A stretch of 40,464 bases of DNA from Methanomassiliicoccales archaeon (GCA_050014375.1 JBEKDM010000003.1:1-40464); one strand, 5' to 3'; counted from the stretch's first letter, positions 1-40,464 are shown. Numbers and translations: made by a program. Notes: generated from the letters alone by a model not told the origin.

Positions 1-1031
1 ACACCCTGCCGGACATGAGAGAGGCAGAGAAGGGCCTGAGGGAAGGAATGGACAAGAAGTCATCCTACCCGGAGAAGGTCATCGAGTCCATCGAAGTTGC
101 AGCCAAGAACGGCGCCGATGTCCTCTCGATCGAATCCATGGGTGGCAAGGAGATGTCCGACTACGGTATCCTGCACCAGGATATCCGCGGATGGCTCTTC
201 GGTATCGGCTACCTGGGCTCCATCGACATGGAGTACATGTGGACCAAGATCGTTGACATCGCCAAGAAGAACAAGGTCATCGCTGGCGGAGACACAAACT
301 GCGCCGGTGCCAACACCTCGATGTTCATGGCCGGTGGCTACTTGGACAAGGATATCCCGAGGACCTTCGCGGCAGTTACCCGCTGCATCGCTTCCGCCAG
401 AACCCTGGTGGCAATCGAGTGCGGTGCAACTGGCCCGGACAAGGACTGCGGCTATGAAGGCCCGATCCTGAAGGCCATCTCTGGACGCCCATCCGCCCAA
501 GAGGGAAAGGGAGCTCAGGACGCCCACGCTGATCTGATGGGTAACCTGATCGCCTCGACCTGCGACCTGTGGAGCAACGAGTCGGTTGAATACCACCCCG
601 AGTTCGGTGGCTCATCCGTCCAGTGCTGGCTCGGAGTCATAGGATACGAAGCGGCCTTGATGAACACGGCAAAGCAGCTGAAGCAGGACAAGATCCTCAG
701 GGACATCTACGCTGCATGCGACTCGTACAGATCCCCAGAGGCGTTCTGCCTGAGGTACGACAACGCCTACAAGATCGGTGAGGCAATTGTCGCAGAAGGC
801 AACAGCACCTACCTGAGGTCAAGGGCAGCCGGTCTGAAGGCAGCCGAATTGATCGCAGAGTCCGCCAAGTCCAAGAACGGCCTGAAGCTCTCCAAGCACG
901 AGAGCGACATGCTGAACAAGGTCACGACCGACTTGAAAGCCCTGCCGGATGAGGAGTCCAAGTTCCTCGACCAGTGCCTAAAGGCCTACAAGGACGTCCA
1001 GGCGTTCAACCCGAAGAACTACGAGTTGTAA
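1..1031 (+). CDS. mtaB: Methanol:corrinoid methyltransferase MtaB (5' end lies before the window)
   Basis: Frame is open from the window edge. Motifs GADVLSIESMGGKE, GGDTNCAGANT, GPDKDCGYEG and DLWSNESV are typical of MtaB. Adjacent to a corrinoid protein gene. Confidence 0.93.
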   Translation, partial: TLPDMREAEKGLREGMDKKSSYPEKVIESIEVAAKNGADVLSIESMGGKEMSDYGILHQDIRGWLFGIGYLGSIDMEYMWTKIVDIAKKNKVIAGGDTNCAGANTSMFMAGGYLDKDIPRTFAAVTRCIASARTLVAIECGATGPDKDCGYEGPILKAISGRPSAQEGKGAQDAHADLMGNLIASTCDLWSNESVEYHPEFGGSSVQCWLGVIGYEAALMNTAKQLKQDKILRDIYAACDSYRSPEAFCLRYDNAYKIGEAIVAEGNSTYLRSRAAGLKAAELIAESAKSKNGLKLSKHESDMLNKVTTDLKALPDEESKFLDQCLKAYKDVQAFNPKNYEL

Positions 1032-1062
1032 AACTCATAGGTTCGGAAAACTTCTTCCAAAA

Positions 1063-1085
1063 CCTTTTACTTCTTTTCCTTGTTC
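1063..1085 (+). terminator. Archaeal pyrimidine/T-rich terminator after mtaB
   Basis: ccttttacttcttttccttgttc about 30 nt after the TAA. Confidence 0.5.
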
Positions 1086-1375
1086 ATTGATCTGATTTCT
1101 AACCGCTCAGTATTTCGACCCAAGAAATATCCGGTCTTATCGGAAGATTAGTAATAATCGGTCCAGAGCCCAGTCAATTTGATATTTTATATGATTGGTA
1201 ACTGAAATCCCTGAATCCTTCAATGTTCAGAAATATCTACATGTGGCATGGATCCGAAGTTTTTAATTAACGTTCTTCGAAACAAAATGGACTATAAATA
1301 TTATTAAAGTGAATCCCCCTTTCACGGGACATCTTAATGGAATCTCGTGATTCAACACTGACGGGTGGTGTCTAG

Positions 1376-2161
1376 GTGCTTGACCTTAGTGATATCGATT
1401 TTGAACCGATCTTCAAGAGGTATGATATCCTAGTCGAGGCCAAGGAGAAACCGGAGGACATCGCTGCCAAGATCTTGCCCAAGGACCCACTTCTGAAGAA
1501 GGTCGCCGAGGATGTGGTCCAGATGCGTTACAAAGACATCGAGGCCGACACCAAAGCGGCTTTGACCAAGTTCAGTCCGGAGGAGGTTGTCGAAAAAGGG
1601 CTCCTAAAAGGCATGGAAGTGATTTCCGAGCTGTACGGTCGTGGGATCTACTATCTGCCCCAGGTGATGGTGGCTGCCGATGCTTTCGACATCGGATTGA
1701 AGTTCGCAGAACGGACAATGAAAGGCCAGTTCCTCGGTAAAGGAAAAGTGGTCATGCATGTTGCCGAAGGTGACCCGCATGACATCGGCAAGAACATCGC
1801 CGTAGTTTTGTTCCGTTCGAACGGCTTCCAAGTCATCGATATGGGCAGGGACGTACCAGTGGATGACGTGGTCAAGACGGTGGTCAGGGTAGACGCCAAT
1901 GTTCTTACCGGTACCGCGTTGATGACCGCCACAATGTCAGCATTCCCGAAAATCGCCCGGAGGCTGGTGGAAAAGGGGATTGAGATACCTTTCATATGTG
2001 CTGGCGGGGCCGTGAACCGGAGCTATATCGAGTCATTCCCACTGGGCATCTATGCCGAAAAGGCTGCCCAGGGGCTCGTCTTGGCAAACAAGGCCATCGA
2101 CGGTTGGGACTGGAAAAAGATCAGACAGAATTGGGACGACCTCAAGAACGGCAGAGCCTGA
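1376..2161 (+). CDS. mtaC: Methanol corrinoid protein MtaC
   Basis: B12-binding motif EGDPHDIGKN (DxHxxG), GTALMT and GGAVN. GTG start preceded by SD-like ggtggtg. Confidence 0.9.
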   Translation: MLDLSDIDFEPIFKRYDILVEAKEKPEDIAAKILPKDPLLKKVAEDVVQMRYKDIEADTKAALTKFSPEEVVEKGLLKGMEVISELYGRGIYYLPQVMVAADAFDIGLKFAERTMKGQFLGKGKVVMHVAEGDPHDIGKNIAVVLFRSNGFQVIDMGRDVPVDDVVKTVVRVDANVLTGTALMTATMSAFPKIARRLVEKGIEIPFICAGGAVNRSYIESFPLGIYAEKAAQGLVLANKAIDGWDWKKIRQNWDDLKNGRA

Positions 2162-2178
2162 TTTTCGTTCCCATAACG

Positions 2179-2203
2179 TTTGTTTCCATTCCCTTTGTTT
2201 TTT
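2179..2203 (+). terminator. T-rich terminator after mtaC
   Basis: tttgtttccattccctttgtttttt just downstream of the stop. Confidence 0.5.
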
Positions 2204-2388
2204 GTCAGAGATCGATTTAACAAAACAGCAACGGCGACGAAGAATTCAATATATGCTGGTATGCTATTCTTTGGCGGACAGAAACCGTTCTGTCTAACCC
2301 ATGTAGGTCATTGTTAGTCGTATAGGAATCTTAACAATCGCTAACATTATATATCGTCTAGACAGGTCAGGAAATGGAGTGAAGGAAA

Positions 2389-3312
2389 ATGCTCTACAAT
2401 AACGTGCTCGAAACCATCGGCAGGACGCCGATAGTGCGTTTGAACAAGATCGTGCCAGAAGAGGCCGCCACCGTTTACGCTAAACTGGAATCGTTCAACC
2501 CAATGCATTCGGTGAAGGACCGGATCGCCTTGGCCATGATCGAAGATGCGGAGAAGAGAGGCATACTTGTGCCAGGGAAGAAGGTCGTCGTGGAACCGAC
2601 ATCGGGCAATACCGGTATCGGTCTGGCGATGGTCTGCGCCGCCAAGGGTTACGAACTGGTCTTGACGATGCCCGAGACATTCTCAGTGGAGCGCAGGAAG
2701 CTGCTCGCGGCATTGGGGGCAAGACTGGTGCTGACCCCCGGACCCGAAGGCATGCCGGGTGCCATATGCAAGGCCAAGGAACTGTGCGAGAGCGACCCCA
2801 AGAACTTCATACCGTTGCAATTCGATAACCCAGCGAACCCGAAGATCCATCTCGAGACGACCGCTAGGGAGATATTGGCCGACATTCCCGCTCCGGACGC
2901 TTTCATCTCCGGCGTGGGAACCGGAGGAACGGTCACCGGAGTTGGCACGTACTTTAAGTCCAAAGGTCTAAAGACCCTCATCGTAGCGGTCGAGCCATCC
3001 GGTTCCCCGGTGTTGTCCGGTGGAAAGAGAGGACCTCATAAGATCCAGGGGATCGGTGCGGGCTTCATTCCTGGGGTTCTCGACCTCAAGGTAGTGGATC
3101 GGATCATGCAGATCAAGGACGAAGATGCCGCCGAACACACCCGGCTACTGGCTAAGAAGGAAGGTATACTGGCTGGGATATCGTCTGGCGCTGCATTGGC
3201 CGCCGCGGTACAGGTGGCAAAGGAGCTGGGTAAGGGCAAGAAAGTGGTGTTCATCGCGCCCGACACAGGCGAGAGATACCTGAGCACCGATCTGTTTGGT
3301 CCTACACAATAA
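2389..3312 (+). CDS. cysK: Cysteine synthase A (O-acetylserine sulfhydrylase)
   Basis: PLP lysine motif [32 protein letters not shown] and [13 protein letters not shown]-like ttatatat at ~2348 and SD ggagtga. Confidence 0.95.
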
Positions 3313-3908
3313 ACCCAATCGGACCGTCAGTTCTCAAAGGAAAGCTCGACCGGTCCGATCTACCCCTCGTAGGCGTCGGTAAGCTCGTCCTTAATGCAAT
3401 GATTCATATCCTAGGGGGTAGCCTATTCGTTAATGACCTCTGCGTCCTGTTCATTCCGTTTGCCGTCCGGCTCATGGTACGCAATTGGCGCGGAGGCCCA
3501 AGTAGCCTCAAGGTCGGGAGCAGGCGCAATAGGCCCTGATTCTTTGATAGCAGTGATGTTCCCAGCGTCATTCTGGGTCAATATGTCCCATCATCCATCC
3601 ATTCCTCGATTCGTTCCATTTTAATGGCAAAGTGAGCAGCCCGACGACCAGGATGAAGGCTAACAAGATTCTGGCGATCTTGATCTGCCGGAAGGCCCAT
3701 CGGTACTCGATGTAGAACAGGTTCCGGATCGCGGTCGCACAGTCTCGCATTTGTGTGGCTGAAACTCTTCATCATCGGCGCCTTGCTCTTGCTGCCCAAT
3801 CGTTGAGAGATGGGATCTCGACAAACTCGTCTATATCCAGAACAGTCGAGCCAGTAATCTGACCGTAAGGAAAAATATTTGAGCCTGAATCTGTTTCAAG
3901 CATTCGCC

Positions 3909-4559
3909 ATGAGTTGGAAGGACTCCGTCTATACCGTTCTGGAACGCGATCCCGCGGCCAGGTCGTTCAAGGAGGCGCTGCTGTTCAGTCCGGGTCTTCA
4001 CGCGATCCTGCTCCAGAAGATATCCCGTCAGCAGTTCTTGAAGGGCAACATTCTGCTGGCCCGGGCCATAAACTATTTTGGACGGTTCCTGACCGGGGCG
4101 GACATACACCCCGGGGCAACCATCGGCAAAGGCTTTTTTATCGACCACGCCACCGGTGTCGTCATTGGCGAGACCACCATCATCGGGGAGAACGTGTCCA
4201 TCTTCCAAGGTGTGACACTGGGCGGTGTGAGCACCAGCAAAGGGAAGCGTCACCCCACGATTGGCAACAACGTCACCATCGGCGCCGGGGCCATTGTTCT
4301 CGGCAACATCACCATCGGAGACTGTGTCAGGATTGGCGCCGGATCCGTCGTGACCAAGGATGTGCCCCAGAACTGCACCGTGGTCGGCGTGCCCGGCCGC
4401 GTGGTCAAAAGGGAAGGCGTCCCGGTCATCAAGATCGACCTTCGCCATGACGAATTGCCAGACCCGTTGCGCGATGCCATCACCAACATCTCCGAAAAGA
4501 TATCGGAATTGGACCGGCGGCTTGCACTTTTAGAAGAACAGCTAAAAAAGCAGAAATAA
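3909..4559 (+). CDS. cysE: Serine O-acetyltransferase
   Basis: RDPAARS, DIHPGATIG, IDHATGVVIGET hexapeptide repeats and KRHPTIG. Start placed at ATG 3909, about 26 nt after an AT-rich box. Confidence 0.93.
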   Translation: MSWKDSVYTVLERDPAARSFKEALLFSPGLHAILLQKISRQQFLKGNILLARAINYFGRFLTGADIHPGATIGKGFFIDHATGVVIGETTIIGENVSIFQGVTLGGVSTSKGKRHPTIGNNVTIGAGAIVLGNITIGDCVRIGAGSVVTKDVPQNCTVVGVPGRVVKREGVPVIKIDLRHDELPDPLRDAITNISEKISELDRRLALLEEQLKKQK

Positions 4560-4590
4560 CCATAGTTGTATGTCTCGCGCGGCGATGCGC

Positions 4591-5988
4591 ATGGGATTGT
4601 CACTTTACAACACGATGACCAAGCAGGCCGAGGAGTTCGTACCCATCGATGATCGGAAGGTCAGGATGTACGTCTGCGGTGTCACGGTCTACAATGACAT
4701 ACACATGGGACATGCCCGGTCCATCATAGTTTTTGATATGATCGCCCGGTACCTCAAGTTCAAGGGATATGGGGTCACCCTGGTCACCAATTTCACCGAC
4801 GTGGACGACAAGATCATCAACCGTGCCAACGAGATGGGGATAAAGCCGCTCGAGCTGTCAGCGATGTACATCGAGAAATATTTCGAGGACATCGAGAAGC
4901 TGGGGGTGAAGAAGGCCGACATTTACCCAAAAGCCAGCGAATGCATTCCAGAGATCATCGCCATGGTCAAGCGCATCATCGACAACGGCTTTGGATATGT
5001 TACCGAGGACGGTAGCGTCTATTTCTCCGTCGACAAGGTCACGGAATACGGAAAGCTTTCGGGCAACAAACAGGAGGAGATGATCTCCGGCGCACGGGTA
5101 TGCGTGGACGACATCAAGGCCAATCCGATGGACTTCTGCCTGTGGAAGGCGGCCAAGCCAGGCGAGGTATCGTGGCCGTCACCCTGGGGCGAAGGACGTC
5201 CCGGCTGGCACATCGAGTGCAGCGCCATGTGCCTGAAGTACCTGGGGGAAACGATCGACATCCACGGTGGCGGGAACGACCTGATATTCCCGCACCACGA
5301 GAACGAGATCCTCCAGTCGGAGTCTGTGACCGGAAAGCCGCTGGCCAAGTATTGGCTGCATAACGGCATGCTCCAGGTGCAGGACGCCAAGATGTCCAAG
5401 TCGATGAAGAACTTCTTTACCGTCAAGGACGTCGCCGACCATTACAAGACCCAGGAGATCCGTTTCTACCTGCTCAACACCCATTATCGCGGGCCGCTCA
5501 ACTATAGTGAGAGCGTGCTCAACGAGGCGGCGTCCAGCCTGAAACGCATCCAGAACTCCTACACCGAGCTGAAGGACTATGCGCCGACTGCCACCGGCAG
5601 CTACGACGCCGAAGACCTGGTGAAGAAGACCAGGAACGAGTTCATCGAGCAGATGGACGACGATTTTAACTCCCGCGGGGCGATAGCGGCGATCTTCGAA
5701 GCCGCCCGTGAATCGAACAAGCTCATGGACCATGAGATGTTCTCCAAGAAAGGTGCGGAAAGCGTCATTTCGCTGTTCGAGGAGCTGGATAAGATTCTCG
5801 GCATCCTGCCCCAAACCGAGAAGAAGGCGGACCGTCTGGACGATGTTATGCAGATCCTCATCGAAGTGCGCAAGGAGCTGCGCAAGCGCAAGGCATATGA
5901 CCTGGCGGACCATATCCGAAACCAGCTGGCCGAGAAGAGCATCATACTGGAGGACACCGCGGAGGGCGTGAGATGGAAGCAGGCCTGA
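4591..5988 (+). CDS. cysS: Cysteine--tRNA ligase (class I)
   Basis: YVCGVTVY..HMGH (HIGH), GRPGWHIECSAM, DIHGGGNDLIFPHHENE and KMSKS. Start may alternatively be 4570 or 4585. Confidence 0.96.
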   Translation: MGLSLYNTMTKQAEEFVPIDDRKVRMYVCGVTVYNDIHMGHARSIIVFDMIARYLKFKGYGVTLVTNFTDVDDKIINRANEMGIKPLELSAMYIEKYFEDIEKLGVKKADIYPKASECIPEIIAMVKRIIDNGFGYVTEDGSVYFSVDKVTEYGKLSGNKQEEMISGARVCVDDIKANPMDFCLWKAAKPGEVSWPSPWGEGRPGWHIECSAMCLKYLGETIDIHGGGNDLIFPHHENEILQSESVTGKPLAKYWLHNGMLQVQDAKMSKSMKNFFTVKDVADHYKTQEIRFYLLNTHYRGPLNYSESVLNEAASSLKRIQNSYTELKDYAPTATGSYDAEDLVKKTRNEFIEQMDDDFNSRGAIAAIFEAARESNKLMDHEMFSKKGAESVISLFEELDKILGILPQTEKKADRLDDVMQILIEVRKELRKRKAYDLADHIRNQLAEKSIILEDTAEGVRWKQA

Positions 5989-7007
5989 GCGTCGCGATGA
6001 AGAAAGCCATCCTGATCACGGGTGGACCGCTCAAGATACCGAAGGATATGGTCCTGCCGTTCACGCCCAGTCGGTCCACCGCAGGTCCCGGTGCCGGTTC
6101 CACGTCGATCGTGATAGCTTTTGAGGGCGCCCGATGCAAGAAGGCCATAAACCGTGAGGCGGGCGAGTTCGAGCTTGTCCCCAAGGACGGCGGTTACCGC
6201 ATGCTGCGGAATGGTCAACCGTTCCTCGAGGACGTCGAGATAAAGCCTACGATCGCGCACGCGCCGGAGCAGGCGTTCTTCAACCTGTCCCAGGACTGCA
6301 TCTACGACTGCAAGTTCTGTGCGTCTCGAAAGCTGGACCAGCGCATCACCAAGAACCTCTCGCCCGAGCGGGTGGTTCAGATGGCGGTCGAAGCGTCGAA
6401 GAAGCAGGGATTCAAATCGGTGTCGTTCACCAGTGCAGTGGTCGATTCACCAGAGAAGACGGTGGAACGCCTGATTTATGTCGTCCGAGAAGTGCGCAAG
6501 GCGCTGCCTGATGTGCCTATCGGAGTCGAACCATATCTATCGAAGATGGACGACATCGAGGAGTTGAAATTGGCCGGCGCTACCGAGATCAAGCTGAACA
6601 TCGAGACATTCGACCCGGACCGGTTCGCCAAGGTGTGCGGGAAGCTGCACTACGATTTCGTCCTCGAGGCATTGGACCATGCTGTGGAGGTGTTCGGCGA
6701 GGGCAAGGTGACCACAAACCTGCTGGTCGGGCTCGGCGAGTCTGACGAAAACCTGCTGGACGGCATACGGTACTTCGCTGAGAGGGGCATCGTGGCGACG
6801 CTGCGCCCGCTGCGCATCAACAACTTCAACCGGGAGGCCCTGACCGAGGCACTTGGCCCGCTAGAGCCAGTCACTCCGGAACGGATCGTGGACCTGGCGA
6901 TAAAGGCAAAGGTTATCATGGAAGAGAACGGCATTACCTCCAAGACCTATCACACGATGTGCCACGAATGCGGGTGCTGCGATATCGTGCCTTTCCGAGA
7001 CCTTTGA
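5973..7007 (+). CDS. Radical SAM protein of unknown function (biotin/lipoate-synthase-like fold) with C-terminal Cys cluster
   Basis: CxxxCxxC motif CIYDCKFC, N-terminal SRSTAGPGAG and C-terminal CHECGCCD. GGAGG lies 7 nt before ATG 5973 and the gene overlaps the cysS stop. Confidence 0.8.
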   Translation: MEAGLSVAMKKAILITGGPLKIPKDMVLPFTPSRSTAGPGAGSTSIVIAFEGARCKKAINREAGEFELVPKDGGYRMLRNGQPFLEDVEIKPTIAHAPEQAFFNLSQDCIYDCKFCASRKLDQRITKNLSPERVVQMAVEASKKQGFKSVSFTSAVVDSPEKTVERLIYVVREVRKALPDVPIGVEPYLSKMDDIEELKLAGATEIKLNIETFDPDRFAKVCGKLHYDFVLEALDHAVEVFGEGKVTTNLLVGLGESDENLLDGIRYFAERGIVATLRPLRINNFNREALTEALGPLEPVTPERIVDLAIKAKVIMEENGITSKTYHTMCHECGCCDIVPFRDL

Positions 7008-7036
7008 TAAAGGGTCATATTATCATTCGTACAACT

Positions 7037-7064
7037 AGATTTAGGCTCTCCTAAATCTTATATA
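7037..7064 (+). promoter_or_regulatory. DtxR-family operator palindrome abutting a TATA box
   Basis: Perfect inverted repeat AGATTTAGG-ctct-CCTAAATCT (7037-7058) directly followed by TTATATA, about 25 nt before the dtxR ATG. TTAGG..CCTAA is the core of DtxR/IdeR/MntR boxes. Confidence 0.8.
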
Positions 7065-7088
7065 GTGCATGCTTGGTTCGACCATTCA

Positions 7089-7796
7089 ATGGTGAGCGAG
7101 AACATCGAAGAATACCTAGAGACCATCTGGGAGCTAACCCAGAGAGGGGGTCCGGCCAAAACCACGGACATCGCCTCGGAACTGAAGGTATCGCCGGCTA
7201 GCGTCACGGAGATGATACAGAAGCTGGCGGAAGAGGGTTATGTCCTTTACGAGAAGTACAAGGGGGTGACGCTGACCGAGGAAGGGAACCGCATAGGGGC
7301 CAAGATCAAGCGCCGGCACCGGCTGCTGGAAAGGTTCCTGGTTGACATCCTGGGTGTTAGCAATGAGAAGAGCCACGAAGAGGCCTGCAAGCTCGAGCAC
7401 ACCATCTCCGACGTTAGCGAGAAGAGCCTATGTCAGATGATGAACAATCCGCAGACCTCCCCGAAGGGAAAACCTATCCCCAAATGCGAGAACAACTGCC
7501 TGGATTGCATAGGTGAGCCCACCATATCCATGTCAATGCTGAAGCCGGGCGAGGCCGGCTTGATCACTCATCTGAAGTGCAACGAGTCTGCCAAGGTGAG
7601 GCGTATCATTTCCATGGGCTTTGTCCCCGGACGCAAGGTGTGCGTCGAGGAGGAACTGCCCATGGGAGGACCGATCCTGGTCAGCATGGAGGAGAGCAGG
7701 ATAGCGCTGGCACGGGAATACGCCGCCATGGTCTTCGTGCAGAAGGCCGGCACTTGCGGCAGAGAGCGAGGTAACCCCCAGGCGAGGGTCGTTTAA
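7089..7796 (+). CDS. DtxR/MntR-family metal-dependent repressor with C-terminal FeoA domain
   Basis: EEYLETI, HTH VSPASVTEM, RRHRLLERFL and EACKLEH. FeoA-like tail RRIISMGFVPG...GGPILV...IALARE. Confidence 0.9.
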   Translation: MVSENIEEYLETIWELTQRGGPAKTTDIASELKVSPASVTEMIQKLAEEGYVLYEKYKGVTLTEEGNRIGAKIKRRHRLLERFLVDILGVSNEKSHEEACKLEHTISDVSEKSLCQMMNNPQTSPKGKPIPKCENNCLDCIGEPTISMSMLKPGEAGLITHLKCNESAKVRRIISMGFVPGRKVCVEEELPMGGPILVSMEESRIALAREYAAMVFVQKAGTCGRERGNPQARVV

Positions 7797-9703
7797 TGGA
7801 GGTCGCCCTGGTCGGGCACCCGAACGTCGGAAAATCCGTTCTTTTCAATAGGATGACCGGCGTGGGTGCGATATCATCCAACTATCCAGGCACCACGGTC
7901 GAGTATCTCGAAGGTACCGTCGTGCACAAGGGCGTGACCCTCCACGTATACGATCTGCCTGGCACGTACGGGCTCAATGGCATCACCGAGGACGAGGTGG
8001 TTGCGGTCAAACTGCTGGCGGAGCACCGGCCCGACGTGGTTGTTGCCGTTGCCGACGCCACCCGTCTCGAGCCCAGTCTAGTGATGATATACCAGCTCAT
8101 CGAGCTGGGCTTCAACGTCATCGTGGCGCTCAATTTCATGGACGTGGCGCGCCGCCGTCACCAGATCGACTTCAAGCTGCTCCAGGACATTCTCAGGGTG
8201 CCGGTCGTGCCGATGGTGGCCCTCACCGAGGAAGGCGTTGACGTACTGGTCGAGTCCATCATAGAGAACAGGGCGGCCGTGTCCGATTTCAAGATCAAGT
8301 ATGCCGAGGACATCGAGAAAGTCATCGACCTGATGACCCCTGAGGCTTCGACCGTGAGATCGGAGTATCCTGTCAGGGGCGCCCTGCTAAAGTTGCTCGA
8401 GGGGAACCAGTACTTCACCGAACATCTTCCGGAGGGCGTCAAGCAGATGTCGATGGAGGAACGGGACCGGTTCAAGCTCAAGCACGACGAGGACATCGAT
8501 GTGCACATCAACCGGGACAGATACGGCGAGGCAGGTCTCACCATTCGACGTGTGCAAAGCCGTGTCGAACGGAAACTGACCAGGGCGGAACGTATATCCG
8601 AGATAACCTTGAAACCCTCCACCGGGATCCCTATCTTGCTGACCGTGTTGGTCGGCGTTTTCATTTCGATCGTGATCATCGGGGGGTTGCTGGAAAGTGT
8701 GCTATCGCAGATCTACCTGGACCTCACCTCGGGATTCTTCTCATGGATGGCAACGGCCATCGGTGGCACGTTCGGGCAGTCCATATCCAGCGGCATCAAC
8801 CTATCGATCCAGGCGATCATTTCGATCGTTATCCCGTACATTTTGGTGTTCTACCTGATATTGGCGTTGCTGGAGGACTCGGGATATCTGCCCCGAGTGG
8901 TCATCCTGCTCGATGGTGTCATGCATAAGTTCGGCCTTCATGGCCGTGCGATAATCCCTATGATCGTCGGTACCGGGTGCAATGTGCCGGCGATACTGGC
9001 CACCAGGGTCATGGAGTCCAAGAGGGAGAGGCTCATCCTGGCCACGATCACGATCTTGGCAGTGCCTTGTTCGGCGCAGACCGTGGTCATACTCGGGACC
9101 ATAGGCAAGTTCGGCAGCATCTGGTATGCAGCGCTGATCTACCTGATCCTGCTGGCGATACTGCTTGTCCTCGGCCGGTTGCTGAACCATTACATGAAGT
9201 TCGAACCCTCTGGATTGATGTTCGAGATCCCGGATATGGCCATGCCCCATCCGCGTAACGTCCTGTTCAAGACCTGGCTTCGGGTCAAGGACTTCTTCGT
9301 GGTGGCGTTCCCGATACTGCTCGTGGGAAGCCTGGTGCTGGAGTTCTTGATGAACTACGGCGTCCTCGGCTCACTGGTGGACCCGCTTTCACCATTCACC
9401 GTTGGGTTCCTTGGGCTGCCGGCGGTCATCATCGTGGCGCTCATCTTCGGCGTGATGCGGAAGGAGATGTCGCTGCAGCTGCTAGTCATCCTGTTCGGCA
9501 CTGCTAACCTGGCGTCGGTGATGAGCCCGGAGCAGTTGTTCGTGTTCGCGCTGATCATGGCCACGTATGTGCCGTGCATGTCGGCTATGGCGGTCATGGT
9601 GAAGGAGTTCGGGCTCAAGGACTCGATGAAGGTAACGCTGGCGTCGCTGGCGATCGCGTTCTCGCTGGGCGGGTTGGTGCACTTTCTATTCACGCTGCAT
9701 TGA
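7796..9703 (+). CDS. feoB: Ferrous iron transporter FeoB
   Basis: G1 GHPNVGKS, NYPGTTVE, DLPGTY, LEDSGYLPR and GCNVPA, with multiple TM segments. Overlaps the upstream stop (TAATG). Confidence 0.95.
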   Translation: MEVALVGHPNVGKSVLFNRMTGVGAISSNYPGTTVEYLEGTVVHKGVTLHVYDLPGTYGLNGITEDEVVAVKLLAEHRPDVVVAVADATRLEPSLVMIYQLIELGFNVIVALNFMDVARRRHQIDFKLLQDILRVPVVPMVALTEEGVDVLVESIIENRAAVSDFKIKYAEDIEKVIDLMTPEASTVRSEYPVRGALLKLLEGNQYFTEHLPEGVKQMSMEERDRFKLKHDEDIDVHINRDRYGEAGLTIRRVQSRVERKLTRAERISEITLKPSTGIPILLTVLVGVFISIVIIGGLLESVLSQIYLDLTSGFFSWMATAIGGTFGQSISSGINLSIQAIISIVIPYILVFYLILALLEDSGYLPRVVILLDGVMHKFGLHGRAIIPMIVGTGCNVPAILATRVMESKRERLILATITILAVPCSAQTVVILGTIGKFGSIWYAALIYLILLAILLVLGRLLNHYMKFEPSGLMFEIPDMAMPHPRNVLFKTWLRVKDFFVVAFPILLVGSLVLEFLMNYGVLGSLVDPLSPFTVGFLGLPAVIIVALIFGVMRKEMSLQLLVILFGTANLASVMSPEQLFVFALIMATYVPCMSAMAVMVKEFGLKDSMKVTLASLAIAFSLGGLVHFLFTLH

Positions 9704-9938
9704 CGCCCTTAGCCTTGATGTGCCCCGCCTGACCATGATGGGAATCAATAGTTAGTAGTTCAGATTTATAACATGGATGTACGAACTTTTCCTCCTCAAT
9801 GCCTCCGGCCCTACCGCTGGGTTTGGATATTTTGCGCCTTACCTGACGCCATCAACAATGAGGCACCCCATAGGGGAGCGTTCCTGGTGCTATTTACATT
9901 GGACATTCTATGGGCGACCCTCACCATCTGGGAAGCGA

Positions 9939-11633
9939 TCACGGGTGCGTATAGTATGCCTTGATCGTCGGGTTGACCGAGTCGATGCGAACGAACCCAA
10001 ACCGTTCGAACTGGACGACCTTATTGATCTCGAATTCGGGGATCTTTTCGGCGTAACCTTCTTTGGTGGTGCCATCCGGCATGTAGACCGTCGCTGGCGT
10101 CGAGGCGACGGGCACCCAGTGTATGATCCTGACCTTCTCTTTCAAGATCCCAAGGTCGTTGCCGATGTACTTGCCCGAGTTTGTGTCGGTCAGCTCGACG
10201 TTACCTAGGTCCTTGAGCCTTAGCTTGCCCCGCTCCTGCGCGTTAGCTAGGTCCTCGCTAACTACGAGAACTTCGATCGGGTCGCCCACCATAATATGCT
10301 TTCTCATTCCCTTCTCTGGGTGGTCCGGGTGCAGCGGGGCATGCGACTCGATCTTGTCCATGCCGGTTATCTTGAGCGAGGTCGGGTTCCACACGAAGAA
10401 GTAGCGGTCCGCCTCGTTCTGCACGATGTCCCGGTTGTAAGCGTACAAATTCTCCCAGGAGAACTCGATGTTGGCGTCCTTGATACCGCAGTCGACCCAG
10501 AACTGGCGGATAGCATTGGGCGAAATGCCTCTCTTCTCCATCGCGCGGACCGTGCCGAGACGGACGTCGTCCCAGCCGGAATATTCGCCGGTCTTGATGC
10601 CCTTGCCCACGGTCGACGTCTTCAGGATCGCTTCTGGTATGGAAACGAGGCCGTAATGATGGTACCATGGCATCTTCCAACCGAAATAATTGAAGATGTA
10701 CTCCTGGCGCAGGGTGTTGTTCAAATGATCGATACCGCGGATGACATGGGTCATGCCCAGGAAATGGTCATCGACGGCGACGGAGAAGTTCATGGCGGGG
10801 TAGACGCAGAACCTCATTCCGACGCGTGGATGCGCTTGCTTGACGATGCGCAGTCCGACGAAGTCCCTTACGGCCGGGTTCGGGTGCTTGAGATCTGTCT
10901 TAACGACAAGGATAGCCTTCTCCTCCTCGAAGTGGCCTGCCAGCATTTTTTCGAACATCTCAAGCTGCGTCTCTTTCGGCAGGTCACGGTGGGGGCAAGC
11001 CTTACCCTCCTCCTTCATCTTCCTCCAGTCGTCTGCCGGGCAGGTGCATATGTAAGCGGCGTTCTTCTCGATGAGCTGCCTGGCGATGTCATAATAGAGA
11101 TCGAACCGATCGGACTGGATGACTGTCTTGCTGACCTTCACCCCCATCCACTCCAGGTCCTCAGGGATCATCTTGTAAGCGTCCGGATCGATCTTCTCCG
11201 GGTTGGTGTCCTCCATCCGGTTGACGAATACGCCGTTGTACCGCTTGCAGTACTCATCATTGAGGATAGCGACCCTGGTGTGGCCTAGGTGCAGTGGTCC
11301 GGATGGACCGGGGGCGAAACGCATCACGACGTTTCCGTCCATAGCACCGGGCAGATCGGGAAGAACGTGGATACGCTCCACTTTCTCCTTCTTGTTGAGC
11401 ATCGATGAGTCGATCGTCTCCAGTTCCTTACGCTGGTCATCGACCTTCATGGCGTTGACCTGGCCTACGATGTCGGCGATAAGAGGCAATATCTCCACGA
11501 CCCTGGTCCTCATCTGGGGCTGCTCAGCCAGTACCTTCCCCTGAACGGCCTTGGGGTTGGCGGAGCCGTTGTGCTGGACGGCGTTCTGGAGGGCGTACTT
11601 CCGGATGACGAGCTCAAGGTTCTGGTCTGACAT
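9939..11633 (-). CDS. gltX: Glutamate--tRNA ligase, archaeal type
   Basis: RFAPGPSGPLHLGH, EDTNP, THVIRGIDH and QFERFGFVR. Archaeal N-terminus IRKYALQNA. Start placed at MSDQNL. Confidence 0.95.
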   Translation of the reverse strand: MSDQNLELVIRKYALQNAVQHNGSANPKAVQGKVLAEQPQMRTRVVEILPLIADIVGQVNAMKVDDQRKELETIDSSMLNKKEKVERIHVLPDLPGAMDGNVVMRFAPGPSGPLHLGHTRVAILNDEYCKRYNGVFVNRMEDTNPEKIDPDAYKMIPEDLEWMGVKVSKTVIQSDRFDLYYDIARQLIEKNAAYICTCPADDWRKMKEEGKACPHRDLPKETQLEMFEKMLAGHFEEEKAILVVKTDLKHPNPAVRDFVGLRIVKQAHPRVGMRFCVYPAMNFSVAVDDHFLGMTHVIRGIDHLNNTLRQEYIFNYFGWKMPWYHHYGLVSIPEAILKTSTVGKGIKTGEYSGWDDVRLGTVRAMEKRGISPNAIRQFWVDCGIKDANIEFSWENLYAYNRDIVQNEADRYFFVWNPTSLKITGMDKIESHAPLHPDHPEKGMRKHIMVGDPIEVLVVSEDLANAQERGKLRLKDLGNVELTDTNSGKYIGNDLGILKEKVRIIHWVPVASTPATVYMPDGTTKEGYAEKIPEFEINKVVQFERFGFVRIDSVNPTIKAYYTHP

Positions 11634-11879
11634 AACGTCCTGAGAATGAGGGATGGTCATATTCTATCTTTCGCTGGCACACTATCATATGGATCCATGA
11701 ATGGACCTTCCCGAATTCCTTAGTAAAATATCCCCCTAAAAAAATGATTCGCGAATTTGGAATTCTTCAGTCTAGATTAAATATCCATTTTGATGCTAAT
11801 TATGCAATCCTAGCTAACTTAAGGAATAAGAACGTGAACGTCGCCAAGGGAAAGAGATGTCGTCGTGGTGGTTGTTGAC

Positions 11880-12314
11880 ATGACGGGAACTAATAATCCA
11901 GATGAGAGAATATATGCGAACCCACCAGAACCTTTGATCATCAAAGTCTTTATCGGACTGGCGCTAATATTTGTTTTGTTCGGAATATTTTCTGCGGCAA
12001 ACGGTTCCTTAATAGGTCTCTTCATGTGCTTGGTGGCAGGAATAATTGTAGTTTTCATCATATGGCGAGAGTTCGTACACAATCCAATAGAGGTCTCATT
12101 TGGACCAAATGAGATGACCCTGCTGTTCAGGTACTCAAAGCCTTTACAGATGAAATACGACGATATTTTATGGTTGGCATTACCGTTCTCAGGTCGGATT
12201 GGGGGCATGAAGGTCAAGAAAAGGTCCTCATTCGAGATGAACCTAGCCATCTGTCTGGAATTAAAGAATCGCATGAACGACGAATCAAGAATGGCCCCAC
12301 CAGGTGGAATCTAG
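11880..12314 (+). CDS. Hypothetical membrane protein with two TM helices (AT-richer than neighbours)
   Basis: Open frame with two hydrophobic helices followed by a small soluble domain. Start is uncertain (11865 or 11880). Confidence 0.6.
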   Translation: MTGTNNPDERIYANPPEPLIIKVFIGLALIFVLFGIFSAANGSLIGLFMCLVAGIIVVFIIWREFVHNPIEVSFGPNEMTLLFRYSKPLQMKYDDILWLALPFSGRIGGMKVKKRSSFEMNLAICLELKNRMNDESRMAPPGGI

Positions 12315-12576
12315 AGAGATGGTATCTTCTCTATTGCTGACCATTATGTTTGAGGATTCTGATTCATATAATGTCGCCGGTTCAACGTCTCCACGGGTCA
12401 AATGTCTTTTTGCTGTAAGCTTCATAAACCCGGAACAGATACATCAACTGGGATGCACTGAAAGAGGCCTCGTAATAAGGTCTCTATTTCCATAATTCAA
12501 CGGAATCGTGAGCAAGAGAACTCAACGATTCCAATGAGTCGATGGCCAGGCATTTGAACGAGTCTGGCGGGAACAT

Positions 12577-14349
12577 ATGGCCAATAGCGAACTGCTGATC
12601 GAGATCGGAACGATACTGCTAGTCGCATTCATTGGGGCCATGATAGCCACCAAGGCGAAGCAGAGCGCCATCCTGGGCTACATCATCGCCGGTGTCCTGA
12701 TCGGCCCGTACATGTACATCGAGCTAGGTCCGTTTGTCTACAGCGGTGTTGTGCACGAGACCGGACTGATCGACCTGTTCTCCCAGCTTGGCCTTATCCT
12801 GCTCATCTTCTTTGTCGGCCTGGAGTTCTCCGTCGATAAGATCAAGAGGGTCAAGGGTCCGGCCGTGGTGCTTTCACTGATAGACGTCGGGCTCAACCTG
12901 TTCACCGGATTCCTCCTCGCCGCGTGGCTGGGATGGGGGCTGGTCGATTCGATATTCCTGGCCGCGGTCCTCTCGATGAGTTGTTCCGCCGTGGCCATGA
13001 AGACCCTGATCGAGCTCGGAAGGCTGGAGAAGCCGGAGACCGAGTTCATGTTGGGCATGATAATCCTTGAGGAATTCATCTCAATGCTGTTCCTGACACT
13101 GGTCGGCGGTTTGCTGATCAAAGGGGACGCCTCCTTCTCCCCGACGAGCATGATCATCGGGATGGTGGCATTCTTCGTGTTCTTCGCGATCATGGCCGCT
13201 GCCGTCATCCCCTTTGTCGTAAAGCGTCTGGACAAGATGAAGAGCGACGAGATGTTCGTTCTGTTTATGATCGGGATCATCGCCATGACGGCGGCGATAG
13301 CAGAATACTGCGGCGTACCTTCCCTGATCGGCGCGTTCTTCATAGGCATCACTTTCGCGGAGACCCGGGTCACTAAACGTCTGGATAGAAAGATAGCTCC
13401 ACTGCGCGATGCGTTCGTCGCTATCTTTTTCGTTTCGTTCGGGATGTTCATAGACCCTTCGATGTTCGGCTCAGTCTGGTCGATCATCATTATTGCGGTC
13501 GTGATCATTATCCTGGATGAGATCATCATTATGTCCATAGTGGCATACCTGGTGGGTTTCCCCAGAAGGGAGGCGGTCTCGATCGGGTCTTCCTTCAGTG
13601 CCCGGGGCGGCGAATCGGTGATGTATGCCACCGTCGGTAGTAAAGCTGCCACTGCGACCAAGGGAGCGGAGCTTTATCCGATAGCTGGAGCGATGACCTT
13701 TGTCATGTCGGTTCTCTGTCCGTTCTTCATCAAGAAGAGCTATATTATCGCGGACCGAGCGGCGATGAGGATGCCCAGGTACATTGCCTACGGGGGCTCG
13801 ATCTTCTCTCGCACCGTGGGAAAAATGATACTTCCGGGCGGTTTAAGATCCTTCAAGATGTCGAAGCACCTGCTCGTATCCCTCGCCCTCTATCTCGCAT
13901 CCATACTATCGATCCTATCCCTGACCGGTGTGCTCCGTCTGACCGCTTTCCTGATCTCCCTCGTGGCATGTTCGATAGCCTGGTTCGCTCTCCGCCCAGA
14001 GGTCGATAGGGTGGCCAGGAAGATCGACTATTCCAATCTCGGGACCATGTATGGAAATGCAAACAGGATTTCCCATTACATAGCCTCGGTGATAAGCCTA
14101 TCAATGATCATGTGCGTCACCGATGCGTTCGTCATGATCGTTTACTGGCCTTCGGTGTTCATCATTTCGATAGCCTATGTTTCCTGGTTCATCTACCTCA
14201 TGAAGATGGTCCACCATCATACCTGTGACGATTCGATGAAGATGCCCGAGCTCAGGGCCGTCCCGACGGGTGATGCGGCCAACCCCAGCAATCCCTTGTA
14301 TAAGCATCGGGAACGCTGGAAGGGATTCGAGGACGATGAACAGCATTGA
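12577..14349 (+). CDS. Cation:proton antiporter, CPA2 (KefB/KefC-like) family
   Basis: ILGYIIAGVLIGP, LGLILLIFFVGLEFS, IGAFFIG and PLRDAFVAIFFVSFG. Extra hydrophobic C-terminal region. Confidence 0.88.
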   Translation: MANSELLIEIGTILLVAFIGAMIATKAKQSAILGYIIAGVLIGPYMYIELGPFVYSGVVHETGLIDLFSQLGLILLIFFVGLEFSVDKIKRVKGPAVVLSLIDVGLNLFTGFLLAAWLGWGLVDSIFLAAVLSMSCSAVAMKTLIELGRLEKPETEFMLGMIILEEFISMLFLTLVGGLLIKGDASFSPTSMIIGMVAFFVFFAIMAAAVIPFVVKRLDKMKSDEMFVLFMIGIIAMTAAIAEYCGVPSLIGAFFIGITFAETRVTKRLDRKIAPLRDAFVAIFFVSFGMFIDPSMFGSVWSIIIIAVVIIILDEIIIMSIVAYLVGFPRREAVSIGSSFSARGGESVMYATVGSKAATATKGAELYPIAGAMTFVMSVLCPFFIKKSYIIADRAAMRMPRYIAYGGSIFSRTVGKMILPGGLRSFKMSKHLLVSLALYLASILSILSLTGVLRLTAFLISLVACSIAWFALRPEVDRVARKIDYSNLGTMYGNANRISHYIASVISLSMIMCVTDAFVMIVYWPSVFIISIAYVSWFIYLMKMVHHHTCDDSMKMPELRAVPTGDAANPSNPLYKHRERWKGFEDDEQH

Positions 14350-14456
14350 AGATTTTTCGTGGTAGTCGGCCGAGGCCAGCTTAAGGACGTTCCTTGATCT
14401 TCCTTGCCGTTCCCTGATTCGGAACAGGCCTCATACGATCACCTGACATTTTTTTC

Positions 14457-14611
14457 TCACAGTTCTTCTTCGAGCACCTGGATGGCACCGCTTATTTCGG
14501 ACAATATGTTCCTAGCTCCGTTTCCCTTATTTCCAGGTTCGCAAGCGTTTGCTGGCCGGTCGCGTATTAGGCTTTCAACGCATCCAGTCTGTCTTTCAAT
14601 TGTTCTTTCAT
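14457..14611 (-). pseudogene. Degraded small coiled-coil protein gene
   Basis: Reads MKEQLKDRLDALKA*YATGQQTLANLEIRETEL / RNILSEISGAIQVLEEEL, with an in-frame TAA at 14567-14569 and a 1-nt frameshift near 14512. Confidence 0.6.
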
Positions 14612-14731
14612 CAAGATCCTTAGTGCCAACATTTCGCATCGGCGTATTAGTTCCTGGTTGTCAGCTCAGGGATGAAGAACCCATCACGTGCCTTGCTATT
14701 GCTTATTAATCGGGAAAGGAATCACCCGTTC

Positions 14732-16000
14732 ATGTCAGTCAGGGGCCTCCTGAAAGGGATGAAGGACGTCATGCGGGTGGACGAGCTGGTCTCGCCCGAC
14801 CTGCAGTTGACAAGAACGCTCGTGGAGAACCAGAAGGTCCCGGTATTGTTCAACAATGTGAACGGCGGCAAGGTCGTGGGCAACCTCTGGAGCGACCGAT
14901 CACGCATCGCCTCTGCCCTCGGCATCACGAAGGAAGAACTACTCCCGAAGATGATTGAGTCGATCTCAAATCCGGTGAAACCGAAGGTCATCGACGATCC
15001 GGCGTTCCGTCAAGTGGAAATGGATAGGTTCGACCTACGCAAACTGCCGATCCCGAAGTTCTATCCCAAGGACGGAGGCCGTTACATCACCGCCGGTGTC
15101 GCCGTCTCCGAGTTCGAGGGGAAGAAGAACGTTTCATTCCACAGGCTTATGCTTCTAGACGATCACCGCTTCGGCATCAGGCTCGTTCCGCGTCATCTGT
15201 TTACGATGCACAAACTGAGTGCGGAGAAAGGCAAAGACCTGCCCGTCGCGTTCTGCGTAGGCGTATGCCCATCGGTGCTGCTCGCTGCAGCAACGTCGGC
15301 AGATTATGCCCTTGATGAGATGGAGATAGCTGCGTCGATGCGGAAGGCATGTGTCGGCGAGTCCGTCGCCGTTGCCCCGACCGACAAGGGGCTTATGGTT
15401 CCCGCCTACGCCGAGTACGTGTTCGAGGGCCGCCTCACCTTGGACAAGGTCGATGAAGGCCCGTTCGTGGACATCACGGGAACCTACGATGACGTCAGGA
15501 AACAACCAGTCTTCGCCGTTGACAAGATATACCACCAGAAGGACCCGATCTTGCATGTCGTCCTGCCCGGTGGATTGGAGCACTTCATGCTCATGGGGCT
15601 GCCTCGGGAACCGGTCATGTTCAAGACGGTGCGCCAGGTCGTGCCCCAGGTTCATGGGGTCAGATTGACCGAGGGAGGCTGTTGCTGGCTTCACGGTGTC
15701 GTTTCGATCACCAAGAACAAGGAGGGCGATGCCATGAACGCCGCCATGGCCGCTTTCACAGGTCATCCTTCTATGAAGAAGGTGACCATCGTCGACAGGG
15801 ACGTGGACATCTTCAACGACCAGGACGTGGAATGGGCCGAGGCGACCCGCTTCCAGGCATCCCGCGGATTGATGGTCGTGAACAACGCTGCCGGTTCATC
15901 TCTCGACCCGAGCGCGGACGGAACGACCTCCAAGATCGCGATCGACGCCACCAAGCCTATGGGCGTAACCAAAGGATTCGAAAAGGCAGAATTGCCTTGA
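14732..16000 (+). CDS. UbiD-family (prFMN-dependent) decarboxylase, possibly the anhydromevalonate phosphate decarboxylase of the archaeal mevalonate pathway
   Basis: DGGRYITAG, EGPFVDITGTY, VDRDVDIFN..VEWA.ATRFQ and GSSLDPS. Start placed at MSVRG, about 22 nt after ttattaat. Confidence 0.88.
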   Translation: MSVRGLLKGMKDVMRVDELVSPDLQLTRTLVENQKVPVLFNNVNGGKVVGNLWSDRSRIASALGITKEELLPKMIESISNPVKPKVIDDPAFRQVEMDRFDLRKLPIPKFYPKDGGRYITAGVAVSEFEGKKNVSFHRLMLLDDHRFGIRLVPRHLFTMHKLSAEKGKDLPVAFCVGVCPSVLLAAATSADYALDEMEIAASMRKACVGESVAVAPTDKGLMVPAYAEYVFEGRLTLDKVDEGPFVDITGTYDDVRKQPVFAVDKIYHQKDPILHVVLPGGLEHFMLMGLPREPVMFKTVRQVVPQVHGVRLTEGGCCWLHGVVSITKNKEGDAMNAAMAAFTGHPSMKKVTIVDRDVDIFNDQDVEWAEATRFQASRGLMVVNNAAGSSLDPSADGTTSKIAIDATKPMGVTKGFEKAELP

Positions 16001-16110
16001 GGTTACCATTACCCATTCTTCATTTTGAATTCCTGACCATTCTTTTAATATTCAGAATGTAACTCCTCTCGCCGGGAAGCGCTGGACAAGCGAATTGAGA
16101 AGGTGTCAGT

Positions 16111-17034
16111 TTGAGGATTAAACGGAAATTCGTGGCACTGATAGTTGTTGTGATGTTGGTGATCACTGCCTTGTTCGCATCGATGCTGTCCCAATATGCG
16201 CAAGGTGGCAGGATCGCCTATGTCGCAGTGAAGACGGACAAGGTCACCTACATCAATGGGGAGAACGTCACTTTCAAGTTAACGCCGCTGACCAGCGGGG
16301 TCTATTTCAGCACCTCCGGGCTCGATCCCAACTATTATTGGTACAATCCCGGCGCTAACCTCGGCACTGTCCACATCATACGGATCCCCGACGGCTACGA
16401 CCCTGACCAGGTCATTAATGACAAGAAGATGCTGGACAAGATCCAGTCCTGGGACGATCGAGACATGGCGGTCGGCTTCGATTACTTCAACAGCACCGAT
16501 GGAACGAAATCCCTAAGCTGGAACGGGACGGTCATGCAGAACAATTATGACGATCTTGGCCATGTGTCTGTCATTTACCGTAAGGCTCTGGGCGGATATT
16601 ACCTGATCTACCCTCAGTTCACGTCATTGGCCGGTCATCCGGTCAAGTTCCAGTTGGACCGGAATGCGATCTTTTACCTCGATGCCTTAAGGGTGACAAC
16701 TGTGCCGAGCATTGAAGGTACGACATTGACGTACAACATGACCGTCAGCGCGCCATCTTCGTTCACCGGTGATACTCATTGTGAGATGTCCTGGTCCGTC
16801 AACGGCAATACCGGTCAGGAAGGGAACGGCTCAGACACCAATCACGCTGCCTTCGATGTCGTTCCCGGGGGAAGCCGAAACATCAGTTTCCAGCAACAGG
16901 TTGCCGTCTATTCCGGCTACGAATCATTCCGCTTGGCCGGTTGGATCGATACTTCGCAAGGGAACTACACCTTCCAAAAGACCGATTGGCGGATCAACGG
17001 GAGGTGGTCCAATGATCAGCCCTATTACCTCTAG
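16111..17034 (+). CDS. Hypothetical secreted or membrane-anchored protein
   Basis: Basic N-terminus plus hydrophobic signal/anchor, then an N/T/Y-rich beta-type domain. TTG start after SD aaggtg. First gene of the ABC operon. Confidence 0.75.
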   Translation: MRIKRKFVALIVVVMLVITALFASMLSQYAQGGRIAYVAVKTDKVTYINGENVTFKLTPLTSGVYFSTSGLDPNYYWYNPGANLGTVHIIRIPDGYDPDQVINDKKMLDKIQSWDDRDMAVGFDYFNSTDGTKSLSWNGTVMQNNYDDLGHVSVIYRKALGGYYLIYPQFTSLAGHPVKFQLDRNAIFYLDALRVTTVPSIEGTTLTYNMTVSAPSSFTGDTHCEMSWSVNGNTGQEGNGSDTNHAAFDVVPGGSRNISFQQQVAVYSGYESFRLAGWIDTSQGNYTFQKTDWRINGRWSNDQPYYL

Positions 17035-17947
17035 TCTAGACGAAGAACCGGTCCTCACGGTCGACGGTATCTCCAAGACGTACGGGAACCGTTTCACGGC
17101 ACGCAACGTCCAGGCCTTGGACCATGCTTCGTTCCGGCTTGGTCGTAGAGAAATATGCGGTCTGGTCGGTCCGAACGGCGCTGGCAAGAGCACCCTGATC
17201 AAGATCATCATGGGCATCGAGAGGGGCAACGGAGGGAGCCTGAAGCTTGCCCCAGGGGATGGACGGCCTGACTTCGGATATGTACCGGAAAAACCGACAT
17301 TCTTCGAGGACCTTAGCGCATATTATAATCTCCTCTATTTCGCCAGACTTTACCGCATCCCGAACCCGGAACTGACCGTTCGCAAAAGCCTGAACATCTT
17401 CGGGCTGGATGAAAGGGGAGAAGACTTCGTCGGAGATTTCTCCAAAGGCATGAAACAGCGCCTCGCCATCACCCGGTCGATAATGCACCATCCCAGGGTC
17501 CTTCTGATGGATGAACCGTTCTCCGGCTTGGATCCCACCGCGATGATCGACATCAGGAGGTCATTGAAGGCGCTTAAAGAGCAGGACATTTCGATCCTCC
17601 TATCTTCGCATGAGCTCTATGAGATCGACCAGGTGTGCGACTCGATCATCTTCATCAAATCCGGTAAGATCATCGGCAAGGAGGGTTACCAGAGGAAAGG
17701 GAATCTGCTGAATGTACAGATCACGGTCGAGAACCCGAGCCAGGCGCTATTGGATGCGGTCTCCGGGAGAAGGGTGCTGAGCGTCTCCCCGGATGGAAAG
17801 GACATCCTGGTGGAGCTGGAGAGATCGCAGATCCCCGACATTGTGTCGTCGATGGTCTTCGCCGGAGGACGGATCGTCGAGACAAAGATCGTCCAGAGGA
17901 AGGCCGAGGACATGTACACGGAGATCATCATGGAGGGAGGGAGATGA
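17012..17947 (+). CDS. ABC transporter ATP-binding subunit (ABC-2 exporter type)
   Basis: Walker A GPNGAGKST, signature FSKGMKQR, Walker B LLMDEP and H-loop SSH. SD ggaggtgg before ATG 17012. Confidence 0.92.
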   Translation: MISPITSSLDEEPVLTVDGISKTYGNRFTARNVQALDHASFRLGRREICGLVGPNGAGKSTLIKIIMGIERGNGGSLKLAPGDGRPDFGYVPEKPTFFEDLSAYYNLLYFARLYRIPNPELTVRKSLNIFGLDERGEDFVGDFSKGMKQRLAITRSIMHHPRVLLMDEPFSGLDPTAMIDIRRSLKALKEQDISILLSSHELYEIDQVCDSIIFIKSGKIIGKEGYQRKGNLLNVQITVENPSQALLDAVSGRRVLSVSPDGKDILVELERSQIPDIVSSMVFAGGRIVETKIVQRKAEDMYTEIIMEGGR

Positions 17948-18867
17948 AGCAATTATTGATCCAGGTCCGAAAGGACCTGAAATTGCTCTCGACCGACGCG
18001 CGTTTCGTATTCCTCATCGTGGCACTGGCTGCCATCGCCTTCATCCTCGCGGTCCAGGCCTGTTCGTCCTATGTTATGGTCGCGAAGAACACAACGATCG
18101 TCACATCAGTTTCGCTCATCATGCTGCAGAAGGCCAACCTGGGTCAGTACTGGACGATGTTGATGGCGGTAGACTCGGCGATATTCATCGTGGCCGGCTC
18201 GCTGGCCATGGCTACCGAGAAGGACAGCGGCATGCTCCGATATGCCCTTACAACCGGATGCGACAAGAAGAGGTTCTTCGCCAGCAAGTTCCTGGTGCTC
18301 ATGATAATGGTCGCTATCGGCGTCGTTGTATCGCTGATCGCCTACCTCATTGCCTTCTCCATGATGGACATGCCGATATTGGGGGCGGACGCGCTCATCT
18401 CATCGATGCTCTTCCCGACAATAATGCTCCTGGTGTTCGCCGCCTTGGGATTGCTACTGTCCACGGTGTCGAGGAAGAAGGCGGTACCGATCATCCTGGC
18501 CATATTCCTATTCTTCCTGCTCACGATCACGTTCAATCTTAGTCTGAACATTGGGAGCAACGAAGCATACCGGGCGAATCCCAACATAACCGTCAATAAC
18601 GCCACCGAATACATCCCGACGCTGTTCAAGGTAATGGACCTGTCGAACCCGCTGATACTGACGCAAGGGACATATCTCAGCATGGGGGTCGCTCCGGAGG
18701 ATTTCGCCAGCACATACAATCCAGTCATGTACGATCTCTGGGGAGGTGTCGCAATCGGCATGGGCATGCTGTCGATATTCCTCGTGATCGGCTACATGGC
18801 TTTCAGAACCGAACGTCTGGACAAATCCGGTGACAATCGGGGGATGCTGGGGAGGATCCTGGGATAA
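17944..18867 (+). CDS. ABC-2 type permease subunit
   Basis: About 6 TM helices with motif EKDSGMLR...SKF. ATGA overlap with the ATPase gene. Confidence 0.88.
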   Translation: MKQLLIQVRKDLKLLSTDARFVFLIVALAAIAFILAVQACSSYVMVAKNTTIVTSVSLIMLQKANLGQYWTMLMAVDSAIFIVAGSLAMATEKDSGMLRYALTTGCDKKRFFASKFLVLMIMVAIGVVVSLIAYLIAFSMMDMPILGADALISSMLFPTIMLLVFAALGLLLSTVSRKKAVPIILAIFLFFLLTITFNLSLNIGSNEAYRANPNITVNNATEYIPTLFKVMDLSNPLILTQGTYLSMGVAPEDFASTYNPVMYDLWGGVAIGMGMLSIFLVIGYMAFRTERLDKSGDNRGMLGRILG

Positions 18868-18903
18868 TAACAGGAACTCCCCAACTAGCTTAGATCCGAC
18901 GAT

Positions 18904-19701
18904 CTAATCTAACTTGTTCTTTCTTAAGAATTCCAACAGCACCGGAGAATAGCGGTCCGGCGCGATCATGTGGCCACACCCATCCAGCAGGACCAACCTC
19001 GAGCCCGCGATCCTTGACGCCAGTTCTTCCCCGAACCGGTGCGGTACCATGATGTCCTCGTTGCCGTGGATCACCAGTGTCGGCACTTTTATTGCCGAGA
19101 TGCGCTCGTGACTGTCAAAGTTGTCCAGAGCCGCTTTCTGCCTGGCGAATCCGTCCACCAGGCACAGGTCTCTCTCTCTGGCCCCGCGTTTGTCGTTTTG
19201 GGCGACGTTCTCCCTTCCTCGAAACGCAGCGTTCGTCAGGCACCATGTCTGCATCATTGTCAGGAACGTCTCTATGCTGGCCCCTTCCCGGACGGTGTTG
19301 ATCATGGCGTCGATGCCAACACTGGAGCGTTCCGGTCTTCTCATGTACGTGGACATGAGTGTGAGCGTGGCGACCTGGTCTGGATGCCTCAGGGTCAGTT
19401 CCTGGGCGACGTTGCCGCCCATCGATGCCCCGAGAACATGAGATCTATTGATCCCAAGTCCGGCCAGCAGTCCGGAGGCGTCGTCAGCCAGGTCCTCCAT
19501 GGTGAACGGAAGTCCCGGGTGCTCGGTCCTACCGGCACCACGGTTGTCGATGGTTATGACCTCATATTCTCGGTCCAGCACGGGCAAGGCCTTCTTCCAG
19601 CTGGTCAGATCGCCGCATAACCCAGTGATGAGCAGGAGCGGCTCCCCCGACCCGTGCACCTCGTAATGCACTTTCGTGTCCCCAACGGCCATGTGCGGCA
19701 T
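18904..19701 (-). CDS. Alpha/beta hydrolase (PcaD/MenH-like)
   Basis: Nucleophile elbow GASMGG, DNRGAG, PTLVIHGNED and catalytic GH near the C-terminus. Confidence 0.88.
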   Translation of the reverse strand: MPHMAVGDTKVHYEVHGSGEPLLLITGLCGDLTSWKKALPVLDREYEVITIDNRGAGRTEHPGLPFTMEDLADDASGLLAGLGINRSHVLGASMGGNVAQELTLRHPDQVATLTLMSTYMRRPERSSVGIDAMINTVREGASIETFLTMMQTWCLTNAAFRGRENVAQNDKRGARERDLCLVDGFARQKAALDNFDSHERISAIKVPTLVIHGNEDIMVPHRFGEELASRIAGSRLVLLDGCGHMIAPDRYSPVLLEFLRKNKLD

Positions 19702-19804
19702 CAGAGACTCCTAGAAATGAGTAAAGGAGAAAAATGTTTGGATTCCACAACCGGTCCAGAGAACGGTCCGAACGATATATCTGATTCCTTTGGGAATCCG
19801 TTCA

Positions 19805-21457
19805 TCAGGCGTCCGGCCACAGCTGCGCCGATTTCTCCCTCAGTTTGTACTTCATGATCTTGCCACTGGCGGTGAGCGGGTACTCATCCACGAACGCGAC
19901 ATACTTGGGCACCTTATAGAACGAGATCTTGTTCCGGCAGAAGTCCTGGACATCGGTCTCGGTCATCATGACTCCGGGCTGCAGGATGATGAACGCGGCC
20001 GGCTGTTCTCCGTACTTCTTGCTCGGGCAACCGACCACCTGGACGTCCCTGACACCGGGCATGTGGTGGACAAAGTCCTCAACCTCCTTTGGATAGATGT
20101 TCTCCCCGCCCCGGATGATCATATCCTTGAGGCGTCCTGTCACCGAGAAATATCCGTCCTTGTCCCTCTTGCCGATGTCCCCGGAGTGCAACCAGCCTTC
20201 TTTGTCGATGGCGCGGGCCGTCTCTTCGGGATTCTTATAGTACCCCTTCATGACGTTGTATCCGCGGCAGCACAGTTCGCCGTGCTCCTCGTCCTTGCAG
20301 AACTCGCCCGTGTCCGGATTGATGACCGCCACTTCCACACCGGGCATGGCCTTTCCGACAGTGGAGCACTTTCGCTCCAACGAGGCCTCGTCATACCGGG
20401 TCTGGGTCATGCCTGGTGACGATTCTGTGAGCCCATATACATTGGTCACCTCGGTCATATGCATCTTCTCCACGCACTCGTTCATCGACTTGACCGGGCA
20501 TGGAGCGCCCGCCATTATACCGGTACGCAGCGTACTGAAGTCGAACTTGTCGAATAGTGGGTGGTCCAGGATGTTGATGAACATGGTAGGGACGCCATAC
20601 ACTCCGGTGCAGCGTTCCTTCTCGATCGCCATCATGACCGTGACCGGGTCATACTTCTCCAGTATGACCATGGTGTTGCCCCAGTTCAGGCTGGACATGA
20701 CGCCGAGCACGCAGCCAAAGCAGTGGAACAGCGGCACCGGGAGGCATATGCGGTCCTTCGGCCCGAAGTTCATGTTCGCCCCGATCCAGTAGCCGTTGTT
20801 GGCGATGTTGTAATGCGTTAGCATCACCCCTTTCGGGAAACCGGTGGTGCCGGACGTGTACTGCATGTTGACGACATCCAAGCAATTCAGCGTCGACTGA
20901 CGCTCCAGGTACTCATCACCTGACACCTGCGTTGCGAGGGCCATGACCTCCGGCATCGAGTACATGCCCCGGTGCTTCTCTGGTCCGAGGAACATCACCC
21001 GCTGCAGATGCGGAAAACGTTCGGTATGCAGCTTGTCCCTGGGCTGGGTCTTGAGCTCTGGAATGAGCTCGTACATGATGGAGACATAGTCCGTGTCCCG
21101 GTACCCGTCAATGACGAAGATGTTCTCGCAGTCCGATTGTTTCAGGACGTACTCGATCTCGGTCGACCTGTAGTTGATGTTGATGGTGAGCAGGATCGCC
21201 CCGATCTTCGCGGTGGCGAACTGCAGCGTGACCCAGTGCGGTACGTTCGTTGCCCACACCGCCACCTTGTCGCCCTTCTTGACCCCGAGGGACATAAGTC
21301 CTTTCGCCACCCGGTCGACAGTGGCACTGAACTCGCTCCACGTCTCGCGGTAGTCGCGGTCCGCGTAGACGATCGCCTCATTGTCCGGATATTTGGCCAC
21401 GGTCTCGTCCAGAAGCTGGCCTAGCGTCGCCTCCCGGGTGATCTCTTGCCTTACCAT
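19805..21457 (-). CDS. AMP-binding acyl-CoA synthetase
   Basis: QYTSGTTGFPKG, YGLTESSP, GWLHSGDIG, GRLKDMIIRGGENIYP and SGKIMK. Start at MVRQE after SD ggtggt. Confidence 0.92.
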   Translation of the reverse strand: MVRQEITREATLGQLLDETVAKYPDNEAIVYADRDYRETWSEFSATVDRVAKGLMSLGVKKGDKVAVWATNVPHWVTLQFATAKIGAILLTININYRSTEIEYVLKQSDCENIFVIDGYRDTDYVSIMYELIPELKTQPRDKLHTERFPHLQRVMFLGPEKHRGMYSMPEVMALATQVSGDEYLERQSTLNCLDVVNMQYTSGTTGFPKGVMLTHYNIANNGYWIGANMNFGPKDRICLPVPLFHCFGCVLGVMSSLNWGNTMVILEKYDPVTVMMAIEKERCTGVYGVPTMFINILDHPLFDKFDFSTLRTGIMAGAPCPVKSMNECVEKMHMTEVTNVYGLTESSPGMTQTRYDEASLERKCSTVGKAMPGVEVAVINPDTGEFCKDEEHGELCCRGYNVMKGYYKNPEETARAIDKEGWLHSGDIGKRDKDGYFSVTGRLKDMIIRGGENIYPKEVEDFVHHMPGVRDVQVVGCPSKKYGEQPAAFIILQPGVMMTETDVQDFCRNKISFYKVPKYVAFVDEYPLTASGKIMKYKLREKSAQLWPDA

Positions 21458-21467
21458 TTCGACCACC

Positions 21468-22031
21468 CTAGAACGGAGTATACACCGAGGCGTAGATCGA
21501 GGCCGGAGCATCGGTCGCCGAGCCGACATGGTGCGGCACGACCGAATTGTAATACATGGAATCCCCAGGTCCGAGAACGAACGCCCTATTTCCGTAGATC
21601 AATTCGACTTTCCCGGAGACGACGATGATGAATTCCTCACCCTCATGGGAAGAGAGCTGCTTCTCCCCGCCCCCGTTGAACTCGACATAGAACGGGTCCA
21701 TGTGCCTGTCTGTCTTCCCCTTTCCCAGCGCGAAATAATGGGCATGGTCCGGTCCCGCTCCTCTGGCTCCCGGCGTGTCCTCCTTGCGTTCGTTCGCCCT
21801 GACTATGAGCGGGTCCTCCATGAACTGGTCGTCCATGAACGTCCCCAGTCTCTGTCCGAGGGCTCGGCTGAGCTTCACCAGCACCCCGATGGCGGGGTAG
21901 GCCTTGTTGTCCTCGATGTTCTTGAGGAGCACCAGGTCTAGGCCGGCGTTCTTGGCCAGATCCTCGGGCGTGAGCCCCAGGCGTTCGCGGTACGTGCGTA
22001 TTCGGGTTCCGAGCTTCTCCGGAGAAGTCAT
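21468..22031 (-). CDS. XRE-family HTH regulator with cupin domain
   Basis: LGTRIRTYRERLGLT..DLA HTH and cupin HEGEEF..V.SG...GDSMYYNSVVPH. Start at MTSPE. Confidence 0.9.
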   Translation of the reverse strand: MTSPEKLGTRIRTYRERLGLTPEDLAKNAGLDLVLLKNIEDNKAYPAIGVLVKLSRALGQRLGTFMDDQFMEDPLIVRANERKEDTPGARGAGPDHAHYFALGKGKTDRHMDPFYVEFNGGGEKQLSSHEGEEFIIVVSGKVELIYGNRAFVLGPGDSMYYNSVVPHHVGSATDAPASIYASVYTPF

Positions 22032-22245
22032 TCTATCCCTGCAATCGAACTTGACGGACGGATGGCCATCGGTCCGGGCGACATCTGGCATCCTGGTCCT
22101 TCTGGAACGAATGCCCTGGTTTTCTATTTCAAGGTTATCCAGAGCGACCGACGTTGATTGTAAGAACTGCACTTGGCGCGGTCATCGGTTGGAAGAAAAT
22201 GAAGCGGGCAGCCGAATAACATGATTCGGCTCTGTTCTTGCCCGA

Positions 22246-23646
22246 TTACTTTATATTCTGACCTACCCAAGCTTTGGCCGCCTCGAACACTTTCTTGTTC
22301 TTCTCCACCAGCTGTGGTTTTGCGGCGAAGCTCGATGCCAGCGCTGCCACGAGGACGTCCTCCGGCAGGCCGATCAGGCCAAGCGCGCTCATGCAGCCGA
22401 GGAATGCGGTGTTTGCGGCTTTGGGTACACCGTTGTCGGTGGCGATCTTCATGGCCGGGAACGCGATGACCCGGACATCGCTTCTGACGGACGGTTTCAC
22501 CGGCAGCGATTCTTCGTAGATCAGGACGCCGTCGTGGTTCACGGTCTGTGCGAACTTTTCCATCGCCGGTTGGTTCATCGTGACCAGGACGTCGGGCTTG
22601 TCGACCGTTGGTGAACCGATCGCTTGCCCGCTCATTACGACCGAGCACGACGCGGACCCGCCACGTTGCTCAGGCCCGTAGCTCGGCAGCCACGAGACGT
22701 AACGACCGGAACTGCTTGCCGCCTCGGCGATGACCGTACCTAGGCTGAGAACGCCCTGTCCTCCGAAGCCAGAGAACTTGAAACGCTTCTCCTTGAACGA
22801 CTGGTCCGGGTAGGGGTCCTTGCCCGAGCCGGCCTCGCCCATGAGCTCCTTCAAAGTGACACGCTGGATCGGAATTGCCTTTCTTCCCGGCTCCCCGCTC
22901 CGATCCCGGAAGTTGGCCAGCGGGAAGACCTTCTCCATCTCGTTGGTGACATACTCGGCGGACTTGATCGCGTCCATCCTCCAGTTGGTGGGGCACGGTG
23001 ACAAGATCTCGACGAAAGCGTAGCCTTTACCGTCCCTCTGGATCTCCAATGCCTTACGGATCGCCTTTTTCGCCTGCATGATGCGCTTGGTGTCGGCGAC
23101 GGATATGCGTTCGATGAAAACCGGCGCCTCCAGCTGGGCGAAGACCTCGCACATCTTGAGCGGGTATCCGGTCCTGGCCACGTCCCTGCCGAACGGAGTG
23201 GTCGTTGTCTTCTGTCCCGGAAGCGTGGTCGGCGCCATCTGCCCACCGGTCATCGCAAATATGCTGTTGTTGACGCAGAATGCGGCAAAATGTTCTCCCC
23301 GGTTGGCGGCCTGGAAGGCGTTGTTGAAACCGATCGCTCCCATGTCCCCATCCCCCTGATAGGAGATCACAACACTGTCCGGGAGTACCCGGGAGACCCC
23401 GGTCGCGACGGCAGAAGCACGTCCGTGCGGTCCGGCCACGTTGCCGCAATCGAAGTAATAGAAGCAGAACGCGGCGCATCCGACCGGGCTGACGAAGACC
23501 GTCCGGTCCTCTATGCCAAGGTCATGCATCGCCTCTGCGATCAGCTTCTGGATGATCCCGTGGCCGCATCCGGCGCAGTAGGTCGTGGTCTTACTGCCAT
23601 CCTTGCGGTCGAACGTCTCATAGAACCCATGTGATCTCTTGATCAT
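22246..23646 (-). CDS. vorA: 2-oxoacid:ferredoxin oxidoreductase fused beta+gamma subunit (ketoisovalerate oxidoreductase VorA type)
   Basis: YCAGCGHG, TPP motif YQGDGD, MTGGQMAPTT and LSPCPTNW, then gamma domain GFGGQGVL and PSYGPEQRGG. Confidence 0.85.
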   Translation of the reverse strand: MIKRSHGFYETFDRKDGSKTTTYCAGCGHGIIQKLIAEAMHDLGIEDRTVFVSPVGCAAFCFYYFDCGNVAGPHGRASAVATGVSRVLPDSVVISYQGDGDMGAIGFNNAFQAANRGEHFAAFCVNNSIFAMTGGQMAPTTLPGQKTTTTPFGRDVARTGYPLKMCEVFAQLEAPVFIERISVADTKRIMQAKKAIRKALEIQRDGKGYAFVEILSPCPTNWRMDAIKSAEYVTNEMEKVFPLANFRDRSGEPGRKAIPIQRVTLKELMGEAGSGKDPYPDQSFKEKRFKFSGFGGQGVLSLGTVIAEAASSSGRYVSWLPSYGPEQRGGSASCSVVMSGQAIGSPTVDKPDVLVTMNQPAMEKFAQTVNHDGVLIYEESLPVKPSVRSDVRVIAFPAMKIATDNGVPKAANTAFLGCMSALGLIGLPEDVLVAALASSFAAKPQLVEKNKKVFEAAKAWVGQNIK

Positions 23647-24701
23647 CAGAACGCCTCCTTCATCAGGTGGTCCGCGGCCTTCAACACATCGTCCACCTGG
23701 ATCAGCACTCCGCCCATCCGGTTGCACAGGCGAACCTGTGATTGTTTCTTCCGGTCTAGGTATAGGATGACATCGTTCATGTACTGGCCATTGCTCATTT
23801 CGACGACCAGGACCTTCTTGCCGGCTGCCGCCTTGTTCAGCTGCTCCACCGGGAACGGCATCAGCGATATCGGCCGGAACAGACCGGCCTTGACTCCTGA
23901 CGCCCTCAGCTGATCGACCGCCGAGCGAGCCACCCGGGCGCTCGTCCCGTAGCCCGTGAGTATGATGTCTGCATCTTCGGTGAGATATGACTCGGTCGTT
24001 GCCTCGTGCTGCATGGCCGCGTACTTCTCCTGTAAATGACGGTTATGGATCTCCATCTTGTCCGGCTCGAGGAATATGGAGCTGATCAAGTTGCCCTTGG
24101 TGGGTAGGTCGCCCTGCACCGACCAGTCGGAGGTCTTAGGTCTATGCGCCTCGTTTTCCGGGAGCTTGAGCGACTCCATGACCTGCCCAAGTGTAGCGTC
24201 TGCCAGGATCATCGCCGGGTTGCGGTACTTGAAGGCCATCTCGAACGCCTTCATGGTCAGGTCGCACATCTCCTGGACCGATGCCGGTGCCAGCACGATG
24301 CTGTGGTAGTTGCCGTGGCCCCCGCCCTTTACCGCCTGGTTGTAGTCGCCCTGCTCCGGTCCAATGTTGCCCAATCCCGGTCCTGTCCTCATGATGTTGA
24401 CGATGAGCGCCGGCAGCTGTGCCCCGGCCAGGTAGGACATGCCCTCCTGCATCAGGCTGATTCCCGGTCCGGATGACGCGGTCATTGCCAGCTTGCCCGC
24501 GCTGGCCGCCCCATAGATCATGTTGATCGACGCCGTCTCGCATTCCGCCTGGAGGAACTCCTTTCCCATCTGCGGGAACCAGGCCGCTGCATCCTCGGCG
24601 ATTTCGCTTGCGGGTGTGATTGGATATCCGAAATACACGTCGCATCCGGCGTACAGCGCGCCTATCACCACGGCCTCGTTGCCTTTCACGAACTTCCTCA
24701 T
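23646..24701 (-). CDS. vorB: 2-oxoacid:ferredoxin oxidoreductase alpha subunit (VorB type)
   Basis: [28 protein letters not shown] and [14 protein letters not shown]. Start at MRKFV. Confidence 0.88.
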
Positions 24702-24946
24702 AGCGACACCTTCTTGTCGGCCGTGTGGACCTCGACGGCGTACGGCTCGGGGCAGTTGTAGTAACAGATGAAACATCCAGTGCATCCTTCGCCGGCGTAT
24801 TCGGCCGGGATGAACCCCTTCTTGTTGATCTTGCTGGACATCTTGAGGACCTTTTTCGGGCAGGCGTTGACGCACCGGCCGCATCCCTTGCACTCGTCCT
24901 CGGTGATCACGGGACGGGGCAGTCCCGTATGCTGGGTCTCTGACAT
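24698..24946 (-). CDS. vorC: 2x[4Fe-4S] ferredoxin, oxidoreductase delta subunit (VorC type)
   Basis: [12 protein letters not shown] and [13 protein letters not shown]. Overlaps the vorB start. Confidence 0.85.
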
Positions 24947-25176
24947 TGAAGCCGCAAATTGTGATGAATCATACTTAAAGCATCGCAAAATTCCGTCTTT
25001 GACGATTCCAGAAATGTTATATTGTTACTCAGAGGTCCATGAGCATTCGTGCTCAATGGTGGCTATTCAGACGAAGCTGTCCTGACCTCTCATTGATGCA
25101 GTGACCCTAATCACGAACGTCGTGCAACGGAGTCCACCATTTAACTTCCTCCAAGGATACAAGACCCGGGGATTCA

Positions 25177-25479
25177 ATGAGGTCAAGATCAGAAACGTGG
25201 GTACCAATAATCTTTTTTTTAATCGCCTCTGCTGTATTGATGCTTTTCGCATTCTGGCTGAAAGGAGCGATTTATTCAGAAATACGTGGAAAAAATAATG
25301 AGAATGAATGATACTATTTCTTATTGGTTACGGAATCGTACCTTATTTCGTATGGATCCATTCTGGTTCTTGCCACCGTTTCTGTTCTCCTTTTTCGACG
25401 AAGGATTCTTCCTCTCGTTCCACAGGTGGGTGAACCGGTCCAGGCATTCGAACAGGGCTTGATTTATTTCTCAAACTAA
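25177..25479 (+). pseudogene. Probable small 2-TM membrane protein gene interrupted by an in-frame TGA
   Basis: MRSRSETWVPIIFFLIASAVLMLFAFWLKG...NENE*YYFLLVTESYLISYGSILVLATVSVLLFRRR..., with TGA at 25309-25311 and the frame open to TAA 25477-25479. Confidence 0.4.
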
Positions 25480-25496
25480 ATCGGATAATCAAAAAC

Positions 25497-25871
25497 TCAG
25501 CCACCTATCATTTTTTTCCCTAGCTCGGTCAGCACGTAAACGCGCCACCTTTTCCGAGGAGATGAGGAGATCAATTTTGCCTCTTCCAGTATGCTGAGAT
25601 GATAGGACAGCCCCGAATCTGTCAATTCAGTGATTTCTTTCAGCAGGCAGGGACAAAGATCAATCACCAGGAGAGCGTGCAAAATCTGCAGCCGGATCGG
25701 GTCAGAAACCGCATGAAAACGTTCAGCTTCTGAAGCAAGTTCCGTCTTGTTGGGCACTTGATTCTTCAACCCATCCAACCCTCCTTGCTGGCGAAGGGCC
25801 GCTTCCATCTCATCAGGAAGGTTCATCACGTCCTTACAGCATTCTTTCTTTGATGTACTCTTAACGGCCAT
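25497..25871 (-). CDS. arsR: ArsR/SmtB-family repressor
   Basis: SDPIRLQIL, DLCPCLL (CxC metalloid site), LSYHLSILEEAKLI and an N-terminal CC pair. Start at MAVKS. Confidence 0.85.
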   Translation of the reverse strand: MAVKSTSKKECCKDVMNLPDEMEAALRQQGGLDGLKNQVPNKTELASEAERFHAVSDPIRLQILHALLVIDLCPCLLKEITELTDSGLSYHLSILEEAKLISSSPRKRWRVYVLTELGKKMIGG

Positions 25872-25881
25872 TCCGCATCCT

Positions 25882-26298
25882 CTACTCCTTGGGTAATATA
25901 AGATTGTCGATAATCCACTTATTGATTTCATTCCTGCTCTTCCTAAATGCAGTCAATCTGTCTTGCTCGGGCCCCACAACGCTTGACGGATCGTCGAAAC
26001 CATGATGTATCTGCTCTTTGCCTCCGGGGAAGAAAGGGCAAGTCTCGGCGGCATTTGAGCAGACCATGACTACATAGTCGAATTCCTGCCCCTTGAACTC
26101 AATAAGCCCTTTGGATCTTTGAACAGAGATATCAATGTCCAGCTCGGCCATGACCTCAATGGCCAGGGGATGTACCTGACTAGGCTTGGTACCGGCGCTC
26201 TTCGCGCTGAGGGCTTCTGAGTAAAGGCCATTTACCAGCCCTTCGGCCATCTGGGACCGGGCTGAGTTGTGTATGCAGATAAACAGTACAGTTCTCAT
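25882..26298 (-). CDS. arsC: Arsenate reductase, thioredoxin-coupled LMW-PTP family
   Basis: P-loop CIHNSARSQMAEG, SAGT and VC...ETCP redox pair, FDDP. SD aaggtga before ATG 26298. Confidence 0.9.
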   Translation of the reverse strand: MRTVLFICIHNSARSQMAEGLVNGLYSEALSAKSAGTKPSQVHPLAIEVMAELDIDISVQRSKGLIEFKGQEFDYVVMVCSNAAETCPFFPGGKEQIHHGFDDPSSVVGPEQDRLTAFRKSRNEINKWIIDNLILPKE

Positions 26299-26349
26299 TC
26301 GATCCTTCACCTTCGATAGATGATATGGATAACAATGGTTAGGAACTTA

Positions 26350-26399
26350 TTTATATCTACCAAATGTTTTAGTTCAATAATAATTGAAATATCATTTGG
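26350..26399. promoter_or_regulatory. Divergent ars promoter with probable ArsR operator
   Basis: TTTATAT box at 26350-26356, then nested inverted repeats CCAAATG(26360)...TTCAAT-aata-ATTGAA(26373-26388)...CATTTGG(26399) between arsC and acr3. Confidence 0.7.
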
Positions 26400-26427
26400 C
26401 CAGGTCCTGGAAAATGGTGGAAATTTA

Positions 26428-27546
26428 ATGAAAGAGACCACAGGAGAAAACAGCCCGCCGCCAGGTGGATTGAAGAAATTGTCGTTCTTGAACAGGTACC
26501 TTACCGTCTGGATATTCGCCGCCATGGGGCTGGGCGTTGGACTGGGTGTCCTTATTCCAGGCTTGGCCGATTCCCTGAACAAGTTGAGCGTCGGCACGAC
26601 CTCCATCCCGATCGCCATCGGTCTGATATTAATGATGTATCCTCCTCTGGCCAAGGTAAAGTACGAGGAACTTGGGCAGATCACAAAGCAACCCAATGCG
26701 AAAAGGATGTTCACCACTTCCTTGATGTTGAACTATGTCGTCGGTCCGCTCCTGATGTTCGCTCTGGCCTGGATATTCCTGCCCGACCAACCTCTTTACC
26801 GGATCGGTCTGATCCTGACCGGTGTAGCCAGGTGTATCGCCATGGTCCTGGTCTGGAACCAGCTAGCTGAAGGAGACTCCGAGTATGTCGCCATCCTCGT
26901 TGCTTTGAACTCGATATTCCAGATAGTGCTGTACTCGTTCTATGCTTACTTCCTGATCAGCGTACTATCAGATGTCGTATCCCCAGGTTCCGGGGTGATC
27001 GTGGACATATCCATCGTATCCGTGGCCATCAGTGTGATCATCTATCTGGGTGTACCTTTCTTCGCGGGCATCATTAGCCGATACACTCTGAGACCGAGGA
27101 TGGGTGCTGACTGGTATGATAACAAGTTCATGCCGGTGGCAGGAAAGATTTCCCTGCTTGCATTGCTCTTCACTATCGTAGTAATGTTCTCGCTAAGGGC
27201 CCAGTCAATTGTCGACACGCCTTTTGATGTGATCCGGATCGCCATCCCGCTGCTGGTCTACTTCACCATCATGTTCCTCTTATCATTCTGGCTGTCCATG
27301 AAGTTCAAGTTCGACTATCCTCACGCGGCGGCGCAATCCTTCACCGCGGCAAGCAACAACTTCGAACTGGCGATCGCCGTGGCGGTAGGCGTGTTCGGTA
27401 TCAGTTCAGCGGTGGCCTTCGCTACGGTCATCGGTCCGTTGGTGGAGGTGCCCGTGCTCATTTCACTGGTGAACCTATCGCTTTACTTCCGCCGGAAATA
27501 TTACGACAAGAACGGGTTGATTAAGGGCGTGGCTCAGGATGGCTGA
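26428..27546 (+). CDS. acr3: Acr3-family arsenite efflux pump
   Basis: KLSFLNRYLTVWI, MMYPPLAKV, GVARCIAMVLVWN, AASNNFELAIAVA and GPLVEVPVL. Confidence 0.95.
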   Translation: MKETTGENSPPPGGLKKLSFLNRYLTVWIFAAMGLGVGLGVLIPGLADSLNKLSVGTTSIPIAIGLILMMYPPLAKVKYEELGQITKQPNAKRMFTTSLMLNYVVGPLLMFALAWIFLPDQPLYRIGLILTGVARCIAMVLVWNQLAEGDSEYVAILVALNSIFQIVLYSFYAYFLISVLSDVVSPGSGVIVDISIVSVAISVIIYLGVPFFAGIISRYTLRPRMGADWYDNKFMPVAGKISLLALLFTIVVMFSLRAQSIVDTPFDVIRIAIPLLVYFTIMFLLSFWLSMKFKFDYPHAAAQSFTAASNNFELAIAVAVGVFGISSAVAFATVIGPLVEVPVLISLVNLSLYFRRKYYDKNGLIKGVAQDG

Positions 27547-27778
27547 AAGAATGGACCCGCGAACCAAGGAGTTAGTGGCCATAGCCGCTTCCGTCGCCGG
27601 GCATTGCCAGCCTTGCTTCCGCCATCATCTTTCGAAGGCGATGGAGCTGGAAATTAGTGAAGAAGACATCCGTGAAGCCGTGTCTTTGGCCGGAAGGATA
27701 AGTGGTGCTGGAGATCAGCGCATGGTTGAGTTCGTTGAAAACATCTTAAAGGAAGGAAAAAAGGAGGGAGTGAAATGA
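27539..27778 (+). CDS. AhpD/carboxymuconolactone decarboxylase (CMD)-like protein with CxxC
   Basis: KELVAIAASVAGHCQPCFRHH...EDIREAV. Overlaps the acr3 stop. Confidence 0.85.
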   Translation: MAERMDPRTKELVAIAASVAGHCQPCFRHHLSKAMELEISEEDIREAVSLAGRISGAGDQRMVEFVENILKEGKKEGVK

Positions 27779-28389
27779 CCATTGAAGAGATAGACCTATA
27801 CAAACTGAAAGCGGACGATATTGTGAAGTACCTGCCTGAGGGCGACAGCTCGAGCTGCGGAACTAAGAGCTGGACGGAGTTCGCCCAGATGCTGATCGAC
27901 AAGAAGGTCAAGGCAGTGAGCTGCGCGAAGATCGACAAGAAGATGGCCGAAGCCATCGATGCAGTGCTGAGCATCGATATCCATCTGCCGGAGAGCGATC
28001 CCATGCAGCAGAAGGTGCCAGAGAAGCTTTTCGAGTACAATTCGCCTGACGAGAACTCGCCCGTGGTTATTACTAGCAATTCCATCATCACACACCAGAT
28101 CCTGAAACTGGTTTTCGACACGGCCAAGGTCAAGGTCTTCGTCATACCAGTTGATACCAACGGCTTTACCATGGACAACTCCGCGGTGCAGGGGACCCTA
28201 ACACCGATGGCGGCGATGAAAGCTATTAATGAGAGCGGGATAGCCAACAAAACCTCCGCGAGAAGGGCGTTGATATCCGGTCTGGCCGGCGACCAGAAGA
28301 GCGGTCTAGAGCGTATCACTCGATGGAGCCTGGAGATCGGACCGGTCAGCGGCTTCGAGCTGCCGATGTACCTCTTTGCGAAAAGCTGA
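27775..28389 (+). CDS. Truncated CdhE/AcsC (CFeSP gamma)-like protein: degenerate Fe-S domain plus corrinoid-binding domain
   Basis: N-terminus DIVKYLPEGDSSSCGTKSWTEFA...SC resembles the CdhE DIYKxLPxTNCxxCGxxxCxAFA..CP domain. The remainder (PDENSPVVITSN, VDTNG, ESGI, ISGLA, WSLEIGP..ELP.YL) resembles the CdhE/HgcA corrinoid domain. ATGA overlap with the CMD gene. Confidence 0.75.
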   Translation: MTIEEIDLYKLKADDIVKYLPEGDSSSCGTKSWTEFAQMLIDKKVKAVSCAKIDKKMAEAIDAVLSIDIHLPESDPMQQKVPEKLFEYNSPDENSPVVITSNSIITHQILKLVFDTAKVKVFVIPVDTNGFTMDNSAVQGTLTPMAAMKAINESGIANKTSARRALISGLAGDQKSGLERITRWSLEIGPVSGFELPMYLFAKS

Positions 28390-28466
28390 GAAATCCTGAC
28401 AGTATAACTGGGCTGTTATAGAACTCTAGTCAGAGTGAGGAAGTTCCAATCACTTAAGGTGTTCAA

Positions 28467-28730
28467 TTGGCCCGTATCGTGAAAGTGAGGAAAGAGCAAT
28501 TAGCCCCGTGGCTGAATGGGGAGGTAGAACGCCACTGCATCCGTTGCGAATCCGTAGTAGAAAGGATGGATCACGTCTGCCCGGTCTGTCATGCCCCTCT
28601 CCGTAAGGAATGCCCTATCTGCCATTACTGGGTAGAGATGGATGTTACTTTCTGCATCTCCTGTCGGCATGGGTTCCCATTACCTCCATTACCAAAGGCG
28701 ACAATAAAGTTGTGGCATATCAAGGAATGA
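28467..28730 (+). CDS. Double zinc-ribbon protein
   Basis: Four CxxC pairs (CIRC, CPVC, CPIC, CISC). TTG start after SD aaggtg. Confidence 0.7.
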   Translation: MARIVKVRKEQLAPWLNGEVERHCIRCESVVERMDHVCPVCHAPLRKECPICHYWVEMDVTFCISCRHGFPLPPLPKATIKLWHIKE

Positions 28731-28848
28731 TTCCTAATCACCCTTTCATCTGGTCTTTATTCGTATGTATCTCTACCCTGCGAAATCTTTAGTGTATGAT
28801 AGACTAATAGAACCTAACCAAGGTCTGTGAGGTATTGGTCTGCTAAAC

Positions 28849-29845
28849 ATGAGGGAGCGATTGCTGTCTGCTTTGGACCGCGGAACGGTGGATCGAGCGC
28901 CCTGCGTCAGTCCAGGCCAGACGGCTATTGCGGACCTCCAGCGGGCTGTGGGGGCGGAATGGCCTAAAGCACACCAAAACGCAGAGCTCATGACCAGGTT
29001 GGCCCTGGCTTCCGTCACCTTGGGCAACCAGGAAGGCACCAGGGTTCCCTTCGAGACTACAATGGATGCCTCGGCCTTCGGGGGGTTGAGATGGGGACAC
29101 CATTTAGGCATCCATATGTCATAGGACATCCCCTGGTCGATCAGGAAGCAGTGGACCGTGCCACGGTTCCGAACACCCGGAAGATGGCCGGGCGCCTGTT
29201 GTTCTGGAAGCAGTGCTCCAGCTACGACGTGAAGAGGCGCCGGTACTGTGTGCGGTCACCGCCCTATTCACTCTAGCCTGTTTCTTGCGCGGGGAGCGGG
29301 ACACTCTGATGGACCTCGTCATCAATCCTGCATTACTCGAGAAGGTGTTGTTTCTGGCCGAACAGTGGGGTGTTTCCTTCATACGAGAGGCGGTAGATGC
29401 GGGTGCCGATGTCATAGTCATCGAGGACACCTGGGCCAGCGGAGAGATCCTGTCGCAGGAGCAGTACAAAATCTTTGCCCTACCAGGCGAATAGATCCTG
29501 GCTCGGGCGGCGCATGAGATGGGTGCTAGCTCCATCCTTCACCAATGTGGCCGCCCCGGGAGCAACCTTGAACTTATGGCGGACAGCGGCGCGGACGGCC
29601 TCACCCTCCACCAGACAATGAATGTGATCGAGACCAAGAAGATACTTTCAGGCCGTTGTTCCATTGTTGGCAATCTTGACCCTCGGTCCATCGTTCAACT
29701 GGAACCCAAGGATATTAGAGCGCTCAGTACTCACTGCTTGGAGGAAGGGATCGACGTATTAGCCCCAGCTTGTGGGCTGGATCCAGCAACTCCGGTAAGG
29801 AACTTAAAGGCCATAGCGGAGGCCACACATCGATTCAAAAGGTAA
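28849..29845 (+). pseudogene. MtaA/CmuA-family methylcobamide:CoM methyltransferase (URO-D fold), disrupted
   Basis: Three frames join into one ~332-aa MtaA-like protein: RVPFETTMDASAFG / EMGTPFRHPYV..HP / DGRAPVVLEAV...AGADVIVIED...ILHQCG...GNLDP...APACG. Frameshifts at the G6 run 29080-29085 and near 29180, plus an in-frame TAG at 29492-29494. Confidence 0.85.
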
Positions 29846-29920
29846 ATGGGGTTTGAATTCATTCCCTGTTTCAAAGGAAACATGACCATTTCCGATGATG
29901 GATCCACCCCATCCAGTCTT

Positions 29921-30463
29921 TCAAAGCATCCGTCTCTCTATGAGCTCCCTGACCTTGATGACGTCCAGCAGTTCTTCGCTTCGGACCAGTGACATGCCAG
30001 CCCTGTTCCCCATCAATTCGACTATGACGATCGTCTGAGGATTCTCCAGGTCGACGATTCCCTTGTTGATGGGGGCGGTCAATTTCTCAATGATATCAGA
30101 TGAGTGCTTACCGATATGTCGCTTGTGGAGGTGCAGCATCCATCTCTCGTTGGCGGTGATCGTTTCCCCATACCCGGTCATGACCTTTAACATCTCCTCC
30201 ATGTAAGGTTCGACCCATTTCTCTATTGGCACCCAATGGTGTGTATAAGGGAATTGCTCGGGATCTTGAAAGCATAGTTTCTTTAGGTCCGCCACTACGT
30301 CCTTTGGGTCTCCAAGAACTCGAATCTCACACACACCTTCGACATTCGTGTGCTCGATACTGTCCACGTAGGCGTTCACATCATTGAGCCTCGATCTTAT
30401 TTCATTCTCAGCGTGACCTTTCTGGTTCGGGCGAAAGGTCACCAACATATTGCCGGCTACCAT
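29921..30463 (-). CDS. Stand-alone THUMP-domain protein
   Basis: WVPIEKWV, KRH, and VDLENPQTIVIVELMG, the typical THUMP C-terminal strand motif. Confidence 0.75.
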   Translation of the reverse strand: MVAGNMLVTFRPNQKGHAENEIRSRLNDVNAYVDSIEHTNVEGVCEIRVLGDPKDVVADLKKLCFQDPEQFPYTHHWVPIEKWVEPYMEEMLKVMTGYGETITANERWMLHLHKRHIGKHSSDIIEKLTAPINKGIVDLENPQTIVIVELMGNRAGMSLVRSEELLDVIKVRELIERRML

Positions 30464-30789
30464 TTTTTCACCCTCTATTTGTTATTAGGAAGTTGCCTGT
30501 AGTTCATGCTTTCGGAATCGTATGACAAATTTCCGTCCTAATCCAGCGGTCTCTTTCCTGTTAATCAGCTAATGGGTAATACAGAAGATCCAAGACCGTC
30601 AGACCGGTCCCTTATGTCCAGCTTCTGTTTGTTCGGTATTGGCAGTATAGGGCTGAGCGTTCTGTTAGTTGCCCCCACAGAACCGATCCATTCACGGGAG
30701 CGAGTACCGAGGACGAAGTCACGGCAACAATTTTCCGAACAAGCACCATGACCAGATCGCCGTCAAGGTATGAAAGTAATTCAACGACC

Positions 30790-31413
30790 CTACCTTCGCA
30801 TCGAGCTCAACAGATATTCCACTACAACGTCCGCTTGTTTTGCGGCTGCGATATTCACTCTTGGAGAGAGCGGAGGAGCCGATTCAACACCTGTTGTAAG
30901 ATCGCCAATGAGAACGAAATTCTCCTTAATCCGATGCACCTTGATCTCGTCGTTTCTGCCTGCACCAGCTAACCCAGAGGCCGAAACTATCAACTTCTTG
31001 ATCGGAAGCAGCTTCGTGACCAGCATAGTCTTGTATTGGGCCTTGTCAAAAGCTTCCACAACGATATCACAATCTTGAAAGATCTCGATTATGTTGCCGC
31101 TCTCGATCTTTTCTGTAGATGTTTCAAGCTCGATGTCCGGGCTGATCCGTTGAAGATTGATCTTCAATGCTTCGACCTTCATCATTCCCACTTGGTCCAG
31201 GAAATAGAACTGCCTGTTCAGGTTCTTATGTTCTACAACATCGAAGTCGACGATCTTCAGCTTCCTGACCCCGGTCCGCACCAGGTTGAAAGCGCAATTA
31301 GAGCCCAATCCCCCGGCGCCCGCGATCCCTATCTTGGTTGACCGGATCTTGGCGAGGTTCTCATCACCTAGGTAAGAGGTAAGCGCATTTTCGAAATCAT
31401 TGTATCGGTTCAT
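30790..31413 (-). CDS. thiF: ThiS adenylyltransferase ThiF
   Basis: GIAGAGGLGSN, DFDVVEHKNLNRQ and EAFD. Last gene of the thi operon. Confidence 0.9.
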   Translation of the reverse strand: MNRYNDFENALTSYLGDENLAKIRSTKIGIAGAGGLGSNCAFNLVRTGVRKLKIVDFDVVEHKNLNRQFYFLDQVGMMKVEALKINLQRISPDIELETSTEKIESGNIIEIFQDCDIVVEAFDKAQYKTMLVTKLLPIKKLIVSASGLAGAGRNDEIKVHRIKENFVLIGDLTTGVESAPPLSPRVNIAAAKQADVVVEYLLSSMRR

Positions 31414-32524
31414 GCAACGCCCCCACCCAGTCCTTCATGATGGGTTGATAGCCTTTCTGCAGCAATTCCTTTTTTATCTCATCGAGGCTCCTTTTGTCGG
31501 ATATCTCGAACTGGCCGCTGTTCTGCTCGGAACCGTTCACGGTGTGACCGCCTACGGACGTGTCAGATTCAGCGGACATCTTGGTGATGCCCAACGGGAT
31601 CAGATGATCTCGGAGCGTCGCGCTTTCCCGTGTGGATAGTGTAAGACCGACTCGCGGCAGAAAGTTGCGTAATGCCACTATCATCTGGACGAGGTTCTTG
31701 TCGGATACCGGGATAGTGCTGTCGAACCTACCGGTATGTTCCCGTATCCTTGGCACGGAGATGCTTATCTCACAGTCCGGATACTTGTCTCGTAGATATT
31801 TGGCATGCAGTCCGACAAGATATGCGTCCGCTCTCCAGTCGTTCAATCCGAGCAGGGCGCCGATGTTCACCGTTCTCATGCCTGCCTTAGCCGCGCGCTC
31901 TGGGGCATCAAGCCGGAAACGATAGTTCTTCTTTGGACCGGCGATATGAACCCGATCGTAAACCTCTCTGTCGTAGCTTTCTTGAAAGAGGACCATGCCG
32001 TCCACGCCATCAGTTATCAAGGTGGAATATTCCTTTTCCTCCAAAGGATATACCTCGATCGAAACGGAGCTGAAGTATTCCCTCAAGACGTCCACTCGCT
32101 CCGAGATGTAGCCGACAGAGGTATGACCTCTTGACTCTCCGGTCAGGATGAGGATGTGCTTGAAGCCTTTCGATGCCAGGTATCCCGCTTCTTTCTTGGT
32201 CTCTTCGACCGTCAGCTTCTTGCGGGGGATGTCGTTCTTTACGTTGAAGCCGCAATAAGCGCATTGGTTGACACAATGGTTTGAGAGATACATCGGTGTG
32301 AAAAGGAGCATCGTTCTTCCGAAGTGCTGCGTGGTCAAATTATGGGCTCTTCGTGCCATCGTCTCGAGGTATTCTTCCGCGCATGGGGACAAAAGTGCCA
32401 GCAGATCCTCGTCACCCGCCCTCGGATTGGCCATAGCCATGGCCACCTCTTCTCTCGTGACCTTGCTGAAGCGTTCCGTTAATTCCGATGTATCTGTTTT
32501 ATTACAAATATCGTAGAATGTCAT
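31397..32524 (-). CDS. thiH: 2-iminoacetate synthase (radical SAM tyrosine lyase) ThiH
   Basis: PMYLSNHCVNQCAYCGF, FQESYD, GALLGL, LSTRE, TSVGG and QFEISD.R, KDW. Confidence 0.92.
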   Translation of the reverse strand: MTFYDICNKTDTSELTERFSKVTREEVAMAMANPRAGDEDLLALLSPCAEEYLETMARRAHNLTTQHFGRTMLLFTPMYLSNHCVNQCAYCGFNVKNDIPRKKLTVEETKKEAGYLASKGFKHILILTGESRGHTSVGYISERVDVLREYFSSVSIEVYPLEEKEYSTLITDGVDGMVLFQESYDREVYDRVHIAGPKKNYRFRLDAPERAAKAGMRTVNIGALLGLNDWRADAYLVGLHAKYLRDKYPDCEISISVPRIREHTGRFDSTIPVSDKNLVQMIVALRNFLPRVGLTLSTRESATLRDHLIPLGITKMSAESDTSVGGHTVNGSEQNSGQFEISDKRSLDEIKKELLQKGYQPIMKDWVGALHEPIQ

Positions 32525-32528
32525 TCAT

Positions 32529-33305
32529 CTATTGTTTCTCATTCCTTAGGAACCCGGTCAGGGGTGATGAAGCGCTTGCATATTCTTGCGAAGGAGGTGT
32601 TCCTGACAAGTATGCCAGTCTCCCGGCGCTTACGGCGTCCTTGAACGCTCTTGCCATGCCTTTTGGATCTCTTGCAGTAGCGATCGCTGTGTTCACCAGG
32701 ACCGCTGCGCACCCCATCTCCATGCATTCGGCGGCCTCGGACGGCCTTCCAATCCCCGCATCAACTATCACTGGAACTGGCATCTCTTCAACCAATATCC
32801 TGACCATCTCCTTCGTCTTGATACCTCTATTGCTTCCGATCGGCGAGCCAAGGGGCATGACCGCTGCCGCGCCAGCTTCGACCAGTTTCCTCGCCACGGT
32901 CAGGTCAGGGCTCATATACGGCAACACCACGAACCCTTCGTCAGCCAATACCTTGGTCGCTTTTATCGTCTCGATGTTGTCTGGAAGGAGATACTTCTGA
33001 TCGGAGACGATCTCTATCTTCACCCAATTCCCGCAGCCGGCCATCTTGGCGATCCTGGCGATACGGACCGCCTCTTCGGCGTTTCTAGCTCCGGACGTGT
33101 TTGGCATCAGGATGCAGTTCTTTGGGATGTAATTCAACGGATTATCGGTATCGGAACTCGTATCTACTCTTCTGAGCGCCACGGTGACGACCTCTGCGGA
33201 GGCTTCCTCAAGCGCATCCCTCATGATCTCATAACTTCCATATTTCCCTGTGCCGATAAAAAGACGGTTGGAGATCTTTCTGTTCCTTATGACCAGTTCG
33301 TCCAC
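32529..33305 (-). CDS. thiG: Thiazole synthase ThiG
   Basis: [41 protein letters not shown] and VDAGIG.PS. Confidence 0.95.
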
Positions 33306-33307
33306 GG

Positions 33308-34189
33308 TCAGCCACCGCCCACAAAGCTGATGATCTCAATGACATCGTTGTACTTGATATCTGTGGACCCCCACTCCTCCGGAGGAACCAGATTGGAGTT
33401 GTGCTCTACAACTATATGATCAATCTTGAAACCCTTATGTGTTACGAGATCTTGCAGGGTCGATCCGATCTCGACCGATTCCTCCTTTCCATTCACTCTT
33501 ATCATCATCTTCGCACCATTCCCGACGATTCTTTCCTTCAGCTCTTGTACCCTGGATGCAATGTTCTCTGCTTGAGTTATCGCTCGTATTACTGCAATGT
33601 TCTCTGCACCTTTCTCAAGGAGGACATCCACGTTATCGAGCGTTATCCCGCCGATGAGAACGATGGGTTTGGTTGCCAGCCTTAGTACGGTCGACACATC
33701 CTCGGTTCCGATGTAATAGTCCTTTGTCTGGGTAGGAAAGACCGGACCGAAAGCGATGTAGTCCACATCAAATGAGTTAGCCTGCCTCACCTGTTCTATG
33801 GAGTGGGTTGATAGTCCGATGATCCTGTCCCGCCCGATGATATTCCTTGTCCTTTCCAGTGTCCACTCTTCAATGTCCTCCTGACCGAGATGGACGCCGT
33901 CGGCGTCAACTTCTTTCGCTAGTATGGGATCATCGTTCACGATGAACAGGACACCCTGTTCTTTGCATGATCTGGAGAGCTCTCTCCCGAGGATCGATCG
34001 CTCTCCGTAGCTCTTACGCTTCTCTCGCATCTGAAGAACGTCGATACCCCCCTTGATGGCTTCTTTCGAGACCTCGACGGTACTTCTTCCGTTCGAAACG
34101 TCCTCTTCAGTGACGAGGTATAAGCAAGGATGGGTGAATATTTTCAAGTTCAGATCTCCGATCATCGATCCATCTGTTCGAAAGGCCAT
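33308..34189 (-). CDS. thiE: Thiamine-phosphate synthase ThiE fused to C-terminal sulfur carrier ThiS
   Basis: ThiE motifs [34 protein letters not shown] and IGGI run without a stop into IRVNG...VVEHN...[10 protein letters not shown] (ThiS). Start uncertain (34189 or 34165). Confidence 0.88.
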
Positions 34190-34401
34190 GACCTTTTTCC
34201 AATTAAAATATGTGGAAACTCGACCTTGCCTAAACGAATCTGAAGTTCACCATCATGAAGTCCAAGGAACCGATCCTCTCTTGCGCACCGCCGATGCCTT
34301 TTTTCATATCTTACTTGGTGGAGAGTGGTAGGTTATCAATCCCTCAGAAAACTTGATTGATGTTGGCAGCTCGGTCGATATTAGAGTTACGAACCTAACT
34401 A

Positions 34402-34810
34402 TCACCTATGTAAAATAAGCTCCCCGCCTTGATAACATCGATTTCATCCTACATCATACTTTTCCATTGCCGCTCCGACTGTCGATAGTCCTTCTGATCA
34501 CAGCGGTCTGACATTCACCTATCCGCGGTCGCGATGGCGCCGCATGATGACCGATTCGTCACCTGTCCCATTGATCCGCCGCAATCAATTTTGGGCGTTC
34601 TATAGACGCATGACAGTACCCACGGTCAGGTCAATGAGCGTGATATACCTGTCTTTTCTTGAGCATTTGATAGATGATGCCGAGCAACTTCCTGGCCATG
34701 GCCGCATTGGCCTTCACTTTGGTGCGATCGAGGGCGACCCGGCCAATCTCAGCAATGATCCAGTTCACCAAGGAATACGAGGACATCGGGACCCGTGATT
34801 CCCGTTTCAT
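34402..34810 (-). mobile_element. IS110-family relic: internally deleted transposase (34631-34810) plus downstream non-coding end
   Basis: A 59-aa frame ...WIIAEIGRV...KANAAMARKLLGIIYQMLKKRQVY joins two hallmark IS110 C-terminal motifs (ILAEIGD and KAxxAxARKLLxIIYxML). About 230 nt of structured non-coding DNA follows. The boundary is approximate. Confidence 0.7.
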
Positions 34811-34815
34811 GATAT

Positions 34816-35218
34816 TTGCGGATTGGTAGCAAAGGGAGTCAATGGATCATGTTTGGCCCGGTCCAGATGGTCAACGATGTTCCGCCCGGAACTGAGGTGT
34901 TCGCAGACCCTATGAATCAAAGTGTTCCTCAACCTGATGCAGAACGCGATGCGACACGGAGGCAAGATCACCACCATCCGCTTCTCCCTCGAAGAACGAA
35001 ATGGAGTTCGTTCCATCGTTAGCGAGGATGATGGAATCGGCATCCCTGCGGATATGAAAGAGAAACTGTTCACCAAAGGAATCGGGAAGGACCATGGTTT
35101 CGGCCTCTTCCTCTCCCGCGAGATCCTCGCTATCACCAGTATTACCGTCACGGAGGAGGGCGAACCGGGGAAAGGGGCCAAATTCGTCATGATCATACCC
35201 TGTGCGGGATCAGAGTAA
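34816..35218 (+). pseudogene. Sensor histidine kinase fragment (HATPase_c only, frameshifted)
   Basis: EVFADPM / KVFLNLMQNAMRHG (N box), EDDGIGIP (G1), GFGLFLSREIL (G2) and GKGAKF. Frameshift near 34915. No sensor or HisKA part. Abuts the IS110 relic. Confidence 0.8.
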
Positions 35219-35534
35219 CCTGCCCTTGAAAGTTGATGAAGGCCATTCAGGGGCTTAGGACCCTTTCACTCAAGGTTAAAGCGGTCGCCTCGAGAGGTGA
35301 GCGAAAATGCCATGTTCGTCAGTTCACAGGGTCTTTCCGCACGTCGCCGGCCTTTCTCCAAATTCCCACAATTGTTTATTAAGACGATGGCGCGCAATTA
35401 TGTTTTTAAATCGTCATCACCGAATGGAGGAGTTGCGGGGAGGCGGGTTATTAAGAGGATGGCGAAGTGCCAACAATGTTTTTAAGGACTTACAGGGCAA
35501 AGTGCAATAAAATAATAGAACCATTCTTTCAGCT

Positions 35535-37472
35535 ATGCATGAACATCTTCTGAGCCGGGAAGATATCATCAAAGCTTTCGGGATAAAAGAGTTCCAGAAA
35601 GGTCTAGCATATTGTATGGAAGGGAGGATCGTCTCAGCCATGGAGACTGACGGAACATTGTGTGGCAGAGTGCAGGGGACGATGGACCGACCCTATGATG
35701 TAGAGATAGACCTGAGCGATCTCGAAGAATCTGTCTGCTCCTGCCCCGTCGAGAGCATGTGCAAGCACTGCGCAGCGTTGCTCATAGCCTACGTGGATGG
35801 AAGCATCTCCAGCCTCAATGATATCAAGGAGAAGATAGCAAGGCTCAGCGAAGAGGAGGCGAAGGCGATGCTGGTTAAAGTGGCCATGCACAACTCTGAT
35901 GTGGCCCGTGATATCATGAGAGGTCCGGAGGCATGCACCTGGCTCGGTACCAAAATGGCCGTCGTGATCAAGGCATTGAGGGGATGCAATGAGATTGAGG
36001 AGCTTTCGGAGGACTGCGAAACCCTGCGCACAATGGTCGAAGGCGTGCATAGCTCCGATGCTCCGCCCCGAGAGATCATGCAATTATGCTTCGCCGTAGC
36101 TTCTGAGGCATTGGACGCGTTGGATAGGGTACAGGGGGATCCCTACGAGGACTTGGAGGGGCTTGTCCTCTGCACTATGGGCCTATTTGACGAGGCGGTC
36201 AGGTCGCTTCCGGACGACACCCTCGATGACGCTCTGGATACAGCAATGGCGTTTTTCGGTCGGGATGGGGACGGAATCGGCCTGGAAAATATGCCATTGG
36301 CCTTTGCATCCAGGCTCGGACCGGACCGGATCCTGGAGAGGTTCCGGGAGGAACAAAGAAAGAAAGGTCCGGCAGCCCAGGGCATTAGACGCATAGGGAT
36401 GCGGTATCTAGGATATTGTGCGCATATGGTGGCGGGTGATACTGATAGAGCGGTCGAGGCGTTGCTCTCAGATGGTGCCTCGGAGGAAGACATGGTGCTG
36501 GCAGCCAATACTTGGGCCTTGCAAAGAAAATGGGATAAGTCCAGGCAAGTTCTGGAGTCGGGGATTTGGATGAAGAACAAGAGGGAAAGGGCTTTTTTGT
36601 TGCTCAATACATATATGCATCAGGGTCCCGAAGCAGACATTCCATCGGCCCAGAACATAATCGGACTTCTCCGATCGATTGACGGTCGCGTCGACCAAGG
36701 GAAGATCGGCAATATCCTGATGATGCTTCGGCGCACGGAGAGCGATGGCATTTTGGGTGATATGATCGAACGTGAGAAACTAGGTGTAAGGATGAAGGTC
36801 CAGCTCCTTGCCGATTTGGGACGATGGGAATCGGTCATGCGTGAGATCGGAAAGGTGAAGATATGGGACCAGTATGAAATCTGGAATCTTGCTTCCATGG
36901 CATCCTCCAGACCGGATATCTCGACCAGGCTTGTCCTTATCGCACTATCGATCTCTGGTGAATACATGTCCCTAGATCACCGGGCCACGCTCGCGGCAGC
37001 GGTGAAGAATATGAAGGAGGAGGACCTGGTGGTCTTGGAACGATCGAACCTGATCAAATTGGGAATCGCTCCGCTCGTAGCCACCGAACTGGCCCCTCGT
37101 TTTCCCCAAAAGTCGATGAACTTGTTGAAAGCATGCTTGCCGGATATGGACCCCCAAATGCTGGCGGATATGATGTCAGCCCTGAGCGACAAGCGCATGG
37201 CCGCCGAATTGGGCGAGGCATGGCTTAGGCGGAAGTTGAACGTGAGCCCAAGGTACGACCGCATCAGAACTGTGCTGACAGTAATGCGCTGCATCCTGTC
37301 CGAAGAAGACTGGAATCGGATGAAGGATACGTTGCTGAAGGAGTTCCCTGGCAGGGCGGCGCTGAGGAACACGTTCGATGAAGTCGAGTCCGTGGCCGAA
37401 TTCACTGGTAAGATTCCTCCGATGATATGGAATGAGAAAGTTTCTTCGAGGCGGCGCCCTAAACGTTCTTAG
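35535..37472 (+). CDS. SWIM zinc-finger domain protein with long helical C-terminal region
   Basis: GRVQGT..PYDVEID...CSCP...CKHCAALL (CxCxnCxH). 645-aa open frame. Confidence 0.82.
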   Translation: MHEHLLSREDIIKAFGIKEFQKGLAYCMEGRIVSAMETDGTLCGRVQGTMDRPYDVEIDLSDLEESVCSCPVESMCKHCAALLIAYVDGSISSLNDIKEKIARLSEEEAKAMLVKVAMHNSDVARDIMRGPEACTWLGTKMAVVIKALRGCNEIEELSEDCETLRTMVEGVHSSDAPPREIMQLCFAVASEALDALDRVQGDPYEDLEGLVLCTMGLFDEAVRSLPDDTLDDALDTAMAFFGRDGDGIGLENMPLAFASRLGPDRILERFREEQRKKGPAAQGIRRIGMRYLGYCAHMVAGDTDRAVEALLSDGASEEDMVLAANTWALQRKWDKSRQVLESGIWMKNKRERAFLLLNTYMHQGPEADIPSAQNIIGLLRSIDGRVDQGKIGNILMMLRRTESDGILGDMIEREKLGVRMKVQLLADLGRWESVMREIGKVKIWDQYEIWNLASMASSRPDISTRLVLIALSISGEYMSLDHRATLAAAVKNMKEEDLVVLERSNLIKLGIAPLVATELAPRFPQKSMNLLKACLPDMDPQMLADMMSALSDKRMAAELGEAWLRRKLNVSPRYDRIRTVLTVMRCILSEEDWNRMKDTLLKEFPGRAALRNTFDEVESVAEFTGKIPPMIWNEKVSSRRRPKRS

Positions 37473-37569
37473 GATTATCGATAAAGATCACATAAAACCA
37501 AAATGGTCCAGACCTCCGCTATGTGCAGAACATTTTAGAAATAAATACCTTGAAAGGTTATCATGTTCG

Positions 37570-38946
37570 ATGCCTGAAGGATCAGAATTGAGTCGCCACT
37601 CCGAGGATCCCTCGTTCCAGCTTTGGATGGACTTTGAGAATGTCTGCGATCGCTACCTTTCTTTGGTCGACCTACAACTTTCCATGCTGATGGATGATGA
37701 GAGGGATTGGATGATGGAAAGAGCATATTTGGAACGTACAACAATCCTCGCCTCCCGCCGAGACCAGAGGACCTTCCATATGCTCGTTGAGAAGGTGCGT
37801 GCGCAGCCTTGGTACAGAGCGGACCAAGAACGTCTTTCCCGATATGTTGCCCTCATAGCTCTATTCCCTGATGTGTTCGATGATGAGGATAAGATGCCTC
37901 CAGGGGAGACCGCAGCAGTAATTAACAAGGAACTCAACCTTCTAGCCGCTGACCATCCTTATCTCTTTGGCGAATCCTGGTCAAAAGATGACGATGGATT
38001 CCAGGTCTCCATGGACGACTATGTCGAACAGATGGACGCTGATATTTGGGGCGACATGGACCCTTATGACCTTGACATTGACAACGACGCGATGCTGCAT
38101 GTTCAGGAGATCGATCAGATGTTCCTGGAGGAGGCATTGACAACATTGAGCATCATTCGGGGCACGTGCACCCGGTTCGTCGGGGAGGGTCATCCAGGGC
38201 TGTCCCAGGGGGCATTCGATATCATTAATTCCAAAGAGCATGAGAATTCGTGCATGCTGGCGAGATTCGTCCTTGAATGTATCTTCCTTCGTCATCTGCG
38301 TTCTTCCGACCCTCGAGAAGATAAGGACCTGATGGAGACCTGGCAGGAAGGAATAGAGCTGGGAAGGGTGGAGATGGGAATGACGCAGGACGATCTCGAT
38401 CGGACGGTAAGGCTTTTGATCGAAGTCCATGGTTCCGATGATGAGGCCCGGGGTTTGTTATCGCAGGCTGCCAAAGCCGCTGCCGTCCTGATCGGGAAGA
38501 AGGTTTTGCCGATAATGGTGCAAGCCACCTCCATACCGCATGAAAGAAGGATATGGCCAGCCTTGATGCATGATCATGTGATGTTACAGTTGGAACTGAA
38601 CATAGATCCTGCAGAGAACATCCAAAAGATGATCGAACAGGGTCGAATTAACAACCCGCCAATGTTGGCATGCACTACCCAGTTCCTGAAGGCGCGATGT
38701 TATGAAGAGAGAGGTCTAAAGGAGAAGGCGGCAAACGCACGTTTGGAACTCATCGAGGTCATCAAGAAGCATAGAAACGAGGCGGATGTGCTCATCCAGA
38801 TACCCGAGGCAGTGCACCTCTTCTTGGCCAACAAAGAACGGTCAGCTGCCAGGAAGATACTGGAGGTCGGGCTTAAGGCAACGGCGTCCCGTCCAGACTT
38901 GGCCGGGCTCCGGTTCTTGTTTGAGGATACTTATCATAGGTTGTAA
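37570..38946 (+). CDS. Hypothetical acidic, alpha-helical (possibly TPR-like) protein
   Basis: Long open frame with start placed at MPEGS, a D/E-rich middle and a helical-repeat-like C-terminus. No motif recognised. Confidence 0.7.
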   Translation: MPEGSELSRHSEDPSFQLWMDFENVCDRYLSLVDLQLSMLMDDERDWMMERAYLERTTILASRRDQRTFHMLVEKVRAQPWYRADQERLSRYVALIALFPDVFDDEDKMPPGETAAVINKELNLLAADHPYLFGESWSKDDDGFQVSMDDYVEQMDADIWGDMDPYDLDIDNDAMLHVQEIDQMFLEEALTTLSIIRGTCTRFVGEGHPGLSQGAFDIINSKEHENSCMLARFVLECIFLRHLRSSDPREDKDLMETWQEGIELGRVEMGMTQDDLDRTVRLLIEVHGSDDEARGLLSQAAKAAAVLIGKKVLPIMVQATSIPHERRIWPALMHDHVMLQLELNIDPAENIQKMIEQGRINNPPMLACTTQFLKARCYEERGLKEKAANARLELIEVIKKHRNEADVLIQIPEAVHLFLANKERSAARKILEVGLKATASRPDLAGLRFLFEDTYHRL

Positions 38947-39000
38947 TCTGTTCAACCAAATGGGAATCACTCAGGCGGTCTATAGGTTCAGGCAGCAGCA

Positions 39001-40323
39001 CTATGCTTTGTGCCTGAGGTCGATGGTCTCATCGCGCTCCTTTCCTATGCTGACGATCTTGACCTCCACCTCGGTCACTTTGGCGATGTAGTCAAGGTAG
39101 TCCCGCATGTTCTTGGGCAATGCCTGATAGCCCTTTTTCGCGACAGCTTTGGACTCTCCCTCGGCCCAGTCATCCCAACCGGGAAGCTCGTCGTAGATCG
39201 GTTTTGCCCGTTCCAGCTTGTGCAGCGAGGCAGGGAACTCATCGAACTTCTTGCCATCGATCTCGTATGCAATGGCGACCTTCAGCGTTTTCATGCTGTT
39301 CAGGACGTCGAGCTTGGTGACCGCCAAAGCGGTCAATCCGTTTAGCCGGCAGGCATGTTTGACCACGACCAGGTCTAGCCAGCCGCAGCGGCGTGCCCGT
39401 CCGGTCGTCGTCCCCCACTCTCCACCCTTGGTAAGCAGGTACTTACCCAGGTCGTCATGCAATTCGGTCGGGAATGGACCTGCGCCTACTCTTGTAGTGT
39501 AGGCCTTTGTCACTCCCAGGACGTCGTTGATCTTATTAGGGCCAACGCCGACACCCGTGCAGATGCCGCCGGAGATGCAGTTGGACGACGTGACATAAGG
39601 ATATGTGCCATGATCGATGTCCAGCATTGTTCCCTGGGCGCCTTCGAACAGCACTTTCTTGTTGTGCTTAAGCGCGTCGTTGACCAAGACAGAAGCGTCG
39701 ACGACGTACTGTTCCAGTCTCTTACCGGAATCGAGCAATCCCTTGACCAGCTGGTCCTTGGCGTCCATTTTCGGTCCGTTGAGGACCTCCAAGAACTTTT
39801 CCTTCACTGGATAGATGAGGTCCATCTTCTCGTTCAATGCCTGCTCGTCCAGGATGTCGCACATCCTTATGCCTGAGCGGGCGATCTTGTCAGAATAACA
39901 AGGACCGATGCCTCTTCCGGTGGTGCCTACGCCCTTGGCGCCACGCTGCCTCTCCTCGGCGCCGTCGAGCATTTTGTGATATTTGGTGATGATGTTCGCC
40001 CGGTCGGAGATCCTCAGGCTCTTCATCGAGTATCCCCGGTCCTCGATCTGCCTCATTTCTTTGAGCAGCTCTTCCGGGTCGACCACGCAACCATTTCCGA
40101 TCACGTTGATGGTGTTGGCACGAAGGATGCCGGATGGCAGAAGATGAAGTCCGAAAACATCGTTCCCGATCTTTATGGTGTGACCGGCATTGGTGCCGCC
40201 CTGATACCGCACGACGAGGTCCGCGCCCTCGGCGATGTAATCAGTGATCTTACCCTTTCCCTCGTCTCCCCATTGAGTACCAATGACAGCGATGCTAGGC
40301 AGGTGCTCACCAGCAAGCGCCAA
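39001..40323 (-). CDS. purA: Adenylosuccinate synthetase
   Basis: GTQWGDEGKGK, QGGTNAGHT, GTTGRGIGPCY, EGAQG, TYPYVTSS and TTRVGAGPFPTE. Confidence 0.97.
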   Translation of the reverse strand: MALAGEHLPSIAVIGTQWGDEGKGKITDYIAEGADLVVRYQGGTNAGHTIKIGNDVFGLHLLPSGILRANTINVIGNGCVVDPEELLKEMRQIEDRGYSMKSLRISDRANIITKYHKMLDGAEERQRGAKGVGTTGRGIGPCYSDKIARSGIRMCDILDEQALNEKMDLIYPVKEKFLEVLNGPKMDAKDQLVKGLLDSGKRLEQYVVDASVLVNDALKHNKKVLFEGAQGTMLDIDHGTYPYVTSSNCISGGICTGVGVGPNKINDVLGVTKAYTTRVGAGPFPTELHDDLGKYLLTKGGEWGTTTGRARRCGWLDLVVVKHACRLNGLTALAVTKLDVLNSMKTLKVAIAYEIDGKKFDEFPASLHKLERAKPIYDELPGWDDWAEGESKAVAKKGYQALPKNMRDYLDYIAKVTEVEVKIVSIGKERDETIDLRHKA

Positions 40324-40352
40324 ATCCGTCTCTGTGTAATTAAGTTTTGGTC

Positions 40353-40464
40353 TCAGGGGATGCCTATCTCGCGATAGGCGGCCAGCAGTTCCGCGAAACT
40401 CCTATCCGATTTGAAACCAGTGGGCGAGAAGTGCGTACGTGACGCCGCCCCCAACTGCTTCATC
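40353..40464 (-). CDS. trm1: C-terminal end of probable tRNA (guanine26-N2)-dimethyltransferase (partial)
   Basis: Minus frame ...ASRTHFSPTGFKSDRSFAELLAAYREIGIP*. SRTHFSPTG.K.D matches the Trm1 C-terminal motif. Only 36 residues are visible. Confidence 0.6.
   Translation of the reverse strand, partial: MKQLGAASRTHFSPTGFKSDRSFAELLAAYREIGIP

Follow-up and report, generated by a model that had tools for sequence, protein, structure and literature searches.

A short corrinoid protein encoded in an archaeal ars operon, hinting at undescribed B12-based arsenic handling

Genes and operator of the ars locus

Here, we describe an arsenic-resistance (ars) locus at positions 25497-29845 of a 40,464-nucleotide stretch of DNA (at its full length, the window) from a Methanomassiliicoccales archaeon (GCA_050014375.1, JBEKDM010000003.1:1-40464), in which arsR and arsC are divergent from acr3. 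An original prediction, made from the sequence of the window, had named the genes of this locus, and every one was found where it had been placed. The features are as follows:

25497-25931, minus strand: arsR, ArsR/SmtB repressor (HTH_5 36.2 bits, Pfam; NF033788 58.9 bits, cut-off 55, NCBIfam)
25882-26310, minus strand: arsC, arsenate reductase of the low-molecular-weight phosphatase (thioredoxin-coupled) type (LMWPc 65 bits, Pfam; CX5R motif visible)
26320-27546, plus strand: acr3, arsenite efflux permease (TIGR00832 412.7 bits, cut-off 282.8)
26347-26388, plus strand: promoter and candidate operator of the acr3 operon (TATA-like box at about 26347-26356, then palindrome TTCAATAATAATTGAA at 26373-26388)
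27539-27778, plus strand: CMD/AhpD-core protein (CMD), 79 aa with a CxxC motif, CQPC (PF02627 46.8 bits, cut-off 23)
27775-28389, plus strand: CP, short corrinoid protein of 204 aa (PF03599 46.5 bits, C-terminal part only, residues 79-191)
28467-28730, plus strand: DZR, double zinc ribbon of 87 aa with four CxxC pairs (PF12773 33 bits)
28849-29845, plus strand: mtaA pseudogene, methylcobamide:CoM methyltransferase family (fragments match URO-D/MtaA models)

The overlaps predicted among acr3, CMD and CP are present (8 nt for acr3/CMD and 4 nt for CMD/CP), and the predicted gaps, 77 nt between CP and DZR and 118 nt between DZR and mtaA, are exact. Acr3 scores above its equivalog cut-off and is adjoined by arsR and arsC, as in an ars operon, with arsC below the equivalog cut-off of its own model (TIGR02691, NCBIfam; 104.4 bits, cut-off 174.3). 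The arsR product, as read from the sequence, carries a CPC motif in its DNA-binding region and a CC pair at its N-terminus. Judging by orthologue N-termini, the true start of acr3 is likely near 26428. An inverted-repeat search and upstream alignment located a TATA box and the palindrome TTCAA-N6-TTGAA before acr3 in 28 of the 30 cassettes, compared with 0 of 14 non-ars CP loci, and the palindrome has only 6 sites in the 2.3-Mb genome. The genes acr3, ahpD/CMD, CP and DZR are predicted to form a single operon, putatively ArsR-controlled and divergent from arsR-arsC. No SAM-dependent arsM had been seen in the locus, and none exceeds the cut-off in the whole genome either (best ArsM-type match 66.6 bits, cut-off 263; none at E<=1e-25).

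Domain structure of the corrinoid protein

CP had been called CdhE-like, and it proved to be a real CFeSP/HgcA-type corrinoid-domain protein by comparison of its family profile with the PDB, AF2 modelling and Foldseek. The profile matched CFeSP large subunits (2h9a) at E 2.4e-35 in two segments, residues 6-58 and 315-443 of the 2h9a chain (91.5 bits for the second), skipping the TIM barrel. Foldseek with the AF2 model (pLDDT 91.4) returned CFeSP at 1.6e-10 (five PDB entries, with CFeSP-activator complex 4c1n as the top match) and an HgcA model at 8.5e-6, followed by a next match at E>0.1. CP is a small soluble protein made up of two domains known from the CFeSP large subunit, an N-terminal one and a corrinoid-binding one, the latter as in HgcA.

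Like the CFeSP large subunit (CdhE/AcsC), to whose N-terminal Fe-S and C-terminal corrinoid domains its own are homologous, CP has the corrinoid-binding domain, and CP paralogues pair with the ASKHA-type activase RamA, as in CFeSP-RACo. Unlike it, CP lacks the TIM barrel of about 250 residues (chain residues ~59-314; NF003195, 98.4 bits against a full-length cut-off of 306), has a degenerate 4Fe-4S motif in this clade, and is adjoined by neither the small subunit nor CODH/ACS genes. A separate, full-length CdhE of 441 aa is encoded in this genome. With HgcA/HgcB, CP shares the CFeSP-type corrinoid domain (NF040863 partial match, 32.3 bits, cut-off 275) and, immediately 3' of it, a gene for a small cysteine-rich partner; unlike HgcA, it ends at the corrinoid domain and has no transmembrane domain, and a double zinc ribbon takes the place of the 2x[4Fe-4S] ferredoxin HgcB. 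The cap-helix Cys of HgcA (NVWCAAGK-type), kept in the genome's own HgcA and Thr in its CdhE, is Asn in CP, His in a second archaeal clade of CPs and Met in bacteria. A true hgcAB pair lies elsewhere in this genome. Nor does CP belong to the MtaC-type B12-binding proteins: PF02310 and PF02607 (MtaC/MtmC-type B12-binding domains) were not matched at E<=0.01, and the true MtaC beside a CP paralogue matches both.

The Fe-S motif of the N-domain (CX2CX4CX16C) retains 2 of its 4 Cys in CP (motif table). All four are present in 0 of 24 complete sequences of the main clade of ars-linked CPs, versus 13 of 13 in the second clade. The main ars clade, which has lost the 4Fe-4S cysteine motif, has acquired the DZR gene, whose product probably either stands in for the missing Fe-S domain or delivers As(III). 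From homology and the RamA/DUF1638 neighbourhoods described below, we infer that CP would bind a cobamide. In a natural fusion (P0169), FeS and ferredoxin domains are joined to a short CP, and a predicted-structure look-alike cluster, a lead only, fuses a CP-type domain to class-I SAM methyltransferase domains.

Gene neighbourhoods of CP in archaea and bacteria

A survey of 201 genomes of the same order yielded 47 small-CP genes, of which 30 lie directly 3' of acr3 on the same strand, 3 further genes lie beside other ars-type genes (arsR, arsC or CMD), and 10 are next to the corrinoid activase RamA (TIGR04270, 749 bits), with CobW and mtaCB. The acr3-CP arrangement recurs far beyond chance, in 29 genomes that represent 12 genera of 3 families, and neighbouring cassette genes mostly overlap or lie only a few bases apart. 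CMD is present at 18 of the 47 CP places, with the first Cys of CxxC missing in a few orthologues, and DZR at 24, every one within the main ars clade (26 rows) and with conserved Cys and His. Seven ars-type cassettes are closed by DUF1638, which is tied to RamA-type B12 reactivation by mutant fitness in the available part of a preprint (bioRxiv 10.1101/192971). No published account of CP in an ars operon was found in the literature searched.

Relatives 26-36% identical to the window CP were recovered at 23 metagenome loci of a bacterial lineage (sources Desulfomonile and Desulfomonilaceae), with ars genes (acr3, ArsP_1 permease, arsR, arsC) at 7 loci, CP followed by mtaA at 6 (three of them continuing with mtaC and mtaB) and RamA at 3. 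This Desulfomonile-like lineage independently repeats all three CP contexts, namely ars, RamA and mtaA-mtaCB. Linkage of CP to acr3, arsR and arsC is conserved over an archaeal order and appears again in a distant bacterial lineage, so CP homologues are enriched beside ars genes, where the original prediction had named a lack of enrichment as the outcome that would speak against it.

Such linkage could arise without any functional connection, if CP were a passenger fixed beside acr3 by descent and riding on the ars promoter. Because most ars-linked CPs form one clade, much of the linkage count is shared ancestry, and a further bacterial clade of the CP family has acr3 in the flanks of only 1 of 80 loci, among otherwise heterogeneous neighbours, a distribution that also counts against methyl exchange with arsenic. 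We nonetheless regard a passenger as highly improbable, since the linkage outlasts rearrangement (arsR-CP-arsC without acr3, CP before acr3, ArsP before CP), extends to the second archaeal clade and the distant bacterial lineage, and is accompanied by preserved start/stop overlaps and by open frames in 45 of 46 fetched CP copies.

Paralogues beside RamA suggest another possibility, in which CP is a corrinoid-maintenance helper of RamA, DUF1638 and CobW, arsenic is no substrate, and the ars copy is an isoform that is induced by arsenite, tolerates it and has no Fe-S cluster, and that keeps the corrinoid methyltransferases of a methyl-reducing methanogen loaded, or sequesters reactive cobamide, during As(III) efflux. 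Close paralogues of the ars copies lie immediately after RamA and a split CobW, with mtaCB alongside, in methanol-methyltransferase clusters, so the chemistry of CP is not arsenic-specific by sequence. In one clade the ars-linked and RamA-linked paralogues of the same genome share 72-77% identity, and the two kinds are interspersed in the tree, which likewise points to a generic chemistry. DUF1638 at the end of 7 cassettes is in keeping with maintenance, as is loss of the 4Fe-4S motif in the main ars clade but not in the second; As(III) is well known to attack Fe-S clusters and vicinal thiols. However, the second clade has the full Fe-S motif yet sits in ars operons, and the only small CP that the query used found in families f6 and f7 was the ars-linked one, so there is no housekeeping copy to back up. 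Maintenance would also leave unexplained both the link of CMD to ArsM-AhpD and the complementary pattern of ArsM (see below), and we consider it unlikely.

The ars-type loci of the bacterial lineage hold thiol-redox proteins and permeases (thioredoxin, DsbD_TM, FeS, TauE, CCG, ArsP_1), and no methyltransferase was found at them, so a redox role for CP fits them equally well. CP could be a low-potential carrier whose cobamide works with an Fe-S or zinc-ribbon partner, delivering electrons to CMD, ArsE-type thioredoxin, DsbD and ArsC with no methyl moved, or could directly reduce pentavalent (methyl)arsenicals to trivalent forms exported by Acr3 and ArsP. Its constant neighbours in archaea and bacteria alike are permeases and thiol-redox proteins, not methyltransferases; fusion of a short CP to FeS/ferredoxin domains exists (P0169), and HgcA too depends on a dedicated ferredoxin. 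On the other hand, ArsC is already served by the thioredoxin route, CP followed by mtaA recurs as a pair in the bacterial lineage, and the look-alike cluster (as a lead) carries methyltransferase domains. CFeSP-type corrinoid domains act, to our knowledge, solely as methyl carriers, and electron transfer by CP seems to us quite unlikely.

The mtaA copy of the window had been described as broken, and DNA alignment with two intact orthologues (L035, L038) located two frameshifts (a 4-nt deletion near 29083 and a 1-nt deletion near 29180) and an in-frame amber codon (CAG>TAG at 29492-29494). Three URO-D/MtaA fragments are left on the plus strand (28849-29124, 29213-29494 and 29519-29845), with no intact URO-D-fold frame over the NF004889 cut-off of 244 bits, which L035 exceeds (269 bits). 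Strain variants of mtaA were seen. Only 4 of the 30 acr3-CP cassettes are followed by the gene, and these belong to a single genus: two species have an intact copy, one has a remnant, and the copy here is broken. In 2 further species of that genus it was not found with the query used, and it has been lost or broken repeatedly within the genus. MtaA had been predicted as a part of the module; its confinement to one genus, in intact, remnant or broken form, argues that it is not a core part, and the bacterial ars-type loci are without a methyltransferase.

Taken in full, the module first proposed would be one As-inducible machine of three parts, CMD, CP and MtaA, with MtaA as its dedicated methyltransferase. 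MtaA could then perform both half-reactions between methylarsenicals and CoM, by analogy with MtsA/MtsB, where MtsA carries out both half-reactions for methyl sulfides. Intact mtaA does follow DZR in two species of the genus with a gap of ~118 nt, and in a third DZR and an N-terminal piece of mtaA stay joined, parted from CP by a 3-kb insertion. Six of the 23 bacterial loci have CP-mtaA pairs, but these belong to mtaCB clusters, not ars clusters. DMAs(III) demethylation by a Methanomassiliicoccus isolate was BES-sensitive in enrichments, according to the available part of one study (PMC10579292). With mtaA at so few cassettes, half of the copies not intact, and a close intact paralogue (C67) retained elsewhere in the genome after a B12-radical-SAM gene, we find the complete module distinctly improbable.

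Methyl exchange with arsenic as a possible role

The role we favour, at somewhat less than an even chance, is that of a putative ArsR-controlled cobamide carrier exchanging methyl groups with arsenic in either direction. CP would hold a cobamide, the cell's RamA/DUF1638-type machinery would reduce its cobalt to Co(I) so that CP could serve as a methyl carrier, and methyl would pass as CH3+ between cobalt and arsenic. In one direction, CH3-Co(III) and As(III) would yield a methyl-As(V) species, which the CxxC helper (CMD here, thioredoxin-like proteins in relatives) would then reduce to the trivalent form; in the other, the reverse reaction would act on methylarsenicals. Trivalent products of either direction would leave via the co-translated Acr3 and, in relatives, also via ArsP-type permeases. 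Net methylation, as a substitute for ArsM, is placed slightly ahead of demethylation, and MtaA is an optional genus-level add-on that would join CP to methyl-CoM, decaying in this strain.

The cassette resembles ArsM systems in its setting (ars clusters with acr3, arsR and arsC) and ArsM-AhpD fusions in its CxxC AhpD-type helper. The helper part of the original prediction gains from CMD, which gives a partial match (E 3.9e-9) to the AhpD region of the ArsM/AhpD selenoprotein model NF041537, a domain modelled by NCBIfam as fused to ArsM. Distributions are partly complementary, with ArsM over the cut-off in 5 of 27 genomes with acr3-then-CP versus 28 of 48 without, in a hand count over 75 genomes with acr3 over the cut-off, among which related genomes are not independent. 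Unlike ArsM, the cassette has no SAM-binding fold, and the proposed methyl donor would be a cobamide. CP and ArsM also coexist, encoded together in a single cluster in each of two genomes (G038, G094), so CP is not simply an ArsM replacement. The methanol and methyl-sulfide systems (MtaABC; MtsA/MtsB with RamA) are alike in combining a corrinoid carrier, an MtaA-family zinc methyltransferase and the RamA activase, and CP paralogues lie in mtaCB/RamA clusters, with bacterial CPs directly before mtaA-mtaC-mtaB. Unlike these systems, the ars cassette has no MtaB-type substrate methyltransferase, and no substrate:corrinoid methyltransferase is conserved in it, which speaks against methyl exchange.

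Published work, as far as the available text of each source goes, touches this role at several points. Arsenic is methylated by MtaA with methylcobalamin (PMC13262295, review), and Methanomassiliicoccus luminyensis demethylates DMAs(III) by enzymes given there as unknown (PMC10579292); demethylation by the isolate was slow and halted at MMAs(III), against methyl exchange (PMC10579292). As at the CP locus, acr3, arsC and arsR often flank hgcAB, which is under an As-responsive ArsR-like regulator (PMC7438021; 10.1101/2022.10.17.512643).

CP in an ars operon hints at undescribed B12-based arsenic handling. CP may even lie at the centre of an arsenic methyl-transfer system that relies on a cobamide and needs no SAM, a broader proposal that we hold tentatively and with considerable doubt. 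If true, anaerobes would have in this system an equivalent of ArsM (for methylation), of ArsI (for demethylation) or of both, and CP would be the missing enzyme of methylarsenic demethylation by Methanomassiliicoccus. The corrinoid-domain superfamily would then have metalloid methyl transfer among its native functions, and the recurrence of hgcAB beside ars genes would be explained.

Gene content of the arsenic locus and the sequence ahead of acr3

All genes named in the original prediction are present in the ORF list and in Pfam and NCBIfam scans, as follows:

25497-25931, minus strand: arsR (NF033788, 58.9 bits, cut-off 55)
25882-26310, minus strand: arsC, LMW-phosphatase type (Pfam LMWPc, 65 bits)
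26320-27546, plus strand: acr3 (TIGR00832, 412.7 bits, cut-off 282.8)
27539-27778, plus strand: AhpD/CMD-core protein of 79 aa, here CMD (PF02627, 46.8 bits, CQPC motif)
27775-28389, plus strand: short corrinoid protein of 204 aa, here CP (PF03599, C-terminal part only)
28467-28730, plus strand: double zinc ribbon protein, here DZR (PF12773, 33 bits)
up to 29845, plus strand: three MtaA/URO-D fragments (URO-D and MtaA models)

Overlaps are 8 nt for acr3/CMD and 4 nt for CMD/CP, and the predicted gaps of 77 nt to DZR and 118 nt to mtaA hold. The nearest homologues carry Methanomassiliicoccales source names, and near-identical copies of the locus were found in peat metagenome runs only, with no RNA run among them. 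The window's genome assembly (186 contigs, 94% complete) has a second acr3 on contig C4, without CP, arsR or operator. The window opens with a partial mtaB (3-1031; 75% identical to MtaB of relatives) and an mtaC (1376-2161; 64% identical to their MtaC), so that the contig also has a pair of methanol methyltransferase genes some 24 kb away from the ars locus.

Upstream of acr3 stand a conserved TATA-like box and, some 16 nt further on, the palindrome TTCAA-N6-TTGAA. The palindrome was found in 28 of 30 cassettes (acr3 then CP, often with CMD and DZR) across Methanomassiliicoccales, with the 2 exceptions cut by contig ends. The palindrome also precedes other ars genes in the flanks and occurs in none of 14 non-ars CP loci. 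Six such sites exist in the whole 2.3-Mb genome, the window site being the only one at ars genes; the only other copy with an AT-rich spacer is at G000:C9:12386 (contig C9 of the same genome). From this conserved palindrome, CP would belong to the ArsR regulon. A scan for bacterial-type promoters and terminators gave one promoter-like site against 4.6 expected, which is not meaningful for a bacterial model in an archaeal host. The conserved operon, with its putative ArsR-type operator, contains a CFeSP/HgcA-type corrinoid-domain protein.

The CP family profile aligns with CFeSP large subunits (2h9a, E = 2.4e-35) over two segments, one covering the N-terminal Fe-S domain (chain residues 6-58) and one the corrinoid domain (315-443), skipping the TIM barrel. 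Foldseek with the CP model (AF2 pLDDT 91.4) retrieved only CFeSP entries, with 4c1n_G ranking first at 1.6e-10, and an HgcA model at 8.5e-6, the next match having E >0.1. Alignment with CdhE and HgcA of the same genome puts Asn in CP at the position of the residue under the cobalt, which CdhE fills with Thr and HgcA with Cys; this position holds His in a second CP clade and Met in bacterial relatives. CP lacks the defining features of CdhE and equally those of HgcA. It is a member of a family of its own, with proteins of roughly 200 aa (218 of 1.84 billion representatives match at E<=0.001), and the source annotation of this family, 'acetyl-CoA synthase gamma subunit', is a family-level mis-annotation. 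A search for long-form homologues returned just 5 full-length CdhE-type proteins and did not recover a methyltransferase-fused form. One natural fusion, protein P0169 (383 aa), joins a short CP to FeS and ferredoxin domains, and as a lead from predicted-structure look-alikes, a 544-aa Chloroflexota protein may fuse a short CP to class-I SAM methyltransferase domains.

Complex prediction from alignments gave no support for a CP-DZR complex, and Foldseek with the DZR model (AF2 pLDDT 75.1) returned generic zinc-ribbon and zinc-finger rows only (E>0.06), with nothing rubredoxin-like. The same genome also carries a canonical hgcA at 1414-2382 of locus L004 (G000:C21), encoding 322 aa with cap-helix NVWCAAGKG and a C-terminal membrane domain. 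It is preceded by a small AbrB-like gene and followed by an hgcB-like ferredoxin gene with a C-terminal CC (about 2380-2699), with no ars genes alongside.

Neighborhoods and phylogeny of CP

Searching 201 genomes of the order yielded 47 places with a small CP in 41 genomes, which were taken with at most 7 kb of flanking sequence, their neighbors being mapped by tblastn and ORF clustering and named by Pfam/NCBIfam. The proposed recurrent linkage of CP to acr3 and other ars genes was borne out, with acr3 directly upstream on the same strand in 30 of the 47 places and another ars gene adjoining, with no acr3 seen, in 3 (arsR-CP-arsC; arsR-CP; CMD-CP on a 3-kb contig). RamA, the corrinoid activase (TIGR04270, 749 bits), adjoins CP in 10 places, where the two cluster with a split CobW next to mtaC-mtaB, and none of these contexts applies to the last 4. 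That CP is simply hitch-hiking on the ars locus is very improbable.

Recurrent ars-side neighbors are an ArsE-type thioredoxin (12 loci), ArsP_1 permease (11), DUF6951 (12) and ArsA (6); a role for CP as a redox carrier, a reading to which the thioredoxin is pertinent, we consider unlikely. DUF6951 is a protein of roughly 110 aa with three conserved Cys that adjoins the ArsE-type thioredoxin and ArsP_1 permease in 12 ars loci (including L035, L038, L045, L046, L048 and L051), and is possibly an As(III)-binding protein. In the cassettes of L036, L047, L049 and L054, acr3 appears split or carries an in-frame TAG, which could reflect gene decay or, in an order that uses pyrrolysine, read-through of amber codons.

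DUF1638 lies directly after DZR in 7 loci, and mutant-fitness data from bacteria tie it to RamA-type B12 reactivation (bioRxiv 10.1101/192971; PMC12478193). The CP family is linked to RamA, DUF1638 and MtaA systems, and corrinoid maintenance, the reading in which RamA and DUF1638 would weigh most, is rather unlikely for the ars-linked CP. In the window's genome, L061 (G000:C118, 1-7549) holds a CP paralogue, 48% identical, directly after RamA, with a CobW GTPase upstream along with a small, separately encoded His-rich protein resembling a split CobW C-domain; the cluster is convergent with mtaB, and this arrangement is seen again in 10 loci.

In an ML tree of 46 CPs and 7 distant rows (the L079 pseudogene left out), a 26-row clade (support 97/90) has 25 ars-linked rows, and a 13-row clade (100/100) intermixes ars-linked and RamA-linked copies, with paralogue pairs in one genome 72-77% identical. 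All four Cys of CX2CX4CX16C occur in 0 of 24 complete sequences of the 26-row clade versus 13 of 13 in the 13-row clade, while DZR is downstream of CP in 24 of 26 rows of the former and 0 of 21 elsewhere. Since the 26 rows form a single clade, motif loss and DZR gain count as one evolutionary event.

Outside the order, 401 sampled genomes of the same phylum yielded no short CP, only full-length CdhE of 445-450 aa. A distant lineage (26-36% identical to the window CP; source names Desulfomonile tiedjei and Desulfomonilaceae) was traced in metagenome contigs, where 7 of 23 loci have ars genes, arranged as CP-arsR-acr3-arsC, ArsP_1 then CP, acr3 then CP, or CP then acr3. CP directly precedes mtaA in 6 of the 23 (mtaC and mtaB next in three), RamA is present in 3, and 7, mostly short contigs, are without ars, mtaA or RamA. 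Further members of the bacterial ars-type loci are thioredoxin, DsbD_TM, FeS protein, TauE and CCG protein, and no methyltransferase was found in them. Another bacterial clade shows no ars link: 1 of its 80 loci has acr3 in the flanks, and the neighbors are heterogeneous (response regulator, NTP transferase, Mur-ligase-like, PilZ, histidine phosphatase, AICARFT).

The mtaA pseudogene and the distribution of ArsM

Aligned to two intact orthologues of the same genus, the window mtaA has lost 4 nt near 29083 and 1 nt near 29180 and carries CAG>TAG at 29492-29494, and is broken as predicted. Contigs from two other sequencing runs (X2 and X3) match the window at these lesions where covered; in one low-depth contig (X5), an extra G behind 29079 and an extra C behind 29175 restore the reading frame, and another contig (X4) has T>C at 29492, the unbroken state of the TAG site. 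Coverage is low (2.2-7.4), and below depth 5 a lone contig could be in error. Assembly error was rejected as the source of the breaks on the strength of these matching and unbroken contigs, from which the decay looks real, recent and polymorphic. TAG may be read in part as pyrrolysine in this order; because of the frameshifts, mtaA is disabled whatever the reading. Four intact MtaA paralogues are kept in the genome, including one on C67, downstream of a B12-radical-SAM gene, that is 77-94% identical to the window fragments.

Linkage of mtaA to the module holds in the window's genus, where mtaA after the cassette is intact in 2 species, an N-terminal remnant in 1, broken in the window and undetected by this query in 2, and fails among the order's other cassettes. 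The MtaA-centered machine originally proposed is a decidedly unlikely reading. In L034 (genome G043), CP and DZR are parted by a ~3-kb insertion with an opposite-strand membrane-protein ORF, and the mtaA N-terminal remnant still adjoins DZR.

The predicted lack of arsM extends beyond the locus, as no ArsM match was found anywhere in the window's genome. The idea that its best ArsM-like match is a selenoprotein ArsM was rejected, as this 271-aa ORF encodes a class-I methyltransferase of the ordinary kind (66.6 bits versus a cut-off of 263). Across the order, ArsM exceeds the curated cut-off in 40 of 201 genomes, which rules out an order without arsM as stated in one report (PMC7824343); in some host-associated genera, ArsM directly follows acr3. 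Of 75 genomes with acr3 over cut-off, CP is right after acr3 in 27 (and after a fragmentary acr3 in two additional genomes). By a hand count in which related genomes are not independent, ArsM is present in 5 of these 27 versus 28 of the 48 other acr3 genomes, which is suggestive of ArsM and CP being alternative modules; two genomes have both in one shared cluster.

Proposed role in arsenic methyl transfer

From its domains, CP would bind cobamide and serve as a methyl carrier towards arsenic. Methyl exchange between the CP system and arsenic is favored because the CFeSP-type corrinoid domain has no known role other than that of methyl carrier, because CMD matches the AhpD domain fused to ArsM (NCBIfam model), and because the distribution of CP is partly complementary to that of ArsM. 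Published chemistry and physiology also fit: MtaA with methylcobalamin methylates arsenic (review, PMC13262295), M. luminyensis demethylates DMAs(III) by enzymes described as unknown (PMC10579292), and hgcAB is linked to ars genes and an As-responsive ArsR (PMC7438021; 10.1101/2022.10.17.512643). The proposal is weakened because the cassette holds no conserved methyltransferase, its constant partners are thiol-redox proteins and permeases, and nearly identical paralogues serve non-arsenic contexts. On these four points for and three against, we give methyl exchange slightly less than an even chance, with methylation ranked slightly ahead of demethylation.

Full-text searches of open-access literature returned no account of a corrinoid protein as part of an ars operon in methanogens, and the nearest published parallel is the hgcAB-ars neighborhood. 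In paddy soils and peat, the speciation of arsenic is set by its anaerobic methylation and demethylation, which thereby also control rice straighthead disease. Methylotrophic methanogens, especially Methanomassiliicoccus, have been implicated in demethylation, with the enzymes described as unknown (PMC10579292; bioRxiv 10.64898/2026.08.27.747368). The latter also cites a source on contigs of methanogens in which methyltransferase and arsenic genes occur together. The cassette is a defined, conserved and putatively ArsR-controlled set of four small, expressible genes that cultured relatives also carry, making this enzyme question directly testable. In it, a CFeSP-type corrinoid protein is found amid ars genes for a second time and independently, which bears on the long-discussed native role of HgcA. 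The cassette also offers a first way into the function of a family that is widespread but unstudied, the roughly 200-aa look-alikes of 'acetyl-CoA synthase gamma subunit'.
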